From a virus, in the IMG/VR virus record IMGVR_UViG_3300010885_020237, positions 1 to 64,000 of that record: a stretch of 64,000 nt of DNA. One strand, 5' to 3'. The notes under the pieces were generated by a model. That model did not search any database, was not told the DNA's origin, and was given only the letters and a program-made list of their open reading frames with translations. This document shows positions 1 through 64,000 of this stretch, piece by piece. Numbering within the stretch: position 1 is the stretch's first letter; every line of letters begins with the position of its first letter. The position numbers were made by a program, and so were the translations under genes.

Positions 1-524
1 AGCCATCTAATATTAGGTAGAGTCCAATTCTTACGATCTCCATCTATAAAATGTAATAGTAGTGGCTGCTTATTATCTTTGATTCTTTTCTCTCCATAAC
101 CGCAGTGTTCACATTCTTCCTTATGTAATTCATGTAAGATTAACATCTTCTTTAGAATTGCAACCCTTGATGGACTAGTCCATTTTCTTTGCGTAAGTAG
201 ATTGTCTATTTGTTTTTGGTATCTATAAGGTAGATTTTCTTTTATGTGTGTTCGTGGTCTTAACGAATGAGGGTTACCAAACTTTCTATATAGTTCGTAC
301 AGATTTTTTCCAGTCTCTAGATCAATATATTTTTCTGCGTATTTTCTAAAGGTACGGATGTTAATGCCACCCATATATCTACAGGCTTCTGCAATACTTG
401 AGGAATTAGCTAACGCTTCTCTAATCTCGTCTTCTGTTAATTGAAGTCCTAAGTGTGGGAATCCCAATGCTTTAGATACTGCATGAGGAAGTTTCTTTTG
501 GTATTTTTTCCTAGGCCCCCTCAT
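1..524 (-). CDS. HNH endonuclease-like protein with N-terminal HTH-like region (runs off window edge)
   Basis: Hand translation from ATG at 524: MRGPRKKYQKKLPH...SIAEACRYMGG...EECEHCGYGE...LLLHFIDGDRKNWTLPNIRW. Has CxxC and H-x-x-D-G-x-x-x-N pattern. Missing from the ORF track. Confidence 0.75.
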   Translation of the reverse strand, partial: MRGPRKKYQKKLPHAVSKALGFPHLGLQLTEDEIREALANSSSIAEACRYMGGINIRTFRKYAEKYIDLETGKNLYELYRKFGNPHSLRPRTHIKENLPYRYQKQIDNLLTQRKWTSPSRVAILKKMLILHELHKEECEHCGYGEKRIKDNKQPLLLHFIDGDRKNWTLPNIRW

Positions 525-924
525 CTATTTTGGGATTGATAGATACAATAACATTCCATAAATCGTATGGATTATTCATCTCTATTTCTTGACCATCAAG
601 AGATTGAATTACATTTATGGTACCATCATCATTGGTTCTATCGTATAAATAAAAGCTAATCATGTCCATACAGTCTTCACCAAAATTCATAAACATTAAC
701 ATATCAATTATCTGAATGTATTTGTCTTCAAATTTAAACAGATCTATTTGTAATTCTTGATAGGCTATATTTGATCTTACAATGGTTTCTTCTAATAGAT
801 TTATAATCGCGAAGAAGCATTCTTTTCTTCTATCAGATTGTGTACGCTTCTTTCTTCTTACTGTAGATTGTGCATTAAGTAAAGAGTCTACTGCAAGTTG
901 TATAGCTTTGTATGGTTCTGCCAT
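511..924 (-). CDS. hypothetical phage protein
   Basis: 137 aa ORF in tight minus-strand gene run. Confidence 0.7.
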   Translation of the reverse strand: MAEPYKAIQLAVDSLLNAQSTVRRKKRTQSDRRKECFFAIINLLEETIVRSNIAYQELQIDLFKFEDKYIQIIDMLMFMNFGEDCMDMISFYLYDRTNDDGTINVIQSLDGQEIEMNNPYDLWNVIVSINPKIDEGA

Positions 925-928
925 TGTC

Positions 929-1258
929 TTATTTTTTTGGTATTCTAAGTGACTCTATTAATTTTGTTAAATGACTACACTTTTCGTAATCTTCTTCTCC
1001 ATCATTTATGTACCAATGTAGGCAAGTACTTAGAGCGTCAGCCCAATAGTTCTTGTGAATCTCTATAAAATTATTTGATGAATTGATTTCAAATATAGAC
1101 GCAAATGTTTTCTTATGAATAATTGCGTATTCAATTGCATTAGGTACTTCAGCCTTAAGTAATAATTTTAGAATGTTTGATTCCTGTAATTGGTCTAACG
1201 TAAGTTGTTCAGCGTCTTCGAATATCGCTCTAACTGTTTTTCTTTGCTGTTTCTTCAT
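929..1258 (-). CDS. hypothetical protein, UVR-like C-terminal motif (EEDYEKC)
   Basis: 109 aa ORF. Confidence 0.65.
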   Translation of the reverse strand: MKKQQRKTVRAIFEDAEQLTLDQLQESNILKLLLKAEVPNAIEYAIIHKKTFASIFEINSSNNFIEIHKNYWADALSTCLHWYINDGEEDYEKCSHLTKLIESLRIPKK

Positions 1259-1276
1259 AACTAGGTTTAGATTATG

Positions 1277-1606
1277 TTATTCTCCTTTTAGGGTCTTCAT
1301 TAACCAACCTGAAATGGCGCTTAATGGTATGATAAAAGATACTACATTTAAATAGGCATTTCTTTCATTGAAGTCAACAGGAATTCTAGCTTCGCCGAAT
1401 CTTTTTTGTAAAGCTACAGAGATTTTATTTGCGTACTCTTGTTTCTTTCTTGGATCTTGTATCTTATCTTTTGGCAATACAAATTGCATGTTTACTCCTT
1501 TCTTTGTGGGAGCATCTGATAGATCGAACTGAAGTGGTAAAGTAACTTTCTCTCCATCTATAGAAAGATTAACTGAGTATCTTGGTGTTGCTAATATATT
1601 TGCCAT
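1277..1606 (-). CDS. hypothetical protein
   Basis: 109 aa ORF; ATATTTAT motif 4 nt upstream of ATG. Confidence 0.7.
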   Translation of the reverse strand: MANILATPRYSVNLSIDGEKVTLPLQFDLSDAPTKKGVNMQFVLPKDKIQDPRKKQEYANKISVALQKRFGEARIPVDFNERNAYLNVVSFIIPLSAISGWLMKTLKGE

Positions 1607-1622
1607 GGTAATAAATATCTAT

Positions 1623-2786
1623 TTATGTGGTTGAAAACAATGGTTTAATTGATATATTTACTGGCTTAACTGTTCTTATTTCCAGCCTCATATTCCCCAA
1701 TTCAAATTGTCCTTCTTCTCCTGATTCAAATATAATCTCCTGAAGCTGTCCGATCATATTGGCATCTCTCTCGCTAAACGTTTTAGTGTTTATATAGATT
1801 AGAATATCATTGTCTGGTTGAGCTCCAGATTTAACTCTGTCCGATAAATTGAGTAATGTGTTTGATGATTCTCTAGCTATGTATTCATTCACTAAATTTT
1901 TTTCTTCTACGTATAAAGTGGTGCACCAAGGTTCGAACATATCAAGCATTAATGTGTTTACTATTACGCCTTCAATTATAATACCTATATTATATTTTTG
2001 TGGTATAATTGGATATTGATACTCATCATTTTTAATCCAACTACCCCATTTTCTAAGATAATTTCTTGCCGCTTTGCTACTGGCTTTTTTAAAGTAATCG
2101 TCGTCCTTTCCAATCTCTTGATTCCACCTGTGACCTCTACAAGTTAAGTGATAGACGAGTGCATCTCTTGATTGAATTAACTCATATCCTGCCATGATCC
2201 ATCTTTGAAATATGTCCGAATCTTCGTAAGGGAATGGAGCAAAGATCTTATCATGGCCTCCAACTTTTACGAAGTCTTCTTTATATAGAATCCAAGGAGC
2301 AAACATGCCTTTTGTTGTCTTGTCTTTTTCATGTAGTTGAATCGTATCAACATATTCTTCGAACATCTCAACATTTAAAGAGTCGAAGTCCATACCAAAA
2401 TCTTTAACTATTTTCTCTTTACCTTCTGGGTGTAAGGGAGGTTCTACCCTTGTTCCGCATACTACAGTGCCAGGTTTCAGATGCTTGATCATGTTCTCAA
2501 TATAGTTTGGACCTATAATCATGTCTGCGTGCAAAATTCCTACGATTGAAGTTTCTGCTAATTGAATGCCTTTATCGTATAGTATTGTATGACCAATTCT
2601 TTGTGAAGATCTATATAGAGCAACGATATTATTGTCTTCTATAGAAGATAACCATTCTGTAGTACCGTCTGTAGACCCATCATCTAAAAAAATTATTTTA
2701 GCGCTTGAAGCGTTTCTCTTTATGCTATAGTAACAATTCTTTAAGTGCCTTAAATTATTGCTGGATGGTATTATTAGTGTGATCAT
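1623..2786 (-). CDS. glycosyltransferase family 2
   Basis: IIPS...FLDDGSTDGT, LHAD (DxD-like), FAPFPYEDSD. Confidence 0.9.
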   Translation of the reverse strand: MITLIIPSSNNLRHLKNCYYSIKRNASSAKIIFLDDGSTDGTTEWLSSIEDNNIVALYRSSQRIGHTILYDKGIQLAETSIVGILHADMIIGPNYIENMIKHLKPGTVVCGTRVEPPLHPEGKEKIVKDFGMDFDSLNVEMFEEYVDTIQLHEKDKTTKGMFAPWILYKEDFVKVGGHDKIFAPFPYEDSDIFQRWIMAGYELIQSRDALVYHLTCRGHRWNQEIGKDDDYFKKASSKAARNYLRKWGSWIKNDEYQYPIIPQKYNIGIIIEGVIVNTLMLDMFEPWCTTLYVEEKNLVNEYIARESSNTLLNLSDRVKSGAQPDNDILIYINTKTFSERDANMIGQLQEIIFESGEEGQFELGNMRLEIRTVKPVNISIKPLFSTT

Positions 2787-2790
2787 GTTA

Positions 2791-3477
2791 TTACTTTAAT
2801 TGAATTGTGAATGCCCAAATAACATTTGGACTTATAATGTTATAATGAGAATAATATTGAGGATCATTTATTTCATTGCCAACTTCTGACCAATTATTAA
2901 AATCTTCAGAAAAAAAGAATTTCTCTTCTATTATTTTATATCCAACTAAATCCAATTGGTTTTTTAATAACCTTTGTCTTCTAAAATCATATCCTCTTAA
3001 AAATGGTTCTCCTGATTCTTCATAATTCATATAAGGACCAGCTGGGAGAGTTATGATCAACTTAGAGTTTTCGTCTTTTAAAATTTTACATGCTTTAGTT
3101 ATTCCAAGTATGTCATGATTCCATCTGCAAGTATCATCTTCTGCGAGACCATTTGCCATTCTATTTCCAGCGAACCAAAATCCAAAGTGTTCGAACACAG
3201 ATATTGCTATCACGTAATCAAATTTATTAGACTCTTCGAAATCTATGAAGTCAGTACATATATGTTTCCAATCTGTATTATGCTTAAGCCATGCGGTTGG
3301 TTCTACTGGTAAGATATCTGTAGTAGTGACGTCATTATATCCTAGTGATTTAATAGTTTCACTTATACCCTCTACTCCTCCCCATCTTTCACCAATTATC
3401 AATATTGTTTTATCTTCTAATTGATTAGAAAAATATGGTACCTCTACTATTTTAGTTCCTTTTAATTCTATATTCAT
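2791..3477 (-). CDS. class I SAM-dependent methyltransferase-like (DUF268-like)
   Basis: ILIIGE, FDYVIAISVFEHFG, LIITLP. Start moved to MNIELKG (3477) to reduce overlap. Confidence 0.65.
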   Translation of the reverse strand: MNIELKGTKIVEVPYFSNQLEDKTILIIGERWGGVEGISETIKSLGYNDVTTTDILPVEPTAWLKHNTDWKHICTDFIDFEESNKFDYVIAISVFEHFGFWFAGNRMANGLAEDDTCRWNHDILGITKACKILKDENSKLIITLPAGPYMNYEESGEPFLRGYDFRRQRLLKNQLDLVGYKIIEEKFFFSEDFNNWSEVGNEINDPQYYSHYNIISPNVIWAFTIQLK

Positions 3478-4195
3478 CTGTGTAATTTTCTCCATGAGAT
3501 CGTAATGACAAGTAATCGTTAATGTATTCAGAGTTTGCAAAATATTGATTCATGTTTGTTTCAGCTATTCTACAAAATTCTGAAACTCCTATGTTTATTT
3601 TATTTTGCTTAAATGTTTGAGAATTTAAATGACATATAGTATTAGTGTCAGATACAACAGTTGTAAGATTTAATTTATTCGATATACAACCAGTATAAAA
3701 ATCTAATCCCCATCCATATATAAGTTCTTCAGGATATTGTTGTATCTCTTGTAGAATATCTCTTCTTAATAAAGGACTTTGAAAATCTATCCATCTAACT
3801 TCTCGTAATCCTTTACCCCAATTCCACATTTGTTTCCAATGACATTGTTCTACTGATGCATTAATTATAGAAGGAGAATATACTGACGCATCTGAATGTC
3901 TGGCTTCTTGTATTGAGGTACTTAAGAATGATGGTCCGTGGAATATTAAATCATTATTTAGAAAATAAAGATATTCATGATCTGTCTTTAAGAAGTATTC
4001 TAAAACTACATTAAATCCGCCACCGAAAAAAATATTCTGTTCAAGTGCGTGAGTAGTTGATTTAGCGAGTGATTCCTTAGATCCGTTATCTACGACCATC
4101 AATTCACATTGATCAAATATACTGTCTCTTTTTAATTGATCTACTAAATTATCTGTTAATTCTGGTAGATTGTGGTTTAGGGTGGCTATTAACAT
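3452..4195 (-). CDS. glycosyltransferase family 2-like
   Basis: VVDNGS, FLNNDL, GWGLD motifs. Confidence 0.85.
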   Translation of the reverse strand: MLIATLNHNLPELTDNLVDQLKRDSIFDQCELMVVDNGSKESLAKSTTHALEQNIFFGGGFNVVLEYFLKTDHEYLYFLNNDLIFHGPSFLSTSIQEARHSDASVYSPSIINASVEQCHWKQMWNWGKGLREVRWIDFQSPLLRRDILQEIQQYPEELIYGWGLDFYTGCISNKLNLTTVVSDTNTICHLNSQTFKQNKINIGVSEFCRIAETNMNQYFANSEYINDYLSLRSHGENYTDEYRIKRN

Positions 4196-4202
4196 ATTCT
4201 AT

Positions 4203-5018
4203 TTATGGTCTTAGTTGGTCAAATTCATAGTATGATTCAAAATCAATTTTGCGGCTAGTTCCAGTATTATCTCTAATCCAATTTTCAATTAATGGAGCTA
4301 AGTCTAACTTATTCATGCTACATCTATTTGATAGATATGGAATATTTCCAGATCTTGATACTAAAAAAGGAAATACGCCTTCAAAATAATATCTATTTAA
4401 GTTTGTGTTATACCATTTATCTGAAATATAATTAAAAAACGTTTTAATTGGCTTTTTACAAATCACGTACATAGTATGTATGTAAAAAAATGGAGCGTGT
4501 GTATACGGTAAGGTATCAGTGAGTATATTTTCAAATAGAGGAATTTCTACGTCTGTCTCTGAATAAACACGATCTTTATTATATTCTAATCCTAGTAATC
4601 CATAGGATCCATATCCTTGAGTGTGTAATAAGTTTTCTATATTAAGTCTTCTATTGATAAGATTATCTATATACCACTGTCTTAAATAATCGCTATGCGA
4701 ATTAACTGCGCCTTTCGTATGAATGAACCAGTAATATTCATATTCAGCATTTGATTTATTAAGTAGTTTTAAAGCAATTTGATAAGCAGAAGCATCACTA
4801 TATGTATATAATGATTCATCATTTAATCTTTCATAAATTATAGACAGTCCTGAGTTTATCAATATATCTTCTACTTGTGGTATACACGCATAATTAATGC
4901 CTATGTATATATCGCTATCGGAGAAATTATTATTAAATGAACTTAAAAATTGATCTAACACAAATAATCTATCTTCACTCATGATTGAACATGCAAATAA
5001 AACGCAACTTTTTTTCAT
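4203..5018 (-). CDS. putative glycosyltransferase-like protein
   Basis: FIHTKG and RYYFEG motifs resemble rhamnan-synthesis/GT-associated phage domains; context. Confidence 0.5.
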   Translation of the reverse strand: MKKSCVLFACSIMSEDRLFVLDQFLSSFNNNFSDSDIYIGINYACIPQVEDILINSGLSIIYERLNDESLYTYSDASAYQIALKLLNKSNAEYEYYWFIHTKGAVNSHSDYLRQWYIDNLINRRLNIENLLHTQGYGSYGLLGLEYNKDRVYSETDVEIPLFENILTDTLPYTHAPFFYIHTMYVICKKPIKTFFNYISDKWYNTNLNRYYFEGVFPFLVSRSGNIPYLSNRCSMNKLDLAPLIENWIRDNTGTSRKIDFESYYEFDQLRP

Positions 5019-5021
5019 ATA

Positions 5022-5642
5022 CTATTTCTTATATAAAAATGCAATTTCAGAAACATTTGCCATTTCTAAAAATACGCTGCTTACATTGTAAGTCAAGTAA
5101 AGTCTCTCTTCATCAGTAATATATTTACTGTCAAAATTTTTATTCTCTATAAACTCTTTGATAAGATCTGTAGTATTTCTATCTCCAGCGTGACAGTATG
5201 CTGGGTGTCCAGCGGTATGCAAATCTTCTATCACATATAATCCACCTGATTTTAATTTAGGGAATAGAACGCCTAAACTGATTTGTTGTTGATGTTGCAT
5301 GTGTCCACCATCATCTATAATAATATCGAATTCTATATCAGTATCAGATAAAAACTTCATTAAATCTTGTCTACTTGATTGATCGCATAAATACATTTTT
5401 GTATTTACTAGTGATAAATTTTCAGGTAAAACAATATCCATTCCATGAATAACTGTATTATTAACGCTAAAATATTCTCTCCACATTTTTGTGGATTCTC
5501 CTTTATCTAGTCCTATTTCTAAAAAATTCTTGCTGTTTTTTCTATACGCAGCGAAATGTTTTTCATAGTATGGTATATAATTATGATATACTTCGCCCTT
5601 ATCAGTATTATATCCGTTTGAAATCTGTAGTAATGTTTTCAT
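5022..5642 (-). CDS. SAM-dependent (sugar O-)methyltransferase, MycE-like
   Basis: TDKG, FLEIGL, CDQS, DIIIDDGGH, GGLYVIEDLHT. Confidence 0.85.
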   Translation of the reverse strand: MKTLLQISNGYNTDKGEVYHNYIPYYEKHFAAYRKNSKNFLEIGLDKGESTKMWREYFSVNNTVIHGMDIVLPENLSLVNTKMYLCDQSSRQDLMKFLSDTDIEFDIIIDDGGHMQHQQQISLGVLFPKLKSGGLYVIEDLHTAGHPAYCHAGDRNTTDLIKEFIENKNFDSKYITDEERLYLTYNVSSVFLEMANVSEIAFLYKK

Positions 5643-6427
5643 TTTTTTAATTTTAAATTATATATTGATTGTAATCCAATGCCTAAATAAAGTTTTTTCA
5701 TCTTGTCTATATCGTAATTTTGCCGCTGATCTAACTCGTATTGGTGTGGGTAATGATAATTTTTAAATAGAGGACCTCTTGGAAATAAATCTATACATTT
5801 AGATGCTAATAACCATTCTCCATACCAAGTAAATTCTGATGGGCAATGATCTATAAGATCTTTGAATTTCAAATTATTCGGTTTTAAATAATGCTCTTCT
5901 AATGAAGACCAAACTTTGGTCGACCATATTGTGGGACCAGGACCAAAATCGTATACTATTCCGTCTCTATCGAATACTTTCATTATTTTTTGTCTATCTT
6001 CCACAAAACTTATGTAAGGATCAAAACTTAATGGATTTTTATCCATAAATTCAAATAGTGATTTATATTCATGACAAATCGTGTAAGGCGTATTTTCATC
6101 GAACATGAAATCCCTCTTATAAAAAGGTTTAATAAATAAACAGTCAGAGTCAATGCACAAATAATTTTCACATAAGTTAAGTCTCCAAAATTCTGACTTT
6201 ACTATTTGCTGTCCTATCCATCCTTGATCAGCATTTACTATATCTTCATCAATTAATAAAGTGTAATCTCCTATAAGTTCTTTTTTAAATACATCAAAAT
6301 CTACTTTAGGTACTGATACATAAAACGGTATCGATTCTACATTAAACTCTTTTATACTGGCTAATAATATCTTTACATGATCTAAATCATTGATGTAAGA
6401 TTTGCAATAGAGAACTAATTTTTCCAA
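5639..6427 (-). CDS. GT-A-like protein (DUF6492-like)
   Basis: GWIGQQIVK, LCIDSD (DxD), SEFTWYG. Probable TTG start at 6427. Confidence 0.6.
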   Translation of the reverse strand: MEKLVLYCKSYINDLDHVKILLASIKEFNVESIPFYVSVPKVDFDVFKKELIGDYTLLIDEDIVNADQGWIGQQIVKSEFWRLNLCENYLCIDSDCLFIKPFYKRDFMFDENTPYTICHEYKSLFEFMDKNPLSFDPYISFVEDRQKIMKVFDRDGIVYDFGPGPTIWSTKVWSSLEEHYLKPNNLKFKDLIDHCPSEFTWYGEWLLASKCIDLFPRGPLFKNYHYPHQYELDQRQNYDIDKMKKLYLGIGLQSIYNLKLKK

Positions 6428-6437
6428 GAAATAGATT

Positions 6438-7073
6438 TTATTTATGATATGATGTATTAATTTTAAACTGCTCAACCTTCTTTAAACCCTTTTTAGAGCA
6501 TTGGAAGTGTGTATGATATCCATCTATAGTATCTTCAGTAAAATATGTTTTAGATATCTGAGATTTAAATTCTAGTAGCATATTTTTTTTAGTCTCATAC
6601 ACTTCAGATATATCCATGAATAGATTAGCATTCCAATTTTCTAAAGCGCTAGGAGACTTATATTCAATAAGAGAATACGGTTTAATACGAGCCAATGCGT
6701 TACCAAAAGAAGACACTAATACATGTTCAAAATGACTATCTATAGAAGAAGGTAATAGTATAGCATCTATATCTAATTTAGCTAAGCATTCTATTTCTAT
6801 ATATTGAATCCATTCGTCTGTTTGTTTATCTTTAATAAATTCAACATTTGATTTTATTAAATTATAGTTATCTATATTTGCCACTTTCCATGAATTAATC
6901 ATTTCATTGTATCTTAAATAACTAGTAGTACTATCGCAATCTCCACCATTAGACAAACATAAGATGTGAAATACAGTGTCTTTATTTTTAACTATAGTTC
7001 CACTCATGCTATACTCTACATCATCAGGATGAGGACTTAAACATAATACGTGATTAAAATTCATGAACTTCAT
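6438..7073 (-). CDS. PIG-L/LmbE family N-acetyl deacetylase
   Basis: SPHPDD and DSHFEH metal motifs. Confidence 0.9.
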   Translation of the reverse strand: MKFMNFNHVLCLSPHPDDVEYSMSGTIVKNKDTVFHILCLSNGGDCDSTTSYLRYNEMINSWKVANIDNYNLIKSNVEFIKDKQTDEWIQYIEIECLAKLDIDAILLPSSIDSHFEHVLVSSFGNALARIKPYSLIEYKSPSALENWNANLFMDISEVYETKKNMLLEFKSQISKTYFTEDTIDGYHTHFQCSKKGLKKVEQFKINTSYHK

Positions 7074-7075
7074 AT

Positions 7076-7930
7076 CTATTTTCTTTTTAAGTTAAAGCTA
7101 AATCCATGTGGCGCGTGTATTCTTATTCCATATCTTCTTAAAAAATCCCTAAATGCATCAGTTAGAACATCATGATTTCCTGAATACGTTAAATTCTCTA
7201 TATCAAGAATCAATTTATTTATTTTTATTTTCGGATACTCAACTATTTCAATATTAATTTCTGTATCAGTTTTATAATAAGTTAACAATTCAACAAAATC
7301 TAATATTATTTTTTGAAATATTTTAATTTTATCTTCATGTGCAGGTTCTTCAATATGTTTAATTAGTTTAGCTGGAGATCCTACATATACACCAGATTCA
7401 GTCAAAGATTTTACTACCGTAGAATTAGATCCAACGATTACGTTATCAGCTATATTCACTCCTGACATTATAACCGTTTTCCATCCAATTATCACATCAT
7501 TTCCTATATTAACTCCTGCAAAAGTTGATACTCCTCCTTTTAATACAGAATGCCAAAATCCATGAGTAATAATATCCACTTCATGAGAAAGTCCTACATT
7601 ATTGCCTATTTTTACAGGTCTAGATAGATTTATGTATCCCGTATGTACAACGCAACCATTACCAATTTCTAAATTTGCAAATGGAAAATTAGCGCCTCCT
7701 CCTCCAATTTCAAAGAATCCATATCTAGTAGGACCATAATAAAAATCATCTCCTATATGAATGTTCTCACCGACTATTTTTAATCCATCTCCTATTTTCG
7801 CGTTATCGCCTAATTTAAAATCACCTCTAACTTTAATGTTTATGTTTTTTCCTAACTTTGAATTGTTTCCTATATCAATGTTATTTGCTTCTATGCTAAC
7901 ATTATTATTATATTCTTTGTATACTGCCAT
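7076..7930 (-). CDS. left-handed beta-helix (hexapeptide) acyltransferase
   Basis: Hexapeptide repeats IGNN/IGND, VIIGWKTVIMSGVNI, VGSPAK. Confidence 0.9.
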   Translation of the reverse strand: MAVYKEYNNNVSIEANNIDIGNNSKLGKNINIKVRGDFKLGDNAKIGDGLKIVGENIHIGDDFYYGPTRYGFFEIGGGGANFPFANLEIGNGCVVHTGYINLSRPVKIGNNVGLSHEVDIITHGFWHSVLKGGVSTFAGVNIGNDVIIGWKTVIMSGVNIADNVIVGSNSTVVKSLTESGVYVGSPAKLIKHIEEPAHEDKIKIFQKIILDFVELLTYYKTDTEINIEIVEYPKIKINKLILDIENLTYSGNHDVLTDAFRDFLRRYGIRIHAPHGFSFNLKRK

Positions 7931-8577
7931 TATATTAAACCTCCACTTATATTTAAATTTTGACCTGTTATGTATTCAGTTTCAATTAAGTATTTAATTG
8001 TATTATATAGTTCTTCAATTGTTCCCCAACGTTTAATCGGTATACTTTGCTTAATAGGTTCTTTAAAGTCATCTGATATTTTGTGAGTTAATCCTCCATC
8101 AAAGTATCCAAGTTGTAAACTATTGCATGTAATGTTTTTTGATATGTTCTCTATAGCAACTGTCTTAGTTAAACTATCAACAAACCCTTTACAGCCAGCG
8201 TAAATAGCTGTGCTTACAACTGGATGATCTGCTAGTACTGAGGATGATAAAATTATTCGTCCGAATTTTTTCTCTCTCATCTGTAATAAACAACACGATA
8301 CTATATTAATGGTTCCCATGATATTAATATTTAATTGTTTAGATATCTCATGGATATTAGTATCATTGTATTTGTGGATAAAACAATCGTAATTATATCC
8401 ACTTAAGTTTATTACGATATCAACATCTACACTGTTAAAAAAACTTTTAACATCATTATACTCTATAATGTTTATATCGCGAGATCCTATACTAATAACA
8501 CGATAATCATTACATAAAAAAGATTGTACTTGACTACCGAGTCCACCAGTGCCACCAAATAATGCGATTGTTTTCAT
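7930..8577 (-). CDS. fabG: SDR oxidoreductase, 3-oxoacyl-ACP reductase-like
   Basis: GGTGGLG, GRII, YAGCK (YxxxK), IPIKRWG, YITGQNLNISGG. Confidence 0.8.
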   Translation of the reverse strand: MKTIALFGGTGGLGSQVQSFLCNDYRVISIGSRDINIIEYNDVKSFFNSVDVDIVINLSGYNYDCFIHKYNDTNIHEISKQLNINIMGTINIVSCCLLQMREKKFGRIILSSSVLADHPVVSTAIYAGCKGFVDSLTKTVAIENISKNITCNSLQLGYFDGGLTHKISDDFKEPIKQSIPIKRWGTIEELYNTIKYLIETEYITGQNLNISGGLI

Positions 8578-8591
8578 ATAGTGCTCTTATT

Positions 8592-9530
8592 TTATTTTTC
8601 CCATTTAATTAGCGCGGTACCCCATGTCCATCCTGATCCTACAGTAGCTAATAGTACTAAATTATTATTATTTAATGATTGATTATTTATCATGTGATGT
8701 AATGCTAAAGGAATAGATGCAGCCGCTGTATTAGCATACTTATCCATCACAGTTATAACTTTTTCAAATGGAATGTCTATTTTTATTGCTATTGTTTTTA
8801 ATACTGCGATACCCGGTTGATGAGGAACTAAATAACTTATCTGATCTATTGTAGTATTATTCTTAGTAAGTATACTATTAATTGCTATGGGTAATTGCGT
8901 TGTTGCAGCTTCATATACAGCTTTACCATCCATTTTAAAATAACCTCCTATATGAGTGGTAAATCCTTCTATGCCAGTGCTATCTGCATGTATGTCTGTA
9001 GATATCCAACCAGTAGTTGATTTAGATAATACGATTGCCCCAGAACCGTCTCCAAAATATACACAATCTCTGCTGAGCTTATCTGTTATTGTAGAATAGG
9101 TTTCAGACGCCACTAAAAGTATATTCTTATAAGAGTCGTTATCTATTAATGAACTAGCTATATTTAATCCGTAGATAAATCCAGAACACACAGCATTAAT
9201 ATCAAAACACGGACATGTCGCTTTAAGCTTTTCTGCTACTATACACGCAGTAGATGGAGAAATTCTATCAGGACTTGATGTTGCCAATATAATCAAATCT
9301 ATATCATCTATATTTAATTTTGAATTCTCTAATGCATTTTTAGCAGCATTAAAAGCTAAGTCAGAAGTTTTTTCGTCTTTGCTTACCCAACGTCTTTCTT
9401 TGATTCCTAAATAATCTAAAGGCCAATTTTCACTAGTATTGTAAGTATCATGTAAGTACTTATTTGTTATGACATTATTTGGAACGTGTACTCCTATTCC
9501 TTTAATTGCTACTTTGTATTGTTTAGACAT
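8592..9530 (-). CDS. fabH: 3-oxoacyl-ACP synthase III (KAS III)
   Basis: GIKERR, DINAVCSGF (catalytic C), FGDGSGA, VPHQ, ANTAAASIP, GSGWTWG. Confidence 0.92.
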   Translation of the reverse strand: MSKQYKVAIKGIGVHVPNNVITNKYLHDTYNTSENWPLDYLGIKERRWVSKDEKTSDLAFNAAKNALENSKLNIDDIDLIILATSSPDRISPSTACIVAEKLKATCPCFDINAVCSGFIYGLNIASSLIDNDSYKNILLVASETYSTITDKLSRDCVYFGDGSGAIVLSKSTTGWISTDIHADSTGIEGFTTHIGGYFKMDGKAVYEAATTQLPIAINSILTKNNTTIDQISYLVPHQPGIAVLKTIAIKIDIPFEKVITVMDKYANTAAASIPLALHHMINNQSLNNNNLVLLATVGSGWTWGTALIKWEK

Positions 9531-9533
9531 GCA

Positions 9534-10244
9534 TTATAAGTTTAGATCTCTCTTTACTAACTTAGACCAATTGGAAGAGTTTACATTCTGATGTCTCAAA
9601 TAATGTATTTCATCTTCAGGCATATTATCTTTAGTGTAGTAAAAAGGTTGGTGTATTATCGTATATGGTAGACCTATTCTAAAACAATTAGAGCTCCATG
9701 ATGCAGGAGTATTTGGAGCATATACTGAAAATGTTGTGTCTATAGGATGAGGATATAATTTAAAATCGCCATCAATGATTTCATCATTCCAATATGTTAT
9801 TTCGTAATCATATACATGCTTAAGTAATGGGTCTGATAAATTTAGATCGTCTATTTTAATAGACATTCCAACTTTATGGATATTATATTTGTCTATCAAA
9901 AAAATCATATCGTCTATAAAATTTTCTGGCGTATCATCTATTGGATACACGTCACTATCAGTATAAGCATAATGAGTACTTACGATTTCTACAAATTTTG
10001 GATTTTTGGCTTCGTATGCTAAATGATTTAAAGCATAGCAATTATTGTATTCTGGATTTGTATTAAAATACACATCTAAATTCTCTTCTGTATACCAATT
10101 TAAGAGCGGTTGATATGTAGACATATTGTCTATTACAATAATATTATTGTAATTTCTTGATTTTAATGAGGCGACTAATTTTTTTACAGGTGTTAGTCGA
10201 TCTCTATTTAATATTACTATCGGAGTGTCTTTCATTTTTACCAT
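9534..10244 (-). CDS. glycosyltransferase family 2-like
   Basis: ILNRDR, VIDNMS, YTDSD, PIDTTF. Confidence 0.75.
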   Translation of the reverse strand: MVKMKDTPIVILNRDRLTPVKKLVASLKSRNYNNIIVIDNMSTYQPLLNWYTEENLDVYFNTNPEYNNCYALNHLAYEAKNPKFVEIVSTHYAYTDSDVYPIDDTPENFIDDMIFLIDKYNIHKVGMSIKIDDLNLSDPLLKHVYDYEITYWNDEIIDGDFKLYPHPIDTTFSVYAPNTPASWSSNCFRIGLPYTIIHQPFYYTKDNMPEDEIHYLRHQNVNSSNWSKLVKRDLNL

Positions 10245-11086
10245 TTATATTTTTTAATTGTTCCGTATTGATCAAATATTGGAGGTTTTCCCCATTTTCG
10301 CATCCACTTAATATAATTTTTTTGTTCTGATTCTATTTGACGTTGAGATGATTTACCTTCATTCTCTTCTAATCTATGACTGCCTCTAGCTCCAAAATGC
10401 CAAACAATAGATTTTGTCGTACATATAAATTGATATCCTTCGTATAACATTCTTAGAAAAAGATCCATATCTTCCCAACTAGCAGGAGCAAATATTGGAT
10501 CATTACCACCAATTTTATCCCAATCTTTTTTGCTGATTAATCCACTAACGCCTTCAGGTTTTGGTATTTGAATATCATTACTTTCCTTTACAGCTTCTGC
10601 GTAATCCTCGAAATAATTTGAATTGAAGTCACTGTGTAAGAATCCAAACTCTTCTTTTCTTACTATCAATGTACCTGGTCTGGATTCTTCATTGAATATA
10701 TTAGGCTGTATTCTATAACTAAATACCCAAGTAGGAATGGTTTGTTTCTTTAGTAGTTCTAATAAAGCTGAGTCCCAATTTTTACTAACATAGAAATCAG
10801 AATGTAAAAACATAATGTACTCAGTCTTAACTTTATCTGCGCAGAAATTCATTCCACCACCGATACCTATTGGAGTATCATTAAGATCTATATAAACTTC
10901 TAAATCGTAAATATATTTTACTTCTTCTAGCCATTCATTAGTACCATCGGTACAATTTTCTGCGTGTATAATAAATTGAGCGTCTTTATAAAAACTATTC
11001 TTTCTTACAGATTGAATTGCTAATTTAAGATACTCTAAATTATTATATGTTGATATACAAAATGTAATTGGACTAGATTGTCTCAT
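10238..11086 (-). CDS. glycosyltransferase family 2 (paralogue of 1623..2786)
   Basis: ISTYNN, CTDGT, FLHSD, FAPASWEDMD. Confidence 0.88.
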   Translation of the reverse strand: MRQSSPITFCISTYNNLEYLKLAIQSVRKNSFYKDAQFIIHAENCTDGTNEWLEEVKYIYDLEVYIDLNDTPIGIGGGMNFCADKVKTEYIMFLHSDFYVSKNWDSALLELLKKQTIPTWVFSYRIQPNIFNEESRPGTLIVRKEEFGFLHSDFNSNYFEDYAEAVKESNDIQIPKPEGVSGLISKKDWDKIGGNDPIFAPASWEDMDLFLRMLYEGYQFICTTKSIVWHFGARGSHRLEENEGKSSQRQIESEQKNYIKWMRKWGKPPIFDQYGTIKKYKW

Positions 11087-11717
11087 ATAAGCTATTCTGT
11101 TTTTCTTGCCGTTTAATGTCTTTTGGATGATATAATGCCCAAGTTTCGTCTGTGTCTGGTAGATAAGTATATATTTGACAGCCGCATATTTTTTCGTGTA
11201 CTTTACCTTCCCACTTTATCTTAGATTCATTCTTACAGATTCTTGTTTGATAATCTGGCCAATTAATATAGCCTTTCTTATTAACATTCCATCTCCATTT
11301 TGCTATGTGCTCTTTTGTTAATCCTTCAACAGTATTAACTCTTGGTACATGAATACACTCCATTATTCTATTATTATTCAATAGATCTCTTAAGTGTTGT
11401 ATAAGAGGAATGGACAAATACTCATCTGCATCGATAAAGAAAATATAATCCTTTTTGCAATTCTCTTTAATATTATTTTTAAAGTTAGCAAAGTTTTTAT
11501 TTAAAGGAAATGACACAAAAGTTAATCTATCATTAGTAAACTCTTGTTTATATTTAGCTATAACGTCTAAAACAGATTGCGTTACATTGTCAGAATCTAC
11601 TTGGACGATCACCTCGTCATCTTGGCCAGCATAATTACTTAACTGGCTTAATAACCTATCTAATTCTTTATCCTCATTACAGGCTGTCACTGCATAGCTA
11701 AGTGTCACTGGTTTCAT
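11073..11717 (-). CDS. glycosyltransferase family 2
   Basis: ACNE, FFIDADE, WPDYQTR, WEGKVHE. Confidence 0.88.
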   Translation of the reverse strand: MKPVTLSYAVTACNEDKELDRLLSQLSNYAGQDDEVIVQVDSDNVTQSVLDVIAKYKQEFTNDRLTFVSFPLNKNFANFKNNIKENCKKDYIFFIDADEYLSIPLIQHLRDLLNNNRIMECIHVPRVNTVEGLTKEHIAKWRWNVNKKGYINWPDYQTRICKNESKIKWEGKVHEKICGCQIYTYLPDTDETWALYHPKDIKRQEKQNSLYETI

Positions 11718-12166
11718 ATATCAAATAGATTGATGTGATCAACTGCTCCAAAGAAATCTTTACCAAAGTTTTCAGTAGAAGAAGGGTCAGATTTATGTGT
11801 TTGGCCTTTATACTTGGCTAATTTTAGTTCTTCTTCTGTAAGTGCAATACTTTTTGTTGCTCTCCATTGCCAATCATCAGAGGTTTTACCAAAAACGTAA
11901 ACTGTACCTTTTCCTTTTATATTAATTGTAATAGGATACCACACTCTTCCAATCTCATCCACTTGCTTAATGTCTTTATAAAGTTCAGGAAACCCATCTT
12001 GATCTTCATAAGCATCAAAATTAAAGTCATCCTCTTTCATTAGATCGTTGGTTTCAAATCCACATGCTACACAAGAGTACTTATTGTAGAATTCATTTAT
12101 CGGTTCAATATTACAGCACTCTTCTTGTTTACAAAGAGGGCACATCATTAATGTTGTGTCTATCAT
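11714..12166 (-). CDS. zinc-ribbon hypothetical protein
   Basis: CPLC...CVACG. Confidence 0.65.
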   Translation of the reverse strand: MIDTTLMMCPLCKQEECCNIEPINEFYNKYSCVACGFETNDLMKEDDFNFDAYEDQDGFPELYKDIKQVDEIGRVWYPITINIKGKGTVYVFGKTSDDWQWRATKSIALTEEELKLAKYKGQTHKSDPSSTENFGKDFFGAVDHINLFDI

Positions 12167-13473
12167 TATTGTATCTTTTTAAGGGTAGGCAATTCTATCT
12201 TTTTAAGGGTAGGCAATTTTAATTGCATTTGTTTAGGTACTTGATCAAGATATGTGGCTAATACGTTCTTCATCTCTTCATAAGAAAATTTAGTCTTTGA
12301 TTGATGAGCTTGCTGTTTTGCTTTCTCTTGATACTTAGTATATTTTTCAAATACATCTTTTAAGTAAAACTCTGCTTGTTTAATGTCTGGAGAAAACCAA
12401 CTTGATTCAGGGATTAATATGTCTTTAGACGATGCTGAAGGGTGAATTAATTTTAATTCTCCTCCTACCATGCACGTATAATCCATTGATAAGAAATCCA
12501 TGTAGCCTGAATATGCACTAACAATGATTGGCTTTTTTGATAAGCTAAACTCTAATAGAGGTCTACCGAATCCTTCTCCTTTTGTTAAACTAATCATAGC
12601 TTTTACTTTCTCATGATTATATAAATGGTTCATGTCTGAATCATCTACTTCTCCATGTATTAAATATAGATTTGGTAAATCATCAGAATCTATAGCGCTT
12701 CTTATCTGGTCTATTTTCTGTAACACACTATCTCGATCCATTATAGAAGCTCCTCCACCCGATACTTTTAGTATCATTGCGGGTTTATTTTTTTTATTCT
12801 TAAATGTATCTAAGAAAGTTTTTATGGTTAAACCAATATTTTTTCTGTCCTCTCCTAAATCTCCTTGTAACCAATGTCCAACTACTAGATAACAAAAGCT
12901 TTCTTTAATATTATCTAACACAGATACTAAATCTGTTTCAGGAATATCTAGATCTTCTAAAAAGAAATACTTATTTAAATCCGCGCCTTCAAAAATAACT
13001 TCTACTGGCTTTTCTAGTTTAATAATTCTTTTTAATCTACCTTGCTCGTCATTTTCTTGAAAAGAAGATTGATTAAATACCATCTTCGCATGCTCTGAAG
13101 AGACTAACGTAAGATTCATTCTATTTATTCCGTCTATCCAACTTGCATGACATAGATTAGTTTCTATTCCTGCTGTTAAGCCAATATTATATTTTCCTAT
13201 TGGTTGAAATTCATTTGGAATAGTAATTTGACACCAAAAATCTGGTTGTCTTTTTACTTGACCTGTTTTATTTAATAGTGGAGTCAACCATCCCCACTCT
13301 TCTTGATTGGAAGCAATATATCCCCATGGAGTTTGTCCCCATCTTTGAGGAAGTATCTCTATTTCCCATTCATCTTTTTTTAATTCATAAAGGGCTTTTA
13401 CAAAATCCCTTGCTCTACTTCCATATCCACTGACTGTATCTATTGGACATGATATAACTGCGTATTGTTTCAT
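12166..13473 (-). CDS. glycosyltransferase family 4 (GT-B)
   Basis: SGYG, DRKNIG, KGEGFGRPLLE. Confidence 0.88.
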   Translation of the reverse strand: MKQYAVISCPIDTVSGYGSRARDFVKALYELKKDEWEIEILPQRWGQTPWGYIASNQEEWGWLTPLLNKTGQVKRQPDFWCQITIPNEFQPIGKYNIGLTAGIETNLCHASWIDGINRMNLTLVSSEHAKMVFNQSSFQENDEQGRLKRIIKLEKPVEVIFEGADLNKYFFLEDLDIPETDLVSVLDNIKESFCYLVVGHWLQGDLGEDRKNIGLTIKTFLDTFKNKKNKPAMILKVSGGGASIMDRDSVLQKIDQIRSAIDSDDLPNLYLIHGEVDDSDMNHLYNHEKVKAMISLTKGEGFGRPLLEFSLSKKPIIVSAYSGYMDFLSMDYTCMVGGELKLIHPSASSKDILIPESSWFSPDIKQAEFYLKDVFEKYTKYQEKAKQQAHQSKTKFSYEEMKNVLATYLDQVPKQMQLKLPTLKKIELPTLKKIQ

Positions 13474-13480
13474 AAACTTA

Positions 13481-14962
13481 TTAATATGTTAATGGATGAG
13501 GTATAGTTTTAGGTTCTAAAGGTTTAATTTTAATGAATTCAAAAGATGGTCTTGGTTTAAAAGTATCAAAAGTCTCATTGATACCATCGATTATATTCTT
13601 TGCCATCCATCTTGCACTCATCATAGATTCATCTGAGGTAACCCAATCTCGAGCGGCTTTACATACTTCTTCGTATGTTTCAATTCCTCTCCAGTGAGAT
13701 CCGTACTCTTCAACTTGATTTGTTTTTAGAGCATATACTTCTTGAATTTGATCAGCGATGTCTCTAAAGTCTGCTCTATCATCCCATATATAAGGAGTCT
13801 GTACAGATCCTACTAAACTCATATTGCTCGGAAATACTGGGAATGCCCATTTTCCATGTTTTTCATAGGTACCAAAGTGATTAGATGGCACTTCCTTTGT
13901 TGGAGTAAACCAATTGCCTTCTTCATCTTCGAATCTCATTTGATCCTGCATTCCTCCAGTGACTGTTGCGATGATTGGTTTACCACACATCATAGCCTCT
14001 GTTAGACTTAGTCCCCAACCTTCATTAGAAGAAATTAATGCTACTGAATCAACACAGTTATAAAGTAGGTTAAGATCTGATGTTGCTAATTTCTCTTCAT
14101 TGATGAATACATTTTTATGATCATCTGAACATAGTAAATCTATAACTGCTGGTAAATCTGTACCATTTTCGTCTACGGCTTGTGTATGAAGTAGTAATGC
14201 GCATTTAGCTGCGTCTTCTTTTGAAATAGAATCACAGAAATAAGACCATGCAGCAATAAGATCAGATACGCATTTACGTCTAATGTTTCTGGCATTATAG
14301 AATAAAACAAAATCGTATTCTTTATCTCCAAACAATCTCTTTTTTAGATTTTGAACATTCGCATATTCTTCAGGCATAAACTCATTAATCGGATAAAAGT
14401 GTTTCTCATTTATTCCATGAGGTACGTACTTTAAAATCTTTTCTTTGATGCTTTCACCAAGAACCATTTCATTGATGATCTTTGTTTGTTTAGATATTGA
14501 AAACAATGTATCACAAGATTCATAGTATGGTTTATTATACAGTGGAGCTGGTAAATCATCCCAAATATTTAAGTATATTATAGGAAGCGTTTTTCTTATT
14601 TCATTTTCCATTTGAAATAACCATGTCCAATATCTTGGATCTGTGAAAATCATTATCGCATCTGGCTTTTCGATATCGATCAATTGGCGAACTAATTCTT
14701 GTGTACCATATCCACTAATTGGATAGATGTACACTGAAGAATCAGGAATTCCAATTAGTTCATTTGTATTATCACAGATGTCTAATCTTTTGCCCTGATC
14801 AGGGTGATTGATTGCTCCTCCTACATTGACCCAATTAAATACATGAGCTGTATTGACTACAATTTCTCTAGCCATAGTTGAGATACCAGATGTCATTCTG
14901 ATATCATCGCACATGAACAGAATCTTCTTTCTGTCTTTTTTTGGTACATAACCTTCGATCAT
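13481..14962 (-). CDS. glycosyltransferase family 4 (GT-B)
   Basis: PHGI, ARNIRRK, SNEGWGLSLTEAM. Confidence 0.9.
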   Translation of the reverse strand: MIEGYVPKKDRKKILFMCDDIRMTSGISTMAREIVVNTAHVFNWVNVGGAINHPDQGKRLDICDNTNELIGIPDSSVYIYPISGYGTQELVRQLIDIEKPDAIMIFTDPRYWTWLFQMENEIRKTLPIIYLNIWDDLPAPLYNKPYYESCDTLFSISKQTKIINEMVLGESIKEKILKYVPHGINEKHFYPINEFMPEEYANVQNLKKRLFGDKEYDFVLFYNARNIRRKCVSDLIAAWSYFCDSISKEDAAKCALLLHTQAVDENGTDLPAVIDLLCSDDHKNVFINEEKLATSDLNLLYNCVDSVALISSNEGWGLSLTEAMMCGKPIIATVTGGMQDQMRFEDEEGNWFTPTKEVPSNHFGTYEKHGKWAFPVFPSNMSLVGSVQTPYIWDDRADFRDIADQIQEVYALKTNQVEEYGSHWRGIETYEEVCKAARDWVTSDESMMSARWMAKNIIDGINETFDTFKPRPSFEFIKIKPLEPKTIPHPLTY

Positions 14963-14977
14963 AACGTGTATTAGATT

Positions 14978-15199
14978 TTATTTAATGTTTAAGACGTCAC
15001 TACTTCCTGTGTAGTAAACGTTGATTTGATTGTAAATTCGCTTTCTAAATTCTTCATCTGTCATATAAAGATATAGTGTTCTTTCTACAACTTCTTGTAA
15101 ATTCATTTTAGATTTTACACAAGTTACTTTAAAGTCCTCATAAAGAGTTTCAGGTATTTTTAAAGAGGTTGTTGATCTTTTTGTTTTTGTGGTCGTCAT
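14978..15199 (-). CDS. ribbon-helix-helix-like DNA-binding protein
   Basis: MTTTKTKRSTTSLKIPETLYEDFKVTC...LQEVVERTL. Start moved to 15199, downstream of two promoter motifs. Confidence 0.6.
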   Translation of the reverse strand: MTTTKTKRSTTSLKIPETLYEDFKVTCVKSKMNLQEVVERTLYLYMTDEEFRKRIYNQINVYYTGSSDVLNIK

Positions 15200-15260
15200 A
15201 TTGTTATTTTCTAATAAATATCTAATATGGATATTAAAATATACAAATATACAAAATAAA

Positions 15261-16160
15261 TTAAGATTTACTGCAAAGTTCTGGTTTATCTTTAAACTCA
15301 CACCATTTGCAACCGTCAAAATTCTTTGGATATTCCCTATCTATATACTTTGCATCTGTGGTAAAACAATCTCTAATAAAAGCTTCGAACTCTTGTACAG
15401 CTTTTTTAAGTTTGATCTTGCCTTGAGCGGGTATAATCTCTTGTACCCAATGAGTAGGAAAATCTTCGCTAATGAAAGGTCTTCTTTTAACGATCATGAA
15501 TTGTACATTAACTTCGTCTGGAGTTATTTTTAATGCTCTAGAATAGAAATGTTTATAGAGTAGAAGCTGCGCAAGTTTTGCGTCATCCTTTTTATCAGCT
15601 TCTTTCCAACCTGATCCACTAGTTTTAAAATCTATAATATTATAGGTTTTATTTACTTCATCATAGAAAATAATATCTATATAACCAATCATAATAACAT
15701 TTGGTATGTCTTCTATGATATACTGTTCCATTGGAATCTCTATACCAACCAATTTTATTTGCTTAGTTGAAAAATACTTCTTACGATGCTTCTTAATCCA
15801 ATTTAATATATTAACTCCATCTTGGATAAATGTAGTGAAGTCGTCTTTCTTAACGTAATGCTCGCCTTTATTTTTCTCTATCTCTTCTTTGTAATTAGTG
15901 AGCATACGCTCTTTAAGAAAGCTCTCAAAGTCAAATTCTTCTGATGCTTTTACTGTTACATCATACATCAATCTTAAGTACTCTTGAATAGTTTCATGAA
16001 AGCTGGTACCAAATAAAGTGTGAATGCTTGGTTTAAATATCTTATGCTTCTTGATGTAGTTTAGATACCATCTAAAATTACACTGCTTGTACATAGAGTA
16101 CTGAGAATACGATACAGATTTCTGATACGCATAATTAATTTTAGATTCATGTTTTGGCAT
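15261..16160 (-). CDS. PD-(D/E)XK (RecB/Cas4-like) exonuclease
   Basis: SYSQ...C, GTSFHE, GYIDI, IIDFKTS, QLLLY, CKWC...C. Confidence 0.88.
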   Translation of the reverse strand: MPKHESKINYAYQKSVSYSQYSMYKQCNFRWYLNYIKKHKIFKPSIHTLFGTSFHETIQEYLRLMYDVTVKASEEFDFESFLKERMLTNYKEEIEKNKGEHYVKKDDFTTFIQDGVNILNWIKKHRKKYFSTKQIKLVGIEIPMEQYIIEDIPNVIMIGYIDIIFYDEVNKTYNIIDFKTSGSGWKEADKKDDAKLAQLLLYKHFYSRALKITPDEVNVQFMIVKRRPFISEDFPTHWVQEIIPAQGKIKLKKAVQEFEAFIRDCFTTDAKYIDREYPKNFDGCKWCEFKDKPELCSKS

Positions 16161-16163
16161 AAC

Positions 16164-16424
16164 TTATTTTTTACCTTCGATGAGTGTCTTTATCTTTTTT
16201 AGATAAAGGATTGAATCCATGTGTTCTTGTATAGCGTGCTCTAACCATTCAGCTAAAGATAGATCTGTTCTATCTAAATCTGTATTGTACTTTGCTTTTC
16301 CTACACGTGATCTGTCTATAAATTGATCTACGATACTGTCTACAATGGAGTCAGCTTTAACAACTGTTCTTGAATTTTCCTTAGTGTATATTACACTGTC
16401 CTCTTTAAAGTCCGTTATGGCCAT
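16164..16424 (-). CDS. small phage protein, MazG/dNTP pyrophosphohydrolase-like
   Basis: RSRVGKAKY..L.R.D...WLEHAIQEHMD..LY. Confidence 0.55.
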   Translation of the reverse strand: MAITDFKEDSVIYTKENSRTVVKADSIVDSIVDQFIDRSRVGKAKYNTDLDRTDLSLAEWLEHAIQEHMDSILYLKKIKTLIEGKK

Positions 16425-16665
16425 CTGATTCTTTGTTTAATTGTTCAACTAATTGTGGAGGTAACATATCATCATTTGTATGACCGCAGTTCGCGCATAC
16501 GAACACTTGAATAGGCATTAATGAATCTTGAGTTTGTCCAGTTAAAAACTTGCTAACTTTTCTTAGCATTAATGCTTCTACGAAGGTTTGGCTTTTACAC
16601 TCTTCGCAAACTACTGGTGTAGTCTTATCGATAGAGATGTTCATCTGTTTGGGTTGTTGTGTCAT
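16405..16665 (-). CDS. zinc-finger hypothetical protein
   Basis: CEEC...CANCG; probable start MTQQ at 16665. Confidence 0.65.
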   Translation of the reverse strand: MTQQPKQMNISIDKTTPVVCEECKSQTFVEALMLRKVSKFLTGQTQDSLMPIQVFVCANCGHTNDDMLPPQLVEQLNKESDGHNGL

Positions 16666-16735
16666 TAGTATTTTTTTATATACCAAATATACAAAATTAA
16701 TACTAAATAAAAAACTATATGTTTATAGTGCTTCA

Positions 16736-16808
16736 GTACTCCCTCAAGGATTCGAACCTCAACAAATTGTACCAAAAACAATTGTACTACCGTTATACTA
16801 AAGGAGTA
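16736..16808 (-). tRNA. tRNA-Gln(UUG)
   Basis: Cloverleaf: TACTCCT/GGGAGTA acceptor, ATTGT-TTTTGGT-ACAAT anticodon arm, GGTTCGAATCC T arm. Confidence 0.9.
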
Positions 16809-17000
16809 ATTTGACACTCTATTTTATCCAACTACAAGTGTCGTGGCTGTCCCTTTTCAGGTTAGGAATAATCATTCGACTTCTCGAGGTTCAGGCTGAT
16901 TTGCCCGGATATTACCACCTATCATATCCTAGGTACCCATACGGGCATCACCTCCGCTTCTCATCATATTGGGCATACTAGTCGGTGATTAATCGACTCG
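16809..17000 (-). ncRNA. unidentified structured GC-rich RNA between tRNA-like unit and tRNA-Gln
   Basis: Nested stems GAGGT/ACCTC, GCCCG/CGGGC, GGATAT/ATATCC; flanking hairpins AGTCG/CGACT and GACACT/AGTGTC; no ORF in the track. Confidence 0.45.
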
Positions 17001-17002
17001 TG

Positions 17003-17084
17003 TAGTCAGGACAGGATTTGAACCTGTAAGCTCCTTTTCGGGTAGGAACAACCTTATTGCGTCTACCAATTCCGCCACCTGACT
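17003..17084 (-). ncRNA. tRNA-like element 1 (Leu-type D arm, no canonical anticodon arm)
   Basis: AGTCAGG TG GCGGAATTGGTAGACGC ... ACAGG TTCAAAT CCTGT CCTGACT A. Confidence 0.75.
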
Positions 17085-17155
17085 ACGAAGACATCATTAG
17101 AATTTTGACCATTACATAGTTTCCTAAGTGTGAATATACTCCGTTGATGTCTTTG

Positions 17156-17230
17156 TAGTCAGGACAGGATTCGAACCTGTAATAGGCAACCATAAAGGAC
17201 TTGGAACCATTCCTCATTACGCTCCTGACT
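17156..17230 (-). ncRNA. tRNA-like element 2 (acceptor and T arm only, unrelated core)
   Basis: AGTCAGG AG...ACAGG TTCGAAT CCTGT CCTGACT A. Confidence 0.7.
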
Positions 17231-17323
17231 ATAAAACTCCACCCCGTAGGTGGAGAGAGCGAATTAAGGTATCGCTTTAAGACAATTTAGTCAACCAGTG
17301 CGCTTACCCTTTGGGTGGCGCTG

Positions 17324-17395
17324 TAGTCAAGACAGGATTCGAACCCGTATTACCACCGTGAAAGGGTGGTGACCTAACCCCTAGTCGATAGGCGC
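17324..17395 (-). pseudogene. chimeric tRNA-Glu(UUC) with non-pairing 3' acceptor strand
   Basis: GCGCCTA...CCACC-CTTTCAC-GGTGG...ACGGG TTCGAAT CCTGT CTTGACT A. The 3' strand is of the AGTCAGG-family type and cannot pair with GCGCCTA. Confidence 0.75.
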
Positions 17396-17782
17396 TGGAG
17401 GAGATGCGGGGATTCGAACCCCGGTCTCCGTAAGTAATCATAATACCCTTCTTACATGCTTAGTCATACTGTACACAGTGACAAGAGTTCGATCTGCAAG
17501 CTGATCAGTATTGGGGTCGTACGGCTACGTACAACTAGGCCACCACTTGGTTTAAGTCCAAGAACTATTTTTGTAACTTACTGTTCCATCCAAGTTACCA
17601 GGAGAAGAAATCTTAAGCTGCTACAGCCATTTCTACATTGGCAAAAGCCATGTTGATAATGCGTGCACCTTCTTCTTGACGAGAAATTGTATTGTCGTTT
17701 ATTTTTTTAGGAGTGGTTTGACGCTCCCACGTCTTGCATGTGATACTACCATTCTCATACGGATCAAATGCCTGTCATCCCC
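17396..17782 (-). ncRNA. ssrA: tmRNA
   Basis: 5' GGGGATG pairs with 3' CATCTCC (G3:U), T arm GGGTTCGAATCCC, encoded CCA; tag ORF 17696-17613 DNTISRQEEGARIINMAFANVEMAVAA*. Confidence 0.93.
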
Positions 17783-17802
17783 TTATATATGATAAATAGT
17801 TA

Positions 17803-17830
17803 AAAAAAGACCTTTCGATACGTAGTCTTT
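17803..17830 (-). terminator. probable intrinsic terminator after small lipoprotein gene
   Basis: minus strand AAAGAC-loop-GTCTTT followed by a T run. Confidence 0.45.
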
Positions 17831-17864
17831 GCAGGCCTGACACCCTGACGTCTTTTTCTTCCAC

Positions 17865-18008
17865 TTATTTCGCCTCTACGGTACTATCAACTTTTACTGT
17901 GTCAACTACTGTTTTTGTACTGTCCACTGTTGGATTTACTTTACTAGTGTTACTTCCGCAAGCTGATAAAAAGGCTACTAAAGCGATTGCAAATACTGCT
18001 TTTTTCAT
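17865..18008 (-). CDS. small lipoprotein (47 aa)
   Basis: MKKAVFAIALVAFLSAC GSNTSKVNPTVDSTKTVVDTVKVDSTVEAK; lipobox LSAC; below ORF-track cutoff. Confidence 0.8.
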   Translation of the reverse strand: MKKAVFAIALVAFLSACGSNTSKVNPTVDSTKTVVDTVKVDSTVEAK

Positions 18009-18042
18009 GATTATTTGTTTTGATTATTGATTAATATAGAGT

Positions 18043-18074
18043 AAATATACCCCTTAGTATTGATATAAGGAAAT
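18043..18074 (-). promoter_or_regulatory. probable early promoter element, repeat copy 1 (copy 2 at 25656-25687)
   Basis: + strand aaatataccccttagtattgatataaggaaat versus aaatataccccttattattgactataggaaat. Confidence 0.55.
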
Positions 18075-18210
18075 ATAAGTTTCTAGTAATAGAGATTTAT
18101 TTGGCTTATCGCTTACTAGTTAACTATAGGATTATCATAGAAACACACCAGAGCATATCCTGCAGTGGTGTGCTTTTATATAAGATATAGTATTAAATAA
18201 CTAATCCATC

Positions 18211-18312
18211 TTAGCCATTAGATCCGTATCTAATAATATAATACATTACAGAACTAAAAGTAGTTAATACTATGATTGCTCTAATCAGCATCTCTTTATG
18301 TTCTTTTTGCAT
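18211..18312 (-). CDS. possible small membrane peptide (33 aa)
   Basis: MQKEHKEMLIRAIIVLTTFSSVMYYIIRYGSNG, one hydrophobic segment. Confidence 0.35.
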   Translation of the reverse strand: MQKEHKEMLIRAIIVLTTFSSVMYYIIRYGSNG

Positions 18313-18316
18313 ATTA

Positions 18317-18583
18317 TTAGTCTTTAGTATTTTCGGTAGAAGTTTTCTTACTAAATTTGTCTAATGAATCTGCGCCCATACCGATAGCTGTAATAATCAT
18401 TACTGCGTCTACCAATTTATCGGCAGGTTTAAATTTTTCTTCTGAGAAAGAGTTAGCGCATAATGTAATGCATAAAAATAAAGCACCTAAAAGAGCTACT
18501 ACTGGCTTAATTGATGTTGAACCTCTTTCGTCTTTGAAAAGTGATATGCACCACTCTTTGAATGTCATGTTTTGATCGCTCAT
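18317..18583 (-). CDS. two-TM membrane protein, holin-like
   Basis: Two hydrophobic helices, charged C-terminus, DERGSTSIKP. Confidence 0.55.
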   Translation of the reverse strand: MSDQNMTFKEWCISLFKDERGSTSIKPVVALLGALFLCITLCANSFSEEKFKPADKLVDAVMIITAIGMGADSLDKFSKKTSTENTKD

Positions 18584-19293
18584 AATAAATTTATTTTATG
18601 GTGTTTGTTTATCAAATACCTTGATTTATTCAGAACTCTTTCTGCTTCTGACATGCTTGAATATATTATGTCATCTATCATTATTTTTTTACCGAGTTTA
18701 TCAACTACTTCTTTAGGTCTTTTTACTCCTTTTAGAGACGATTTTATTTTATTTTTAGTTTCTTCGCTATGTATATAGCCATTATTTTTTCTTGTCTCAA
18801 TAGCTTTAGTATAACTATTTTTAGTATGATTTCCCCTTTTAACGCCTTTAAATTTATTAGATAATATTATCTTTGTTTCTTCTTTGCATTTAGGCATTTT
18901 TCTACCTTTTAAATTCTTATTTCTTTTTTCTATAGCTTCTTCTGACCAATTAAGTTTTCGACCTTTCATTTTTTTACTTATCCTTGATTTCTCATCTTTG
19001 CTTTTAGGTCCTCCTCCTCCATCTCCATTTTCTTTTTTTAAATTTGCCCAATCATTATTATCTACAATATTATAAAGATCACTATAATATAAACCTTGTT
19101 CTTTTAATAATTCTTTATCTTCAGTTTCAAATAAAATTATTGTTTTTATATCTTTAGAAGACAATTTATATTTTTTAATATGATGTAACCATCTTGTACC
19201 ACTACCTAAATATTCAAAAGGATTTTGCTCGGTTTTTCCTAAATACTTTAATCCTCTCGGACTCTCTTTTACATACAAGTATATTTTTTTCAT
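18580..19293 (-). CDS. free-standing GIY-YIG-type homing endonuclease with NUMOD3-like repeats
   Basis: IYLY...KYLGKT...YLGSG, WANL..E.G.GG, HSEETKNKI. Confidence 0.8.
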   Translation of the reverse strand: MKKIYLYVKESPRGLKYLGKTEQNPFEYLGSGTRWLHHIKKYKLSSKDIKTIILFETEDKELLKEQGLYYSDLYNIVDNNDWANLKKENGDGGGGPKSKDEKSRISKKMKGRKLNWSEEAIEKRNKNLKGRKMPKCKEETKIILSNKFKGVKRGNHTKNSYTKAIETRKNNGYIHSEETKNKIKSSLKGVKRPKEVVDKLGKKIMIDDIIYSSMSEAERVLNKSRYLINKHHKINLL

Positions 19294-19335
19294 ACTTATA
19301 AATATTAAGTATAGCTCAATAAACCATCTTTAAAA

Positions 19336-19554
19336 TTATTTATTTTCGATAACACGTTTATTTAATAACCTCTTTAATAAAAAATACAATATAAATAAAG
19401 ATCCCGAAACACAATAAAAAACGATATCTGCGGCCCAAAACGACCCAGTTATATCCATTATGAATTTGAATATTGCATCGTAACCAAAAGGCAGAAAGAA
19501 CATCGCTAACATTAGAGACATTTCTTTTAGTGTAGTTAACTGTTTTACTGTCAT
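19336..19554 (-). CDS. small two-TM membrane protein
   Basis: MFFLPFGYD, two hydrophobic segments. Confidence 0.6.
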   Translation of the reverse strand: MTVKQLTTLKEMSLMLAMFFLPFGYDAIFKFIMDITGSFWAADIVFYCVSGSLFILYFLLKRLLNKRVIENK

Positions 19555-19601
19555 CAGGATCCATAGTTTTTTTAATTACGTTAATAATAGAGATAAAAAT
19601 T

Positions 19602-19946
19602 TTAATGGTCTTTATCACTTGGTACTGCTAATAGATTAAATGGTTGAGCAAAACCATTATTATCTTCATCGTCAACTTTAGTTTTTAGATTTTGATTCTG
19701 CTCTTTTAATATATAAACTATCTTAGTTAGGGTTACAATTCTTTCTTTAGTCTTAACTAAGACTGAATCTGCTTTACGACTAGCTATTTTAATTGCTTCT
19801 TTTCTAGTCTCTTGCATGGCTCTAGATTTTTTAATCAATTCTTGATATTTGCGTTCTCTTGTTGCTTCATCACTAATTTTTTGAGTAGTTCCTAATTCGC
19901 AACTCTGTAATAAAATTAGCGATAGTATAAGTAAACGGTATTTCAT
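19602..19946 (-). CDS. lipoprotein with coiled coil (spanin-like)
   Basis: MKYRLLILSLILLQSC lipobox; start moved to 19946. Confidence 0.55.
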   Translation of the reverse strand: MKYRLLILSLILLQSCELGTTQKISDEATRERKYQELIKKSRAMQETRKEAIKIASRKADSVLVKTKERIVTLTKIVYILKEQNQNLKTKVDDEDNNGFAQPFNLLAVPSDKDH

Positions 19947-19947
19947 A

Positions 19948-20256
19948 TTAATTAGAGAGTTGATTAAGTGAAGATAGCACATCATTTTTTGCTTTTTCTG
20001 TAGCAGATAAACTAATAAGCTCCATCACTTGATTTTGTAAGGTATCGACTTTAATTTCGTATCTTTCTATTTTAAGATCTTGTCTAGCAAGCATTTCTTT
20101 ATTTGACATCTTAATGTCTACATATAAATAGCCTATAGCTATTAATACTATAAATAACATTCCTTTTACTGGATCTTTTGAAAACTCTTTAAAACTAATT
20201 GGAGGTTTAATAGTTCCGGACACCGCTTCAATTGCGCTTACTTTTTTTGCTGACAT
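19948..20256 (-). CDS. single-TM coiled-coil protein (spanin/holin-associated)
   Basis: TM LFIVLIAIGYLYVD followed by coiled coil. Confidence 0.55.
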   Translation of the reverse strand: MSAKKVSAIEAVSGTIKPPISFKEFSKDPVKGMLFIVLIAIGYLYVDIKMSNKEMLARQDLKIERYEIKVDTLQNQVMELISLSATEKAKNDVLSSLNQLSN

Positions 20257-20321
20257 TAGTTACACTTTATTTAATGTGAATTTATTTTTTGCGTAACTAC
20301 CGTAACTAGATTTATTCGTTA

Positions 20322-20744
20322 TTAGTGATGAAAATTAATTCCTGGAACAAATATTACAAGACATGATAAAACTATTACTGCTGCCGATAGAATAGATTGA
20401 TCTGTTCTATAAGTTCTTACATCTTTTTGATACTTCTTATCATATTCTTGATACAACTTAAGATTAGTCTCAAATTTATATTTTACTTCAGTATATTTAG
20501 CCCAAAGTGTATCAACTGTTTCTGCATTAATGCGATCGCTTTCTATATAATATCGTAATGAATCTTTCATTCCTTTAATCGTCTTTTCATTATTAGAGAA
20601 AGTTTCATTCATTTGTCTGCCTTGTTTTACAGTCATTATTACAACTGTATCTTTTCCTATCATTTTTGTGATCGGATATTGCGCAGAGCTTGCAAGACTT
20701 AACAACATTAGCAATAACAATAATAACCATTTTTTTACGCGCAT
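20322..20744 (-). CDS. exported/membrane protein with signal peptide and C-terminal TM
   Basis: Signal peptide ending ASSA-Q; C-terminal hydrophobic helix. Confidence 0.6.
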   Translation of the reverse strand: MRVKKWLLLLLLMLLSLASSAQYPITKMIGKDTVVIMTVKQGRQMNETFSNNEKTIKGMKDSLRYYIESDRINAETVDTLWAKYTEVKYKFETNLKLYQEYDKKYQKDVRTYRTDQSILSAAVIVLSCLVIFVPGINFHH

Positions 20745-20757
20745 AATTTATTTTTTA

Positions 20758-21360
20758 TTAGTGAGATTCATCCCAAGATTCTTTTAATAGTCCACAGTTT
20801 TGACACTCTAAATGACCATCATGATCACTATCATCCCATACATGTTTACATTGACGATGTTCATGATGTTCAAATTCTAGCTTCTCCATTTCATGTTTGT
20901 GCGCTAATTCAGATTTCTCTATTTCAAAATTCTGTTTATTTTCTATAACTGCTAAATCTCTTGCCGCTGCTGCTCCTTGAATAAATGCATCAGGAATTAA
21001 TGGAGTAAATGGTTTATTGGTCTCTTTCAATTGAGATGATGAGATACCTTTATCCATTTTTGCGGCCAATACTTCCGGACTATCGTTCTCTTCATCCATT
21101 TTGGCGACTAGTAATTTATCTTTATCTTGATCAGAAAACCAATAGTCAATGATTTTACCATAGCTACCAATAAATGCACCTAATAATAAAAGTAATAATT
21201 CTTTCCATTCTCCTGCCATTCTAGTACCTAATCCTATAGCGGCAAACATTCCAGCGATTATTAGCATAAATCCACCTAATACTAAAGCTGTAATATACCA
21301 TCTTTTGGTCATTATACTAACTAGTAAATCTTTAAATCCGCTTTCTTGTTGTTCAGCCAT
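20758..21360 (-). CDS. two-TM membrane protein with His/Cys-rich C-terminus
   Basis: Two TMs, IIDYWF, CKHVW...CQNCG. Confidence 0.6.
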   Translation of the reverse strand: MAEQQESGFKDLLVSIMTKRWYITALVLGGFMLIIAGMFAAIGLGTRMAGEWKELLLLLLGAFIGSYGKIIDYWFSDQDKDKLLVAKMDEENDSPEVLAAKMDKGISSSQLKETNKPFTPLIPDAFIQGAAAARDLAVIENKQNFEIEKSELAHKHEMEKLEFEHHEHRQCKHVWDDSDHDGHLECQNCGLLKESWDESH

Positions 21361-21395
21361 GATATATTAGTCTATTTTATGTATATAAATATCAG

Positions 21396-21656
21396 TTATT
21401 TAGCCATGGATAACAGATTAGTTAACTGACTAGCGCTCATTGCGCCTGATGATCTATGTTTTATTTGATTTGTAGTATCGTCTATAATAATTAAAGTGGG
21501 AACAGAATTAACGTTATACTGTTGTGCCATAGAACCCTGTGTATCAACGTCTACATAATTAATTGCTACTCCTAATTGAGCTGCTGTTTGTTGTAATACT
21601 GGCTTGAATGTTTTACATGGTCCGCACCATTGGGCGGAAAAATACAATACTGACAT
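21396..21656 (-). CDS. trxA: thioredoxin
   Basis: FSAQWCGPCK, SVPT. Confidence 0.92.
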   Translation of the reverse strand: MSVLYFSAQWCGPCKTFKPVLQQTAAQLGVAINYVDVDTQGSMAQQYNVNSVPTLIIIDDTTNQIKHRSSGAMSASQLTNLLSMAK

Positions 21657-21667
21657 AATCTATTTAT

Positions 21668-22309
21668 TTAAAATTTAAAACCTGTTAATTTTTCTATATC
21701 TCTTACAGTCACTTCATGTGAATGAACACCTGTAGGTTTATCTGGAGTATTATTAAATTCAAATGCGTACCATTGCTTTGTTTTTATAACATATATAACC
21801 TTCCAACATTTTGTTGGTACAGCTACTCTATGGACACCTATTTGTTTTGCAATCCCAAGACTTCCACACCACACATGAACAGAGTCATTTGTTTTAGCTA
21901 AATCTCTTTCAAATACTTCTACTGATTTCCAATCTCCTGCATTTAATGAATGATACTGTGCAGTCATATTACTAAAATAGAAACATTCATCTTGAACTTC
22001 TGGAGTTTGGCATTGATTTTCAGCAGCTGGTATATTATGGCCTCGATCTAGACCGCTTCCGACATAATCAGCTGCTAAACTAGTTTCAGACACTAATTGT
22101 GGATCAGGTTTAAAGTTATCTTTTCTAGCTAATGGTGTAGGGCATCCAACTTTTGCTTTAGTAATCCACCACTCTACTAATACTGGATATTTCAATAGCG
22201 TAGAATATACAGCTGTGTAATTAGTGTGTTTTAAACGCACTGTATCTTGAGAGTGTACTTTCGTTAACGCAGTTAACAAAACCAATACAATTATTAGCAT
22301 ATTTTTCAT
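21668..22309 (-). CDS. DNA/RNA non-specific endonuclease (NucA/EndoG family) with signal peptide
   Basis: SGLDRGH, FYFSNM..Q...LN.G.W; start MKNMLIIVLVLL at 22309. Confidence 0.9.
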   Translation of the reverse strand: MKNMLIIVLVLLTALTKVHSQDTVRLKHTNYTAVYSTLLKYPVLVEWWITKAKVGCPTPLARKDNFKPDPQLVSETSLAADYVGSGLDRGHNIPAAENQCQTPEVQDECFYFSNMTAQYHSLNAGDWKSVEVFERDLAKTNDSVHVWCGSLGIAKQIGVHRVAVPTKCWKVIYVIKTKQWYAFEFNNTPDKPTGVHSHEVTVRDIEKLTGFKF

Positions 22310-22328
22310 GCTTATAAATATATGTATT

Positions 22329-23093
22329 CTATAATTGGAATATAGAAAAATTGTCTTCACTATCCATAAGTATAGCTGTTCTATTTTCTACCCAATCTCC
22401 AGAATTTAAATACATATTATTGCCAATAGAATAAATTCCAGGCTGATGAATATGTCCACAAATAGCTCCATAACAATCTCTTTTTTTAGCCATTTCTACA
22501 GCTGCAGTTTCAAAATCATTAATATAATTAGTTGCAGCCTTTACTCCAGCTTTAATGTCCTTTGATATAGATTGATATGGCAATTTCATTGCTGATCTAT
22601 ACCTATTATACCACCTATTACACCAGAGCGCGAGGTCATATCCAATTGATCCAAGCTTAGCAATCCATTTATACTTTGTAATAAAGACGTCTATGATATC
22701 CCCATGAAACACTAGATAATTTCTCTTTTTATATACATCATCAGTGATCCATTTTTTTGTTTCTATAATATGATCTTCCTTAATCTGTATATTACCGAAA
22801 CTATTGCCTATAAATTCACTAAGAAATTCATCATGATTACCTCTAATCCAAATAATTTTAGTGCTATTTGAAAGCTTCAATATTTTTGAAATAACTTTCG
22901 TATGCTGTTTTTTCCACTTAGATCCTCTATTTAAAGCCCAACCATCTACGATATCACCATTTAAGATGAGTAAATCAGTTGGATGATTATCCAAGAATTC
23001 TATAAAATCTTTAGCTTTACTATCTAGTGTACCAAGATGTAAATCACTAACTATTACGGCCTTGTACTTTTTGATCCCAGTAGTTGTAATCAT
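22329..23093 (-). CDS. metallophosphoesterase, UDP-2,3-diacylglucosamine hydrolase (LpxH)-like
   Basis: SDLHLG, LNGDIVD, RGNHD, FHGD, CGHIH, NSGDWVE. Confidence 0.85.
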   Translation of the reverse strand: MITTTGIKKYKAVIVSDLHLGTLDSKAKDFIEFLDNHPTDLLILNGDIVDGWALNRGSKWKKQHTKVISKILKLSNSTKIIWIRGNHDEFLSEFIGNSFGNIQIKEDHIIETKKWITDDVYKKRNYLVFHGDIIDVFITKYKWIAKLGSIGYDLALWCNRWYNRYRSAMKLPYQSISKDIKAGVKAATNYINDFETAAVEMAKKRDCYGAICGHIHQPGIYSIGNNMYLNSGDWVENRTAILMDSEDNFSIFQL

Positions 23094-23769
23094 GCTTAAA
23101 AAATTCGTCGTTATTTCTATTTATCCAACAATTAAAAGCCAATTTTATCATATACCATACACCTTTTTTCGCAAATCGTCTACCTGGAGTATAAGCATAT
23201 ACATTGATAACTTTAAACTTGCTAGGTTTAATTTTCGAGCTGAGATGATAATCCTCAGCAATTTTATCTTCTTCATTAAATCCGCCTAATTTTTTAAATA
23301 TGTCTGTTTTAAATAACATAAAACCACCAATTGCAAATGGTTTTGTTTTTGAGCTAATCCATTGTATTACTTCGAATGCTCTATATACCCAATCAAATTC
23401 TTTTTCTAATGTTTTGAATTTGCATGTAACTAAATCATAATCACCTCCTACTATAATTCTCATACATTGAGCTATTATATCGACTTGCTGTAGATATATA
23501 TCTGCATCGATGAAAAGTACGTATGGGGTTTTTACAAATTTAGCACCATTATTTCTTGCCACTGCAGGTAAACCTCCTTTAACAATTTTTATTGTTTTAG
23601 AATTACTCTCTTGATATTTTTTTAAAAGCCTAATAGAACCTTCCTCATCTGATGAATCGGCTATTATAATTTGGCAATCTAATCTTTGATTTTGTATAAG
23701 CTTAATAATGTCTATAACGCCTCTTCCTTCATTCTTACATGGAATTACTATAGTTAGTTGAGCATTCAT
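23047..23769 (-). CDS. glycosyltransferase family 2
   Basis: VIPCKNE, ARNNGA, FIDAD, GGFNE, AEDY. Confidence 0.9.
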   Translation of the reverse strand: MNAQLTIVIPCKNEGRGVIDIIKLIQNQRLDCQIIIADSSDEEGSIRLLKKYQESNSKTIKIVKGGLPAVARNNGAKFVKTPYVLFIDADIYLQQVDIIAQCMRIIVGGDYDLVTCKFKTLEKEFDWVYRAFEVIQWISSKTKPFAIGGFMLFKTDIFKKLGGFNEEDKIAEDYHLSSKIKPSKFKVINVYAYTPGRRFAKKGVWYMIKLAFNCWINRNNDEFFKHDYNYWDQKVQGRNS

Positions 23770-23783
23770 ACATATAAATATGA

Positions 23784-24368
23784 TTACTTATGCTTCTTTT
23801 TGACTATTCGCTTCTTTGTATTCTTTTTATGTGATACTTTGCGAATGCTACTTTTAGGTTCTACTTCATCTAAGTTCAGTTGCTTTATTATTGCTTTAAG
23901 TTGATTGCTATAACTTTTACCCATTTCAGAGTATATTTGATCTACGAATGTATAATACTCATCTTCAGATTTAATATTTAGTACATCATTTCTAACAGAT
24001 AACATCAAGTAATAATCTATTATACTAAGTTCCCATTTTTGATAGTGCGCGTATCCATTTATTGATGAATCTGATGTTGTCACTCTAGTATTAGGGGACT
24101 TCATTCCAAAGATATTATTATTAACTTTGAAATTTTTAGATTGAAACCACCCAGTTTCTAATATGCCTTGAGCTATGACAATCTTTTTATATTTAAAAGG
24201 CAATGTGTATACTGCGCTTATAAGCTTATTAACTGTAATACTATCGTCTTTTTGTTTTGTTGGTATTCTTGTTGATCCAACTGATAGGTTAGTACTAATT
24301 ACTATTAGAAGTAGTATGATGCTTATTATCTTCATTCTATTCAGTTTCATGTTCAAAATACTGTTCAA
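23784..24368 (-). CDS. GH73-type glucosaminidase (endolysin candidate) with N-terminal signal/TM
   Basis: AQGILETGW, NNIFGMK, GYAHY; Lys-rich tail. Confidence 0.8.
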   Translation of the reverse strand: MNSILNMKLNRMKIISIILLLIVISTNLSVGSTRIPTKQKDDSITVNKLISAVYTLPFKYKKIVIAQGILETGWFQSKNFKVNNNIFGMKSPNTRVTTSDSSINGYAHYQKWELSIIDYYLMLSVRNDVLNIKSEDEYYTFVDQIYSEMGKSYSNQLKAIIKQLNLDEVEPKSSIRKVSHKKNTKKRIVKKKHK

Positions 24369-24588
24369 ATTCTTTTGCTACTTTTGGATTAACTTCTTTT
24401 AAATGCTCTTGTGTTAATTCATATCGTCCTAATTCTGCATTAAGATTAAATAGCGAATCATGCATAGACTCATTTAATTCTGAGGCTTGCTTTTTTAATT
24501 GTGTGATTTGATTACGTTGATCATTAATTGTGTATAATAATAATCCAGCTGCTACTAAGCTTAATAAGCCATTAATGTAATTTTTCAT
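24337..24588 (-). CDS. single-TM coiled-coil protein
   Basis: N-terminal TM, coiled coil. Confidence 0.6.
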   Translation of the reverse strand: MKNYINGLLSLVAAGLLLYTINDQRNQITQLKKQASELNESMHDSLFNLNAELGRYELTQEHLKEVNPKVAKEFEQYFEHETE

Positions 24589-24604
24589 AGTATTTTTTAT
24601 TTAA

Positions 24605-25192
24605 TTAATCCCACCAATTGGCAGATTTTTGTTTAAGTATTTCAAATATTAAATTGCGACATCTTGTTTCATTGTATATACTAACTCTCGTAGAGATATG
24701 ATCAGAGTCATATTTTTCATTTCTATATTTCTTAAGAATTTTTCTTGTAGCAGATGGATATAAGTCCAAATATAGATCTAAATGATCTTCTACTATATTC
24801 ATATTCCATTCTCTTGATCCATATTGATCAGGTTCACTAAAGCTATCTTCTATTTTACAATAGTCATATTTTTCTAAACTATAATAGCTATGAAGTTCTC
24901 TTTCTATTAGATTAAGAACCACTGTCATCCAAAAATTGTCATTATCGATATTAGTGTGTCTATTAGCATTTACTAATTCTGCTCTTTGATGTTCAATCTT
25001 TTTCTGTAAAATAATAAGAATGAAAGCATCATCCCAATCTTTGTCATTATAAAGAGTTGGAATCCACCGAATAATATTCCAAACACCTTGGAAAAAATAT
25101 CTAATTCTCCAGTGAACATATTTTCCCCATTTAAATCTAGTGTTGTCCCATGCAGAATCTTTGGGCACAATTAATTTATTGTACTTTTTCAT
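24605..25192 (-). CDS. hypothetical phage protein
   Basis: 195 aa; W.P.LY.D.DWD and terminal WWD motif common in phage proteins. Confidence 0.7.
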   Translation of the reverse strand: MKKYNKLIVPKDSAWDNTRFKWGKYVHWRIRYFFQGVWNIIRWIPTLYNDKDWDDAFILIILQKKIEHQRAELVNANRHTNIDNDNFWMTVVLNLIERELHSYYSLEKYDYCKIEDSFSEPDQYGSREWNMNIVEDHLDLYLDLYPSATRKILKKYRNEKYDSDHISTRVSIYNETRCRNLIFEILKQKSANWWD

Positions 25193-25637
25193 CTTTCTTT
25201 AGTTTTTTAACATGATCATATAGGTCTAACAGAGTTCCATCGAAGTTTTCCATTATGCTGGTCAGCTCTTCTCTTTGTACATTGAATGTTTTACGGAAGT
25301 CAGAATAAATCTTAGCCATGAGCTCCTTTTCATTCTTCTGATAATCTTCGTTTAATCTTCTAGCTCGCTCTAAACAAAGACCAGCAATTTCATGTCTTTC
25401 ATCAGGATGTTTAATACCCACAAGTTTATCTTTCATTAAATAAAACTCGTGTTCCATTTGATATAAATAATCAGATGGATCGTAATCACCGTGTTTAATC
25501 TTTTCGTAAAGTGGAGTTTTTTTATCTAATTCTTTTCGAGTCTCGTATCTACGCCACCAATAATATTTATTGTATTTGGTTGGGTTTAAACATTGTAATT
25601 GTGACTCGATAAATGATCTATCGCAGAATGCTTGCAT
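25176..25637 (-). CDS. hypothetical protein
   Basis: 153 aa ORF downstream of TATATTTG promoter. Confidence 0.7.
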   Translation of the reverse strand: MQAFCDRSFIESQLQCLNPTKYNKYYWWRRYETRKELDKKTPLYEKIKHGDYDPSDYLYQMEHEFYLMKDKLVGIKHPDERHEIAGLCLERARRLNEDYQKNEKELMAKIYSDFRKTFNVQREELTSIMENFDGTLLDLYDHVKKLKKDEKVQ

Positions 25638-25654
25638 AACTTTTATTTATAGAT

Positions 25655-25687
25655 CAAATATACCCCTTATTATTGACTATAGGAAAT
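25655..25687 (-). promoter_or_regulatory. Bacteroidota-type -7 promoter (TATATTTG) within repeat copy 2
   Basis: caaatata on + at 25655-25662 matches TAnnTTTG; also at 15244, 16684, 36370, 46279. Confidence 0.6.
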
Positions 25688-26329
25688 TTAAAATTCGAGT
25701 AGACTGTAATGTCTTGGATACACATGTAAATTAGTGATAGCCCAGTGCATTTGTCCTATTTCATAACCAGTTTCTAGTGATACTTTTTCCATTAGCTTTG
25801 CGAATGTATATTGATCATTTGAGAAACCAAATACTAAGTCTATTGATCTTGCGAATACTGTTAGATGCAATCGATTATCTTTAACATAGAAATTAAGCAC
25901 ATCATTACATGGAGTATCGTATTTGTATCTGTCTAATTCGTGTAGTATATAATGAACCACAATTGCTTTACGGGTTTCTGGATTGGATTTTAAATCTTGA
26001 ATGACTCTTTTTAGTTGATCATTATAGTTCCAAAAATAGCCATAATTTGAATTGACTTCTGTTGTACCAGGTACCATCATCTGTTTCCAGATCTTTGCTT
26101 TCTCTCCAATCTCTTTAGCGTCTCTATCTCCTTTAAGATACCAGTCCCATTCAAAGTCAGCGTAATCTAAATTAAACTTTCTTTCAGGAGTTGTGATAAT
26201 CTTATCTTCAGGATACAATAGAGTAAATGATTCATTGAAGATCGCTTTAGTACCTGCGTAATCTTCTCCTTCTGTCATTATCTTTTCATAGATAGCTTCA
26301 AATGCATAAGTTGCGTTATTGTACTTCAT
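25688..26329 (-). CDS. thymidylate synthase superfamily enzyme, dCMP hydroxymethylase-like
   Basis: VNSNYG, DTPCN (catalytic C), RSIDLVFGFSND (Asp at E. coli TS Asn177 position, as in T4 gp42), NLHVY. Confidence 0.8.
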   Translation of the reverse strand: MKYNNATYAFEAIYEKIMTEGEDYAGTKAIFNESFTLLYPEDKIITTPERKFNLDYADFEWDWYLKGDRDAKEIGEKAKIWKQMMVPGTTEVNSNYGYFWNYNDQLKRVIQDLKSNPETRKAIVVHYILHELDRYKYDTPCNDVLNFYVKDNRLHLTVFARSIDLVFGFSNDQYTFAKLMEKVSLETGYEIGQMHWAITNLHVYPRHYSLLEF

Positions 26330-26888
26330 ACTTTTCTACTTTAATAAATTGTTTTAAAAATTCTACACTACCGTTATCTCGATAGAATAGGTCTAAATAT
26401 ACTACTCTTTTTACACCTGATTGTAAAATAAGTTTCGCGCAATCTTTGCATGGGGAAAGAGTTAAATACATAGTAGTGCCATCAGTAGATAAGCCCATTT
26501 TTGCGGCTTTAAGAATACAATTAGATTCTGCGTGCAATACTTCTGATTTAGATACTAATTTAAATCTTCCATCATTATCTTCAAAAGGATACATAGCTAA
26601 TATAGTCTCATGATCGATCCATCCTCCCTCAGTTCCATTCGCATATAACTTATCTTCGCAGCAATTTTCCATTCCGCTTGGAGTTCCATTATAACCAAAA
26701 CTAATCACATTACCGGACTTTACCAAAACTGCACCAACTTTAGCTCTAGTGCAGTATGATAATGTTCCAATTTGTTTTGCTATCTCAATAAAAACTTTAT
26801 CAAGCTTATCTTGTTTCTTTCTCCTAATGAGTGCCGGTGCTTCCAAATCCACCTGATCCTCTTTGGGTATTTCTTGATTGTAATTCAT
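26316..26888 (-). CDS. dCMP deaminase
   Basis: VGAVLVK, GYNGTPSG, LHAESN, LSPCKDC; start uncertain. Confidence 0.92.
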   Translation of the reverse strand: MNYNQEIPKEDQVDLEAPALIRRKKQDKLDKVFIEIAKQIGTLSYCTRAKVGAVLVKSGNVISFGYNGTPSGMENCCEDKLYANGTEGGWIDHETILAMYPFEDNDGRFKLVSKSEVLHAESNCILKAAKMGLSTDGTTMYLTLSPCKDCAKLILQSGVKRVVYLDLFYRDNGSVEFLKQFIKVEKYEVQ

Positions 26889-27255
26889 CTACTAATTCTA
26901 TATTTTCGTAACTAACTGGTATTAACACTAATTGAATTAACTTCATGCCTGGTTCGATCTTTACAGTTCCATGAGTAATCTTAGTAACATGTAAATGAAT
27001 TTCGCCTTCATAATCTTCATCTACTACTTGAGCACCTACTTGTAATCCTAATTTTGTAGCTACGCCGCTTTTATTTAAAGCTAACCACATATATCCAGTA
27101 GGAATGCTAGCTTTTATTCCAGATGGAACTAATACGCTATCTCCAATACCTATAATTTTCGTAGTAAAATCTTCGGGCACATAAAAATCTATACCTGCTG
27201 ATTCAGGAGTTCCTCTGTTTGGAGTTTTAACCTCTCTTACTTTTTGTATTTTCAT
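26824..27255 (-). CDS. dut: trimeric dUTPase
   Basis: SAGIDF, KSG, VVDEDYEGEI, RGSGGFGSTG. Confidence 0.92.
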   Translation of the reverse strand: MKIQKVREVKTPNRGTPESAGIDFYVPEDFTTKIIGIGDSVLVPSGIKASIPTGYMWLALNKSGVATKLGLQVGAQVVDEDYEGEIHLHVTKITHGTVKIEPGMKLIQLVLIPVSYENIELVDELQSRNTQRGSGGFGSTGTH

Positions 27256-27264
27256 CTTTATTTT

Positions 27265-27573
27265 TTAATTACTACTGGTGTTACCTCTGGCGGTATTAAA
27301 TTCGCGATCGGCAAACATATTCTTATATTCATTTAATGCAGCCATATAAGCCACCGCGTCTAATAGATTGTCTTCTTTGTGATTATAAGACTGTCTGGAC
27401 AGCTTCAATGCAATCATACAATTAAACATATCAGCCGTAGTAATTTCTTTCCTAGACATAAGGGATGCTATTTTGGCTGATTCCATCATACCTTCTATGA
27501 ATGGTCCATATTGCCTTTCTTTTTCTTCATTACGCTCGAAAACTATTTCGTTTGCTTTTGTTAAGATATTCAT
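27265..27573 (-). CDS. DUF6378-like protein
   Basis: R...YG.F, MIALKLSR...K.DNLLD..AY. Confidence 0.65.
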   Translation of the reverse strand: MNILTKANEIVFERNEEKERQYGPFIEGMMESAKIASLMSRKEITTADMFNCMIALKLSRQSYNHKEDNLLDAVAYMAALNEYKNMFADREFNTARGNTSSN

Positions 27574-27622
27574 ATTTTATTTTTATTATACTAATATACT
27601 GATTCTTTGCTTACAATATCAA

Positions 27623-28510
27623 TTAATCTTTGTAGTAGGCTTTAAAGTCTCTAAAATCACCCCACTCGCGACTTGAATCTATATCACTAGCTTTTAAACT
27701 TGATTTAGGCATATTTCTTGCTACGTTCCAAAACCAATCTCCTTCTTTTCCGTGCTGTTTCATAATTTCCCATCCTTTGGCATCGTAAGTCTGAATACAG
27801 TCAAATGGAGGCGTAATTCTAGCGGGTTTTAAAAATGCTTTATCGTAAGTATAAAACTTAGCTCTACCTAATTCACCGTCTTGGATATTTCTAGCAACGG
27901 CAACTGCGTTGAATTGCGTTTTTGGTAATGCTATTTGCAGTGTTCTACTTAATACTCCAGTAGAAAATACACTCCACATCGTATTAATATCTAGATCTTT
28001 TAAAGCATCGTAAAATATTCTTACTCCACCAGCTACTACAGATTCGTGTTTAAGTCCAAATGGTAGATATTTTGCGCCTACTCTTTCTGCGAATTGTTCT
28101 GCCCATATATTAGCTGTTGGCATCGCTGGGATTTTTACAAAAAGAGGAATTCCTCCATATTCTATTGCAGTTAGTTGATGTTCTGATGCTTCTTTAGATG
28201 CTGGCATAACTAAATATAGTTTCTTATTGTATTTTCTTGCCAAGTGACATAGAGAGAAAGGGGCGAATCCAGTTCTTGGCGCTACGTATACCATTGCGTC
28301 CTCTTTTACTTGAGATATAAAAAAGTCGGCCATTTTAGCTTTACTTCCGTAAGTATCTACACCGTCATCGATTATATTAAATCCATCAATAACTTTTTTT
28401 GTAAATTTAAAATCGTGTTTATAGTCTTTAGTCATCTCTAAATAGTAATCTAAATTTCTACCATTTGAGAGATCTAAATTAGAGGTATCAGTTGCTTTAT
28501 TTAAATACAT
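27623..28510 (-). CDS. PLP-dependent fold-type II (cysteine synthase/TrpB-like) enzyme
   Basis: GSKAK (Schiff-base Lys candidate), VYVAPRTGFA, LPFGL.H, STGVLSR, YDAKGW, FWNVA. Confidence 0.7.
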   Translation of the reverse strand: MYLNKATDTSNLDLSNGRNLDYYLEMTKDYKHDFKFTKKVIDGFNIIDDGVDTYGSKAKMADFFISQVKEDAMVYVAPRTGFAPFSLCHLARKYNKKLYLVMPASKEASEHQLTAIEYGGIPLFVKIPAMPTANIWAEQFAERVGAKYLPFGLKHESVVAGGVRIFYDALKDLDINTMWSVFSTGVLSRTLQIALPKTQFNAVAVARNIQDGELGRAKFYTYDKAFLKPARITPPFDCIQTYDAKGWEIMKQHGKEGDWFWNVARNMPKSSLKASDIDSSREWGDFRDFKAYYKD

Positions 28511-29445
28511 TATAATATTTCATTTAAGAATGGATAATATTTTGGGCGTAAGTGAACTGACTGTTTCATTTCTAAAATATCTAACATTTTAGTGCCATCT
28601 TCATCAATCCATTCTTCTGGCCATTGAATAGTCTTTAGTCCTGATTCATTCATTATTTTATTTGCAATTTCTCTTACTTCCATTCTTTCAGCTCTGGTTC
28701 CAAAGAATTTCTGTTTCTTATAGAGTCCAGTTCCAGGAATTTTTCTACTCTCGTGTTCTACTGGAAGTAGATTAACTAAGGTCGCATCTTTTAATTGCTT
28801 CGCAAACTCTACGTATCTTGTAAATAGATCTATAGTTGCCGCTTTTGGATCAGGCTGTCTCATTAAATGAAAACGTAAATCGATATTACCAAAATATAAA
28901 GTAACTTCATCAAATTTACTATTAATCTGTTCTACTGATTCTCTTTTCAAGAATCCATGTAAAGTTCTACCTGCAGTAAAATCTAAAGTATGTTCAGGTT
29001 TCCATACGGATAACGCGTGTGAATCGCCAATAATTGCTTTTCTACTTACTAATCCATGAGATAAAAACGTATTATACCAAGGGATATGATTAACGTCTGG
29101 ATATTGCACATCTGGGATCTTTAGTCTTTGATTGAATTTGTTAAAATCAAATAGACAATCTGACTGTCTTAACTCTCCTTTAAAATCTGAAATTGCTTTC
29201 ATCTTTTCATAGTGGATGGGTTGTGGACCACCAGGAACATTAAAAGATCCAGCAACAAAATTAACTCCTTCACATATATAAAGCAGATCGTAATTCCCCC
29301 ACATCGCCGGCGGAGGATTTACGTCTACAGTATCGTGAGGATGATTATTCCATAACATTCTTGTGGCGATTAGTCCATACCCTCCTCCTTGAGAATTAAG
29401 AGTGGAACCCACATTTCCCATTATCGATATTAATCCTACTAACAT
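28510..29445 (-). CDS. hypothetical protein with SGNH-like C-terminal domain
   Basis: IIGDSH, YFGNIDLRFH, SVHL. Confidence 0.55.
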   Translation of the reverse strand: MLVGLISIMGNVGSTLNSQGGGYGLIATRMLWNNHPHDTVDVNPPPAMWGNYDLLYICEGVNFVAGSFNVPGGPQPIHYEKMKAISDFKGELRQSDCLFDFNKFNQRLKIPDVQYPDVNHIPWYNTFLSHGLVSRKAIIGDSHALSVWKPEHTLDFTAGRTLHGFLKRESVEQINSKFDEVTLYFGNIDLRFHLMRQPDPKAATIDLFTRYVEFAKQLKDATLVNLLPVEHESRKIPGTGLYKKQKFFGTRAERMEVREIANKIMNESGLKTIQWPEEWIDEDGTKMLDILEMKQSVHLRPKYYPFLNEIL

Positions 29446-29471
29446 AAACTTTATTTTTATTTATTTTTAAA

Positions 29472-31115
29472 TTACATTCCCATCATTCCAGCCATTGGAT
29501 CTGCTGCTGCTTCGCTTTTATCTTTCTTTTCAAAGATAACTGATTCAGTTGTCAATATTGTTCCTGCTACAGAGGCTGCGTTCTTTAATGCAGTAATAAC
29601 CACTTTAGTTGGATCAATTAAACCTTCTTCAATAGCATCAACTACTTTACCTGCTTTAGCATCGTAAGTAGCATCAGGATTTGGAGAAGTCATTATTTCT
29701 TGAGCAATCTCGTACCAATTTTCAATACCAGAATTAGAAAGAATTTTCTTAAATGGAGCTTCGGCAGCTTTAATAATAATGTTGTATGCGATATCTTCAG
29801 CGCCAACTCTGTTATTACTCTTTAATTTTTGAGCTGCTCTATATAAAGCTATTCCACCTCCTGGTACAATACCATCAGCTAATGCTGCTTTTGTTGCATA
29901 TAAAGCATCTTCAACTCGGTCTTTCTTTTCTTTGATTTCAATATCAGAATTTCCTCCTACATTAATGATAGCAACTCCGCCGATTAATTTACCAAGTCTT
30001 TCTTGTAACTTTTCTTTTTCGTAGAAAGAAGTGGCTTTTTCAATCTGTTCTTTGATTTCTTCAGCTCTTTTTTCAATTGCTTCTTGATCCCCTTTACCAT
30101 CTACAATTGTAGTCTCTTCTTTAGATACTGTAGCCATTCTAGCGGTACCTAAAAACTGAGCCAATTGCGTAGGAACTAATTTATCTAATTTGTGTCCTTT
30201 GTCTTTTGAAATTACTTGACCTCCAGTAAGAATTGCAATATCTTCTAAGATTAAGGTTTTTCTTTCTCCGAAGTCTGGTGCTTTAACAGCTACAACTTGA
30301 ACGATACCTCTCATCTTATTAACAATAAGAGTAGCTAATGCTTCATCTCCAAAATCTTCAGCGATGATTAGTAAAGGCTTGCTTTCTGAATTGGCTTTAG
30401 TTAAAACTTGCAGTAATTCTTGAGCAGTAGAGATTCTACCGTCGTATAACATTACATAAGGATTCTCTAATCCAGCTTGCATCGTTGTGTTGTTGGTTAC
30501 AAAATAAGGAGATTTATATCCTCTATCGAATTGCATACCTTCAACAATTTCTAAACTGGTTTCTCCTGTTTTAGATTCTTCAATGGTTACTACACCTTCA
30601 CGACCAACTTTTTCAATAGCAGTTGCAATTAAGTTACCAATCTCTTCATCGTTATTTCCAGAGATGGTTGCTACTTGCTTGATTTGAGCTTGAGAAGATA
30701 CATCTTCTGATTTGCTTTTAACCTCTTTAATAATCTCTTCTACTGCTTCATCGATAGCAATTTTAATTTCTACAGCGTTAGTACCTTGACGAATGTTTTT
30801 TAAACCTTCTTCAACGATAGCAGTTGCTAATAGAGTAGAAGTGGTAGTTCCATCACCTGCTTCATTAGCAGATTTGATACTTACTTCTTTTACAAGTTGT
30901 GCACCTAAATCTTCGATATCGTCTTCCAATTTATGAAATGCTTTTGCAACTGTAACTCCATCTTTAGTAACTTTTACTTCTCCGCTTTGTTCTTTGATTA
31001 GAACTGTTCTACCACCTGGTCCTAATGTAGAGGATACAGATTGATTTAATTTTTGAATTCCTAATAATAACTTTTCTTTTAAGTCAGTACCGAATGCGTT
31101 TTGCGTTGTACTCAT
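29472..31115 (-). CDS. groL: chaperonin GroEL
   Basis: [42 protein letters not shown] tail. Confidence 0.98.
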
Positions 31116-31129
31116 AGTCTTTATTTAGT

Positions 31130-31423
31130 TTAGTTTACCACAGCTAATACGTCTGTGTCTTTTGTTAAGAAATAGTCTTCTCCTTCTATTGTGATTTTCA
31201 TTGAACCCATTTTAGGGATCAAAACTTTTTGTCCAACTTGTAAGCTAGATTCTACTTGTGTGTCTGTGTGCCAGTTATAGGTTTTACTTACTGCTACTAC
31301 TTCACCCATTTCAGGACGTTCTTTGCCCAAGTCAGGTAATACGATATTTCCATAGGTTTGTTCTTGTTCTTCGATTGGTTTCAAAACTAGAAAACCATTC
31401 ATCGGTTGTAATTTTTGACTCAT
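31130..31423 (-). CDS. groS: co-chaperonin GroES
   Basis: LQPM, GNIVLPD, GEVVAV, DVLAVV. Confidence 0.95.
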   Translation of the reverse strand: MSQKLQPMNGFLVLKPIEEQEQTYGNIVLPDLGKERPEMGEVVAVSKTYNWHTDTQVESSLQVGQKVLIPKMGSMKITIEGEDYFLTKDTDVLAVVN

Positions 31424-31432
31424 TTTTATTTT

Positions 31433-31639
31433 TTATGATTGTGGTAATAATTCTGTCTCTATTTCTAGTTCATGTATCTTTTCACAGAAATACATTAAGT
31501 TTTCTCGTTTGAATACATAATCGCTATAAAGTAATTCTTTAGCTAAATCAACATTCTTAATTGATTCCTCTTTAAACACTCGTTTAATTAGAAACAGATC
31601 TTCGTTTACTTTAATAAAGTTTTTACAGATTGAAAACAT
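31433..31639 (-). CDS. hypothetical protein
   Basis: 68 aa ORF in operon. Confidence 0.6.
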   Translation of the reverse strand: MFSICKNFIKVNEDLFLIKRVFKEESIKNVDLAKELLYSDYVFKRENLMYFCEKIHELEIETELLPQS

Positions 31640-31644
31640 AACTT

Positions 31645-32168
31645 AGATACTTGGTAGGACTTACTTAGTCTTTTAATAATTGTTTCGGTGTCTTGATTTG
31701 GATTTGTTTTACTGCCTGTCCTTCAGCTGTAGGAATAGTTAATATTAATAATCCTTTGTCTAACGAAGCTTCTAACTTATTTAGATCAAATTTAGGGGCA
31801 ATTTTCCATGTAAGGTTAAAAGAAGATCTTTTAATTCCTCTATAAATTGAGGTGTCTTGATTTTCGTACTCAGGTTTTTCATACGTAATACGTAGTTCGT
31901 CTCCTTCAACTAGGATACTGATATCAGACTTATTAATACCTACTGCGGCTACTTCAAATCGAATGCCGTCTTTTGTTTCGTAAATGTCTACTGGGTGTGT
32001 TACTTTCTGCGTTATTGCAGAGAAATGTGATTGTGCGTCAAATAGATCCTTCCATAATAGGTCAAACGTTGGATCAAATGTTCTAAATGTCATAATTTTA
32101 GTTTTTGTGTTCCCTCTTGGGTGAACGATTTAATAATTGGTTCATAACTAAAGGCCTACCAAGTACCT
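31645..32168. repeat. 18-bp imperfect inverted repeat enclosing hsp20 (31645-31662 / 32151-32168)
   Basis: agatacttggtaggactt / aaggcctaccaagtacct; 11-bp perfect core. Confidence 0.75.
31665..32093 (-). CDS. small heat shock protein Hsp20
   Basis: PVDIYE, YRGIKRSSF, ASLDKGLLILTIP. Confidence 0.92.
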   Translation of the reverse strand: MTFRTFDPTFDLLWKDLFDAQSHFSAITQKVTHPVDIYETKDGIRFEVAAVGINKSDISILVEGDELRITYEKPEYENQDTSIYRGIKRSSFNLTWKIAPKFDLNKLEASLDKGLLILTIPTAEGQAVKQIQIKTPKQLLKD

Positions 32169-32217
32169 TATTTTCTATAAATATACAAACTTTATGTTTG
32201 ATAAAGAAATTTAAATT

Positions 32218-32883
32218 TTAGGTGTAGTTCCATTTATATCCTCCTGATATTCTATTGTTTTTGATAGCCACGTGAATATTAGAATTGTTTACACCGATAA
32301 AATCTGCAGCTTTTTTTAGCGATTGAAATGTACTAATTATCTCCATCGTATCTTTATTAAGCATATTCACACTTTTTATATTATGAGCAAGTTTTCCGAC
32401 TTTAGATTCTCTTAATCTTCTTATACCGTCTTCTGTCATATTATGAGGTTTTCTTAGTTTCTGTTTTTGTTCCTCTGTTCTTTTTTGACCTTTAACAGCT
32501 AAGCCTACTTTTGCAGCATGTTCTTTACTTTTTTTCTTTCCTTTTAACGCTTTAGATATTGCTTTAGAGTGAGCTAGTCTGGCTTCTTCATAACATCTTG
32601 AAGATATTATAATCCAATGTTCTTTAGGCGTTGATCCTCTACCATTACACATTCTCCAAAAAGAAAAAGCTCTAGATTGAATATTTTCATCTAATCTATA
32701 TAAAAGCCAATGCGCAATAAAATGCTCTCTTGCTGTTAATCTAACTATATTTTCTTCAATATCTAACCCATTTTCTGATTTAGGCTTTATATGATGCCTT
32801 TCGAAGTAAGGTAAAGTTTTATATTCTCTATTTTTAGCTTTATCAATTAGGTTATCGTAATGTTTTCTGTAATCCACTTTCAT
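32218..32883 (-). CDS. free-standing HNH homing endonuclease with NUMOD-type C-terminus
   Basis: ERHHIKPKS..G....N.V.LTAREHFIAHWLL; F.SLKKAA..IG; SGGYKW. Confidence 0.88.
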   Translation of the reverse strand: MKVDYRKHYDNLIDKAKNREYKTLPYFERHHIKPKSENGLDIEENIVRLTAREHFIAHWLLYRLDENIQSRAFSFWRMCNGRGSTPKEHWIIISSRCYEEARLAHSKAISKALKGKKKSKEHAAKVGLAVKGQKRTEEQKQKLRKPHNMTEDGIRRLRESKVGKLAHNIKSVNMLNKDTMEIISTFQSLKKAADFIGVNNSNIHVAIKNNRISGGYKWNYT

Positions 32884-32918
32884 AATAAATATGTAGATTG
32901 GATGTTTTTAGCATTACT

Positions 32919-35231
32919 CTAATGTCCTTCAAGCCAGTTTTTGGCTAAAGATGGTACAGCAATTAATGGGACGTCCAATTTGGTTGTATTCTCCATTTTA
33001 TCCTGTATAATAGCTGCGGCTTCTGCTGCTCTTTCATATTCTACTTCTATGATTAACTGATCGTGGATTTGCGCGCAGACCCAACCTTTAATGCCTTTTG
33101 CGATAAACTCTCTATTTATATGTATAGCTGCTCTATTTACTATAGATGCAGCTAAACCTTGTATTTGTACATTACAGCTATTATTTAGTCCATTTTTATA
33201 GTCTCTATATAATTTAGTTATTTGATCTTCTCCAAATTCATAAGATAGTTGTTTTTTTATATTCCAATCTAATAAAGAATCCCCTAATTCAGCATATATT
33301 TCTTTTACTTTAGGCAAGTGTCTTATTCTACCTACTTGAGTTTTTATATAACCAAATTCTTTTACATATTTAACTGAATTCTCCATCCATTTTTTTAATT
33401 TTGGAAATCCATTTAAATAACCGTCTACTAATTTTTTAGCATCTTTAGTAGGAATATCTAAATTTTTACCTAAAGCATACGGTGACATTCCATAAGGAAT
33501 ACCTAGAGCATAGGCTTTTGCTTTATTTCTAATTTTTGGTTTGTGTTTTCTTAAAAAATTATCAGCTTTTTTATCTGGAGAATAGTCGTATAATTTTTCT
33601 GTTTGAATAGCTATTGTACAATAGAAATCCCATCCATTTTTAAAGATATCGATTAATCCTATATCACCTGAGACATGTGCAAATACACTCGGCTCTAGAG
33701 AAGAGTAATCATCATCGACAAATATATTGTGTTCATCAGGAATAAAAAATGCTCTAACTCTATTATTATACTCTAATACAATTGGATCATCATCGCCTTC
33801 TTCTTTTGGTCTAGGTAACTGTTGAGCATCAGATCCGTAGCGGCCAGAAACTGTACCATGTTGTTTGTAACTAAAATAGTAACGGCCATCTTCTTGAGCG
33901 TCTAAGAATCTTTCCACATAAGTAGATTTAATCTTTAATAATTTATTATAGATTCTTAAGTTTCTTGCCCATTCTTCTGTATCTCCAATTAATTGGATCA
34001 TGTCATCATCAAATTGTGGCTTTCCACCTTTTGTAGTAGATAATGCTTTTATGCCCAAAGCTTTGAATGCAATTTCACCTAATTGATCTTTAGACTGTAT
34101 GTTAAACCAATTACCGTCATTAGATTCTTTCCATAGTTTTAATTGTATTTTTACAATTTGATCCTTATCAAGCATTTGAGCATCACCGTGAAGTAAGAAC
34201 TGTTTTACTGCGCTATCTGGGATTCTTAAAATATTTGCATTAGCTATATTGTACTTACCACTTTTCTCTGACTTTGGAAAGTCTATACCGCTTTGATTGA
34301 TTAATTCTATGGCAAATGTTCCTCTATTGTTTGCGGGGAATTCCTGCGCCGCTTTTAACATGATCCAGTTCTTTACTTCAGCGTAACTAAGTAACTGATC
34401 CATAACCTTAGTTCTGTGATCCTCTAGAGCTTGTGTAACTTCTTCTTTTGTTCTACGAATAAGATCCATATCCAATTTAACACCTATACTTTCCATTGGA
34501 ATGGTTACCTCTTTGTAAAGTGGCATTACTTCATCTTCAAAAAAGAAGGCTTCTAATCCCTGATCGTAAAGGTCTTTTATAAAGTGATTGTATACTCTAA
34601 GTGTTAAATCTGTATCTGCTGCAGCATATTCGGCTAATATGTTAATATCAGCTTTCCATATCTCGTAATTTTCTCTTGTAACAGAACCACCATTTTCTTT
34701 GATCGATGATTTTAGCGCAAGCTGCTCTTCATTGGCAGCTTTTTCTATATCAAGTCCAAGTTCTGTTTGAATCATTTTAGCAATACTTTTTAATCCAAAT
34801 GGAGAATTGGATCCAAATCCAGCTCCTTCTTCATTTACAGTATGAACTAATAACATTGTATCAGCGTGTAAGGAATCTAACAAATCAATGCCGTAAAAAC
34901 ACTTAATAAATCTGCCATCGAAAGAAAAATTATGAGCGATTAATTTTTTACCATGAAGTAAATTAAGTATTTTTTTAGCTATATCATGACATGATACGCC
35001 GTCTACAGTATTTTCTATAAGAGAATTTGATTCTTTATCATATAATAGTGTAGGCAAATAATATCCATAGCCCTCTATTGCTGATATAGACAGACCTATT
35101 ATTTTTCCTTTTCTAGGATTTAAACTGTTAGTTTCAGTGTCTATTGATATTATGTCATAACTTTTTATATGGTCAACTAGATTTTTGATATCTTCTTTTG
35201 TTGAAACATGTACATACTTTTTATTTATCAT
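32919..35231 (-). CDS. polA: family A DNA polymerase with 3'-5' exonuclease
   Basis: DTET, AHNFSFD, YAAAD; GTVSGR; motif A DYSSLE, motif B RNKAKAYALGIPYG, motif C QIHDQ. Confidence 0.95.
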   Translation of the reverse strand: MINKKYVHVSTKEDIKNLVDHIKSYDIISIDTETNSLNPRKGKIIGLSISAIEGYGYYLPTLLYDKESNSLIENTVDGVSCHDIAKKILNLLHGKKLIAHNFSFDGRFIKCFYGIDLLDSLHADTMLLVHTVNEEGAGFGSNSPFGLKSIAKMIQTELGLDIEKAANEEQLALKSSIKENGGSVTRENYEIWKADINILAEYAAADTDLTLRVYNHFIKDLYDQGLEAFFFEDEVMPLYKEVTIPMESIGVKLDMDLIRRTKEEVTQALEDHRTKVMDQLLSYAEVKNWIMLKAAQEFPANNRGTFAIELINQSGIDFPKSEKSGKYNIANANILRIPDSAVKQFLLHGDAQMLDKDQIVKIQLKLWKESNDGNWFNIQSKDQLGEIAFKALGIKALSTTKGGKPQFDDDMIQLIGDTEEWARNLRIYNKLLKIKSTYVERFLDAQEDGRYYFSYKQHGTVSGRYGSDAQQLPRPKEEGDDDPIVLEYNNRVRAFFIPDEHNIFVDDDYSSLEPSVFAHVSGDIGLIDIFKNGWDFYCTIAIQTEKLYDYSPDKKADNFLRKHKPKIRNKAKAYALGIPYGMSPYALGKNLDIPTKDAKKLVDGYLNGFPKLKKWMENSVKYVKEFGYIKTQVGRIRHLPKVKEIYAELGDSLLDWNIKKQLSYEFGEDQITKLYRDYKNGLNNSCNVQIQGLAASIVNRAAIHINREFIAKGIKGWVCAQIHDQLIIEVEYERAAEAAAIIQDKMENTTKLDVPLIAVPSLAKNWLEGH

Positions 35232-35865
35232 AAATGAATTTTACCTTTATTTTATTTTTATTCCACGTAGAAATTGTAGCTGACGATCTATTAAAAAATT
35301 CAGCTGCATCTTGTATAGTTAAGAAAACAGTGCCAGATTCTATACACAGTACTTTTTGCGCTCTACCATTAGAGGATCCTGATATCTTTTTGGATTGAGT
35401 GATCTTTCTTTCATTAGTCCATAAATCCTGAAATTTTTTCTTATAATCAGCTGTTGCATATTTTATTTTTAATTTATCGCCTAATTCACGAGCGATTTTT
35501 TTATCTTTCATAGGATTATGAAATCTCATAAATTGTGATTGTTCTGGTCTTTTTTTACCAAACATTATACATTTGTCTCCCGATCCAGATCCACTTGCTG
35601 ATGCACATTGCATTGAGTAATATGGCTTTTTAAAAAGTTTATCCAATAAAAGCTGCTCTTGTAAATACGCCTCTTCTCTAGTTGCATATTCATTTAATAT
35701 TTCGTATTCAAACATATTATATTTTAAATACGCTCTTTGCATTATAGAATTTCCATGTGTACCTTTAGTTAATTCTCGAAAATGATCTTTCATTCTCCTT
35801 TTTAAATTATTAGTAGATCCAATTTGTTTCCATGGACCTATTTTAATTTGATATACTACATTCAT
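35221..35865 (-). CDS. GIY-YIG-like homing endonuclease with NUMOD1/HTH C-terminus
   Basis: VVYQI...QIGST.NLKRR..H...L..G.H.N; VLCIESG.VF.TIQDAA. Start moved to MNVVY (35865) by analogy with the 43485 leader. Confidence 0.75.
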   Translation of the reverse strand: MNVVYQIKIGPWKQIGSTNNLKRRMKDHFRELTKGTHGNSIMQRAYLKYNMFEYEILNEYATREEAYLQEQLLLDKLFKKPYYSMQCASASGSGSGDKCIMFGKKRPEQSQFMRFHNPMKDKKIARELGDKLKIKYATADYKKKFQDLWTNERKITQSKKISGSSNGRAQKVLCIESGTVFLTIQDAAEFFNRSSATISTWNKNKIKVKFIYDK

Positions 35866-35969
35866 AAAATAAAAATGGTTCAAAAAAACAAAGGAGCTCT
35901 AACCTTCCTAAGTTTAAATGAACCAATAAGTTTATAACAGATAACTAGTTAGAGTAGTTTCTATCCATT
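35866..35969 (-). ncRNA. kissing-loop 5' leader RNA, copy A
   Basis: P1 GATA-GAA-ACTA[CTCTAAC]TAGT-TATC; P2 GGTTCA..AGGAAG[GTTAGAG]CTCCT..TGAACC; loops exactly complementary. Confidence 0.75.
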
Positions 35970-35984
35970 ATAAATATGCAATCT

Positions 35985-36173
35985 CTATTCTTTTTTACTG
36001 TATGGAAATAATTCGTTTAATTTATCCTGTCTTCTTTTACAACCGCAATCTTCTTCTCCTAGCGCTTTAGCTATTTTATCTGCTAATACATCTATTTTTA
36101 GCGCATGAGTTATTTTTGCGATAGTATCACCTAGACCTTTAGGTTCTAAATTATCTTCATCATTTTTTTTCAT
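35985..36173 (-). CDS. conserved small phage protein (GLGD/CGC motif)
   Basis: KGLGDTIAKIT...DCGCKRRQDKLN; probable start 36173. Confidence 0.7.
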   Translation of the reverse strand: MKKNDEDNLEPKGLGDTIAKITHALKIDVLADKIAKALGEEDCGCKRRQDKLNELFPYSKKE

Positions 36174-36366
36174 CTTCAATTTGCTTTTTGGCAATAACTT
36201 CACCAAATTTAGTACTAATTGCAATGGTTATAATACCCATTTGTTGCCACATTGATTCTAAATCTTTTTTAAGTTTATTAATTAACCTAAATTGATATAC
36301 TTGCATCACCATTAATAAGGTAATAATAAGCAAGTAAAAATTCTCGAGTGTAATATTAATTGTCAT
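36160..36366 (-). CDS. small membrane protein
   Basis: TM FYLLIITLLMVMQV; start MTINIT. Confidence 0.6.
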   Translation of the reverse strand: MTINITLENFYLLIITLLMVMQVYQFRLINKLKKDLESMWQQMGIITIAISTKFGEVIAKKQIEDEKK

Positions 36367-36416
36367 AACCAAATATAAACTTTAATTTTGTAATTTTATT
36401 ATTTTAATTTTATGTA

Positions 36417-38057
36417 TTATTCACATGATACACAATAGTTGAATTTTTTTGCAAATTCTGAGGCTCCCGAAATGTTATGTTGATAATAAAGCGATTTTAT
36501 TCCCATTTCATGTGCTTGCAACATTAGTGTATTTACTTCTTTTGCGGTGGTATCAGAGGTAATAAATAAATTAAGGGATTGACCTTGATCGATATATTTT
36601 TGTCTTTGCGCTGCTTGAGTAATAATTTCAGATTGAGATATTTCTCTTGCTGTTTTAAATACTAATTTTTCATCTGCGGTCAAACAATCTAAATGTAGTA
36701 CACTGCCTTGTTGTTTTTGAATACTTTCCCAGATTTCGTCTGTATTAAAGCCTTTCTCTTCAAGTAATTTCTCTAAGAATGTGTTCTTAATAACAAACTT
36801 ACCTTTAGATAAATCTTTGATCATATAATTACTCATCCAAGGTTCTATACTTTGGGAAACTTGCATGATAAATGCCGAAGATGTGGTAGGTGCAATGGCT
36901 TGAGTGGTGGTATTTCTTCTACCAGTTCCTAGAGTCATTTCACATTCTCCAAACATGTCCGCTAATTCTTGCGATGCTTTTATAGAATTTTCTTGTATAT
37001 TTTTTTGAATAGCGATGTTTAAATTTCTTGCTTCTAAGCTTTCGAAAGGAATCATTTTACTCTGTAATAAAGAGTGATATCCTAATCTACCTATTCCCAA
37101 TGCTCTGTGCTTTTTAGAAAAACTAACCGCTCTAGCTAAAAACTTTACTTTCGATGCTTTTTCAATAAATTCAGTCATCGCAGCATCCAATAAAAAAGTT
37201 AATACTTCTACGCAATCAGTATCTTTCCATTCTTGGTAGTAAAAATCATTCATAGATCCTAAATCACAAACAAATGAATTCTCATTATCAGAAGGCAACA
37301 TAATTTCTGTGCACATCTGTGAAGCTTTAATTAGATTCTTTCCTTTATAAACTTCTGGAACTGATTCGTGATTGTTTGCGTTATCTGTAAAAAATATATA
37401 CGGCAATCCAGTTTCAAACTTCTTTTGAATTACTTTTGCCCATGTTTTTCTTTTTTTAGCATCTCCGCTTTTCATTGCTTCTAACCAAGCATCTGATACG
37501 CAAACTCCCCAAGTAATGTGTTGAATTGGATCTCCTTCTGATCTGATATTTAGCCACTCTTCAAAGTCAGGATGATCGATATCTTGATAAGCTGAGAAAT
37601 ATCCTCTTCTTACTGATCCTTGATTCATTGATTGAGCACATGACTGAAACAATTCTAAGAAAGCCTTTGATCCATTGCTGTGTCCATTATCCGTGATTTT
37701 TGATCCTCTTGATCTTAGCGCTCCAAAATAACCAGAAGTTCCACCACCATATTTACTCATTGTGCCTATTTCTGCTACTGAGCTTAAGATGCTTTCAACG
37801 CTATCATCTACATATACTCCGAAACAGCTAATTGGTAAACCTCTATTAGTACCAAAGTTAGTCCACATTGGAGTACTTAAACTAATCCAACCATTGGCTA
37901 TGTACTGCTGTAATTTTTCACTATATCCTTTGAGCCTTAATATTTGTTCTGCTGCATCTCCAATTACTTTTATTCTATCTTGCACAGTTTGTCCTGGAAG
38001 TAGGTAATCTTTCTCTAAAAATTGTTTTGAGTACTTATTGAGCCAAGTGATATTCAT
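36417..38057 (-). CDS. nrdA: ribonucleotide reductase class I alpha subunit (short, no ATP cone)
   Basis: GLPISCF, GGGTSG, SQMCTEI, AIAPTTSS, DQGQSLN, KSLYY, C-terminal CVSCE. Confidence 0.95.
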   Translation of the reverse strand: MNITWLNKYSKQFLEKDYLLPGQTVQDRIKVIGDAAEQILRLKGYSEKLQQYIANGWISLSTPMWTNFGTNRGLPISCFGVYVDDSVESILSSVAEIGTMSKYGGGTSGYFGALRSRGSKITDNGHSNGSKAFLELFQSCAQSMNQGSVRRGYFSAYQDIDHPDFEEWLNIRSEGDPIQHITWGVCVSDAWLEAMKSGDAKKRKTWAKVIQKKFETGLPYIFFTDNANNHESVPEVYKGKNLIKASQMCTEIMLPSDNENSFVCDLGSMNDFYYQEWKDTDCVEVLTFLLDAAMTEFIEKASKVKFLARAVSFSKKHRALGIGRLGYHSLLQSKMIPFESLEARNLNIAIQKNIQENSIKASQELADMFGECEMTLGTGRRNTTTQAIAPTTSSAFIMQVSQSIEPWMSNYMIKDLSKGKFVIKNTFLEKLLEEKGFNTDEIWESIQKQQGSVLHLDCLTADEKLVFKTAREISQSEIITQAAQRQKYIDQGQSLNLFITSDTTAKEVNTLMLQAHEMGIKSLYYQHNISGASEFAKKFNYCVSCE

Positions 38058-38078
38058 TTACTTTATTATTTTATTTTT

Positions 38079-39053
38079 TTAAAAAAGGTCTTCTGCGTTT
38101 ATTGATTGCGCTTTCTTTAAATACGCAGTCGGTGTTTTGTGAAAGAAATCAGTGTGAGTTTCGCTATCTACTTCTAGATTAAACCATGCCGATTGCTTTA
38201 ATAATTCTTTATTTATTTCAAATATTGGTTGAGCTTCAATCATTTTGAGAGATTCATTAAATCTATTCTTTGTAAATTCTAATACAATTTCTTTAGATAA
38301 AAAAGATAATTCTCCGAGTTCAAATATCCAATTAATGATTTTTTCTTCAGCAGCGTAAGCTTTTTTACATGCTTTTTCTACAGTTTTATAAAAGTCTTCA
38401 TTAAACCAATCAGGATTTTCTTTTCTGATTAAGTTAATGATATATGCTCCTGCCATTCCATGAAGTTTTTCCTCTTTCATAGTGGCTTGAATAACATTAT
38501 CTATGCCTTTAAAAGTATTTTTTTGTTTATTAAACGATTTAATAATAAAAAATTGGCTGAATAGAGAACAGTTTTCAACAAATAAAGAAAATAGCGCTAA
38601 TGTTGACGTGTATGACTGTTTATTATTAGATTCAGCATTTTTAAGATACTTACTTAAATAGTCTATACGACCCTGCATAACTGGATTATCCATCAACTTA
38701 TCAAAAGCTTCATTAAATCCTAGTAATTCTAATACATGACTGTAAGCTCTACTGTGTCTAACTTCAGATTCTCCAAATGTGCTTCCTAAAGCATCAAATT
38801 CTGGTTTTGGAAATTGGGAATACAGATTGCTCCAAAATCTTTTTACATTAACTTCTATTTGAGATATAGCTAACATCGCATTTTTAACTGCATTCTTCTC
38901 AAGATCATTTAAATTAACTTTAAAATCCTGTACGTCAGAATCAAAAGAGTATTCAGTATGAATCCAATAGCTATGATTTATAGCATCAACAAATTCATAT
39001 AATTCGGGGTATTCAAAAGGTTTAAAAGAAACTCTCTTATCAAATATGGACAT
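38079..39053 (-). CDS. nrdB: ribonucleotide reductase class I beta subunit
   Basis: SQIE, SEVRHSRAY, VENCSLFSQF, EEKLH, DFF..TPTAY. Confidence 0.95.
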   Translation of the reverse strand: MSIFDKRVSFKPFEYPELYEFVDAINHSYWIHTEYSFDSDVQDFKVNLNDLEKNAVKNAMLAISQIEVNVKRFWSNLYSQFPKPEFDALGSTFGESEVRHSRAYSHVLELLGFNEAFDKLMDNPVMQGRIDYLSKYLKNAESNNKQSYTSTLALFSLFVENCSLFSQFFIIKSFNKQKNTFKGIDNVIQATMKEEKLHGMAGAYIINLIRKENPDWFNEDFYKTVEKACKKAYAAEEKIINWIFELGELSFLSKEIVLEFTKNRFNESLKMIEAQPIFEINKELLKQSAWFNLEVDSETHTDFFHKTPTAYLKKAQSINAEDLF

Positions 39054-39081
39054 ACACTTATTTTTTTAATACGTTATATAC

Positions 39082-39128
39082 AAAAGACTAACCATTAGAG
39101 CGCTTTTGGCACTCTATGCGGTGTAGTC
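39082..39128 (-). terminator. long hairpin plus T run upstream of nrdB
   Basis: GACTA-CACC..TAGAGTGC-CAAAA-GCGCTCTA..GGT-TAGTC-TTTT. Confidence 0.55.
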
Positions 39129-39146
39129 AATAAAATTTTAATTTAA

Positions 39147-39359
39147 TTAGGCCGAGGGTAACTTACTCTGTTTGTTATTATTAGCAGTATAACTGGCTGC
39201 TATTTTTACATTATTAACATTAATGCTGTTATTATTTTGAGTAACAGGACCACCAGAGTTTAAAGCCGCAATTTGATCGTTATACTTAACTGGTGTCTCA
39301 ACGATTCTATAAGCATCGCCTTTTTTACTTTTCTTGAATATGTCTAATAAAAAACTCAT
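39147..39359 (-). CDS. small hypothetical protein
   Basis: Start MSFLLDIFKK at 39359, after ATATTTAT motif at 39378. Confidence 0.6.
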   Translation of the reverse strand: MSFLLDIFKKSKKGDAYRIVETPVKYNDQIAALNSGGPVTQNNNSINVNNVKIAASYTANNNKQSKLPSA

Positions 39360-39402
39360 AGTATCTGTTTTGTTGTAATAAATATGATCCTTTCTGATAA
39401 AA

Positions 39403-40797
39403 TTACTTTGATAGTTCGAAGAATTTTTTATGAAGATAATCTTTCTCATCAGAACTAAATGCAGCTTTATTTTGCATCTGTGTTCTAGGTGGTCCATTCT
39501 GATTATTTCCATTATCAAAGGTAAGATCATCTTCCTCCATTTCATCTTTATTGATGTCTATCGCACCATTACTAGTATTCACCTTTGCTGCATAAGTCAT
39601 CCCATCTGATCCATATCTATTCTTCATGATATGTATACGTCCTGTTCCATTGACTTTGTCCTGACGCTTCCTAGACAGCGACATTGCAAAATCTGCTATC
39701 ATCATCTTATTATAAGATCCTGCTGCTTTATCACCTTCAATTACATCGTCTTTTGCGCCCATTCTATTTACTTGCGATACTGTCCATACAGGTACTTTTA
39801 ATTCTCTAGCCATACCTTTAACAGCGCTATATATATCGTCAATCGCATCTTTTGGATCAATAGAGCGAGTTTTACTTTTTAATAGATCTACGTAATCAAT
39901 AATTACAATGTCTGGAGCAGATCCTAAATCTCTACACTTTTGGATATGGGCTTCAATAGTATTGACTCCTGCTTTACCCATAGGAAATTCTTTAATAATT
40001 AATTTTCCTTTTAGCTTTTCTATCGCAGAATTAACTTTGTCTTTATGCAAGTGTAATTGTTGAGCATCGATTCCAGTAAATAAAGCATCATATCTTTTAC
40101 CAACATAGTCTTCTGAAAGTTCTAGAGTGTAATGCGCGACATTAAATCCTGCAACTACTGCTTGTGCGCCTAAGTTTACAAGCATCCATGATTTACCTCC
40201 ACCTGGGTTTCCAAATATTAAACCAAGATCACCGATTCCTAATCCTCCCATTAATAGATCATTAATATTTCCCCATGGAGTTGGTACAGCTGATCTTTGT
40301 TCTTGTCTATATCTAGTCTCGATATCTTTTTCGTATTCGTGACCTATACTTTTATTTTGTCCAGCTTTGGATGCTACGTTAATAATGTGTCTAATGTCTT
40401 CCCATTCTCCTTTCTCTAACAATTTAACAGATTCTAAAATAGCATTTTTTAATTGTTGATTCTGACAAAAGTTTGCGAATTCTTGTTCTACGTATTCCTT
40501 ATCTTCATTAGTTGCTTTTAGTGCTTCTTTTAATTGCTCTATTACGCTAACTTTTAAAATATCATTATCAATCTTTTTTACTTCTACTTGAAGAGATTCT
40601 GGAGAAGGTGTCGTATGATACTTGTAATAATAACGTAGTACTTCTGCAACAATCCATTTATGTGATGGTGAATCAAACATCTCTGTGTTTAACACATCAT
40701 TCATATTTTGTAAGAATTCTTTGTGCTTAAGTAAACTAGATAAAACTTTTATTTGAAATCCAGTTCCGTAACTCTGTAACGATCCTAATACTGCCAT
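39403..40797 (-). CDS. dnaB: DnaB-like replicative helicase
   Basis: GNPGGGKS, TLEL, IIDYVDL, SQVNR, MKNRYG. Confidence 0.93.
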   Translation of the reverse strand: MAVLGSLQSYGTGFQIKVLSSLLKHKEFLQNMNDVLNTEMFDSPSHKWIVAEVLRYYYKYHTTPSPESLQVEVKKIDNDILKVSVIEQLKEALKATNEDKEYVEQEFANFCQNQQLKNAILESVKLLEKGEWEDIRHIINVASKAGQNKSIGHEYEKDIETRYRQEQRSAVPTPWGNINDLLMGGLGIGDLGLIFGNPGGGKSWMLVNLGAQAVVAGFNVAHYTLELSEDYVGKRYDALFTGIDAQQLHLHKDKVNSAIEKLKGKLIIKEFPMGKAGVNTIEAHIQKCRDLGSAPDIVIIDYVDLLKSKTRSIDPKDAIDDIYSAVKGMARELKVPVWTVSQVNRMGAKDDVIEGDKAAGSYNKMMIADFAMSLSRKRQDKVNGTGRIHIMKNRYGSDGMTYAAKVNTSNGAIDINKDEMEEDDLTFDNGNNQNGPPRTQMQNKAAFSSDEKDYLHKKFFELSK

Positions 40798-40811
40798 AAC
40801 TTATTTTATTT

Positions 40812-41840
40812 TTAACGATACTTGCTTAATTGATTGAACTTTTCAAACAGCCATATTTGTAAATTGTTTATACTTTTTCCAAGATCATCTTCTTCATAGA
40901 ACTCAGCGAATTCTTTTGGTCTAAATGTCTTAGTGGGATTCTCTAGCACGTATTCTATTTCTAATAATGAATCCTCTGGTATATTTGGATTTTTTAAATC
41001 CATTAATTGTTCATTGATCCTTAACTGATGTTCGAAGTTAGCAATACTTTCGTATGCTTTTCCAGTTCCAGTTTGTGCTTTCTCTAGTACTTCATCTAAT
41101 GTAGCTACTTCATTATTAGCAAATTCAGGGTATAATTTAGTAACTGTTTTAATTCCTAATCCTTTAATGCCAGGTACGTTATCTCCACTGTCTCCTAACA
41201 ATACTTCTTGATTTAAGAAGTTTTGAGGCGTTACTCCGTACTCTTCTAATACCTGCTTGTATTGATAGAATTTTTTCTTGATAGGAGAATATACTGTAAC
41301 TTTTTCATTCACGAGCTGTAAATAGTCTCGGTCGCTAGATACAATTGTAACTTCTCCATTTAATTTACCAGTTATATAACCAATAACATCATCAGCTTCA
41401 ATTTTGTCTATTGATAAAAGATCTACTGGTAAGCATTTTAGGTAATCTATTAACCTCAATATTTGATTTGTAATAGATTCTGCTTCCTGCTCTTGATCAT
41501 CGAATAAATCCCAATTGGTCACTCTACGATAACCTCTATTGGCTTTATATTCTGGATATAAGTACCTTTTATTTGTAGATCCTCCTTGGCCATCGAACAC
41601 TAATATTACTCTAGTGGGTCGAATAAGATTGATGGCGTATCCCAATGATTTGAGATAGCCCGTCAATCCACCGATATGTACACCGTGTTTATTAACATGA
41701 TTGATGATAGTAAAAGATCTTATAAAAGCATTTAATGAATCTATGATTAAGACTCTGTCATTTAACTTTAAAGGCTCTTCTTTTGCCGATTCTTCAACTG
41801 TGTTGAGAGACTCTAACATTTGTTTATATCTATCTTCCAA
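40812..41840 (-). CDS. 5'-3' exonuclease (PolI N-terminal/T4 RNase H-like)
   Basis: IIDSLN, VFDG, YKANR, EADDVIG, SSDRD, GDSGDNVPGIKGLG. Confidence 0.93.
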   Translation of the reverse strand: MEDRYKQMLESLNTVEESAKEEPLKLNDRVLIIDSLNAFIRSFTIINHVNKHGVHIGGLTGYLKSLGYAINLIRPTRVILVFDGQGGSTNKRYLYPEYKANRGYRRVTNWDLFDDQEQEAESITNQILRLIDYLKCLPVDLLSIDKIEADDVIGYITGKLNGEVTIVSSDRDYLQLVNEKVTVYSPIKKKFYQYKQVLEEYGVTPQNFLNQEVLLGDSGDNVPGIKGLGIKTVTKLYPEFANNEVATLDEVLEKAQTGTGKAYESIANFEHQLRINEQLMDLKNPNIPEDSLLEIEYVLENPTKTFRPKEFAEFYEEDDLGKSINNLQIWLFEKFNQLSKYR

Positions 41841-41842
41841 TG

Positions 41843-42910
41843 TTATTCGTTTTCTGATGTATCGAAAATGTCTTTTGCGTCTGTGTCTTGTTCTTCAACA
41901 ATATCAAAGTCTGCTGATCCAAGTACTTGTAACCACTGATGAGAGTACTGCTTCTTATATTTTTCTAACGCAGAAGGTTTATCATCAATAAATCCATGAA
42001 CTGTCATGATTAATTTATTCGCAGCAGTAACTCCTGTGATGTGATTCTTATCGCAAGAAAGTTTAGTTCTTTTAGCAAATTCAACATCTTTGCCATTTTT
42101 GCTGGCTTTGATTTTATTAGTCCCGGAATTTGTAACATTTCCAAAAGTAATAATAAGCGATGAATCAAAAAACATTGTGTCACCTCCTTTATTCTTCATC
42201 TTTGGTTGACCCATAATATGTTCAGCTTTTGCAACCCAAACTTTATTGATCGCTACAAGAGTGTTTGTATAAGGTTGACTCTCCTTTCTTGACATTACAA
42301 TCTTTTGATTAACAAAATTACCGAACTGTTGAGACATTGCACCGGCATTCCATTCGTTGTTATTCGTAGATTTTTCTATTGACATCTTACATGGAATAGA
42401 TCCAACAGAATCCCAAAAGAAACATAGGTCATAAGGTAAATTTCCTTTCTTTTGTTCGTCTAAAATGTCTAATACAAAAGCAGATACATCTTCAATACAA
42501 TTTAATTTCTCTCTATCGATGTATACAAAGAATCCTGTGTAGTCATTAACTACTCCATCAGCATCTGCAACTTCATCAAATTTAAGTCCCATTTCTCTAG
42601 CGTGGTCCCAACTCCATTTCATCTCTGTGATAATGAATACTGGTAATATGCCCATCTTTTGAGCATTAACAGCAGCTTCTAATAGTGCAGTTGTTTTACC
42701 TGTATCAGAATGACCTCTTAAAAGAGTAATGTGACCAACTGGAATTCCAGGAATTTGAAGAGCGTCTTGAAATGCTGGAGATAGTGGTATCCATGAAGCG
42801 TCTTTAAATTTTACAGATGTCGAAGATAAGTTCTTTGATTTTTTAAATTTGTCTAAACTAAATTCAGACTTGATGGCACTTGATATTTTGCCAGTGAGTG
42901 CTTTCGCCAT
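41843..42910 (-). CDS. recA: RecA/UvsX-like recombinase
   Basis: GIPVGHIT..RGHSDTGKT, FFWDSVG, INK. Confidence 0.88.
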   Translation of the reverse strand: MAKALTGKISSAIKSEFSLDKFKKSKNLSSTSVKFKDASWIPLSPAFQDALQIPGIPVGHITLLRGHSDTGKTTALLEAAVNAQKMGILPVFIITEMKWSWDHAREMGLKFDEVADADGVVNDYTGFFVYIDREKLNCIEDVSAFVLDILDEQKKGNLPYDLCFFWDSVGSIPCKMSIEKSTNNNEWNAGAMSQQFGNFVNQKIVMSRKESQPYTNTLVAINKVWVAKAEHIMGQPKMKNKGGDTMFFDSSLIITFGNVTNSGTNKIKASKNGKDVEFAKRTKLSCDKNHITGVTAANKLIMTVHGFIDDKPSALEKYKKQYSHQWLQVLGSADFDIVEEQDTDAKDIFDTSENE

Positions 42911-42924
42911 AACTAAATTTTTAT

Positions 42925-43485
42925 TTAATGTAATGCTTTATTTTTTCTTGAAGAAGGGTTTTTTTGCGGTCCTCTTGGGCCTCTCATTTTTTGCTTCGTT
43001 TCTTCTGTGTGAGCATTTCCTATATGCGCTTTAGACATATTTAATTTAGATTGTTCGGTATGAATTCTGCCTTTATGTTTTTCAGAAATTTTTAAACGAG
43101 TTTCTTTTGAACAAGGCGGATATTTTTTGCCTTTATTTCCGGAGCCGCTATTATTTCCTTTTGCTGATAGACGCATTTTATTTTTTGATTCGTTAGAAAA
43201 AATAAAATTAATCATGCCTTCTCCTCCGTCTGTAAGATTTACTAGAGAACCGGTTCCGATATTTTGTCTGCCTAGACTTTTAATAAGTTCGATTTCTATT
43301 ATTCCAGAATCTTCCCAAGACAAATCTTCATAAAGAATATCAATAAAATAGCCTACTTTATTAACTATATTATGCCAATGTACATTTCTATCAGCTCTTG
43401 AAAATGCTCTTTTTAAAGTTTTTCCTCTACCTATGTAGAAAATTTCATTTGTGTCTTTTCTTCTATGCTGATATATTATAGCCAT
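42925..43485 (-). CDS. GIY-YIG (LEM-3-like) homing endonuclease with NUMOD3 repeats
   Basis: IYQH...FYIGRG...RA, E..LI..LGR, LVNLTDGGEG, HTEETKQKM. Confidence 0.8.
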   Translation of the reverse strand: MAIIYQHRRKDTNEIFYIGRGKTLKRAFSRADRNVHWHNIVNKVGYFIDILYEDLSWEDSGIIEIELIKSLGRQNIGTGSLVNLTDGGEGMINFIFSNESKNKMRLSAKGNNSGSGNKGKKYPPCSKETRLKISEKHKGRIHTEQSKLNMSKAHIGNAHTEETKQKMRGPRGPQKNPSSRKNKALH

Positions 43486-43591
43486 AAAATAAAAAAGAAC
43501 TCAGAGGATTCAAAGATCGCGGAATGACCAATGTTTCGTGAGTTCAATAAATTTATTATAGATAGTTAATTCCGCTAACTTTCTATCCACA
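43486..43591 (-). ncRNA. kissing-loop 5' leader RNA, copy B
   Basis: P1 GATA-GAAA-GTTA[GCGGAAT]TAAC-TATC; P2 GAACTCA..GGTC[ATTCCGC]GATC..TGAGTTC; loops exactly complementary. Confidence 0.75.
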
Positions 43592-43610
43592 ATAAATATG
43601 TTCTCCATTC

Positions 43611-44432
43611 TTAAAATGAAAACAATTCATCGATTTTGGAATCGAGATCTGTTTTCGTCGTACTTAATGTGAATGGTTTCGCAGCTGGTGCTTCTTTCTC
43701 CCATGGTAAATCTCCAATAGGATCAGTTTTTACTACAACTGAATCAGCATTTTGCTTGATCTCTTCTTCAGGATTTAAGTGCGACATTAATGCGCTTTTC
43801 ATCTCTTCATAAGTGTAACGTTTAAACTGAGTCATTGGATCTGGTTGAGTAGTCAACCACTGTTTAACTTTTGCAGCATCATCAGATAGAGGAGTAATTT
43901 TAGTTCTTACTCTTACGCTAGACGTGTTGTACGATAAACCAGTCGTTTCTTTTCCTTGTACATCAATAGTGATATCACGACCTTCAATGGGATCTGTGAA
44001 ATCTCCTACGTCCTCATCTTCAGCTAATGCTAACAAATCCATGTAGACTTGTTTACCAAACCCCCATAAAAGAACGCCTTTGTCTTCTTCGCCTCTAACG
44101 ATAACTGGTACATAGATTCTCATCTTTGGTTCCAATTTTTTAGCTAGCTGCCAATCTTCTTTAACTGAAGACTTTCTTAGTCCTTGAGAAAACTCAACGA
44201 TAGGATCTTTTTCGCCATAATTTGACAAAGAGATCATGGTGTTTTTATTTCCAATTCCATAATGGAAATAAAGCTCCTTAAAAGGATTGCTTTTTGTGTA
44301 CATCGAAGGTACAATACGAACTAAATGTTTACCCACTGTTGGGCCCCAAAGCGTTTTTGCCAGTTCGCCTTTCTGGCCGCCTCTTGGATTTTGTAACGTA
44401 GCGAGTCTTTGCTTTAATGCAGATATATCCAT
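43611..44432 (-). CDS. gp32-like single-stranded DNA-binding protein
   Basis: VRIVP..PF.ELYFHY, DPIVEF, WGFGK.VY, DPIEGRD, acidic/aromatic tail IDELFSF. Confidence 0.85.
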   Translation of the reverse strand: MDISALKQRLATLQNPRGGQKGELAKTLWGPTVGKHLVRIVPSMYTKSNPFKELYFHYGIGNKNTMISLSNYGEKDPIVEFSQGLRKSSVKEDWQLAKKLEPKMRIYVPVIVRGEEDKGVLLWGFGKQVYMDLLALAEDEDVGDFTDPIEGRDITIDVQGKETTGLSYNTSSVRVRTKITPLSDDAAKVKQWLTTQPDPMTQFKRYTYEEMKSALMSHLNPEEEIKQNADSVVVKTDPIGDLPWEKEAPAAKPFTLSTTKTDLDSKIDELFSF

Positions 44433-44496
44433 AACTATAATTGTTTATGAAGTAAATATAACCTAATCAGGTTATTAAAAAAATCTAAAACTCGAG

Positions 44497-44925
44497 TTAG
44501 ACGTTAACTATTCTATGAATAGACGTGTTGAGTTTTCTTAGATCTTCTCCTTGAGTCAGTAAAATTGAATTCTTGTAATCAGGCCAATTGATAGCAAACT
44601 TTGTATCTAATACACCTCCATTTAGAGATTTGATCAAAGTGTTTAAGGCATTAATTGTATATAAGGTATTTGAGTCCTTTTTTCTGTGTAAAAGAATAGT
44701 ATTGTGTAATATCTTAGTACTACCACCTTCAAGTTCAATATTATAAGTGCACATGTATTCTTGAGAATCGGGTGATTCTAATACAAATATTTTTCTGTAC
44801 ATTATTTTGTACTCCTTATTTATCTCTTGTAGCCTATCTTCTAGATTATCCTTAGTAGCAAAGCTACAAAATAACTTGTTCATTAGCGATTCTTGTGTTA
44901 ATTCGAGTGTCTTGAAATCCTGCAT
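44497..44925 (-). CDS. conserved hypothetical phage protein
   Basis: LHRKKDSNTLYTINALN. Confidence 0.7.
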   Translation of the reverse strand: MQDFKTLELTQESLMNKLFCSFATKDNLEDRLQEINKEYKIMYRKIFVLESPDSQEYMCTYNIELEGGSTKILHNTILLHRKKDSNTLYTINALNTLIKSLNGGVLDTKFAINWPDYKNSILLTQGEDLRKLNTSIHRIVNV

Positions 44926-44955
44926 AACTATTGAGTATAAATATGATAAATAGGG

Positions 44956-46257
44956 TTAAAATGAATAATTAATGCCATACTTGTGTTTTACCACTAAGTT
45001 TTCTCCTTCCATTATTTCTTTTATTTTTATTAGAAGTTCTTTTCCATCTTGTATATCGAAGTCGAATAAGAAAGCATCATAGGTGATTAATACAAGCTTC
45101 GTCCTTAGCTTATTGTCATCAAGGTATTGGTTTATACGCTCTATTTTATCTACGTTGACCAGAGTCTCCATATTCTGCACCATGTAATTAAATAGCTTAA
45201 GCTTGTTCATCTCATTTGAGAATTTAAGAATGCTATTAGTAGGTAATGCGATTGCACCTTGTCTTTTGTAGGTTTCCCATAAATCAGTGATATAAGAGTC
45301 TAGTAACGCAAAAAACTTGATGTGAGTGTATTTTTTATTTACTCCTCCGTATAACTGTCTAAAAGTAATTGTTTTTGCCTCAACATATTCATTTTCAGTA
45401 AGGGTGTCTTTACCGAAGTATTGTTTACCAAGAAAGGTATGTATTGATTCTTTTCCCCAATCGTAACCAATTAATGTTCCAATTAATCTTAAGTGATAAG
45501 CTTCAAAATCGAATTCTACAAAATAGGTATTTTTCGGTATAAAGCAGTCTCTAAAATCATTATCTTTTGGTATCGCAAGGAAATTAATGCTATTAAATGA
45601 ATTTGTTGGTCGACCAGTTAGATTATAAAGATTATAATAAGAATAGATAAGATCATTAATTTTAGAACTTGATTCTATGGTTAATTGGTATTTAGTTTTA
45701 AATTTTACCTCATCAATTCTTATTGGATTCTGCTCTACACTTTTATAAGCTGATACCAATCTATTTTGAAATTTAGTGTCTGACTCTAAACCAAAAAATG
45801 CTTTAACAATATCATATAAACATTGGCATCTTTCGTAATGTTTAGATATTGGTATTATCTCATTTACATTTGCTAGATTAGAAAATCTAGAGTAGTAATT
45901 GTGTTGTAATAAGCTTTCACATTCGAATGGACTATAGTTATTGGTTTGATCTAAATAGATAAAATTTATATCTATACTATTAGGCAGGTCTAAAAAATAG
46001 GAGTGATACTTTTTATCTATTAAGAATATGGTCTTATGTTTAGATAAGAACTGTTCTACCGACTTTATATCGAGAGAAAAAGATTCAGAGTGTTTGAAAG
46101 GGAATATATAGCCTTTTACACCGTTATTATAATATAATAGGCTGGGATATGATAGTTTTGGGTGGAATTTATCATTACCTGAAATCAATTGTACAAAGCA
46201 TTCTTCGCCTGCTTGCATTTGATTTAACTGATCTAACGTTTCTACTATAAAATACAT
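44956..46257 (-). CDS. second, truncated family A DNA polymerase-like protein
   Basis: TGRPTN, motif A EFDFEAYHLR, motif B AKTITFRQLYG, motif C ITYDAFLFD. Confidence 0.75.
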   Translation of the reverse strand: MYFIVETLDQLNQMQAGEECFVQLISGNDKFHPKLSYPSLLYYNNGVKGYIFPFKHSESFSLDIKSVEQFLSKHKTIFLIDKKYHSYFLDLPNSIDINFIYLDQTNNYSPFECESLLQHNYYSRFSNLANVNEIIPISKHYERCQCLYDIVKAFFGLESDTKFQNRLVSAYKSVEQNPIRIDEVKFKTKYQLTIESSSKINDLIYSYYNLYNLTGRPTNSFNSINFLAIPKDNDFRDCFIPKNTYFVEFDFEAYHLRLIGTLIGYDWGKESIHTFLGKQYFGKDTLTENEYVEAKTITFRQLYGGVNKKYTHIKFFALLDSYITDLWETYKRQGAIALPTNSILKFSNEMNKLKLFNYMVQNMETLVNVDKIERINQYLDDNKLRTKLVLITYDAFLFDFDIQDGKELLIKIKEIMEGENLVVKHKYGINYSF

Positions 46258-46315
46258 TATTTATAACCTTTATTAGATCAAATATACAATAAGATATTGA
46301 CAATATAAGGTTGAT

Positions 46316-46948
46316 CTATTCAGTAGGGCGAGAGAATTTAGAATAGTCTCCACCGATATAGTCAATAAGACCGAAGAAATTTGCATTTGCCGCCATAATT
46401 AATCTTTGGTTCGTATCTATTATGCCGGCTCTTGTGTCGTATTGATTTATTCTTTTTGAATTCAATGAGCCAGTTAATTTCCATCTTATTTTTACAGTTT
46501 GTAATAATGATGTATCATATCCAGCAGTACCATTAGTAATTTGTAAATAATCTAATGGCGATATTTCAGTGATATATCCATTTTCATTTATTTTTTTCAT
46601 GAAATATCTATCTATATAACCAAGATCGTAATCGCTCTGTATTGGTTTTGGAAAATATCCGCTAGGAAATTTTGATTGATTAGATACTATCTTTGTTACA
46701 TTCGCTAATTGCTGTTTAAGAGCTTGAGGAGCTTTCATATTAGAAAGTCCAGCTATAGATACATTAGCTACAGATACCGGCTCTAAAAATTCATTAGATC
46801 CTACTATAGGATTTGCTCCAGCAAAAGAACTACCTTCTGATGTGGTATAATAAAGTCCAACATACGGAATTCCATTTAATCGAAAAGAACCACCTTTTGT
46901 AATTTGATTTGTTTTTACTTTAAAAGATGGATAGTATCTTACTGGCAT
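46316..46948 (-). CDS. hypothetical virion/baseplate-associated protein
   Basis: Last gene of tail operon; P...DY..GYIDRYF. Confidence 0.55.
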   Translation of the reverse strand: MPVRYYPSFKVKTNQITKGGSFRLNGIPYVGLYYTTSEGSSFAGANPIVGSNEFLEPVSVANVSIAGLSNMKAPQALKQQLANVTKIVSNQSKFPSGYFPKPIQSDYDLGYIDRYFMKKINENGYITEISPLDYLQITNGTAGYDTSLLQTVKIRWKLTGSLNSKRINQYDTRAGIIDTNQRLIMAANANFFGLIDYIGGDYSKFSRPTE

Positions 46949-46950
46949 AG

Positions 46951-49900
46951 TTATGGTAGATTTGATACATGAATGTGATTATCGTGAGTTCCTGCTCTGT
47001 CATATCCAAAAGTTAATACAGATTTAGGATTTCCGTTTTCTTGATTTTTTTTATAGCTTAATTTTTCTAATTCGCTCACAAATTTATCTACGCTTATTTT
47101 AACTTTTTCATCTCTACTTACAGATTTTCCATCTATTATAGATATATCAACTGCGTTTCCGGATTCATGTCTACTTGTACCAGGATGAGATTTATGCCCT
47201 GTTATTGCTGTTGTAATGGTGACTTGTACACCTGCGGATTTAGCCGCATCATTTATGTCTTTTAATAAGCTATCTTTTATTTTGTCTGTTTCAGGAGTTG
47301 AATCTTTTGAGCTAGCAAATGATATATTACTATAGTTTTTACTTTTAGCTATTGAATAATTTGAATAATTTATTGTAGAATTAAAAATATCAAGAGCGTT
47401 ATTTTCGATATTAACTATATCTATCGTTTGTTTATTATAAGTTGTGTTTAGTGTCTCACCATTAAAAGCGCCTTGATCTTTAATTAATATCATACTACCC
47501 TTTATAGAAGTGTCCCATACATTCCCCTGTATAACGTGATTTATTCCCACTGTCGCAAACGCTACTTTGGCATTTTCAGTTGGATTCTGCACACTTTTAA
47601 TAGTCGGTGTTTGTCTAGCAGAATAAGTGTAAGGTAAAATCTCTTGCGGTATGGTGAATGCTTGCCCTATATTAAATCCAGATATACCGTCAGTTGTAAA
47701 ATTAACTGATACTGGTATCATTGCGGATGCTCTTGTAGGGCCTTCTTGATTCATTTTTTTACTCATCCTATTAATATAATAATTGGTTGCTTGACCTACA
47801 CTATCTTTATTAGGTTTTGCATTCTTACCATAATAAGATATAATTGTGTCATTAAACTTTTGCGCTGTTATTAACTCAGAATCATACTTAGCCTCTTGTT
47901 TTTGCTGATCTTTTGCTTTATTCGTTTTTATTTCTTCGGGGGTTAATTCTTTTTTTACTGGAATATATCTGTCTAAAAAAGAATTATTTATAAAACCAAA
48001 GCTTGATGCATTGATCGAATTCGCGGATTGATCGCTTGGGTTTGAATTAGCGGATATTGCCACCATATTCGCAAGATTGCTTCCTATCTCTGTTTGTATA
48101 TTAATAGACTTTGCAATGGATTTAACGCCAAACAGCGGAATTTGATCAGTAGCTGTTTGACCGACCTCCTTTTCTCCAGGTGCTAATGGCTGTATTTGAT
48201 CATCTACAATTGCAAAACAGTTGGATGGATCATCATAAGAGATTCTAAATACGTTTATGCCACCTAAAGACTTATTTAAATCTTTTATTAATTGCTCTAA
48301 AAATGGTTTTAGGTAAACATCATTCATTCCATCATTGGCAGAAAAATCTTTTATTATATTTAATATGTATTCACAGCTAACCAATATTTTCATTGTTTTT
48401 CCTCTATATGCATCACTTCCTCCTATTTTGGCTCTAAATTCAGGTAATTTTTTAGATATAGCATCATCATTTTCCGGGTTAAATAAAGCAACATGGTCAC
48501 CATCAATTGGAGCTTTAATTGATATGCCTGATTTATCATCAGTATATATTGATCCAGATGGAAATAAAGTTGCATACTGTGCTTGTGAAGCTTGCATCGG
48601 TATTAAAAAATTAAATGCGTCAGTCGTTAATTGTACAGGATTAGTTAAGCAAAAGTTAGTTTCAGGATTATAATCTATATATACTACAGGTCTAGGTTTT
48701 ATTGGACCAGAATTATTATCCGAGGATTTTGATTCGTATATTGTGCACATTGAATTTAATATCATTAATAAAAATCCTAGTTGCACATATACTGGATGAA
48801 CTATATCACTTCCTCCTTCTATTGATTGATTAATATCATATGGAACTACATAAACTGTAGTAAGCGCATCATAGTCTACTGGGGGAATGCTATCTTCAAG
48901 TCTTTTATTGTAGTCTTCCCCATCTGCTTTTGCAGACATATAAGCTGTATTAAATCCGTATTTGGCAAATAAACGCATTTTAATATCTGAATTACTACCT
49001 ATTAAATTGTTTATATAGGCATTGTCTCCAGAATTCCAAGAAAAATCATCATTAATTTTTTTATCAAATAGATTAGATAAAAAATCATTATATATTCCGT
49101 ATTTAAATATGCCATCTATAAACTTTCTATTTTCTTTAGAAGATAATTGATAGGCATTTATTTTAGAACCAATATTTAAACCATTATCAGTTACCGCTTT
49201 AGTTAATGCGTAAAGCTCTATCGATTTTATTGCTAATTCTAAATTAGATTGATATGTTAAAGCTGATGATATCTGTTTTTGTAGAGTTGTTTGATCTATA
49301 GGCACTTCTTTACTTTGATCTTTTGTGTTTTGATCAGCTAAATTTTTAAGTTGATTTTGTATAGATAATAGTTGAGATTCTTTTGTTTTTTTTGCATTTT
49401 TTTGTTCAAAATCAGTAATCATTGAGACATCGTTAATAAATAGACCTATATTAAGATGATACTTTACATTTTCAGGCTCGCTTATTATTTCTCCAGAAGG
49501 CAATGGTGTAGTTTTTTTCCTTGCGTTTGGTATCTCGATATCTATTTGCTTATAGAGATTTAATCCGATAGTTTTATAGTCATTATTATTTATGCTTGTG
49601 TCTACATATATTCCCGTGGCGTCGTTGAAGTGGAAACTTCTGTGGAAACTTCTCGCAAAATAATTGTATTTACCTATAGAATCTACTTTCCATGGAGTAT
49701 TGTAGTCTTTTAATTGATCTGATATTAGATCATGTATTTTTAAAGATTGATATGGTATAGATCCATTAAGTGTATCTAATAGATTTATGCCTTGATCTGA
49801 TAGATTTATGGTCACATCTGCTCTATAATTTACTTCATTTACAGAATATTGAATAAATGTAACTACATTTTTATTATTTTCTGTTTGTATTTGTCCATAG

Positions 49901-51399
49901 TTAATATCTTTTCCTATCGTATCATTATATGTAAGAAATTGTGGATAATATAATGTATCTGTAAAAGATAGTATGTAAGTAAAATCTTTATCACTAGTCA
50001 AGGATGGCAGTAATGTACTTTTATTTTGTGATAAATTATTAATTGAATTTTGAATTCCAAAATTTGGAAAATTTGGATTAAAAAATTTATCATTTACATT
50101 AAATTTATTGTTTAATATGTCTAAATTTAAGTTAATCTTTGTATCTTCTGCTGCAAAGTCTGTCGCGACTAGAAAGTTTCTAACTTGTGGAATAGCAAAT
50201 TGATCTTTATTAAATTTATTATTAAAATAAAATGTATATCTGTTAAGACTTGAATCACTTTGCAATAGAATAAGATCTTTTACTGTTTGTTGTAAATTAG
50301 CATTTAATCTAAACGTGTTAGAAGAATCTGAACTATTTATTATGGAAAAACCAGGATCATTTGACCACCCATTATAAATGTCTTCATAGTAAGAATCCCC
50401 GCTAACATTTACCTCTAATTTTTTCTTTTCTTCAGCGAATTGCTCTTCTAATAATTTATTTCTTTTTTCTTGCTCTTCTTGCTCCTTTTTACTTGTTATT
50501 AAATTTATATATTGTCTAATTTGAAGATTTACTATAGTGGGTAAATTAGAAGGGTTATTTATTTTTAATGATCCTCCTAATGCGCCTAATCCAATTACTT
50601 TAATCATACAATCATATCCTGAATCTTGATTATAGGAAAATGTAAAATTGGTTACAATTCCAAGCATGCCATCATAATTACCACCAGTAGCTCTTACATT
50701 TTGAGCTATTTTAAGATTGATGGTTTCTTTTGTCATACCCTTCTCAAAAGGATTTAATGCATTAAATTCTGTATAATCAAATTGATTTTTATTGGCAAAT
50801 TCACTAAGGCTTTTAACATATACTGTGTGGCCCCATTCAATTAACATTGTGTATCCCAATTTAAAATATAGAGCATCAATAATATCTAATTCAGCCTTAG
50901 ACCATACTTTAAAATTAATAGTTGCCATTCTAATAGAACCTAATCTGCCTTGAGTATCTATCGTTGCGTCTGTGATACCTGGCATTGGTCTATATCCAGA
51001 GGTTTGAATCTCTTTATCACCTAACATTCCATAAGCTCCATCTTTTCCAAGACCTGATCGTAAAACTGATTTACTTGGATCTAAATATTGAGAAGTTCCG
51101 CCGAATAAAACATATTTTTTTGCCAAATCTTCTGCGTTAGATAGATCTGATATGCCTAACGTGTATTTAAAATAGTCAATATCATTCAATAAAGCAGTGT
51201 CTTTATCTGCATTTATATTGATTGAAGATACTACTCTAATCCAAGCAGTTTTATTCGCTCTATATATTGCGTTAAGATCTTCTTGACCTTTTGTTGCGCC
51301 GAAATAGGTATAATTAGATCTTATAGCGATTTGATCTTTTATCCACTGTGGTAATGCGGTTCCAAATACATTGGATATTTTATTGTCAAGAGATGGCAT
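46951..51399 (-). CDS. large baseplate hub/central spike-like protein with C-terminal M15-type Zn peptidase
   Basis: 1482 aa; RPMPGIT, LIEWG, NYDGMLG; C-terminal SRHESGNAVD...HDNHIH. Confidence 0.65.
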   Translation of the reverse strand: MPSLDNKISNVFGTALPQWIKDQIAIRSNYTYFGATKGQEDLNAIYRANKTAWIRVVSSININADKDTALLNDIDYFKYTLGISDLSNAEDLAKKYVLFGGTSQYLDPSKSVLRSGLGKDGAYGMLGDKEIQTSGYRPMPGITDATIDTQGRLGSIRMATINFKVWSKAELDIIDALYFKLGYTMLIEWGHTVYVKSLSEFANKNQFDYTEFNALNPFEKGMTKETINLKIAQNVRATGGNYDGMLGIVTNFTFSYNQDSGYDCMIKVIGLGALGGSLKINNPSNLPTIVNLQIRQYINLITSKKEQEEQEKRNKLLEEQFAEEKKKLEVNVSGDSYYEDIYNGWSNDPGFSIINSSDSSNTFRLNANLQQTVKDLILLQSDSSLNRYTFYFNNKFNKDQFAIPQVRNFLVATDFAAEDTKINLNLDILNNKFNVNDKFFNPNFPNFGIQNSINNLSQNKSTLLPSLTSDKDFTYILSFTDTLYYPQFLTYNDTIGKDINYGQIQTENNKNVVTFIQYSVNEVNYRADVTINLSDQGINLLDTLNGSIPYQSLKIHDLISDQLKDYNTPWKVDSIGKYNYFARSFHRSFHFNDATGIYVDTSINNNDYKTIGLNLYKQIDIEIPNARKKTTPLPSGEIISEPENVKYHLNIGLFINDVSMITDFEQKNAKKTKESQLLSIQNQLKNLADQNTKDQSKEVPIDQTTLQKQISSALTYQSNLELAIKSIELYALTKAVTDNGLNIGSKINAYQLSSKENRKFIDGIFKYGIYNDFLSNLFDKKINDDFSWNSGDNAYINNLIGSNSDIKMRLFAKYGFNTAYMSAKADGEDYNKRLEDSIPPVDYDALTTVYVVPYDINQSIEGGSDIVHPVYVQLGFLLMILNSMCTIYESKSSDNNSGPIKPRPVVYIDYNPETNFCLTNPVQLTTDAFNFLIPMQASQAQYATLFPSGSIYTDDKSGISIKAPIDGDHVALFNPENDDAISKKLPEFRAKIGGSDAYRGKTMKILVSCEYILNIIKDFSANDGMNDVYLKPFLEQLIKDLNKSLGGINVFRISYDDPSNCFAIVDDQIQPLAPGEKEVGQTATDQIPLFGVKSIAKSINIQTEIGSNLANMVAISANSNPSDQSANSINASSFGFINNSFLDRYIPVKKELTPEEIKTNKAKDQQKQEAKYDSELITAQKFNDTIISYYGKNAKPNKDSVGQATNYYINRMSKKMNQEGPTRASAMIPVSVNFTTDGISGFNIGQAFTIPQEILPYTYSARQTPTIKSVQNPTENAKVAFATVGINHVIQGNVWDTSIKGSMILIKDQGAFNGETLNTTYNKQTIDIVNIENNALDIFNSTINYSNYSIAKSKNYSNISFASSKDSTPETDKIKDSLLKDINDAAKSAGVQVTITTAITGHKSHPGTSRHESGNAVDISIIDGKSVSRDEKVKISVDKFVSELEKLSYKKNQENGNPKSVLTFGYDRAGTHDNHIHVSNLP

Positions 51400-51708
51400 T
51401 TATCTAATAGAGTTTACTTGTTTGTAACTATTTACGATTCCCACTATATTAGTAGGTACTCGCAATTGTATTCCTATTGGAGGATATAGGGAATCTCCTG
51501 ATAGTGAATTAGCAGATGCTAATATCCACCAAAAGTCTACATCTCCATAAAAATTTTGCGCTAATATATCTAATCTATCGCCTAAAGTTGTAATTATATA
51601 ATTATCATTATCGATTACAGGAATATCGGGATAAATATTATTTAAGAAGTATCTAGCTCCTACAGAATTAACTTTTGTTGATGGTATAGTTTGATATCTA
51701 TTGTACAT
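51400..51708 (-). CDS. LysM-like baseplate wedge/tail X protein
   Basis: GDRLDILAQNFYGD..FWWILASAN...G.QLRVP. Confidence 0.8.
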   Translation of the reverse strand: MYNRYQTIPSTKVNSVGARYFLNNIYPDIPVIDNDNYIITTLGDRLDILAQNFYGDVDFWWILASANSLSGDSLYPPIGIQLRVPTNIVGIVNSYKQVNSIR

Positions 51709-51712
51709 AATC

Positions 51713-53440
51713 TTATACTTTAATCTTTGGTAAATTGTTTAAATCGATTGTATTTTTAAACATATTTTTACCTTTTGTATAGTTTTTTTGTAATTCTGTT
51801 GCCGCTTTTTCTTGTTGGGGAGTAAGTGGTGGTGGACGTAGGGCATTATTAGATTTTGCGGTCACATAGTCTTTATTTCCTATTATTGCAGTTCCTACTG
51901 TTTTATCCTTATTGCCTCCAGGTACCCAACGTCTAGGTAATTCATCGAATATAGGATCGAATCCAACAGATACATCTATCATTTTAGGCAATTGTCCGCC
52001 ATTTGCTCTTGTTCCTTCAATTTCCCATGCGGTATTATTATCAACCGTTAAATTTACTGATGTCAATATTCCTGGCATTCTGTATAAATAGTCTCCTAAA
52101 GTTAATTTCACTAAAGGAGCTCTCATAAATCCTGACGCAGAATAATCTGGATACACTTGCGACACTAAATAATTTAATTTATTATAAAGTGGCTGCATTT
52201 CTTCTTGAGAAAATGCAACTACTCTAAATCCAAAACTTATTGATCTTTGAAAGCCTTGATAGGTTTTAAAAGTTTCACCTCTACCCATGTATTTAAATGA
52301 ATTCCATTCTCCAGTATTACTATCAGAAATTCCGCTAGTTAAAAATGCTCTAAATATAAGAGGTATAGATTCTCCAGGATAATCATTACTCATACATTCA
52401 AAACCAAACTTGATAACATCTTTATTATCAGTTAAATTTGTATAAGGATCTTTATCAGTTAATTTAAATTCATTAAATTTATTAAGTTTATCTTTGCCAT
52501 CAACAAAAAAGTTATAATCTACTCCATTAGCAAAATAATAATCCATTTGCGATTCAGAATCAATAACATTTCTAAAATCAGGAAAAGATTTAGTATTCAT
52601 ATTCTTGGAATACCCAGACTTTATTATATTTCGATTCATAATATTATTATAACTCATAGCAAACATATTGCCCTTTAAATCATATGCTTCCTCTGTGTTT
52701 GTTGATCTTTTTATAGTAGTAGATCCAACTCCATATACGGATCCCGGTCCGCCTAAATATTGAAATAGCAAATTATTATTTAGACTAATTCCAAGTCTAT
52801 TAACAGTGTTTATATTTTGAACATCTCTTGGCTTTTCTAGCTTAAGTTTTGCAAGTATTAATAATCTATTTGTGTCTTGTAAATTAGTTCCGGTAAGTAA
52901 TTTTTCTGCTCCAACTATATTCATATAATACTTAGAAAAAGTATCAATTGGAAATAAGCCGTGTCTAGGAATATGTGTTCCTGTTCCAGAAGCTAAAACT
53001 TGCGCTAATGTGTTTTGACCGTTATTGTATACTCTAGTATTTTCTATTACATCTAAATTAAGAGTTCCTCCCAATAAAGAGTTTAATCCACTAAGACCAC
53101 CAATAGATTGGCCAGTTTGCATTTTTGGATTAGATAATTGAAGACCAATTTGTTTTTGTAAAAACGCAGATCCTCTTGGTTTATCGTTAAAGAATTTTTT
53201 GATTCTATCTTTATCGATTTGTCCATTTAATAAAGCCGTTTGACCATTAATAAGACCTCCTCTAATTGGATAATCTAATCCGTTTATATTATTATTGTAG
53301 AAAGCTAATGCAGTAGGAGACGCAGTACCTAAATCAGGTATCGGAAACTGTTCATATGGTTGCCCAGACCAACCGTTTCCAAGTCTATCGCTACCAAATT
53401 TAAGAGACTTTAAAGAGGTTTTTAAATTTATTAAAGGCAT
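51713..53440 (-). CDS. baseplate/tail tube initiator-like protein
   Basis: FRAFL..ISD...EW...YMGRGE.F..Y.GF.RSISF.F, P.VKLTLGD. Confidence 0.65.
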   Translation of the reverse strand: MPLINLKTSLKSLKFGSDRLGNGWSGQPYEQFPIPDLGTASPTALAFYNNNINGLDYPIRGGLINGQTALLNGQIDKDRIKKFFNDKPRGSAFLQKQIGLQLSNPKMQTGQSIGGLSGLNSLLGGTLNLDVIENTRVYNNGQNTLAQVLASGTGTHIPRHGLFPIDTFSKYYMNIVGAEKLLTGTNLQDTNRLLILAKLKLEKPRDVQNINTVNRLGISLNNNLLFQYLGGPGSVYGVGSTTIKRSTNTEEAYDLKGNMFAMSYNNIMNRNIIKSGYSKNMNTKSFPDFRNVIDSESQMDYYFANGVDYNFFVDGKDKLNKFNEFKLTDKDPYTNLTDNKDVIKFGFECMSNDYPGESIPLIFRAFLTSGISDSNTGEWNSFKYMGRGETFKTYQGFQRSISFGFRVVAFSQEEMQPLYNKLNYLVSQVYPDYSASGFMRAPLVKLTLGDYLYRMPGILTSVNLTVDNNTAWEIEGTRANGGQLPKMIDVSVGFDPIFDELPRRWVPGGNKDKTVGTAIIGNKDYVTAKSNNALRPPPLTPQQEKAATELQKNYTKGKNMFKNTIDLNNLPKIKV

Positions 53441-53465
53441 AATTAACGTGTTTATTATTTATTTA

Positions 53466-55673
53466 TTAGTAACCTGTTTGCCAATCTGTCTCTTTGTGAG
53501 TAGACTCATTATAAACTTTCCATTGAGTTTTTGAAGGATCACGTGGATCTCGCCTTTGTTCAACTCTTAAATTAACATTGGTTTCTCCAGGTTTAATTAA
53601 TCCCGCTGATACCGCCATTTGATTCATATTCGCTGATTTTTTTGCAGCATTGGCAGATACTGATTCGCCTCCTAGATCTCCGCCAATCGCTCTAATTTGA
53701 GCTCCCATATTCGCGGATCCTTCTTTAATGCTTTCTATAAAATCATTTGGTATTTGACCAAACGCTACGTAATCTAATCCTTCTAAAATATAATAAGCAG
53801 CTTTACCAATGAATTCAACTGCGGTGGCGAAAAAGTCTCTAACACCTTCTATTACTTTTCTGATATTTTCTGGTTTTGATAGATAATCAAAAAAGCTTTC
53901 TATCTTTTCAATAATTCCGCTTTTTTCAACAAAATCAGCTATAGATTGTTGTATTTTTTCCGTAAAAGCTCCAATTTTTTCTTGTATAGAAGAATTTGTT
54001 AAGTTTTGATAGGCTTCTTCGCCTGTTAATTTTACTATCTCTTCTTTAGTTTTTCCTTGCGCTTTTAAAGCTTGTACTTTTGCTTGAGCGTCTTTAAGAT
54101 CTCTTGCTCCTAATCGACTTAATAGCTCTTGCTGTTTAAGCATATCACCCAATTGATCTCTGGACATCCCGAAAGCTTTGGCCATTGATTCAGCTTGAAT
54201 TCTATTCATGCTTAAAAATTGAGAAGAATTTCCTACTTGCGTTGATATCTCTTCAGCAGCGCCTGCTAAATCGTTATTTAAGAAAAGCTCTCTGGCTTTA
54301 GACAAATTAATGTTTTTCCCAGTTAATAATTGAGCTTCAAATTCACTTGATATACTTGATTCAAAATCTAAAAACGAACTTGCTAATGAATCTAATTGCT
54401 TTAATTCTAATCCCATTGATTTAACAGTAACTAAAGACTTGGTTAATTTTTCTGGATATTTCGCAAAAGAAAGTCCCAAATAGCCTCCAAAACTAGAGGC
54501 TTCTTTAAGTACTTTTTCATATTGAAAACTTATGCCTGTTGCATTTTTTAAAGCGCCAACTTGAGAAAGAATTGATTCAGTAGTTCCCTGTGCAGATTTT
54601 CCAGTAAGAATAGAAGATTCAAGAATAGCTTTTCTAGACTCTAATTCAAGACCTGGTATATCTTTTAGGTTGATACTAGTCATTAATTGTTCGTTCGTAA
54701 GTCGATTAGTAACTCCCAAAGCGTCAACCATTTCCAATTGCGCGTCTACCATTCTTTGAGAATTCACAAATAAATCTCCGCTAGTAATACTAAGATCCGC
54801 GAATTCCATTTTTATCTTTCTAGCCTCTTGGATAGAAATGTTCATGCCTCTTGCGAACTTAACTGTTTTGTCTTGTATTCCTACTATATAATCGAACGCC
54901 GATTTTAATCCGCTGACGATTCCGCCAATTGCGCCACCTATAAGAGGTAACATAGTTAATGGATCTTTTAAAGCTTCACCTATTCCTCCTGCTGCAGCTT
55001 TTCCTAAACTTTTTAATTTATCACCAAAAGTAAATTTTTCGCCTCGCTTATTTAATTCTTTGGCGTGTTCAACCATATCTTCAAAGTAATCATTACCTAA
55101 TCCTAAATTTTTAGCTAGACCTCCCATTACTTTACCAGTAAATCCTATACTTTTTGATACTTCTTTTTCTATAGCTAATTGCTCTTTCGCAATAGCTAAA
55201 CTTTCTTCTCCTATTTTTACTGTTTGAAGTGCATTTGCATAACTTTGTTCATCTATAGAAAGAATTTCAAATAAATTATCTTTCGTTTCAATTAACATTG
55301 CTTGTTCTTGCTCTAGTAGTTTTTTTTCTGCGCCGGTAGAAGTGTTTATTTGGTCTTGTAAATTATTAATAAATTTTAAATTATCTAAATAATCTTTTAC
55401 AGCATCGGTATTTGCGTATTCTAAATCTGTTAATTGTTTTTTAGCTGTATACTGTTTTTCTGTAGCTCTTTGAATCTCTTTATTTATGTCTTTAATATTT
55501 ATAGAACTTGTACTCATGGAATTTATACGAGCTTCTAATTTTTCGTATGATCTATCCATTTGTTTTAACAGATTAAGACTATCCTTTATAATGTCTTGAA
55601 AGTCTGTTTCACTCTTTAGCCTTCTTTTACTATCTTCTTGTAGATCTTTACTTATTTTTTTATCTGCAGCCAT
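53466..55673 (-). CDS. tape measure protein
   Basis: 735 aa helical, Ala/Gly-rich, located after tail tube and chaperones. Confidence 0.75.
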   Translation of the reverse strand: MAADKKISKDLQEDSKRRLKSETDFQDIIKDSLNLLKQMDRSYEKLEARINSMSTSSINIKDINKEIQRATEKQYTAKKQLTDLEYANTDAVKDYLDNLKFINNLQDQINTSTGAEKKLLEQEQAMLIETKDNLFEILSIDEQSYANALQTVKIGEESLAIAKEQLAIEKEVSKSIGFTGKVMGGLAKNLGLGNDYFEDMVEHAKELNKRGEKFTFGDKLKSLGKAAAGGIGEALKDPLTMLPLIGGAIGGIVSGLKSAFDYIVGIQDKTVKFARGMNISIQEARKIKMEFADLSITSGDLFVNSQRMVDAQLEMVDALGVTNRLTNEQLMTSINLKDIPGLELESRKAILESSILTGKSAQGTTESILSQVGALKNATGISFQYEKVLKEASSFGGYLGLSFAKYPEKLTKSLVTVKSMGLELKQLDSLASSFLDFESSISSEFEAQLLTGKNINLSKARELFLNNDLAGAAEEISTQVGNSSQFLSMNRIQAESMAKAFGMSRDQLGDMLKQQELLSRLGARDLKDAQAKVQALKAQGKTKEEIVKLTGEEAYQNLTNSSIQEKIGAFTEKIQQSIADFVEKSGIIEKIESFFDYLSKPENIRKVIEGVRDFFATAVEFIGKAAYYILEGLDYVAFGQIPNDFIESIKEGSANMGAQIRAIGGDLGGESVSANAAKKSANMNQMAVSAGLIKPGETNVNLRVEQRRDPRDPSKTQWKVYNESTHKETDWQTGY

Positions 55674-55710
55674 CTATAGTTTGTTTCTTAGATATAAATA
55701 TCGTTCTAAC

Positions 55711-56010
55711 CTATTTCTTTGATTTTACTTTTGATACATACGTAGGCTCCTTCTGCGAAGCTTTGTTCACATGATCAGGTATTTGCACCATTGTTTTAGG
55801 ATCAGTCTTGTCCGTTAGTTTTTCATTACCTTTATTCTTTAACTCTTCTACCTTCTCGAGGTGCTCGTTAATCTTTTTAAGATTGAAACGTCTATGTGGA
55901 ACCGGCATGTGCCACACCTCAGAATAACTAAAGCCTCCTCCCCCGTGATATACGAGTTCAAAGACTTCAGTCATAAAGATATTTTTATACGATGCCGAGG
56001 CCGGGAAAAA
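55711..56010 (-). CDS. tail assembly chaperone C-terminal part (possibly reached by frameshift; alternative ATG at 55974)
   Basis: ELVYHGGGGFSYSEVWHMPVPHRRF; overlaps upstream chaperone at TTCTTTTTTCCCG. Confidence 0.6.
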   Translation of the reverse strand, partial: FFPASASYKNIFMTEVFELVYHGGGGFSYSEVWHMPVPHRRFNLKKINEHLEKVEELKNKGNEKLTDKTDPKTMVQIPDHVNKASQKEPTYVSKVKSKK

Positions 56011-56749
56011 AGAATTCCGCTCCCATCGGTACATCGATAACTAATTCAGTTCCATCTTTAAAAGTAATGGTCGTAGACATATCGATGTCTGGAGTTACTT
56101 GTGCAATATATCTTCTAAGAGGATTAGAATCTCTAGCCAATAAAGCGCCTGAATCTATAAAGTCCCTAACAGTTTTTTGTGTTCTGTCTCCATTAACTGA
56201 AGTGATTTGATATTTTAATCTTTCACTTGCTCCTGGTTCGTAGCCTAAACTTTTTTTAATTGCTTTAGCCTCTTCATCAATTTTCTTATCGTCATCTACA
56301 GTTAAGATTTTAAATGTAACCACATTTTTACTGTAAGGCAATTCAAAAGTAACTTCTCCATTTTCAAAAAGGGACAAATCTACTTCTTTATAATTTAATT
56401 TTTGTAGATCCACTACAATAGCTTCTTCTTCTCCTGTATTAGGATTCTTAACCATTAAATTATAGTCTTTGCCATAACCTAAGATTCTCGCTGCAATTAG
56501 AAGCGCATTCCTGTCGCCCAGTAACAGATCCTCGTACGTGATCGGGGTTTTAATAAGTGACTTAAGCATCTTCTCTATCGCTAAGCCCTGACGTAACAGG
56601 TTCACATTGGTGAGTATATCCTCAGTTTTAGCAGTCATATAAGCCATCTCTACCTCTCCTGAGGCTAAAGCGCTATCTGCTGGGTACAATTTACCTTTAC
56701 TAGGTAAGTCAATCATTTCTGTCGGTGCGGTAAACTTTGATTCTGCCAT
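55985..56749 (-). CDS. tail/baseplate assembly chaperone (T4 gp26-like)
   Basis: IDLPSKGKLY, MTAKTEDIL, GDRNALLIAARILGYG, PDIDM, FFFP. Confidence 0.75.
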   Translation of the reverse strand: MAESKFTAPTEMIDLPSKGKLYPADSALASGEVEMAYMTAKTEDILTNVNLLRQGLAIEKMLKSLIKTPITYEDLLLGDRNALLIAARILGYGKDYNLMVKNPNTGEEEAIVVDLQKLNYKEVDLSLFENGEVTFELPYSKNVVTFKILTVDDDKKIDEEAKAIKKSLGYEPGASERLKYQITSVNGDRTQKTVRDFIDSGALLARDSNPLRRYIAQVTPDIDMSTTITFKDGTELVIDVPMGAEFFFPGLGIV

Positions 56750-56799
56750 AAATTATTTGTTGTTTTATATAAATATACAAATACGAAGTTTTCCTGCAT

Positions 56800-56827
56800 A
56801 AAAAAAGACTGCGGTGAAGCAATCTTT
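56800..56827 (-). terminator. intrinsic terminator after tail tube gene
   Basis: AAAGATTGC-TTCACC-GCAGTCTTT followed by T run. Confidence 0.7.
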
Positions 56828-56851
56828 CTTTTTATTGATGTGTGGTTTTGC

Positions 56852-57337
56852 CTAGTAATTTAGTTCTGCGTAGTCGAGTCCTAAAGTCAATGTTAATTCT
56901 GTAGGATCTGCTGTTGCCCAATCGTAAGAACCGAAAGAGGTTTCTTTAATGAAAGCTCCTTTGATAATCCACTCAGAGACTATGTCTCCAACTGGTCCTA
57001 AGATAGCTAAGCTACAATCTTTCTTATAAAAGTCAGAATAACCGTCTCTACCTGTAACTGATTCGTGGTGTAATCTTACCCATTCCATAATGGCTTGTTG
57101 GCCTGATGGAGAGATTGGACTGTATAAAGACAAGTTAATGTCTTTCCACTCTGCTTTACCTTTTAATTTGCGATAAACGTTAATGTGTTCAATCTTTATT
57201 TCACCCAAGGTAACACCAGGAGCGTCAGCCTTTTTAATTAGATAAGAAGGAATACCGTCTAGATAGAATACGAAGCGATTCTGAACCATTGGTTCGAAGG
57301 CGGTAAACATTATTTCATTGCTATCCAAAATTGGCAT
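56852..57337 (-). CDS. tail tube protein (T4 gp19-like)
   Basis: FEP..QNRF, GKAEW..I.L.LY, EWV, YKKD, LGPVGD..SEW.IKGAF. Confidence 0.9.
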   Translation of the reverse strand: MPILDSNEIMFTAFEPMVQNRFVFYLDGIPSYLIKKADAPGVTLGEIKIEHINVYRKLKGKAEWKDINLSLYSPISPSGQQAIMEWVRLHHESVTGRDGYSDFYKKDCSLAILGPVGDIVSEWIIKGAFIKETSFGSYDWATADPTELTLTLGLDYAELNY

Positions 57338-57343
57338 AATATT

Positions 57344-57922
57344 CTAGTTTATTTGTGTTTTTAATAATTTCGTTACGTAAGCTTTAGATTTATTTAAATA
57401 TTTTGCTAAAGCCGTCTGTGATTCAAATTCAATTTTGTCGTATACAACCTTTAATCTTTTTGGACTAGCTTTATCTTTCCAATATCCTGGTTTTCCATAA
57501 AGAGGATTTAATTCTCCAACTCTACCAAAACAAGGATTTTTTTCTCCTTTAGAAGCCAAACTCTTTTTTCTTTTTGACTCTTCAGTGTGAATTTGATTTT
57601 TAGCGGCTAATCTACATTTGTCTTTAGTTTCTTTTGTGTGTCTAAATCCAACTGTTCCTTCTCCACCATCAGTCAAATTAACCAATGTTCCAAGTCGTAA
57701 ATCTCGTCTACCGTAAAGAGCTATAAATTCTTTTTCTTTTTCTTTTGCTTGTTCCCAAGTTAAGTCTTCAAATAGAATTTCAATTTCGTAACCTTTTGCG
57801 GCGATATTCTTCCAGATTCTAGTTCGATTTGTTTTATGATATGCTCTAGATTCGCTTTCTCCTATTCCTATATAAAAAACCTCTTGTTTGTCCGTTCTTA
57901 TGTGTCTGTATAATATTGCCAA
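57344..57922 (-). CDS. GIY-YIG (LEM-3-like) homing endonuclease, paralogue of 42925..43485
   Basis: LYRH...FYIGIG...RA, YGRRDL..GTLVNLTDGGEG, HTKETK; TTG start. Confidence 0.8.
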   Translation of the reverse strand: MAILYRHIRTDKQEVFYIGIGESESRAYHKTNRTRIWKNIAAKGYEIEILFEDLTWEQAKEKEKEFIALYGRRDLRLGTLVNLTDGGEGTVGFRHTKETKDKCRLAAKNQIHTEESKRKKSLASKGEKNPCFGRVGELNPLYGKPGYWKDKASPKRLKVVYDKIEFESQTALAKYLNKSKAYVTKLLKTQIN

Positions 57923-57950
57923 AATGTTCTCTTATAAATATGGCTTTCAC

Positions 57951-58505
57951 CTATTTTTTCTTTGCTGCGTCTGCTTTTTTCTTATCATCAGCTTTTTTAG
58001 CTTCCACTTCTTTTTTCTTCTTATCTTCTGCGGCTTTTTTCTTTTTTTCTTCTGCAGCTTTTTTAGGATCTACTTTTACTTTGCTTTCATTTTGAAAGCC
58101 TTTTGCTTGATCAGCTGCTCCAGATACACCTTTACCTACAGTATTGTAAGCTTCGATGAATCCTTTCATACCTTTAAGATTATTGTCTTTCATGTATTTA
58201 AACATGTTTTTTACAATACCAACGCTTAGTCCTAAGAAACCTGCTAATGGTATAGCAAACGGTATAAGATCCATCAAACTGGTTTCTTCCATTTTCTCTT
58301 TCTTTTCGCCTGTTTTAGCTTTTGCAGCTCTAGCTTTTGCGATCATTGCGTTAGTCTTGTCATTATGTTCTTTCTCTTGTTTCTGTATAGAAGCTTTCAC
58401 TTTTTCAGGGGTTGCTTTATCAGTAGCTTCTAGTAATGCTTTCTTAAGAGCAGATTCGTATAATGCCTTGGGAACTTTTATTCTAATTAATGTGTTATCT
58501 TTCAT
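57951..58505 (-). CDS. Lys/Ala-rich hypothetical protein with central hydrophobic segment
   Basis: IRIKVPKALYES; KKAAEE/KKAAED repeats. Confidence 0.6.
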   Translation of the reverse strand: MKDNTLIRIKVPKALYESALKKALLEATDKATPEKVKASIQKQEKEHNDKTNAMIAKARAAKAKTGEKKEKMEETSLMDLIPFAIPLAGFLGLSVGIVKNMFKYMKDNNLKGMKGFIEAYNTVGKGVSGAADQAKGFQNESKVKVDPKKAAEEKKKKAAEDKKKKEVEAKKADDKKKADAAKKK

Positions 58506-58528
58506 TTATAGTTTATTTATGGTGGTTA

Positions 58529-60565
58529 TTATTGAGCAAAAGTTGCTCCAGTTGGCATTATGTTGAAATCTAATTGGATAAATTCTGCTACTCTTGTAGG
58601 CTGTAAGTAAATACTTCCAACTAAGATATTTCTATCTATTGTATCAGGAGTGTTGTTAGATTCATCCATGATAACTTGGAAAGCATAAAGACCTTGTCTT
58701 TGTTGAACTGATTCTAAGTAAGGATTAACTTGAGTTAAGAATTTATTTCTTGTTACTTGAGTATTAGGTTCGAATACTAGAGTCTGTCCAATTTGACCAA
58801 TGTATCTCTTAAGGGAGATTAATAGTCTTCTAACGTTTACTCTGTCTAGAGCTGATGGTTTAGCTTGTAAGGTTTTTTGACCGTAGATTACTGTACCAAC
58901 TCCAGCGAATGTAGCAATTGGGTTAACTTTTGCTGCGTATAAAGTATTTCTATCATTGATAGATAATCTTCTTTCTGGTTGTAATACTGTAGAAAGACCT
59001 CCTCTATTTAAACCTGCTGGTGCAAACCATTCTGCAGATACTTTATCATTGTATTCGTATACTGATGGAACGATAGTTGAAGCTGGAATAAAATTCATTC
59101 TGCCAGTTTCGCTAGATCTTATTTGAATCCAAGGCCAATAAGTGGCTCCATAAGAGTTATCAAATGAAATCGCTGCGTCAGTAACTGTTCCGATATTATT
59201 TTGATATCCAACTAAATCTATTACTGCGATATTATCACCTCTAGTTGAAGCTAATTGCAATAAGTTGTTTACTTGCGAATTTGCGTTTTTACTAGTCAAT
59301 CCTGGAGCATATACTACATTAAAGTCGTATTGATCTTTATTACCTAAAATGCTAATTGCAGTATTGTAATCAGGTCCGTAAATTCCTTGAATGTTAGTTG
59401 TTGGAGTTGCGTACGCAGATGTTGTATTTGGAATATTCTCAAACATGTTTAAAGAAGCTGAATTGAACGATCCATAGAATTGTCCAGTTGCTCCGCTAAA
59501 TCCACCATTTAATGAACCAGATCCAACTAAAGGCATAGAGCCAGTAAATTGGGTTTGAGGTGTACCAGTTTGTGAGAAATAGTTAGGAGTTGGTAAAAAT
59601 ACATTGCTAACGTATACGTAATTTGATTTATTCGTATAGCTACCAGTATTTTGTATATAGTATGTTCCTGAAGTTGAATCATATCCTACATTTTGGAATT
59701 GATCTCCAATAACATAAGATATATAATTATTTTGATTTGGATCCAAAGACAAGTTAGTCCATGATTCTAATATAGTTTTGCTATTTTCATAGTCATCTCC
59801 TCTTCTAATATTCAATGAGAATAAACCAGATCCAGAAGCAGAAGATACAATTTCGTATCTAACATTTGCTGAAGATCCTGAAGGTAACGCGCCTGATACA
59901 GTTGATCCAGTTGCATTATTCATTACTGTACCTACAGATAAAGTAGATAGTGAAAATGCTTGTGAATTTGTACCATTACCATAGAATACAGTAGTAGATC
60001 CTGATGTGTAATAATAAGAGTTTCCAGTAACACCAATTGTTTTAGCAGTAACTACTAATGAAGGTGTAGCAAATGATGCAGTACTATTTATAATAGTGTT
60101 AGCATTTATAGATGCTGTTGCATTATTATAAACGTCTTGTGCTGAAGATCCAGAGATAAGTACATTCACTCCATTAAAGCTAGCAGAATAAGCAGTTGTA
60201 ACTGCACTGGTTAGATTTAAGGACGCAGATGCGTAAGTTAATCCAATATTACTTAATACACTAGCATTTGCTACTGTATAAGATCCAGAAGCTACTCTTG
60301 TAATCAATAAAGATTGACCTCCTTGATTAAAATAGTTGAATGCTGCGATACTAGTTAAATACTCTTGAGTAATACCTCCAGAAACGAAGGTAGCACCAAA
60401 TGTGGCTTTGTATTCAGAGTAAGAAGTAACTACGGTTGGTATATTAACTGGTCCTATTACGGTTGGTCCTAATAAAGCTGCTCCTGCAGCAATTGGTCCT
60501 TGTGTTATTTGACTCTTGTCGTTCTCTGTTAGGAAAACGCCGGGACTAATGATTGTTTCGGCCAT
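58529..60565 (-). CDS. tail sheath protein
   Basis: ISPGVF..E.D, YWPW, WFAPAGLNRG, VNPIA, GQKTLQ, LDRVNVRRLL, AEFI.LDF. Confidence 0.95.
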   Translation of the reverse strand: MAETIISPGVFLTENDKSQITQGPIAAGAALLGPTVIGPVNIPTVVTSYSEYKATFGATFVSGGITQEYLTSIAAFNYFNQGGQSLLITRVASGSYTVANASVLSNIGLTYASASLNLTSAVTTAYSASFNGVNVLISGSSAQDVYNNATASINANTIINSTASFATPSLVVTAKTIGVTGNSYYYTSGSTTVFYGNGTNSQAFSLSTLSVGTVMNNATGSTVSGALPSGSSANVRYEIVSSASGSGLFSLNIRRGDDYENSKTILESWTNLSLDPNQNNYISYVIGDQFQNVGYDSTSGTYYIQNTGSYTNKSNYVYVSNVFLPTPNYFSQTGTPQTQFTGSMPLVGSGSLNGGFSGATGQFYGSFNSASLNMFENIPNTTSAYATPTTNIQGIYGPDYNTAISILGNKDQYDFNVVYAPGLTSKNANSQVNNLLQLASTRGDNIAVIDLVGYQNNIGTVTDAAISFDNSYGATYWPWIQIRSSETGRMNFIPASTIVPSVYEYNDKVSAEWFAPAGLNRGGLSTVLQPERRLSINDRNTLYAAKVNPIATFAGVGTVIYGQKTLQAKPSALDRVNVRRLLISLKRYIGQIGQTLVFEPNTQVTRNKFLTQVNPYLESVQQRQGLYAFQVIMDESNNTPDTIDRNILVGSIYLQPTRVAEFIQLDFNIMPTGATFAQ

Positions 60566-60587
60566 TTATGATGTTTTTTATCTGCTA

Positions 60588-60595
60588 ATAAATAT
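60588..60595 (-). promoter_or_regulatory. phage-specific ATATTTAT motif (representative copy upstream of sheath)
   Basis: ataaatat on + at 1611, 15214, 19298, 21385, 22314, 23774, 32177, 32885, 35970, 39378, 43592, 44937, 55694, 56769, 57934, 60588, 61627, 61976; each lies just upstream of a minus-strand start or leader. Confidence 0.7.
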
Positions 60596-60616
60596 AGTGC
60601 AGTTGGTCAAAACGAT

Positions 60617-60856
60617 TTATTGAAATTCTCCGGTAGTAATATTTATTGAAACGTTACCGTATTTTTCTCTAAGATCATTAAATAGAGATTGCTCTCTTAA
60701 TTTAATCTCTCGTATTTTTGTGGTTTGATCCTCTATTTGAATCTGTAAAACTGTTTTTTGATAGTTTAATTCTCCTAGTGAGGAAGCGATTTCTAAAGCG
60801 TCCTGCTTTATTAGTTCAAGACGCTTTAGTTCATCATCAGTTATTTTTGTAGACAT
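60617..60856 (-). CDS. small coiled-coil phage protein
   Basis: L.EKYG..SINI.TGE motif. Confidence 0.65.
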   Translation of the reverse strand: MSTKITDDELKRLELIKQDALEIASSLGELNYQKTVLQIQIEDQTTKIREIKLREQSLFNDLREKYGNVSINITTGEFQ

Positions 60857-60883
60857 CTATTTATATTATTTTTATTGCTAGAA

Positions 60884-61321
60884 TTATTCGCCTACAGTAA
60901 TTAACTTGAAAAAGATATTGTAATTATTATCTGTTTCTACATTATCAAAATCTTGTAATTTAAAACTTTTATATTCTAAATCACGATCTTCGCTTAATAA
61001 TAGATTAAAATCGTTTTGAAATTTGGTAAACTCTGGGTTTGCCTCATTAACATTGTCTTTTACGTACATTGGAATGCTAACGTTACCTTCTTCATCGGTT
61101 GTGCCGTACTTTTTGATTAACTCCTCTTTAAGTTTTTCGATTGACTCTTTTTCAGCAGATACTTTCTTAAGCAAGTCGTTTAACCAATATTTTGTGGTTA
61201 ATTTAATTTTCTCATTTAATAACCCTTTAGCTAGTACTTCACCTGTTTTAAGGTTAGTAACGCCATTTAATTCAGCTTCTAACTGATAGAACTCATGTAA
61301 CTTTAATGAAATTTTCTTCAT
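60884..61321 (-). CDS. hypothetical protein
   Basis: Start MKKISL at 61321; ELIKKYG. Confidence 0.65.
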   Translation of the reverse strand: MKKISLKLHEFYQLEAELNGVTNLKTGEVLAKGLLNEKIKLTTKYWLNDLLKKVSAEKESIEKLKEELIKKYGTTDEEGNVSIPMYVKDNVNEANPEFTKFQNDFNLLLSEDRDLEYKSFKLQDFDNVETDNNYNIFFKLITVGE

Positions 61322-61325
61322 ATTT

Positions 61326-61607
61326 TTATTTTGTTTTTTTAGCTGCAGTTTTTGCAACTGGTTTTTTAGCTTCTAGAGCTTTTACAGCGGTAACTTTAGT
61401 TTTTACTTGATCAGTTGTTTGCTTGATTTCAGAAACTATTTCATTTTTAGGGGCTAATTCAGCAGCTTTTTCAACTACTTGTTTAACCTCTTCAATTGCA
61501 GGTGAGATCGCATTTTCAACTTGTTCAGCAAATTTGCTAATTTTTGACTTGTTTAATAGTACAGCAACTATTACTGTTGCTACTAAAATTGTGATTACGA
61601 ATACCAT
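61326..61607 (-). CDS. single-TM protein with Lys/Ala-rich tail
   Basis: N-terminal hydrophobic helix. Confidence 0.6.
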   Translation of the reverse strand: MVFVITILVATVIVAVLLNKSKISKFAEQVENAISPAIEEVKQVVEKAAELAPKNEIVSEIKQTTDQVKTKVTAVKALEAKKPVAKTAAKKTK

Positions 61608-61650
61608 TTTTGTTTTTTTGTTTTATATAAATATTAAAAGCCAATTAATT

Positions 61651-61947
61651 TTATTTTGATAGCTGTAAATTCCAAGCATTACAAACGTAAACTACTACTT
61701 TATCAGCTAAAGAACCGCTACCAGGTAATGTTGATCCAGTTACATTAAAGTTATCATAAAATACATCTCCTGCCATTGGAGCTGGTGGCATTGAACCTGT
61801 TGGGATATAGCTTAATCTAGCGTTAATGCTAACTATATCTGAGAATACTTGCTGGGTAGCGTCGATATATACGCTATTTGCTGTTTTAGTTAAAACAGAT
61901 TTGTCTGCAATTTGAAATTGATTGTTTGTTGATCCTAAAAGTGCCAT
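61651..61947 (-). CDS. hypothetical virion-associated protein
   Basis: 98 aa after tail fibre genes. Confidence 0.55.
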   Translation of the reverse strand: MALLGSTNNQFQIADKSVLTKTANSVYIDATQQVFSDIVSINARLSYIPTGSMPPAPMAGDVFYDNFNVTGSTLPGSGSLADKVVVYVCNAWNLQLSK

Positions 61948-62039
61948 AATTTTTGTTTTTATTTGTTTGATATATATAAATATATGAAAAAAGATTTGAG
62001 AATAAAAATTTATTTTATTTGTGACTCAAATTATTTATT

Positions 62040-62735
62040 TTAATATCCGCAATATGAATTTTGTGTATCATCTGTTATATATCCATAACTTGGTCCAGAT
62101 GTTCCATACGATATTTCAAAATAACCTCCAGTCAGGGAATCACGACTCCAAGCACTTGTTATAGGTACGCCTGATCTAATTACTACATTATAAGCGGTTA
62201 CTCCTGCACAATCTATCCAGAAATTAGCCACATAATAATAATATGTTATTGCGCAAGATTGAATTTGAGCAATTATATTACTAGAAGAGCTTGTCATTAG
62301 AATAGCTTCATCTGTAGAAGAATTCCATATCCATAATCCAGAGAAATCACTAAATGTAGCAGGATAATATACTCCACCGCTTAAATAATAAAGAGAACTT
62401 CCTACAGATAATGTTGAAGAAGATGAATAAAATGTTGATGAAGTTCCAGTAATATGGGCGCAAGCTTCATTTTGTGTAGCATAACCTTGTCTATTAAACT
62501 TCGGAGATATATAATAAATAGTAAAAGAATACAATGAAGTACACGCATGGCAATATGAATACCAACTAGCTAATGATACTGTTCCTGTAGATGGAGGTAG
62601 TGTTGGTGAATACGGATTTAAAGCCACATATCCTCCAGATCTAGCGATGTCCATATCAAAAGGAGCTTGAGTTGATATACCCAATTCGATCCTTATATCA
62701 TTCATACTTATTGTTCCACTAGCAGGTAAAGCCAT
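62040..62735 (-). CDS. tail fibre-associated protein
   Basis: MALPASGTISMNDIRIELG N-terminus typical of phage genes following S74-type fibres; Ser/Tyr-rich. Confidence 0.65.
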   Translation of the reverse strand: MALPASGTISMNDIRIELGISTQAPFDMDIARSGGYVALNPYSPTLPPSTGTVSLASWYSYCHACTSLYSFTIYYISPKFNRQGYATQNEACAHITGTSSTFYSSSSTLSVGSSLYYLSGGVYYPATFSDFSGLWIWNSSTDEAILMTSSSSNIIAQIQSCAITYYYYVANFWIDCAGVTAYNVVIRSGVPITSAWSRDSLTGGYFEISYGTSGPSYGYITDDTQNSYCGY

Positions 62736-64000
62736 TACTTACTATTTATTAGATTTTTTAATTCTTCTATTTGGGATTGTTGTTCTTTAATAGCTTCAAT
62801 TAATAATCCGACTATATTTCCATACGCTACTGAGTATATGCCTTTATGATCTAAGCTAACTGCTTCAGGCAATACCTCTAGTAATTCTTGAGCAATAATT
62901 CCTGTATGTCTTTTATTTTTAAATTCTTCTTTTGCATCATTTCTTGTAAAAGTAACACCTCTTATAGCTTGTACTTTTTCTATAGCGTTAGGAATTAATT
63001 CTACATTATCCTTTAATCTTGCATCAGAATACGCTGTTACGTTTCCTCCTGCATAAAAATTACCGCCAATATTTAAACTATCATAATAGGGATTAACATA
63101 AATTTCAGCTGTTCCAAAAACACCATTTCCACTACCCCATAATACTTGGTAATTACTATTACTATTATTATTATAGTTTATAGTTACATTACCTGCTGTT
63201 AAAGATGATGCTGTTCCAGTTAAACCTGCCCCTGATCCATTGAATTGACCTGATATCCAAATATTAGTAGATATAGCTGCCATTGTTACACCATTCTGCA
63301 TGACTAACAATCCATGGCTACTTAAATTTGCTGCTTGACCACCTGCGGCAGGATAAGACCATGATAGTCCATATAAATTGCCAGGAGTTGTACCATCCGC
63401 AGATAACCTATAAGCATCACCCATTGTAAATATTCCTTGAAATCTATATGCACTATATAAACCTACTAGTCCATAACCATAGTTGGCATTTGTAAAAACA
63501 TCAGAGCCTGATGCTAGATAAGTAGCTGAATAAACAGCTCCTCCAAAATAATTATATCCTGCTAAACTTTTAATACCTTTACCACCACCAACATGTAGAG
63601 AATAGCTAGAGTCTGTAACTGAACTATTGATACCCATACAAGCATTCCCTCTATTATAAAAAGTCCACCAAGTCCCTGATGGTTCATAGTAAATACCGCC
63701 ATTCCCACTACTATCATACATCACAGGATTTACTTGGCTATATGCATCATAAAATCCACTATAACTATTTTTACTATTAACAATTTTCCATTGAGTATAA
63801 GTTGAACTACCATTCCCTGTCCATCCTGCTGAATAAACAGAGTCATAAAATGTTGTAGCAACTACATAACTTCCAAATGAACCTATTCCTGCAATTGTTT
63901 GATTACCTGACATATCTAATTGCCATCTATTAGCTGCAGCACTCCATCCTCCAATTCTTAATACATTATCAGCATCAAGACCAAAGTTTACTGCGTAATT
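62735..64000 (-). CDS. tail fibre with C-terminal intramolecular chaperone (peptidase S74); 5' end beyond window
   Basis: TAYSDARLKDN, GIIAQE...VLPEAV, VAYGNIVGLLIEAIKE; frame is open to 64000 (NYAVNFGLDADNVLRIGGWS). Confidence 0.9.
   Translation of the reverse strand, partial: NYAVNFGLDADNVLRIGGWSAAANRWQLDMSGNQTIAGIGSFGSYVVATTFYDSVYSAGWTGNGSSTYTQWKIVNSKNSYSGFYDAYSQVNPVMYDSSGNGGIYYEPSGTWWTFYNRGNACMGINSSVTDSSYSLHVGGGKGIKSLAGYNYFGGAVYSATYLASGSDVFTNANYGYGLVGLYSAYRFQGIFTMGDAYRLSADGTTPGNLYGLSWSYPAAGGQAANLSSHGLLVMQNGVTMAAISTNIWISGQFNGSGAGLTGTASSLTAGNVTINYNNNSNSNYQVLWGSGNGVFGTAEIYVNPYYDSLNIGGNFYAGGNVTAYSDARLKDNVELIPNAIEKVQAIRGVTFTRNDAKEEFKNKRHTGIIAQELLEVLPEAVSLDHKGIYSVAYGNIVGLLIEAIKEQQSQIEELKNLINSK

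What the first reader, a model, noticed from the sequence alone, without database searches (positions are those of the whole stretch)
17001..17349. Array of tRNA-like units sharing acceptor and T arm but with unrelated cores
Seen: the ~28-bp block TGTAGTCARGACAGGATTYGAACCYGTA recurs at 17001, 17154 and 17322 (spacings 153 and 168). Units 1 and 2 have a perfect AGTCAGG/CCTGACT acceptor and an ACAGG/CCTGT T stem, but different interiors with no canonical 7-nt anticodon loop; unit 2 also lacks a normal D arm. Established: acceptor stem plus T arm is the minimal substrate for RNase P, RNase Z and CCA-adding enzyme. Inference: these are not decoding tRNAs. They may be processing punctuation that releases the intervening structured RNAs, tRNA-mimic decoys against host anticodon nucleases or tRNA-sensing defences, or stable scaffolds displaying variable cargo sequence.
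Basis: partly seen in the sequence, partly recalled or inferred. Interest (0 to 1): 0.8.

Follow-up and report, generated by a model that had tools for sequence, protein, structure and literature searches.

The report
Phage tRNA-shaped RNAs with swapped cores
Next to its tmRNA and tRNA-Gln genes, an uncultured large phage carries two genes for small RNAs that keep the upper half of a leucine tRNA but hold other folded modules where the anticodon arm should be, plus one broken tRNA-Glu fused to the same 3' end; they belong to a very large phage RNA family of unknown function whose only studied relatives are the 'tRNA-like stable RNAs' of phage T5.

Summary
The 28-mer repeat is real: 3 copies, none expected by chance. 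It lies on the coding (minus) strand, where it forms the T arm plus 3' acceptor strand of three tRNA-like genes. The gene order is tmRNA, unit 3, unit 2, unit 1, a 190-nt RNA, tRNA-Gln.

Units 1 and 2 do not decode. Each has a paired AGUCAGG/CCUGACU acceptor, A73, a T arm and a non-anticodon module. Unit 1 also keeps a leucine-type D arm. Unit 3 is a tRNA-Glu(UUC) body whose last 15-25 nt were replaced by the shared 3' end. Its acceptor cannot pair, so it is probably a recombination product.

The same frame occurs in at least 119 viral contigs. Among 186 inserts there are 162 unrelated classes and no anticodon arm. The frame is almost absent from bacterial genomes. When the acceptor is not fixed in the search, AGUCAGG is only the commonest (44%) of 36 covarying acceptor helices.

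Phages carrying the frame share no protein. The frame therefore probably uses host tRNA machinery (RNase P, 3' trimming/CCA, possibly LeuRS), and the insert is the working part. Its job is unknown. Phage T5 RNA1 and RNA2 have the same architecture. This scan met the family at least eight times before on other DNA.

The parts
17396..17782 (-). Phage-encoded tmRNA gene (context). Its encoded CCA end abuts unit 3 with no spacer.
   Evidence: ARAGORN tmRNA; Rfam RF00023 68.8 bits against a threshold of 47; homologous tmRNA in relative L152.
17324..17395 (-). Unit 3: a chimera. It has the 5' acceptor strand, D arm and anticodon arm (loop CUUUCAC, anticodon UUC) of a tRNA-Glu, joined inside the T loop (between 17348 and 17338) to the family's T-arm 3' half and acceptor strand CUUGACU-A. 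The acceptor cannot pair (1 G-U pair and 1 G-C pair of 7).
   Evidence: Rfam tRNA local match to model positions 10-63 only, 35.7 bits. No AGTCAAG or AGTCAGG partner and no TAGGCGC strand nearby. Intact tRNA-Glu genes in relatives L142, L143, L081 and L099 have a near-identical 5' strand and a Glu-type T loop.
17231..17323 (-). Spacer with four predicted hairpins. The last (17255..17237) looks like an intrinsic terminator followed by UUUUAU.
   Evidence: MFE -31.2 kcal/mol, z -3.4; terminator-like site.
17156..17230 (-). Unit 2: a tRNA-frame RNA with a perfect acceptor, A73, T arm and no standard D arm. Its core is one irregular hairpin of a conserved class.
   Evidence: Fold. Homologues in L152, L103 and L115 have 8 pairs with compensatory changes in the acceptor and T stems. 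Rfam tRNA 23.8 bits, below threshold.
17085..17155 (-). 67-nt hairpin 'leader' between units 2 and 1.
   Evidence: z -3.4. Near-identical copies occur in six other viral contigs, each 2-5 nt upstream of a frame unit, with different inserts downstream.
17003..17084 (-). Unit 1: a complete leucine-type frame (acceptor, U8, D arm GGCGGAAUUGGUAGACGC, U48, T arm, A73). A 6-bp stem with an 8-nt loop replaces the anticodon arm, and there is no long variable arm.
   Evidence: An orthologue with an identical 31-nt insert and the same upstream hairpin occurs in L356 and L357.
16808..17002 (-). About 190-nt G+C-rich structured RNA between unit 1 and tRNA-Gln (neighbour, not a frame unit).
   Evidence: No Rfam match even at E 10. 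Homologues in L095 and L096 also lie directly after a frame unit; 11 of 31 predicted pairs show compensatory changes.
16737..16807 (-). Canonical tRNA-Gln(UUG), the only canonical tRNA in the 93.7-kb contig.
   Evidence: ARAGORN and Rfam 57.7 bits.

Best explanation
Units 1 and 2 are genes for non-decoding, tRNA-shaped small RNAs. They belong to a large phage family derived from tRNA-Leu. The family keeps the acceptor stem, discriminator A73, T arm and usually the leucine-type D arm, that is, the tRNA 'upper half' and elbow. In place of the anticodon and variable arms it carries an unrelated folded module.

Proposed mechanism. The cluster is transcribed with the tmRNA and tRNA-Gln. The frame makes the host treat each unit as a pre-tRNA: RNase P cuts at A1, and the 3' end is trimmed and given CCA like the phage's real tRNAs. 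The compact L-shaped frame then stabilises the RNA. For units with the full leucine identity set, such as unit 1, the frame may also allow charging by LeuRS. The insert is the lineage-specific working part, and its target is unknown. The same cuts release the conserved RNAs that lie between units. Inserts are exchanged between phages by recombination in the constant frames. Unit 3 is a by-product of such recombination, a tRNA-Glu fused at the T loop to a frame 3' end, and is probably inactive.

Shown: anatomy, family size, covariation, insert diversity, modular exchange, absence of anticodon arms. Inferred: processing, stability, charging, and that the insert is the effector.
For: Anatomy of units 1 and 2.

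Family size. There are 189 distinct units from 126 loci, with frame positions 96-100% conserved and lengths of 54-191 nt.

Inserts. 186 inserts fall into 162 clusters, 146 of them singletons. None of 189 + 99 units has a 5-bp/7-nt anticodon stem-loop after the D arm. Inserts fold better than shuffled sequence in 90% of cases (median z -0.9).

RNA-level selection. In a search that left the acceptor free, 85 new units had 36 different 5' strands. They averaged 6.5 of 7 pairs, against 4.4 when the strands were shuffled among units. The unit 2 class has 8 compensatory pairs. The same insert sits on three different acceptors in L072, L142 and L143.

Handled like tRNAs. A C follows the discriminator in 183 of 189 units and in 103 of 103 true tRNAs of the same loci, and CCA is rarely encoded in either. 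The units lie in tRNA clusters on the tRNA strand.

Leucine identity set. U8 97%, A14 87%, GG 90%, U48 83%, A73 97%. For bacterial LeuRS, A73 and the U8-A14, G18-U55 and G19-C56 core are critical, and deleting the whole anticodon stem-loop costs only 2.5-fold in affinity (PMC2377443).

No phage partner. Nine frame-bearing genomes (33-174 kb, G+C 32-50%) share no protein cluster in more than 5 of 9. PolB is present in only 5 of 10 complete genomes.

Not a host tRNA. There are 14 hits in 185,579 species genomes, all on MAG contigs, and none is a called tRNA.

Exchange. L013 and L358 are 95% identical over 758 nt spanning one unit, but that unit's insert differs completely. Unit 1's insert is identical in L356 and L357. 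Unit 3 is a chimera.

Precedent. T5 RNA1 and RNA2, annotated 'tRNA-like stable RNA', fold into the same architecture.
Against: Folding z-scores of the two units are modest (-1.8 and -1.6). Unit 2 lacks U8 and a D arm, and the L356 orthologue of unit 1 lacks the GG of the D loop, so not every copy can form a standard elbow. A pure scaffold role does not explain why one acceptor sequence dominates at 44%. No target or partner of any insert was found. [quoted passage not shown]
Confidence: 0.55

Rival explanations
1. The frame itself is the working part. The units act as tRNA-Leu mimics that bind or titrate a host factor recognising the upper half of tRNA (LeuRS, EF-Tu, CCA enzyme, a tRNA-sensing or tRNA-cutting defence protein). 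The inserts matter little beyond blocking decoding.
For: The leucine identity set is kept (PMC2377443). One frame sequence dominates across phages that share no protein. Several copies per genome are common.
Against: Insert classes are conserved between distant phages, with the frame changing around them. A sponge would not need 162 different inserts of 20-100 nt. Acceptor sequences vary freely when they are not selected for. The inserts do not resemble anticodon loops.
Confidence: 0.13
2. Processing punctuation. The units exist mainly so that RNase P and the 3' tRNA pathway release the RNAs lying between them (the 67-nt hairpin, the 190-nt RNA, the tmRNA 3' end). Their own cores are irrelevant.
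For: The intervening RNAs are structured and conserved. The hairpin is near-identical in six other contigs and always lies just 5' of a unit. The 190-nt RNA follows a unit in three phages. The tmRNA CCA end abuts unit 3.
Against: Most units in other phages are flanked by ordinary tRNAs, short A/T-rich spacers or small ORFs. A minimal acceptor/T hairpin would suffice for punctuation, yet D arms and long conserved inserts are kept.
Confidence: 0.12
3. DNA-level cassettes. The conserved 5' and 3' frames are recombination sites of a mobile, possibly selfish, cassette system spreading through phage tRNA clusters. The RNA shape is a legacy of the tRNA-Leu ancestor.
For: One insert is swapped in an otherwise 95%-identical context. 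Unit 3 is a chimera with its junction in the T loop. True tRNA-Lys and tRNA-Ile bodies carry the same acceptor and T arm. A homing-endonuclease-like gene lies next to the cluster, as in T4 and T5.
Against: Acceptor and T stems covary so that pairing is kept, which points to selection on a folded strand, not on a DNA site. Tertiary-contact bases (U8, A14, GG, U48) are kept. No shared recombinase was found.
Confidence: 0.08
4. Decaying tRNA pseudogenes left by duplication and recombination in a tRNA cluster, with no function.
For: Unit 3 looks like a dead tRNA-Glu. Unit 2 scores below the tRNA threshold. Some copies in relatives have mismatched acceptors (L152).
Against: The frames are 96-100% conserved while the cores are unrelated, which is the opposite of uniform decay. 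There is covariation. Unit 1's insert is identical and unit 2's core is conserved in other phages.
Confidence: 0.05

Closest known systems
Phage T5 RNA1 and RNA2 (AY543070 misc_RNA rna1 30501-30644 and rna2 32959-33083, annotated 'tRNA-like stable RNA with unknown functions')
   Same: They lie in the phage tRNA cluster on the tRNA strand, among homing endonuclease genes. Each has a paired acceptor, T arm and discriminator A, with about 60-80 nt of extra hairpins where the anticodon arm should be. RNA1 carries the same leucine-type D arm (CCGGAAUUGGUAGACGG). RNA2 has a T arm that differs from this family's at one base.
   Different: The acceptor sequences and inserts are different. BLAST does not link them to the window's units. 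T5 infects E. coli, whereas this family comes from uncultured, mostly aquatic viral contigs. The T5 RNAs were seen as stable RNAs (per the record's annotation); these were not.
Phage T4 species 1 RNA (rnaC) and species 2 RNA (rnaD)
   Same: They are small stable RNAs of unknown function at the end of the T4 tRNA cluster, next to the segB homing endonuclease. rnaC has a GGUUCGAAUCC T arm near its 3' end and long inserted hairpins.
   Different: rnaC has no leucine-type D arm and only a weak acceptor-like stem in the predicted fold. rnaD shows no T arm.
tmRNA (RF00023)
   Same: It has a tRNA upper half (acceptor, T arm, reduced D loop) with a large insert in place of the anticodon arm. It is processed by RNase P and is charged independently of an anticodon. 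One is encoded directly upstream.
   Different: tmRNA has alanine identity (G3-U70), a tag reading frame and pseudoknots, and needs SmpB. The units have 26-33-nt cores, no reading frame and no Rfam tmRNA match.
Engineered 'tRNA scaffold' for recombinant RNA expression (used in PMC3753655, listed)
   Same: The design principle is the same: keep the acceptor, D and T arms so the cell processes and stabilises the RNA, and put the cargo where the anticodon arm was.
   Different: It is man-made and based on tRNA-Lys or tRNA-Met. This is an analogy of function only.
Aminoacylatable tRNA-like structures of plant RNA viruses (TLS-Val, -His, -Tyr)
   Same: They are viral tRNA mimics that use host CCA enzyme, synthetase and elongation factor without decoding (PMC4810235).
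   Different: They are cis elements at the 3' end of RNA genomes with a pseudoknotted acceptor. They are not separate genes of DNA phages and carry no variable cargo.

Membership tests
Canonical tRNA (Rfam RF00005) | 7-bp acceptor stem closed by the 5' and 3' ends | tested here: met
   Met for units 1 and 2 (7/7 Watson-Crick). NOT met for unit 3 (2 of 7).
Canonical tRNA (Rfam RF00005) | 5-bp anticodon stem with a 7-nt loop (Y-U-NNN-R-N) | tested here: not met
   Unit 1 has a 6-bp stem with an 8-nt loop. Unit 2 has an irregular hairpin. The feature is present only in unit 3 (CUUUCAC). 0 of 288 family members have it.
Canonical tRNA (Rfam RF00005) | Score at or above the curated threshold (29 bits), full length | tested here: inconclusive
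   Unit 1 scores 40.3 bits, but with a 24-nt insertion replacing the anticodon arm. Unit 2 scores 23.8 (below threshold). Unit 3 scores 35.7 as a local match to positions 10-63 only.
Phage leucine-type tRNA-frame RNAs (T5 RNA1-like) | Gene in a phage tRNA cluster, on the same strand as the tRNAs | tested here: met
   The cluster runs tmRNA, units, tRNA-Gln on the minus strand. The same holds in other contigs and in T5.
Phage leucine-type tRNA-frame RNAs (T5 RNA1-like) | Paired acceptor + discriminator A + canonical T arm | tested here: met
   Units 1 and 2. In the family, A73 is 97%, and 81% in the search that left the acceptor free. Unit 3 has only the 3' half.
Phage leucine-type tRNA-frame RNAs (T5 RNA1-like) | Leucine-type D arm with U8, A14, A15, G18G19 and U48 | tested here: met
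   Unit 1 has all of them. Unit 2 does not: position 8 is A and there is no D stem. It belongs to a conserved sub-class with another core.
Phage leucine-type tRNA-frame RNAs (T5 RNA1-like) | Non-anticodon module between the D arm and T arm | tested here: met
Phage leucine-type tRNA-frame RNAs (T5 RNA1-like) | Accumulates as a discrete stable RNA in infected cells | not testable with these tools
This is known for T5 only from the record's annotation.
tmRNA | Tag reading frame with resume codon, pseudoknots, G3-U70 | tested here: not met
   The cores are 26-33 nt. There is no Rfam tmRNA hit on the units even at E 10. Position 3-70 is U-A.
Bacterial Y RNA-like (YrlA) tRNA mimics | Long terminal Ro-binding stem with the tRNA-like module at its tip | tested here: not met
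   No Rfam match. The termini form a 7-bp acceptor stem, not a Ro-binding stem.
Duplicated tRNA 3' ends left by integrases (att sites) | Isolated 3' tRNA fragments flanking an integrated element | tested here: not met
   Units 1 and 2 are complete, with matching 5' strands. The spacings are 153-168 nt with no element between them.

The most novel reading that the evidence does not exclude
The frame RNAs are charged with leucine by host LeuRS, because they keep exactly the anticodon-independent identity set. They then act as aminoacylated, non-decoding effector RNAs: a phage-wide, modular counterpart of tmRNA and plant-virus TLS. Charging and EF-Tu binding would protect or localise the RNA, and the exchangeable insert would give each RNA its target.
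Probability: 0.15. Interest if true: 0.85.

Novelty: new variant of a known kind. Interest (0 to 1): 0.62.

Why it matters
Phage T4 and T5 have been recorded as making tRNA-like stable RNAs of unknown function, a point that has stayed an unexplained curiosity. These units show that the architecture is widespread rather than an oddity of two coliphages. A tRNA-Leu upper half with an exchangeable module occurs in hundreds of uncultured phages that share no proteins, with hundreds of different inserts.

That makes three questions testable:
- What the inserts do.
- Whether anticodon-less leucine tRNA mimics are charged in vivo.
- How phages trade RNA modules.

T5 RNA1 and RNA2 offer a tractable model. 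The family would also be a natural version of the tRNA scaffold used in RNA engineering.

For annotation, these genes are currently miscalled as odd tRNAs (Pro, Glu, Ile, 'undetermined') or missed altogether.

Tried and rejected
- Cultured phages by sequence. Unit 1 against 50,697 phage records gave nothing at E 0.01, and only fragments of true tRNAs at E 10.
- Host tRNA copy. The exact 3' frame is in only 14 MAG contigs, none a called tRNA. True tRNA-Leu genes of the Bacteroidota MAGs that hold a copy of the frame share the D arm but have a normal anticodon arm and variable arm.
- Real tRNA-Leu with a giant variable arm. Rejected: 0 of 288 units have an anticodon stem-loop after the D arm.
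- Spacer-like or antisense inserts. Inserts against about 1.5 Mb of masked loci gave only further frame units, otherwise no more hits than shuffled inserts (33 against 12, the excess being homologous units). The longest antisense match of each insert to its own genome (9-13 nt, one of 17) is no longer than to unrelated genomes (9-18 nt). Short seed pairing is not excluded.
- Universal phage-encoded partner. No BLASTP cluster is shared by more than 5 of 9 frame-bearing genomes. Remote homology was not tested.
- Independent copies of the unit 3 junction. None were found in viral or metagenome contigs (the window's own record may be masked). An assembly artefact therefore cannot be excluded, although the shared stretch at the junction is only about 10-14 nt.
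- An alternative 56-nt D-armless fold of unit 3 (GGUUAGG pairing with CUUGACU through three G-U pairs). I judged it likely to be chance, at roughly 0.2 expected per scan.
- Literature. Six full-text searches found no description of this family. A 2023 catalogue of viral structured RNAs mentions only five generic 'tRNA-like' candidates (PMC10690425). A 2026 preprint on bacterial tRNA mimics concerns other RNAs.
- Integrase att remnants and YrlA/Y RNA. Rejected on anatomy (see membership tests).

Full report
**Observation.** The degenerate 28-mer occurs exactly three times in the window (17001, 17154 and 17322 on the + strand). No further copy appears even with three mismatches allowed, and none appeared in 100 dinucleotide-preserving shuffles. 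There is no other copy in the 93.7-kb viral contig that holds the window. All long reading frames run on the minus strand. The contig is a large myovirus-like phage, with a family-A-type DNA polymerase, DnaB, ribonucleotide reductase, GroEL and tail sheath. On the minus strand the block reads as T-stem 5' strand, T loop, T-stem 3' strand, 3' acceptor strand, discriminator A and two more bases.

**Locus.** Reading the minus strand, the order is:
- tmRNA, 17782..17396 (Rfam 68.8 bits)
- unit 3, 17395..17324
- a 93-nt spacer with four hairpins, the last terminator-like
- unit 2, 17230..17156
- a 67-nt hairpin
- unit 1, 17084..17003
- a roughly 190-nt structured RNA
- tRNA-Gln, 16807..16737, the only canonical tRNA in the contig

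**Unit 1.** It has a perfect 7-bp acceptor, U8, a D arm identical to that of bacterial tRNA-Leu, U48, a canonical T arm and A73. A 6-bp stem with an 8-nt loop stands where the anticodon arm should be, and there is no long variable arm. ARAGORN calls it 'tRNA-???'.

**Unit 2.** It has the same acceptor, T arm and A73, but no U8 and no D stem. Its core is one irregular hairpin. It scores 23.8 bits against the tRNA model, below the threshold of 29.

**Unit 3.** It is a different object. Its 5' strand, D arm and anticodon arm (anticodon UUC) are those of the tRNA-Glu genes of related phages. From inside the T loop onward it carries the family 3' end, so only 2 of 7 acceptor positions can pair. Relatives found through the neighbouring PD-(D/E)XK nuclease gene have an intact tRNA-Glu followed by tRNA-Met and frame units. 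Unit 3 is therefore best read as a recombination or deletion product between a tRNA-Glu and a frame unit. I could not exclude an assembly error.

- I collected 189 distinct units from 126 loci. Acceptor and T-arm positions are 96-100% conserved, and lengths run from 54 to 191 nt with a median of 103.
- The 186 inserts of at least 15 nt fall into 162 similarity clusters, 146 of them singletons.
- None of these units has a 5-bp/7-nt anticodon stem-loop after the D arm. The same holds for 99 further units found without fixing the acceptor.
- ARAGORN gives the units scattered or impossible anticodons, or misses them.
- The frame is almost absent from cellular genomes. There are 14 hits in 185,579 species genomes, all on MAG contigs and none a called tRNA.
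- By sequence it is absent from 50,697 cultured-phage records.
- Rfam has no family for it, and six literature searches found no description (papers read).
- Earlier notes of this scan describe the same family on at least eight other genomes. I re-derived it independently here.

**The frame is a folded RNA, not an invariant word.** The first collection was chosen by the exact 3' frame, so its constancy is partly built in. I therefore searched for a leucine-type D arm, then 60-90 nt, then a T loop, with the acceptor and T stem left free.
- Of 85 new distinct units, 44% have the AGUCAGG strand.
- The rest carry 35 other 5' strands.
- Pairing averages 6.5 of 7, against 4.4 when the 3' strands are shuffled among units.
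- A73 is kept in 81%.

Orthologous inserts sit on different, compensating acceptors. This holds for the L072, L142 and L143 class. It also holds for the class of unit 2, where the window, L152, L103 and L115 show eight pairs with changes on both sides. AGUCAGG/CCUGACU is thus the dominant allele of a covarying helix. Selection acts on pairing and on the tertiary-contact bases: U8 97%, A14 87%, GG 90%, U48 83%.

**Treated like tRNAs.** A C follows the discriminator in 183 of 189 units and in 103 of 103 true tRNAs of the same loci. CCA itself is rarely encoded in either. This suggests one shared 3' maturation route.

**No phage partner.** Eight frame-bearing genomes that are at least 90% complete, plus this contig, span 33-174 kb and 32-50% G+C. 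No BLASTP protein cluster is found in more than five of the nine. PolB is present in 5 of 10 complete genomes. Whatever reads the frame is therefore probably a host function.

**Modularity.**
- Unit 1's 31-nt insert is identical in L356 and L357, where the D loop and T arm differ slightly.
- The 67-nt hairpin upstream of unit 1 is near-identical in six other contigs. It always lies 2-5 nt before a frame unit, but the inserts downstream include five different ones.
- L013 and L358 are 95% identical over 758 nt that include one unit, yet that unit's insert is completely different.
- True tRNA-Lys(UUU) and tRNA-Ile(UAU) bodies occur with the same acceptor and T arm.

Together with unit 3, this shows that recombination in the constant parts reshuffles cores.

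**Mechanism.** The evidence shows that these are selected, folded, non-decoding tRNA-shaped RNAs with exchangeable cores. The rest is inference.
- The frame recruits RNase P, 3' trimming and the CCA enzyme, and gives stability.
- The insert is the effector.
- The same cuts free the conserved neighbouring RNAs.

The kept bases are the anticodon-independent identity set of bacterial LeuRS. That set is A73 plus the U8-A14, G18-U55 and G19-C56 core, and deleting the anticodon stem-loop costs only 2.5-fold in affinity (PMC2377443). Charging with leucine is therefore a serious but untested possibility. The same paper reports that variable-arm orientation is also needed, which is a caveat. I found no target. 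There is no extended antisense match to a unit's own genome and no spacer-like matches.

**Known relatives.** The T5 record annotates RNA1 and RNA2 as 'tRNA-like stable RNA with unknown functions' inside its tRNA cluster. Folding shows acceptor, T arm and inserted hairpins in both. RNA1 has a leucine-type D arm that matches unit 1's at 16 of 18 positions. T4 rnaC has a T arm and long inserted hairpins, but no such D arm. T4 and T5 also have homing endonuclease genes in these clusters. The window has a NUMOD3-containing ORF just upstream of the cluster. The architecture is therefore a known but unexplained kind. What is new is its scale, its dominant frame and its insert turnover.

**Verdict.** Unit 3 is a chimera. 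The function of the inserts is unknown.

Noticed in passing
window 16808-17002 (-): A roughly 190-nt G+C-rich RNA lies between unit 1 and tRNA-Gln. It has homologues in L095 and L096, again directly after a frame unit. It has conserved blocks, and 11 of 31 predicted pairs show compensatory changes. There is no Rfam match.
   Followed up: partly
window 17085-17155 (-); L013, L355-L359: A 67-nt hairpin is near-identical (1-2 differences) in six other viral contigs. It always lies 2-5 nt upstream of a frame unit, whatever that unit's insert. It contains an AGGAAA...AUGUAA start-stop motif in its loop region. Its role (leader, small RNA or promoter) is unknown.
   Followed up: partly
window 17396-17782 (-): The phage-encoded tmRNA has an encoded CCA and U instead of A at the discriminator. 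Its 3' end abuts unit 3 directly, so RNase P cleavage at unit 3 would be needed to free it, yet unit 3 lacks an acceptor stem. Relative L152 also encodes a tmRNA.
   Followed up: no
L144:1074-1228, L145, L147:585-760, L148:2775-2917, L205:5248-5390: Relatives of this phage carry a second tRNA-framed RNA of 143-176 nt. It has a conserved insert of about 100 nt (core GGGUUGACCAC) and covarying acceptors (UGACAGG, UGUUUCC, UGUAGGG with matching 3' strands).
   Followed up: no
L037 (71-nt tRNA-Lys UUU) and L068:4958-5030 (tRNA-Ile UAU): Apparently functional decoding tRNAs carry the family's AGUCAGG acceptor and T arm. This suggests that whole acceptor/T modules are exchanged between true tRNAs and frame RNAs.
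   Followed up: partly
window 18580-19293 (-): An ORF with a NUMOD3 motif (homing-endonuclease-like) lies just upstream of the RNA cluster. This parallels segB in the T4 tRNA cluster and hegA, hegC and hegD in the T5 tRNA cluster.
   Followed up: no
canonical tRNAs in loci L004-L205: All 103 canonical tRNAs in these phage loci have C directly after the discriminator, but only 7 encode CCA (CAA and CUA dominate). This is a uniform 3'-trailer rule shared with the frame RNAs.
   Followed up: partly
G042:16150-16402, G006:518-752, G007:33562-33772, G031:6111-6309: A small 65-83-aa protein (N-terminal MTPKEKA, central QCALIAVDEI-like motif, C-terminal VKQEI) is the only protein the 33-kb frame-bearing phage shares with larger ones (4 of 9 genomes). 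Its function is unknown.
   Followed up: no

Follow-up and report, generated by a model that had tools for sequence, protein, structure and literature searches.

A predicted T4-type dCMP hydroxymethylase gene adjoins PLP-enzyme and SGNH-fold genes in an uncultured lake phage: a putative cassette for amino-acid-type hypermodification of cytosine

The window analysed here is a stretch of 64,000 nucleotides (IMGVR_UViG_3300010885_020237:1-64000) from a 93.7-kb record, the 59%-complete genome of an uncultured lake phage of which about 41% is missing. Six genes on the minus strand form a cluster, at the positions where a preliminary description of this DNA had placed them. They encode a short thymidylate synthase (TS) homologue of 213 aa (25688..26329), a dCMP deaminase (26316..26888; PF00383, E 5.5e-23; phrog_174, E 2e-50), a trimeric-type dUTPase (26824..27255; PF00692, E 3.8e-24), a DUF6378 protein (27265..27573; PF19905, E 3.8e-12), a fold-type II PLP enzyme of 295 aa (27623..28510) and a two-domain protein of 311 aa with a GDSH motif (28510..29445). 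The deaminase, dUTPase and DUF6378 assignments had been proposed before and are all confirmed by Pfam. The stop of the dCMP deaminase gene overlaps the TS start by 14 nt, and the GDSH and PLP genes are translationally coupled through a 1-nt overlap of stop and start (TAATG). The dUTPase scores 94-97 bits against the NCBIfam dut models, slightly below their cut-offs of about 103, has an additional weak dCTP-deaminase-like match, and its gene is missing from the cluster in many relatives. Downstream of the TS gene lies a minus-strand ORF of 153 aa (25176..25637) with no assigned function and no match in Pfam, PHROG or NCBIfam. Most related contigs also have it behind TS, with 39-82% identity, in a synteny that holds only inside a GroEL-carrying lineage; in distant phages the ORF lies outside the module. 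Elsewhere in the window, at about 1.6-14.9 kb, lies a large glycosyltransferase/acyl-sugar cluster.

The TS homologue matches PF00303 (E 6e-27), contains RSIDLVFGFSND and NSNYG, and has the T4 dCMP hydroxymethylase 1b49 as its closest solved structure (E 1.4e-18). In the alignment of the two enzymes, RSIDLVFGFSND lies opposite T4 RSNDVVFGFRND, with its last Asp opposite T4 Asp179 (Asn177 in E. coli) and with FSND opposite T4 FRND. T4 C148 and E60 (E. coli C146 and Glu58) have their counterparts in the catalytic Cys of YDTPC and the Glu of FEWDWY. Numbered as in E. coli ThyA, the signature reads E58, L143D (the Asp three residues ahead of the Cys), C146, retained D169 (in RSID) and N177D, the same as in T4 gp42. 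It is common to all 114 cluster-linked homologues from related contigs, and Asp occupies position 177 in all 115 sequences. These positions are diagnostic for TS homologues: N177D confers use of dCMP rather than dUMP, an acidic residue for Leu143 admits water and leads to a hydroxymethyl instead of a methyl group, and a retained Asp169 indicates that the enzyme is not a 5-hydroxy-dCMP synthase, since D169N marks the RB69 gp48 type (PMC13326640). Because Asp169 is kept, 5-hydroxymethyl is predicted here and not 5-hydroxy. The Asp first noticed at the Asn177 position is thus borne out as an invariant residue, with L143D and D169 fitting, and the protein is predicted to be a dCMP hydroxymethylase (5hmdCMP synthase) of the gp42 type, the formation of 5hm-dCMP being inferred.

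A 5-hydroxy-dCMP synthase of the RB69 gp48 type was rejected for this protein, as it lacks D169N and has Asp at 169. Canonical ThyA was also rejected, given the Asp at 177, the absence of the C-terminal closing segment and a score below the equivalog cut-off. With the NCBIfam ThyA equivalog models the protein reaches at best 76 bits, where the cut-off is 327, and it stops where the C-terminal segment of ThyA, of about 50 residues, starts. Asn is found at the 177 position in the M6 dUMP hydroxymethylase and in canonical ThyA. No canonical ThyA is present in this record, and relatives G005 (322 bits) and G002 have a second, canonical ThyA. Comparison by HMM and phylogeny had been suggested in the preliminary description; the profile scores set the protein far from the ThyA equivalog, but the TS phylogeny is unresolved.

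The PLP enzyme had been described as fold-type II, and this is confirmed by its AF2 model (pLDDT 81), for which the top Foldseek matches are all of that fold type (Thr deaminase, Ser racemase and D-Cys desulfhydrase); O-ureidoserine synthase and cyanoalanine synthase are further near solved folds. The protein has no Pfam match and does not reach the PALP model, which is reached by its relative in phage R6L. It matches phrog_7093 over residues 55-264 (E 2.1e-23), a family of which M6 gp52 is the full-length member (E 2e-159). M6 gp52 is a proven decarboxylase of glycine-modified thymine in DNA, with Lys36 proposed to bind PLP as an internal aldimine, and both M6 gp52 and ViI gp226 act on DNA by decarboxylating thymine adducts (PMC8989533). 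The invariant Lys57 of the window protein aligns with Lys36 of M6 gp52, and the two share an STG loop and a C-terminal PF..YD.K.W..FWN motif, a link to the ViI/M6-type pathways that is closer than had been proposed. The enzyme is predicted from its family to decarboxylate an amino acid attached to the base, although this role is unproven. Relatives with 74-91% identity occur among hundreds of metagenome proteins. The family is also found inside a fusion of ParB, N6/N4 DNA methylase and PALP in Erythrobacter phage R6L; in Microcystis phage Mae-JY30 a copy that stands alone adjoins two ParB genes.

The GDSH protein, with the motif at residues 140-143, was modelled by AF2 with high confidence (pLDDT 94.4, pTM 0.91) and consists of an N-terminal alpha/beta domain (1-130) and a C-terminal SGNH-hydrolase fold (133-311). 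The latter resembles many SGNH esterases and acyltransferases (VIA Z 10-11.7, Foldseek E down to 6e-6), and the SGNH-like character suggested earlier is thereby confirmed, even though the protein reaches no Pfam GDSL model. The family invariants are D141, S142, H143, H193, R234, R254, E292 and H298. Among the candidate SGNH catalytic blocks, the fully or almost invariant residues are G140-D141-S142 for block I, T161/L162 for block II, whose placement is uncertain, G186-N187 for block III and H298 for block V; the usual Asp of DxxH is not evident, and the invariant Glu292 lies six residues before H298. No signal peptide and no tail-protein context was found. In P0348, GDSH is fused to an FkbM methyltransferase and PF18723 (E 4.5e-11), and in Aeromonas phages 44RR, 31 and 25 it is joined to a divergent PF18723 domain, with a weak match in 44RR ORF233c. 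These three phages have genes 42 and 56 without a glucosyltransferase (PMC2993671), and the gp42-like protein of 44RR carries the same signature as the window TS homologue. The PF18723 fusions tie the GDSH family to DNA hypermodification, while the role of the GDSH protein itself is unproven.

To measure how far the genes travel together, contigs found via the GDSH protein with at least 6 kb downstream (n=41) were counted, including 12 whose GDSH protein is only 34-45% identical to that of the window. TS and DUF6378 were present in 41/41, PLP in 36/41 and a further protein, X, in 31/41, and the cluster noted at the outset is real beyond chance. DUF6378 is the most constant neighbour of the GDSH gene, and the protein is similar neither to T4 gp56 nor to any solved structure. 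Some relatives lack PLP or GDSH at the locus; the components are therefore not strictly obligatory together.

X is an uncharacterised domain or protein, a conserved partner outside this record that the preliminary description had overlooked. GDSH is fused to X in six representatives, and TS to X in L103 and L105 (602-605 aa), from which some steps could take place on free nucleotides instead of DNA. Complete relatives G001 and G002 hold TS, PLP, GDSH and X, the TS gene of G001 being cut at the contig end. X and X', two paralogous helical proteins, are encoded away from the cassette in complete relatives; in one of these, which has the same layout, X lies at a distance of about 115 kb. Neither was found in the 93.7-kb record, and both probably lie in the missing 41% of the genome. 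X is not significantly similar to PF18724, the amino-acid:DNA transferase; its profile reaches M6 gp51 only at hhalign E 0.36-0.67, and a comparison with a small PF18723-type alignment was borderline (hhalign P 0.012), two motifs occurring in matching order.

The reported absence of a 5hm-kinase and of aGPT-PPlase extends from the window to the whole 93.7-kb record and to the complete relatives G001 and G002: in none of them was there a match to the P-loop 5-hmdU DNA kinase PF18748 (at E<=1), to the transferase PF18724 (aGPT-Pplase2) or to the helical partner PF18723 (aGPT-Pplase1 / HMUDK_hel). The part that was scanned contained no identifiable dNMP kinase or T4-type dCTPase. Thymidine hypermodification in M6, ViI, PaMx11, PhiW-14 and SP10 uses a dUMP hydroxymethylase, the 5-HMUDK kinase PF18748, PF18723, the transferase PF18724 and a PLP decarboxylase (PMC8989533). 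As in those pathways, the window has a TS-homologue hydroxymethylase at the start, clustered with tailoring enzymes, a PLP protein in the PHROG family of M6 gp52, a GDSH family fused to PF18723 in other phages and, in complete relatives, X and X' as a pair of paralogous helical proteins, an arrangement often seen for the aGPT-Pplase genes. It differs in starting from cytosine (N177D) instead of uracil, in the lack of P-loop kinase and PF18724 in the record and the two complete relatives, and in having the SGNH two-domain protein and the X family in their place, with DUF6378 as a constant extra.

T4, with gp42 and its alpha/beta-glucosyltransferases, shares the active-site signature, the dCMP deaminase programme and the logic of making 5hm-dCMP before replication and decorating it afterwards. 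However, no T4-type glucosyltransferase was seen beside the window cassette, whose decoration enzymes are of PLP and SGNH types, no gp56-type dCTPase was found, and the TS homologue falls 33 residues short of gp42 (213 vs 246 aa), with only about 30% identity over the aligned part. The 5hmC carbamoyltransferase pathway of the MetaGPA study, which yields 5-carbamoyloxymethylcytosine (PMC8670742), likewise comes from metagenomic phages and clusters a tailoring enzyme with a dCMP deaminase and a TS homologue of the dCMP type; there too 5hmC receives a non-sugar group. Its tailoring enzyme is TobZ-like, whereas none is seen in the window cassette, and that study makes no mention of PLP, SGNH or X proteins (PMC8670742). 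The 5-hydroxy-dCMP synthases that accompany arabinosyl/hexosyl transferases in RB69, DLP3 and RL38JI (PMC13326640) share N177D, the acidic residue at 143 and a hydroxyl handle on cytosine for later transfer, but they carry D169N where the window protein keeps Asp169, and no glycosyltransferase adjoins the cassette genes.

At a probability of roughly 60%, we take the stretch to belong to a conserved phage pathway in which 5-hydroxymethylcytosine replaces cytosine and is then decorated. In the first step, which the active-site signature supports, the short TS homologue would convert dCMP to 5hm-dCMP while the dCMP deaminase and dUTPase adjust the pyrimidine pools; thymidylate would probably be supplied by the host or by a separate canonical ThyA like those of related genomes. 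The second step is inferred from T4: 5hm-dCMP would be phosphorylated and incorporated into DNA by the phage polymerase. Fusions and synteny are the basis for inferring the third step, in which the GDSH/SGNH protein together with X and X' would act on the 5-hydroxymethyl group, possibly via an acyl-enzyme at Ser142/His298, and attach an amino acid or similar amine-bearing group. As the SGNH domain is fused in other phages to PF18723, the helical partner of the P-loop 5-hmdU DNA kinase in thymidine pathways, and no such kinase was found, it is the protein that most likely activates or transfers the group. Finally, going by family membership and with M6 gp52 and ViI gp226 on thymine adducts as the model, the PLP enzyme may bind the attached amino acid through a Schiff base at the free alpha-amine and take off the carboxylate, leaving an aminoalkyl-type side chain on C5 of cytosine. 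We read the cassette as one for amino-acid-type hypermodification of 5hmC, with the chemistry inferred and the modified base and the GDSH and PLP roles unproven. The coupling of a PLP enzyme to a 5hmC-type cytosine, as put forward in the preliminary description, is supported in its enzyme signature and family parts; the modified base itself is not proven, and there are no nucleoside, enzyme or modification-sensitive sequencing data for this phage or its relatives.

The order of these steps could be different. X, GDSH and PLP may derivatise 5hm-dCMP or its di- or triphosphate, with the finished dNTP incorporated by the phage polymerase. The TS-X single proteins would suit channelling from the mononucleotide, the cassette lies among nucleotide-pool genes, and the known 5hmC carbamoyltransferase accepts 5hmdCTP too (PMC8670742). 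Such a pre-replicative route is nonetheless unlikely, though it remains the best of the alternatives: the characterised PLP relatives M6 gp52 and ViI gp226 work on DNA (PMC8989533), PF18723, the fusion partner of GDSH in other phages, belongs to DNA kinases, and the PLP family is fused with ParB/DNA-methylase in phage R6L. Slightly less probable still is that the phage makes plain 5hmC only, with PLP and GDSH as unrelated auxiliaries nearby that serve amino-acid metabolism or act as an esterase on host envelope sugars. Neither protein exceeds a curated Pfam/NCBIfam threshold, SGNH domains are frequent in phage tail and envelope-degrading proteins, and the glycosyltransferase/acyl-sugar cluster lies in the same window. 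This is opposed by the linkage to a gp42-type gene, which holds down to 34% GDSH identity (41/41), by the GDSH-X, GDSH-PF18723 and TS-X fusions, by the place of the PLP protein in the M6 gp52 family with the proposed PLP-binding lysine aligned, and by a GDSH protein that is coupled in translation to PLP and lacks signal peptide or tail context.

It is improbable that the PLP enzyme catalyses beta-replacement instead of decarboxylation, with an aminoacrylate from serine or O-acetylserine caught by the 5-hydroxymethyl oxygen, so that PLP itself attaches the amino acid and GDSH supplies or removes the acetyl. This would account for the missing kinase and for the presence of PLP and GDSH together without X at this locus; the nearest solved folds of the PLP model all use beta-elimination or beta-replacement chemistry, and SGNH enzymes are typically acetyl esterases or transferases. 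Yet the sole characterised members of the PLP family, M6 gp52 and ViI gp226, are decarboxylases (PMC8989533), and all the complete relatives that were examined encode X, which provides a separate candidate for the transferase. An ordinary thymidylate synthase or dUMP hydroxymethylase, with any hypermodification on thymine as in M6 and ViI, can hardly be upheld, for although the TS homologue hits PHROG families that bear the name thymidylate synthase, shares about 30% identity with PaMx11-like TS homologues (one annotated dUMP hydroxymethyltransferase) and adjoins a dCMP deaminase and a dUTPase that both yield dUMP, all 115 sequences have Asp for the Asn177 that the M6 dUMP hydroxymethylase and ThyA keep, relatives have a separate canonical ThyA, the scores are far under the ThyA equivalog cut-offs and the C-terminal ThyA segment is absent.

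Under the preferred reading of a decorated 5hmC, the position of a T4-type 5hmC enzyme beside PLP and esterase-fold proteins suggests that the phage DNA probably contains a chemically undescribed decorated cytosine. The likely benefit, if this is true, would be phage DNA shielded from host nucleases. More tentatively, at somewhat less than even odds, a widespread family of lake and marine phages may carry an undescribed amino-acid-derived cytosine (e.g. aminoalkyl or aminoalkoxymethyl on C5), made without a DNA kinase, in which an SGNH enzyme with X/X' activates the group or transfers it onto 5hmC and a gp52-type PLP enzyme finishes the side chain. If so, amino-acid-type hypermodification would be seen for the first time on cytosine, and the SGNH fold would have a new role in acting on DNA.

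The cassette consists of six contiguous genes, all on the minus strand: a 213-aa thymidylate-synthase (TS) homologue (25688-26329; PF00303, E 6e-27), a dCMP deaminase (26316-26888), a dUTPase (26824-27255), a DUF6378 protein (27265-27573), a 295-aa PLP protein (27623-28510) and a 311-aa GDSH protein (28510-29445), next to GroEL. The last two genes overlap at TAATG. The cassette is best read as a pathway that decorates 5hmC without a kinase. This reading rests on an observed hydroxymethylase active-site signature, on the family membership of the PLP protein and, for the GDSH protein, on its fold, its fusions and its linkage, while the chemistry is inferred. The IMG/VR record is 93.7 kb long, with an estimated completeness of 59% and ~31% G+C, and the window is its first 64 kb. 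The phage encodes a contractile tail, GroEL/GroES, ribonucleotide reductase and a family-A DNA polymerase, and the sequencing runs containing the window sequence are freshwater or lake metagenomes. Homologues of the cassette genes form hundreds of protein clusters with 74-95% identity. A 271-base lake metatranscriptome contig is identical to positions 28024-28294, within the PLP gene; as this may reflect carry-over of DNA, it does not demonstrate expression. The genes just past the nucleotide block (21668-23769) encode a metallophosphoesterase, a protein resembling family-2 glycosyltransferases and a nuclease (phrog_14168) whose N-terminus is hydrophobic and looks like a signal peptide; a large sugar-tailoring cluster lies at ~1.6-14.9 kb.

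Profiles for the kinase (PF18748), the amino-acid:DNA transferase (PF18724) and PF18723 found no match in the record or in two complete relatives, G001 and G002. The preliminary description had seen neither a 5hm-kinase nor an aGPT-PPlase in the window, and this absence now extends to the whole record. Ten other window ORFs, scanned against PHROG, gave no dNMP kinase and no dCTPase. The DUF6378 protein was considered as a T4 gp56-type dCTPase and rejected, as it has no similarity to gp56 or to any solved structure.

The structural model of the GDSH protein (pLDDT 94) has two domains. The one formed by residues 133-311 folds like SGNH hydrolases, its matches to acetyl esterases and peptidoglycan O-acetyltransferases having VIA Z 10-11.7. 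Among 81 diverse relatives, D141, S142, H143, H193, R234, R254, E292 and H298 are invariant, and G140, T161, L162, G186, N187 and D189 nearly so. Judged from the alignment, these residues would fit SGNH blocks I, III and V plus extra family-specific Arg/His residues. The SGNH domain may carry out the activating or transfer step, which is the role of a P-loop kinase in the thymidine pathways. Structure searches, dominated by SGNH-domain matches, gave no identity for the N-terminal domain. One GDSH relative matched the N-terminal model of T4 beta-glucosyltransferase faintly (E 0.078), which is a lead only.

An exhaustive search identified 378 GDSH representatives, several of them long fusions. 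One representative, P0348, joins an FkbM methyltransferase, PF18723 (E 4.5e-11) and GDSH, and in Aeromonas phages 44RR, 31 and 25 the 795-aa ORF233c joins GDSH to a divergent PF18723-like domain. These phages have genes 42 and 56 and lack glucosyltransferases (Petrov et al. 2010, PMC2993671). The gp42-like protein of 44RR has the same active-site pattern as the window TS homologue. A rival reading has the cassette enzymes working on free nucleotides; the dCMP deaminase and dUTPase of the cassette can be set on its side, and on the other stand the fusions to PF18723, the helical domain of 5-hmdU DNA kinases, whose stand-alone member M6 gp55 is encoded beside the M6 kinase gene, gp54. In Aeromonas phage 44RR2.8t, ORF233c directly follows a sodium:solute symporter gene (L003:4375-8355; PF00474, E 6e-53), which might import a precursor.

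Six further representatives fuse GDSH to a ~340-aa domain, called X. This domain was not found in the 93.7-kb record; it most likely lies in the missing part of the genome, since both complete relatives encode it elsewhere. In G001 (174 kb) the GroEL-GDSH-PLP layout is that of the window, and X lies at 117.7 kb. There, a second module (L171:8117-11633) holds X' (334 aa; a distant paralogue of X), a 165-aa ORF and the 389-aa X, together with a protein similar to HhH-GPD glycosylases (PF00730, E 4e-7). The module of G002 (L170:5732-9711; 135-137 kb) reads X', a 158-aa ORF, X and GDSH, with GDSH in the place of the HhH-GPD gene, and in both genomes it sits apart from the main cluster. The X family comprises at least 422 clusters, all without a name. 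Comparison of X with PF18723 by hhalign gave P 0.012 with two motifs in the same order; together with the paralogous pair, this only suggests a relationship to the aGPT-Pplase/PF18723 superfamily. No similarity to PF18724 was detectable, the X profile had no match among PDB sequences, Pfam had none for 19 X members, tblastn found X in no cultured phage, and a comparison with M6 gp51 was negative. X and X' are proposed to bind DNA or to transfer the group.

Gene order was compared across related contigs. The 80 contigs found via PLP show the order GroES-GroEL-(GDSH)-PLP-DUF6378-(dUTPase)-dCMP deaminase-TS, followed by a 153-aa ORF. Among the contigs found via GDSH, distant phages (34-45% GDSH identity) have the order DUF6378-GDSH-X-PLP-TS, and in part of the GroEL lineage X lies between GDSH and PLP. 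Linkage was counted only at GDSH-anchored loci with 6 kb or more of sequence downstream of GDSH (n=41): TS and DUF6378 were each present at 41/41, PLP at 36/41 and X at 31/41, and X is absent from 10 loci, all of them in the window's close group. These counts weigh against the second rival, in which PLP and GDSH are unrelated auxiliary enzymes. A few GDSH-found contigs lack PLP and have TS fused to X (ORFs of 602-605 aa; L103:12988-14796 and L105:12077-13894).

The PLP protein has no match in Pfam, and its AlphaFold model (pLDDT 81) matches fold-type II PLP enzymes only, which leaves a beta-replacement enzyme as a further rival. Against this stands its match to phrog_7093 (E 2.1e-23), a family of which M6 gp52 is the full-length member (E 2e-159). 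M6 gp52 is a PLP-dependent decarboxylase that converts C-alpha-glycinylthymidine in DNA to 5-aminoethyl-dU, and ViI encodes a homologue, gp226 (Lee et al. 2021, PMC8989533). A MAFFT alignment places the invariant Lys57 opposite Lys36 of M6 gp52, which has been proposed to form the internal aldimine (PMC8989533), and the two proteins share an STG loop and the C-terminal motif PF..YD.K.W..FWN. The parallel with ViI and M6 drawn in the preliminary description is a family relationship, beyond analogy. A shallow PLP alignment compared with M6 gp52 alone by hhalign recovered only the C-terminal motif, the PHROG profile and MAFFT being more informative. In the pathway proposed here, PLP would take the carboxylate off an appended amino acid.

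The only cultured-phage relatives of the PLP protein are in Erythrobacter phage R6L, where gp1 (L002) is an 810-aa fusion of ParB, an N6/N4 DNA methylase and PALP, and in Microcystis phage Mae-JY30 (L004), where a stand-alone PLP gene adjoins two ParB genes. With M6 gp52 and these partners, the family recurs beside DNA-modifying proteins. R6L and Mae-JY30 have no TS homologue, so the PLP domain may serve a different DNA modification there. A PAPS-reductase-like gene lies near the R6L fusion. At five related loci (L094, L095, L099, L108 and L110), PLP is just 37-41% identical to that of the window and most flanking genes 56-83%; it seems that PLP of another subtype has taken over the same position there.

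The best solved relative of the TS homologue is T4 dCMP hydroxymethylase (E 1.4e-18), with RSIDLVFGFSND aligned to T4 RSNDVVFGFRND and NSNYG conserved. In E. coli ThyA numbering, N177D makes dCMP the substrate, L143D/E makes the product hydroxymethylated instead of methylated, and D169N marks 5-hydroxy-dCMP synthases (Lee et al. 2026, PMC13326640). The window enzyme has L143D (YDTPC), retains D169 (RSID) and has N177D, as in T4 gp42. The Asp first noticed at the Asn177 position was thus borne out, and the E58/D143/C146/D169/D177 pattern is common to 114/114 homologues from related contigs. The window enzyme stops where the C-terminal segment of ThyA starts, and its scores stay far under the NCBIfam equivalog cut-offs for ThyA. 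Little room is left for the rival of an enzyme directed at dUMP: Asn177 is retained in the M6 dUMP hydroxymethylase and in the canonical ThyA of the related record G005. A second, canonical ThyA occurs in G005 (322 bits) and G002 (155 bits); T4 likewise has td beside gene 42. In the proposed comparison with gp42, ThyA and dUMP hydroxymethylases, HMM scores and signature favoured the gp42 type and phylogeny gave no resolution: a maximum-likelihood tree of 22 homologues had unresolved deep nodes and long branches, and was not used as evidence. The TS homologue is probably a 5hm-dCMP synthase.

Among cultured phages, Bacteroides phage BF486P2 (L085) has the closest TS homologue, with 43% identity. 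This phage has two paralogues (6156-6917 and 8989-9669), both N177D, with dUTPase and hypothetical genes between them and without PLP, GDSH or X; they may belong to another cytosine modification system. Cultured Tenacibaculum phage PTm5 (L179, record 123342-123974; L176:8587-9576) has a GDSH homologue among ribonucleotide reductase genes and a second TS homologue, which, read by eye, shows EYPC ... RSNN ... D. This corresponds to D169N plus N177D, the published 5-hydroxy-dCMP synthase pattern (PMC13326640).

A full-text literature search returned sugar derivatives and one carbamoyl derivative of 5hmC, as well as glycosylated 5-hydroxycytosine; none of the papers found connects a dCMP hydroxymethylase with PLP, SGNH or X-type enzymes. 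To our knowledge, amino-acid-derived DNA side chains have been described for thymine only. The cassette provides a testable gene set (TS, GDSH, X, X', PLP and DUF6378), and cultured Aeromonas phages 44RR, 31 and 25, with gene 42, no glucosyltransferase and the GDSH-PF18723 fusion, have DNA that can be analysed at once. If the proposed reading is true, cytosine would have a counterpart to these side chains, made with a different activating chemistry, and this would extend the chemistry known from natural DNA; the new DNA-modifying enzymes could be useful for 5hmC labelling. It would also account for the resistance of an abundant freshwater phage group to host nucleases.

Follow-up and report, generated by a model that had tools for sequence, protein, structure and literature searches.

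Two homing endonuclease genes on a 93.7-kb IMG/VR viral contig (~32% GC) are each preceded by a folded RNA leader, in which two successive hairpins, P1 and P2, pair with each other through their 7-nt loops. The window analyzed here, i.e., the whole stretch of 64,000 nucleotides formed by positions 1 to 64,000 of record IMGVR_UViG_3300010885_020237, is part of this contig. With slightly better than even confidence, and judging from its anatomy, we take the leader to be a promoter-proximal terminator combined with a translation gate, which would limit nuclease output and which the loop–loop contact would tune or lock.

The closest cultured relative of the window's phage is Flavobacterium phage vB_FspM_immuto; the kinship is distant, and the order of the replication and recombination genes is the same in both. 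Homing endonuclease A (35221..35865, minus strand, 214 aa, Pfam GIY-YIG 2.7e-7) has a small ORF on one side and DNA polymerase A on the other, its stop codon overlapping the start of the polymerase gene. Homing endonuclease B (42925..43485, minus strand, 186 aa) has a GIY-YIG-type N terminus followed by NUMOD3 (Pfam 1.2e-7) and lies between a gp32-like single-strand binding protein (SSB) and a UvsX/RecA-like recombinase. The two nucleases have no detectable similarity (BLASTP E 0.047), in agreement with an initial annotation of the sequence that had described them as other than close paralogues. In vB_FspM_immuto the gap between SSB and recombinase contains no nuclease insertion, and a search of that genome with a covariance model (CM) of the leader gave 0 matches. 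Upstream of the gp32 gene of the window there is a second family A polymerase-like ORF (44956-46257, minus strand), which is short (433 aa) and found in the same arrangement in the cultured Immutovirus genome, where it is the first annotated CDS.

The leader occupies the ~95–112 nt before each nuclease ORF, on the minus strand in both copies, at the places where the initial annotation had put them. From 5′ to 3′ it is composed of a ATATTTAT box, four variable bases, P1, a linker, P2, a U-rich tract of ~11 nt, and the ATG. P1 has a conserved start, a GAAA-type bulge, an apical stem of 3–5 bp, and a 7-nt loop. P2 is long and imperfect: its outer stem is GC-rich, internal loops follow, and an apical stem of 4 bp again carries a 7-nt loop. 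In copy A (35977-35866), the promoter-like box is at 35970..35977, the short form of P1 at 35940..35965 (loop 35954-35948, CTCTAAC), the conserved 15-nt linker at 35925..35939, the terminator-like P2 at 35876..35925 (loop 35903-35897, GTTAGAG), the U tract at 35866..35875, and the ATG at 35865. In copy B (43599-43486), the promoter-like box is at 43592..43599, the short P1 at 43561..43587 (loop 43575-43569, GCGGAAT), the terminator-like P2 at 43497..43545 (loop 43525-43519, ATTCCGC), the U tract at 43486..43496, and the ATG at 43485. Within each copy the P1 loop is the exact reverse complement of the P2 loop, and the loop sequences differ between the two copies.

Minimum free energy (MFE) folds return P1 and P2 for both copies, with z-scores of −3.0 and −2.7 relative to shuffles. 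The same folds lengthen P1 by a basal stem of 13–15 bp, for which the ATATTTAT box provides the 5′ arm and, in copy A, the first 9 nt of the linker the 3′ arm (long P1 at 35974-35931 in copy A and 43597-43551 in copy B). The short hairpin originally described as P1 is present, and it may extend by a 13-bp basal stem that includes ATATTTAT and has weak support from covariation. When the 93.7-kb genome was scanned generically for pairs of hairpins whose loops are complementary, 27 were found, versus 11–38 in shuffles, i.e., no wider enrichment, and this genome has no copy of the leader beyond A and B.

To collect homologues, viral contigs and metagenomes were scanned for DNA patterns and then searched with a CM built from nine copies resembling B; the first strict pattern mostly matched unrelated coding sequence. 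This produced 74 distinct copies. The 7-nt Watson–Crick complement between the two loops is perfect in every one of them (script check of the full set), while a chance 7-mer complement between two such regions is expected ~0.03 times per sequence (an estimate from ~500 window pairs × 4^-7). There are 20 different loop pairs among the 74 copies, and all loop positions but one vary. On the CM alignment, 93.8% of the cells are paired versus 79% in shuffles, none of 500 shuffles matches any of five measures, and pairing falls to 33–45% when the partners are slid by 1–3 columns. Changes on both sides of a pair are found in 4/4 pairs of the P1 apical stem, 4/4 of the P2 apical stem, 12/13 of the P2 outer and middle stems, and 6/7 of the kissing helix, the last counted on ~24 of 40 rows because P2 loops of other types than B fall in insert columns. 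Alignment with MAFFT and RNAalifold mis-registered P2 on this diverse set. The compensatory changes that the initial annotation had seen in the stems of the two copies are thus a property of the whole family.

Well-aligned stems contain 45 G-U cells and 8 A-C cells. This strand-specific excess shows that the folded strand is the sense RNA. The basal stem of long P1 is weakly supported: it is mostly invariant, with a double change in three pairs, several G-U cells, and several mismatches, and 9 of 16 variant cells still pair (leaving out the pair next to the bulge). Because the promoter-like box lies inside this stem and keeps it mostly invariant, the evidence for pairing there is weak. The conserved unpaired nucleotides are the GAAA bulge of P1 and the linker. 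The spacing of the loop partners is fixed at 49–52 nt on one molecule, and this favors pairing in cis over pairing in trans. The number of copies per contig ranges from 0 to 6, and loops always differ among the copies of one contig. Diversifying selection of the loops for orthogonality was considered and rejected, as this distinctness is not significant (~p 0.1, given how often each loop occurs) and, on the CM alignment, ordinary stems are at least as variable as the loops.

The leader matches no Rfam family; the initial annotation had noted it as an unrecognized motif. Rfam 15 at gathering thresholds, applied to the whole window, returned the tmRNA and three tRNAs only; with a permissive E-value, the 3-kb loci around both copies gave one chance snoRNA match (E 2.2), located elsewhere. 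The tmRNA is full length (Rfam 68.8 bits) and lies beside the three tRNA-model matches, one of them partial (17396-17782 and 16737-17386, minus strand). Full-text searches of the literature found no description of the leader. With a leader as blastn query, no match was obtained among 50,697 records of cultured phages; of 7 pattern matches in bacterial and archaeal genomes, the CM confirmed 0; and in ~1.9 Mb of retrieved loci, a search for the same architecture with other sequences gave nothing convincing. The element is real and uncatalogued, and we read it as a regulatory leader or attenuator that acts in cis on a mobile phage gene, apparently of a known kind.

The association with selfish endonuclease genes, proposed earlier from the two copies, is nearly systematic: 72 of the 74 leaders directly precede an ORF with a GIY-YIG- or HNH-type N terminus, and in this sample the genes that the subfamily precedes are all of nuclease type. 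Among representative ORFs, Pfam identifies GIY-YIG, LEM-3-type GIY-YIG, HNH, HNH_3, NUMOD1, NUMOD3, and I-HmuI NUMOD-like domains. A less biased sample is provided by 160 loci retrieved via gp32 or DNA polymerase instead of nucleases. In these, the CM finds 10 leaders on the sense strand, 9 with a nuclease ORF and 1 as a remnant, plus one weak reverse-strand match that overlaps one of the 10. Near-identical leaders with the same loop pair stand before unrelated nuclease families, which confirms that the RNA is conserved independently of its ORF and indicates that it is a module recombining freely with ORFs. More distant homologues of nuclease B have no leader; hence, its presence is limited to a lineage instead of being a trait of the protein family. 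Two more nuclease genes of the window have the ATATTTAT box and lack the folded leader, which is therefore dispensable for the retention of such genes. The first (57344-57922, minus strand) is paralogous to nuclease B (GIY-YIG/NUMOD3, 47% identity) and apparently starts with TTG; the second (32218-32883, minus strand), of HNH/NUMOD1 type, comes immediately after the DNA polymerase, and its true start may be a GTG 8 nt past the box.

Leader and ORF also move together. Relatives without the homing endonuclease gene (HEG) lack the whole cassette, leader plus ORF, at both window sites, so that the leader travels with the nuclease gene, and other phages carry the cassette at other sites. At the gp32/uvsX junction, HEG-less relatives have a short GC-rich terminator with a T run, 15–20 nt before the uvsX ATG, a gap about as short as that between P2 and the nuclease ATG, and the window, L178, and L206 have the cassette in place of that terminator. 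At the junction between the small ORF and DNA polymerase, HEG-less relatives have ~10 nt and no terminator. The notion that the cassette supplies a replacement for a displaced terminator was rejected on these grounds, being true at site B and false at site A. Downstream of gp32 in the HEG-less L177-L256, there is no recognizable promoter between the terminator and the uvsX start, so that uvsX seems to depend on terminator read-through in this lineage. Two degenerate cassettes were observed. In L265 a solo leader (1438-1556, plus strand), between the large subunit of RNR and two small ORFs, has lost its ORF and is followed by an ATG and then stop codons; the same site in L263 has the leader with an HNH_3 gene. 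In L171 (3285-3374, minus strand) the apical part of P1 has been cleanly deleted; P2 and the U tract are kept, and the HNH ORF after them is truncated.

The ATATTTAT motif does lie just before P1, as first described, but it is not specific to the element. There are 19 ATATTTAT sites on the coding (minus) strand of the window versus 3 on the plus strand (examples from the window scan are 61983, 56776, 44944, 39385, 23781, 22321, 19305, and 1618). Nearly all are intergenic and 4–31 nt upstream of start codons. A near-copy of the motif is also found just upstream of the tmRNA gene. The simplest reading is that ATATTTAT is the general promoter-like box of this phage. At four of the sites the distance to the following ATG is exactly 4 nt, as would be expected of leaderless mRNAs. 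Since the box reads as a general promoter-like element, the predicted transcription start is the first base of P1, i.e., the fifth base after ATATTTAT, which is the conserved G opening P1 (35965 and 43587). In folds, an RNA started at this position by the cassette's own box begins with the short P1, and its linker of 15 nt is single-stranded. A transcript that enters from upstream can fold into the long P1, whose duplex of 13 plus 4 bp is possible in read-through RNA only, and the linker is then of 6 nt.

P2 has the features of an intrinsic terminator, namely a stable stem with a U-rich tract directly after it. Its folding energy is between −13 and −25 kcal/mol (median −20), 61 of 73 copies have a T run of at least 4 after the stem, the U run begins 0–1 nt past the stem, and the stem ends 10–12 nt (about 11) before the AUG in 63 of 73 copies. 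A simple consensus terminator scan missed P2 because the hairpin is long and interrupted. Together, P2 and the U tract look like an intrinsic terminator placed between promoter and ORF, i.e., an attenuator. In MFE folds the U tract is unpaired and the 3′ arm of P1 is ~60 nt upstream of the AUG. The start region of the leader is U-rich, whereas the regions upstream of other start codons adjacent to ATATTTAT in the window are A-rich. Of the three functions guessed at originally, the attenuation or translation switch appears to be the best anatomical fit, given the GC-based P2, the U run, and their position 10–12 nt before the AUG. DNA polymerase and uvsX are downstream of the cassettes and neither has a ATATTTAT box of its own. 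As an efficient terminator at P2 would be polar on the box-less, essential DNA polymerase, P2 must be leaky or conditional, and it cannot be an efficient unconditional terminator.

The reading that we favor can be put as follows. The cassette would be a self-contained unit made of the ATATTTAT box, the folded leader, and the nuclease ORF. P1 would form at or just after the predicted start, and its 7 loop bases would pair with the 7 of the P2 loop. The majority of RNA polymerases would stop at P2, and in RNAs extended beyond it, the AUG would be crowded by the P2 base and by the U-rich start region, which would hinder ribosome loading; either termination or crowding of the AUG would result in low nuclease output. 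The kissing contact might act as a clamp, so that the long interrupted P2 forms reliably. Alternatively, it might compete sterically with closure of the lower P2 stem, similar to what has been proposed for guanidine-IV, where the kissing loop would compete with the full terminator stem by means of a short linker (PMC11611296). The conservation of the linker and of the P1 3′ arm, together with the modest evidence for long P1, suggests that read-through transcripts or a bound factor also matter, which is a point against the simple gate, as it leaves this unexplained.

There is precedent for such control in T-even phages, whose homing endonuclease genes, free-standing or intron-borne, are limited by RNA hairpins in which late promoters are embedded, as well as by terminators; the reviewed cases are I-TevI/II/III, segB, Aeh1 mobE, and the seg43(25) hairpin (PMC2988022). 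Both mobE and segF carry a terminator at the 5′ end, and T-even HEGs are also limited by RNase E sites (PMC2988022). When the promoter is in the 5′ arm of the hairpin, read-through transcripts and own-promoter transcripts fold differently, and in seg43(25) a stable hairpin stops shortly before the ribosome site, which is left uncovered (PMC2988022). As in T-even HEGs, some of which have a terminator at the gene start, the nuclease gene here is behind RNA hairpins, and the embedded promoter would have its counterpart in the ATATTTAT box as 5′ arm of long P1, if the box is a promoter and the tentative basal pairing holds. The two systems also differ. In the present one, a covarying 7-bp loop–loop helix connects two hairpins, the hairpin of the promoter-like box (P1) leaves the start region uncovered, the leader is a conserved portable module common to unrelated nuclease families, and the phages are of Bacteroidota type, without Shine–Dalgarno sites.

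A further role for the kissing contact, which we put forward tentatively and consider unlikely, would be to discriminate transcripts by their origin and to give each cassette a private address. The short and flexibly tethered P1 of an own-box RNA would catch the tip of the nascent P2 and hold the terminator open, and read-in RNA would fold the long rigid P1, whose 6-nt tether precludes kissing, and terminate; the opposite assignment is equally possible. If this were true, the mobile cassette would bring its own RNA device, which would isolate the cassette from host-phage transcription at any site of insertion, and a distinct 7-nt code for each cassette in a genome would avoid cross-talk.

Other explanations have to be weighed against a gate that limits nuclease output. 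The leader could be an element for RNA end formation or stability, or an insulator, that serves the phage and not the nuclease, although this seems to us improbable. P2 would then end the upstream mRNA (e.g., that of gp32), with the kissing fold protecting that 3′ end or the 5′ end of the cassette; alternatively, the long P1 duplex would be an RNase III-type processing site separating the cassette from its neighbors. The replacement of the native gp32 terminator at site B, the persistence of the solo leader of L265 after loss of its ORF, and the long P1 duplex restricted to read-through RNA, with the pairing that survives in 9 of its 16 variant cells, would all be consistent with this. Yet there is no native terminator to replace at site A, the leader almost never occurs without a nuclease ORF, and the invariance of basal P1, with its promoter-like box, gives little weight to the duplex.

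It is slightly more doubtful that the region from promoter to terminator is a discrete small RNA of ~95 nt with a role of its own, either as an antisense-type regulator like P1/P7 c4 or P4 CI, with the loop as private specificity of each cassette, or as a concentration-dependent dimer whose loops pair in trans. A promoter-like box followed by a terminator-like hairpin ~95 nt on is what this would require, and loops always differ within a contig, even where one phage has as many as 6 copies. Kissing hairpin loops of 7 nt with full complementarity are also the format of ColE1 RNA I/RNA II. In P1/P7 c4 and P4 CI, regulator and target are on one RNA and the complementary segments differ between heteroimmune relatives. 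The ColE1, c4, and CI RNAs are trans-acting once processed and determine immunity or copy number; in our element, in contrast, the fixed spacing favors pairing in cis, we know of no processing site, the loops are no more variable than the stems, and their distinctness within genomes is not significant.

A switch sensing a ligand or a protein, i.e., a riboswitch or an antiterminator target that opens the terminator, is very unlikely. The conserved and unpaired GAAA bulge and linker could be the sensing part, and the architecture resembles both lambda PR′–tR′ and guanidine-IV units. In the lambdoid PR′–6S RNA–tR′ unit, which is released by Q, a promoter is followed by a terminator within 100–200 nt and downstream expression needs read-through, much as proposed here. 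However, no Q-like factor or site was found for our element, which is carried by a mobile nuclease cassette, and we know of no kissing loop in the 6S RNA of lambdoid phages. The guanidine-IV riboswitch (mepA motif) is similar in anatomy, as it has a 5′ hairpin and a second hairpin running into a terminator with a poly-U tail, the loops of which kiss. Still, its loops are conserved and their contact depends on the ligand, whereas here there are 20 loop pairs and the contact is presumably constitutive; the gene context also differs. Loops that are hypervariable and fully Watson–Crick paired leave no conserved ligand pocket there, no Rfam riboswitch matches the leader, and no candidate factor was found.

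The initial annotation had also proposed that the leader is an RNA cofactor of the nuclease, akin to HEARO or omega RNA, or a self-processing RNA, and we now regard both as highly improbable. The strict co-occurrence with nuclease genes is the sole point in their favor. A cofactor or guide would not be expected to serve many unrelated nucleases, and the same leader with the same loop pair is found before GIY-YIG and HNH enzymes of several unrelated families, while the paralogue of nuclease B with 47% identity is leaderless. The HEARO/omega RNAs of IscB-IsrB are guides of several hundred nt, unlike this element of ~100 nt with GIY-YIG or HNH/NUMOD neighbors, and HEARO gave no match in the Rfam scans of the window and of both 3-kb loci. 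As for self-cleavage, no ribozyme or omega-RNA model matched, and beyond the GAAA bulge and the linker there is no conserved unpaired core that looks catalytic. Finally, a DNA-level structure (cruciform or single-strand fold) for homing or recombination could explain why the cassette has a long palindrome, P1, at its 5′ edge and why the kissing helix has no G-U at any of its 74 × 7 positions, but it is hardly credible, because the stems take G-U far more than A-C in the strand-specific manner typical of RNA, and because the polarity is always that of the ORF and the element ends in a U tract and ATG.

Under the favored reading of a terminator and translation gate, the leader would answer a general problem of these elements, as HEGs need enough expression to spread and too little to harm the phage that carries them. 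The leader is a candidate for a new Rfam family. Its 20 loop codes are a natural series of orthogonal 7-bp kissing pairs placed beside a putative terminator, of use for studying the effect of loop–loop contacts on termination and a possible source of orthogonal parts. RNA control of HEGs has so far been known from a few T-even examples only. A portable leader of conserved sequence, common to unrelated nucleases and found in many uncultured Bacteroidota-type phages of freshwater and marine origin, suggests that such control may be a general solution that moves with the selfish gene.

Follow-up and report, generated by a model that had tools for sequence, protein, structure and literature searches.

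Genome context and anatomy of the leader

The window analysed here is a stretch of 64,000 nucleotides (positions 1 to 64,000 of IMG/VR record IMGVR_UViG_3300010885_020237), and all positions refer to it unless another contig is named. On its minus strand, the stop codon of a gp32-like gene is followed by an 11-nt spacer, a promoter-like box, two hairpins separated by a short joint, a T-run and the ATG of a homing endonuclease gene (HEG), downstream of which lies a RecA/UvsX-like gene. This leader is called copy B below and comprises the following features.

43611..44432, minus strand: gene for a gp32-like single-strand DNA-binding protein, the upstream neighbour (Pfam gp32)
43483..43610, minus strand: copy B region, from the promoter-like box to the ATG (sequence reading)
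43592..43599, minus strand: promoter-like box ATATTTAT, also the first part of the 5' strand of the hairpin 1 lower stem
43551..43597, minus strand: hairpin 1 (P2), from MFE folds
43569..43575, minus strand: loop 1, GCGGAAT, the exact reverse complement of loop 2
43546..43550, minus strand: unpaired, highly conserved joint that connects the two hairpins, consensus ACTTATT region (column identity of 85% or more across 29 distinct copies)
43497..43545, minus strand: hairpin 2 (P3), from MFE folds
43519..43525, minus strand: loop 2, ATTCCGC, pairing with loop 1
43486..43496, minus strand: U-rich tract, filling the interval between hairpin 2 and the ATG without a gap (family-wide conservation)
43485..43483, minus strand: ATG of HEG B
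42925..43485, minus strand: HEG B, 186 amino acids, with a GIY-YIG-type N-terminus and NUMOD3 (Pfam NUMOD3, 1.2e-07; phrog_314 'homing endonuclease', 5.9e-19)

In the MFE folds hairpin 1, GATA-GAAA-GTTA[GCGGAAT]TAAC-TATC, has a lower stem of 14 bp (43597..43584 with 43564..43551), a GAAA bulge (43583..43580), an upper stem GTTA/TAAC and a 7-nt loop. Hairpin 2 rises from a 7-bp base (43545..43539 with 43503..43497) through a 6-bp middle helix and an upper stem GGTC/GATC to a 7-nt loop of its own. The two arms are thus near-equal in length (18 and 17 bp, with bulges in addition). The hairpin 2 base, which is GAACTCA/TGAGTTC here and of the GGNCC type elsewhere, is followed directly by TTTTTTATTTT.

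The elements that the first-pass annotation had listed for copy B, namely both hairpins, the loops, the T-run and the ATG, are all correct and lie on the minus strand. The stretch that it called a 15-nt linker is present, but most of it is the 3' strand of the 14-bp lower stem, the 5' strand of which is the box. Folding adds this lower stem and the covarying 6-bp middle helix of hairpin 2 to the earlier picture. Once the lower stem has formed, the arms are connected by just 5 nt, and we infer that a loop bridge of 4+7+4 bp would close a rigid ring whose hinges would be the GAAA bulge and the internal loops.

Several other structures were considered and set aside. An outer closing helix, in which the purine-rich flank upstream pairs with the U tract, appears in the MFE folds of both window copies; the flanks are not conserved, and in the one case of identical modules (see below) identity begins at the box. 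In short transcripts about half of the MFE folds pair AUAAUAAA with the U tract, but this alternative helix lacks covariation support, since in copy A the A-rich strand has changed along with the box and the U tract has not. A three-way junction resembling the purine riboswitch would have a conserved closing P1 and conserved loop nucleotides, and neither is found in this family with its 16 loop sequences. Small ORFs within the leader (7 codons in copy A, 26 in copy B) are not conserved.

The name 'LEM-3-like' had been given to HEG B and should be dropped. At E<=0.01 Pfam returns only NUMOD3, PHROGs returns 'homing endonuclease', and the LEM-3_GIY-YIG match belongs to a different leader-linked HEG (locus L223).

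Copy A and the leaderless paralogue

The second leader of the window and its gene are as follows.

35863..35988, minus strand: copy A of the leader (covariance model, 66 bits, E 1.6e-13)
35221..35865, minus strand: GIY-YIG HEG A, downstream of copy A

Copy B was correctly recognized as a second copy of this element. The loops of copy A are CTCTAAC (35954..35948) and GTTAGAG (35903..35897); five of the seven loop positions differ between the copies and complementarity is retained. As had also been noted, the top of hairpin 1 covaries between them (ACTA/TAGT in A, GTTA/TAAC in B), and so does the base of hairpin 2. The HEG A and HEG B proteins show no significant pairwise similarity, whereas their leaders align end to end.

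A paralogue at 57344..57922, with 47% identity to HEG B over 121 amino acids, has the box and lacks the hairpins, as does an HNH gene at 32218..32883. The proposal that the leader is an optional, separable module is upheld by this paralogue, by the loci of HEG B relatives that were fetched (5 of 57 carry a leader) and by the occurrence of an identical leader before two unrelated HEGs.

The last 11 nt of HEG A are also the first 11 nt of the PolA gene (32919..35231), an overlap at 35221..35231 by which translation of PolA may have become coupled to translation of the inserted nuclease. Besides this full-length PolA, a 433 amino acid ORF (44956..46257, minus strand) has a partial DNA_pol_A match (E 4.6e-06) that falls below the gathering score. 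The phage also encodes a tmRNA (68.8 bits), which lies adjacent to three tRNA-model matches at 16737..17782 on the minus strand.

Covariation and loop pairing

The first-pass annotation had proposed a structured RNA leader with a covarying loop–loop (kissing) pairing, and the fold, the 16 complementary loop pairs and the covariation of the stems bear this out. In a 29-sequence alignment that was itself fitted to the covariance model, 91.6% of cells form standard pairs, compared with 78.9% in shuffles and 28–50% when the partners are slid. In the same model-fitted alignment 23 of 35 pairs have changed on both sides, and none of 500 shuffles reaches the observed values. Within hairpin 2 the both-side changes affect all seven pairs of the base, five of six in the middle helix and all four of the upper stem. 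The upper stem of hairpin 1 is paired in 100% of cells, with all four pairs changed on both sides, and its lower stem in 90.8%.

The lower stem deserves further attention. Both of its strands are nearly invariant across the family, and its pairing is kept through a double change in copy A and through several A-to-G changes that give G-U. The near-invariance is what would be expected if one strand were constrained as a promoter and the other by pairing.

Since Infernal cannot model pairing between loops, this pairing was checked apart from the covariance model. In 29 of 29 rows the top of hairpin 2 contains the reverse complement of the hairpin 1 loop, taken where the model places it. In an unanchored 7-mer test, hairpins 1 and 2 of the same copy shared a reverse complement in 46 of the 47 distinct copies that were parsed; the controls gave 110/1980 (5.6%) between copies of other codes and 424/9400 (4.5%) with hairpin 2 shuffled. 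For the copies outside the parse or match of this test, loop complementarity was confirmed by eye. In total, the family holds 16 different loop pairs, each complementary within its own copy. The loops average 50% G+C, and the whole elements 30%.

For copy B the covariance model scores 137 bits on the coding strand and 44 bits on the opposite strand. The nested helices contain 842 Watson-Crick, 44 G-U and 9 A-C cells, which are not phylogenetically independent of one another. Since such an asymmetry of G-U over A-C is not expected from a DNA palindrome or from an RNA of the opposite strand, there is strong support, though not in the form of a formal probability, that the fold is that of RNA of the coding strand.

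The promoter-like box

In the 93.7-kb genome ATATTTAT(A/T) occurs 24 times on the coding strand and four times on the other. The coding-strand boxes usually lie 3–35 nt upstream of ORF starts and are found in both the replication and the structural gene blocks; examples on the minus strand are at window positions 61983, 56776, 44944, 39385, 22321, 19305 and 1618. Elsewhere, a canonical terminator ends 1–10 nt before the box in 6 of 51 leader copies, at four or more loci, and the HEG there could therefore hardly be expressed except from the box. Based upon the strand bias, the position upstream of ORFs and the terminators just before it, the box is probably the phage's own promoter element.

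Four genes share a spacing of box, 3 nt and ATG, which suggests that their messages are leaderless or near-leaderless. By analogy with these closely spaced genes, the predicted transcription start of the leader lies approximately at the base with which upper hairpin 1 begins. RNA from the box promoter would then start inside the lower stem, which requires RNA that starts upstream of the box. The retained pairing of that stem suggests that read-through RNA containing the box also matters. A sigma-70 scan found no site in 43483..43612. The TATAAT within the lower stem was considered as part of a sigma-70 promoter and rejected, as there was no usable -35 on reading the sequence and no match in the scan.

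Family size and distribution

Copy B belongs to a real, uncatalogued family of folded RNA leaders in uncultured freshwater phages. About 50 distinct complete leader sequences were collected from phage and metagenome contigs. Relatives were gathered by searches with the two HEG proteins and then by a two-box DNA pattern, and the covariance model was built from ten B-type copies. A first, exact pattern gave no viral-contig matches and a looser one matched mostly AT-rich giant-virus DNA by chance; the two-box pattern worked. The model recovers both window copies and 29 distinct copies in IMG/VR contigs, and metagenome contigs from JGI, ENA and TARA gave another 43 matches. This census is a lower bound, since the pattern scans were anchored on the box and lower stem and are biased to copies that keep that consensus.

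There was no leader match in the genomes of prokaryotes (one each for 185,579 species), which therefore offer no prophage or host clue. The start regions of these phages have no Shine-Dalgarno sequence and are A-rich, as in Bacteroidota hosts. When the window was compared with Rfam 15 by cmscan at the gathering threshold, only the tmRNA and tRNAs were reported, and at E<=10 the region gave chance-level matches only, the best being a Listeria sRNA on the opposite strand (E 0.079). In the literature we did not find a description of a HEG-associated kissing-loop RNA. Four public DNA runs yielded pieces of the contig, strain variants and one foreign contig that matched the leader alone; no joint that skips the cassette was found among them.

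Homing endonucleases and insertion sites

A survey of the endonuclease families that carry the leader had been recommended, and it revealed HNH and GIY-YIG HEGs of several kinds. All 30 translated ORFs behind the viral-contig copies are HEG-like (HNH, HNH_3, GIY-YIG or NUMOD proteins). These 30 HEGs are of several unrelated kinds, namely HNH, HNH_3, GIY-YIG and LEM-3-type GIY-YIG, with tails of NUMOD1/3 or I-HmuI-like DNA-binding type. All complete copies end at the ATG.

One 169-kb ENA metagenome contig carries two leaders (L324:43-168 and L340:8810-8935) that are 100% identical from one base before the box through the ATG. The gene that follows is of HNH type in one case and of GIY-YIG type in the other, and the flanking sequences are unrelated. 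This pair represents a recent copy or exchange of the leader alone. Box and ATG mark the exact limits of the module, which is exchanged among HEG families and insertion sites.

At the copy B site, leader and HEG are both absent from 78 of 80 relatives of the gp32-like gene. Since the HEG-less relatives lack both, leader and HEG form an inserted cassette at this site. The HEG-less alleles that were read have a compact G+C-rich terminator between the gp32-like and RecA/UvsX-like genes, and homology resumes about 10 nt before the UvsX ATG. In HEG-less gp32 loci (L240, L243, L248 and others) the terminator lies about 15 nt before the UvsX ATG and the box is absent; expression of UvsX there seems to depend on read-through of the terminator. 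The rule that the cassette always replaces a terminator holds at the gp32/UvsX site and fails at the copy A site, where HEG-less relatives have just 5–15 nt between a small ORF and PolA.

Two further copies (L348:239-365 and L344:1943-2068) share the upstream flank and terminator but have leaders of different types and codes, which indicates cassette replacement at one site. Decaying cassettes were also encountered (L234:3286-3383 and L233:4425-4551, both on the minus strand). In one decaying copy the top of hairpin 1 is lost and a 96 amino acid HNH remnant follows, and in another an intact leader precedes a 40 amino acid stump. The upstream stop codon ends exactly 8 nt before TATTTAT in five different upstream gene families, among them chaperonin-like and dUTPase-like genes. 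Overall, the leader is most likely a portable expression module of HEG cassettes in a clade of uncultured freshwater myovirus-like phages.

Proposed function

We propose, with a probability of roughly 0.6, that the leader would act in cis, after transcription has started, to keep nuclease output low. This is favoured because the leader is specific to HEGs, is long and folded, ends in a uniquely U-rich start region and has a terminator-like form in hairpin 2 and the U tract. It is about 105 nt long and tightly folded, and the other box-driven genes (about 20) have short, plain A-rich leaders. Among 82 ORF starts in the genome, that of HEG B is the sole one in which T makes up 75% or more of -14..-1; on average, genome-wide, these positions hold 50% A, 31% T and about 10% G. 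We infer that the box acts as a promoter, and likewise in which direction and at which step expression is affected; the effect could be stabilising rather than negative.

The RNA folds into two arms of about 18 bp, which the 7-bp helix between the loops clamps together. The clamped hairpin 2, with its G+C-rich base, adjoins the unusually U-rich tract that ends at the AUG. There are two ways in which this might reduce expression. Hairpin 2 and the U tract may form a leaky terminator or pause site, a suggestion that we make tentatively and at less than even odds. It is rather unlikely, taken by itself, that hairpin 2 and the U-rich, A-poor start region instead make a poor ribosome entry site. 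We place the clamped, leaky terminator slightly ahead of the poor ribosome entry site, and leave the rest of the odds to other roles in cis.

As regards termination, hairpin 2 has the G+C-rich stem followed by a U tract that is typical of rho-independent terminators. It is an irregular hairpin of 49 nt that a simple terminator scan does not flag, and the canonical terminators of related phages are compact hairpins of 6–9 bp. The RecA/UvsX-like gene after HEG B and the PolA gene have no box of their own. With essential genes lying downstream without a box, termination cannot be efficient and must therefore be leaky.

As regards translation, initiation in Flavobacterium johnsoniae is tuned by mRNA structure, with an unstructured start region, and by an A at -3 (PMC6847099). 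In the leader copies that were read, -3 is U. Masking of the start region is argued against by nested folding, in which positions -14..+6 have a mean unpaired probability of 0.40 when the transcript is long, 0.43 when it is short and 0.56 when the tail is taken by itself. There is a precedent for low expression in the HEGs of T-even phages, which are held down by leader RNA structures and by termination (PMC2988022).

Alternative explanations

A T4-type two-transcript switch is unlikely here. Read-through RNA with the full 14-bp stem would be silent, and RNA started at the box, without the 5' strand of that stem, would be translated late. The box does form the 5' strand of the lower stem, the stem has kept its pairing through the double change and the A-to-G changes described above, the start predicted from the genes with the box, 3 nt and ATG spacing falls at the first base of the upper hairpin, and the same logic is documented for I-TevI, I-TevII, I-TevIII, segB and Aeh1 mobE (PMC2988022). 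However, the start region is no more accessible in the short RNA than in the long one (0.43 vs 0.40, with the short RNA lower in 20 of 49 copies), and the AUG lies outside both hairpins, with no Shine-Dalgarno sequence to hide. The terminator just before the box in six copies would, moreover, leave few long transcripts.

We consider it quite improbable that the 5' hairpin and the clamped fold serve mainly to stabilise or process the message, either by protection from 5'-end-dependent RNases or as an RNase III-type site that uncouples the HEG from the upstream message. A predicted start at the first paired base of upper hairpin 1 would suit such a role, as would long, irregular double-stranded arms that begin right after the stop codon of the upstream gene (8 nt to TATTTAT in the five families). 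Restriction of the leader to HEGs would remain unexplained, since the 20 or so other genes driven by the box manage with short, plain leaders.

It is even more doubtful that the element works primarily at the level of DNA, as a shared patch of homology for cassette recombination or as a palindromic operator over the promoter. Identical leaders before different HEGs, the same flank with different leader types (L348 vs L344) and the near-invariance of both lower-stem strands would all be compatible with this, and PeSL motifs mediate such shuffling in T4-like phages (PMC2839356, PMC4122927). Compensatory changes in the 16 loop pairs and the hairpin 2 stems, however, are required neither for recombination nor for protein binding to duplex DNA, and the excess of G-U over A-C (44 vs 9) points to RNA of one strand. 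The shuffling is better read as a by-product of shared sequence.

Least probable of all is a role of the loop codes as addresses by which separate molecules pair. Leader RNAs that share a code would then form dimers or sense one another in trans, and cassettes with different codes in one genome would stay independent. Leader RNAs of the same code might meet when genomes co-infect, or when a terminated leader RNA encounters a nascent transcript, and so switch the nuclease on or off. If this were true, each cassette could sense whether its own kind is already present, and the leader would be the phage equivalent of the determinants of plasmid incompatibility. Six multi-copy phage lineages do have codes that differ among their copies, with six codes in six copies in one lineage, and the loops are enriched in G+C and never drift out of complementarity. 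The first-pass annotation had suggested that distinct codes prevent cross-pairing, and for this there is no statistical support: six draws from 16 codes would all differ by chance about a third of the time (~34%), and one contig holds two fully identical leaders. The same code is found at different loci and with different HEG families, proximity favours pairing within one molecule, and the loops vary no more than do the upper stem of hairpin 1 and the hairpin 2 stems. A link of the loop code to insertion locus or HEG family was likewise rejected, as codes recur across several of both and one locus carries several codes. Orthogonality of the loop codes is not supported, and the variation fits neutral compensatory drift together with shuffling of modules.

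Comparison with known systems

The closest parallels to a leader that throttles expression in cis are the leaders of T-even HEGs (I-TevI, I-TevII, I-TevIII, segB and Aeh1 mobE, together with seg43(25) of Aeromonas phage 25; PMC2988022). In both cases an RNA structure acting in cis lies directly 5' of phage HEGs of the GIY-YIG or HNH type, and the presumed purpose is low nuclease expression. The same position is occupied in all 30 ORFs of our survey, copy B adjoining 42925..43485. A short phage promoter within the 5' strand of the hairpin is also predicted here: the box is the 5' strand of the lower stem and is promoter-like in the genome, although the modelled accessibility of the start region does not set short transcripts apart from long ones. 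Masking of the start region as in I-TevI is not found, as the hairpins end 11–14 nt before the AUG; in this the leader resembles that of seg43(25), where the hairpin ends just upstream of an uncovered start region. Unlike the T-even leaders, it has two long arms joined by a covarying 7-bp helix between the loops, a U-rich start region with no Shine-Dalgarno sequence and a start codon that is not sequestered. It is furthermore one homologous module that is reused by many unrelated HEGs and loci, and it has no sequence similarity to those leaders.

PeSL cassettes of T4-like phages (PMC2839356, PMC4122927) are short, repeated motifs of promoter and stem-loop that lie between genes and serve as exchange points. 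The leader module is likewise a repeated promoter-like element and stem-loop at places where unrelated genes exchange, and six of its copies add a terminator just before the box. PeSLs, however, have a simple stem-loop and border small genes of various kinds in hyperplastic regions, whereas the module described here is HEG-specific, forms a 5' leader downstream of its putative promoter and displays RNA covariation that includes a pseudoknot-type pairing of loops. In place of the sigma-70-type early promoter of PeSLs, for which there is no site in 43483..43612, it has the box, a single short AT-rich element. In summary, the leader shares its logic with the T-even HEG leaders and PeSL cassettes, and not their architecture or sequence, the comparison with PeSLs being one of organization rather than with the PeSL consensus itself.

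Rho-independent terminators and attenuators also have a G+C-rich helix followed by 9–11 nt that are mostly U. The hairpin of the leader differs in its length of 49 nt, its two internal loops and its kissing partner, in a U tract that runs into the AUG, and in the dependence of essential downstream genes on read-through.

Loop–loop (kissing) interactions are known from the control RNAs ColE1 RNA I/RNA II, R1 CopA/CopT and pT181-type attenuation. Their loops of 6–7 nt are fully complementary and free to change if both sides change. The leader has such fully complementary loops as well, but both lie in one molecule, about 45 nt apart. In cobalamin riboswitches the L5-L13 kissing loop clamps the hairpin of the expression platform; in the leader, unlike these riboswitches, the loop sequences are not conserved.

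As selfish nucleases, homing endonucleases need sparing and timely expression. To our knowledge, what is understood of this control comes almost entirely from the T-even phages of E. coli, and least of all from hosts in which ribosomes ignore Shine-Dalgarno sequences. The leader is a module of about 115 nt that is defined by natural covariation and is common to unrelated nucleases, and with 16 natural pairs its loop contact is reprogrammable. It is a candidate for a portable, tunable expression part for Bacteroidota, and it provides a marker for mobile nuclease cassettes in phage metagenomes.
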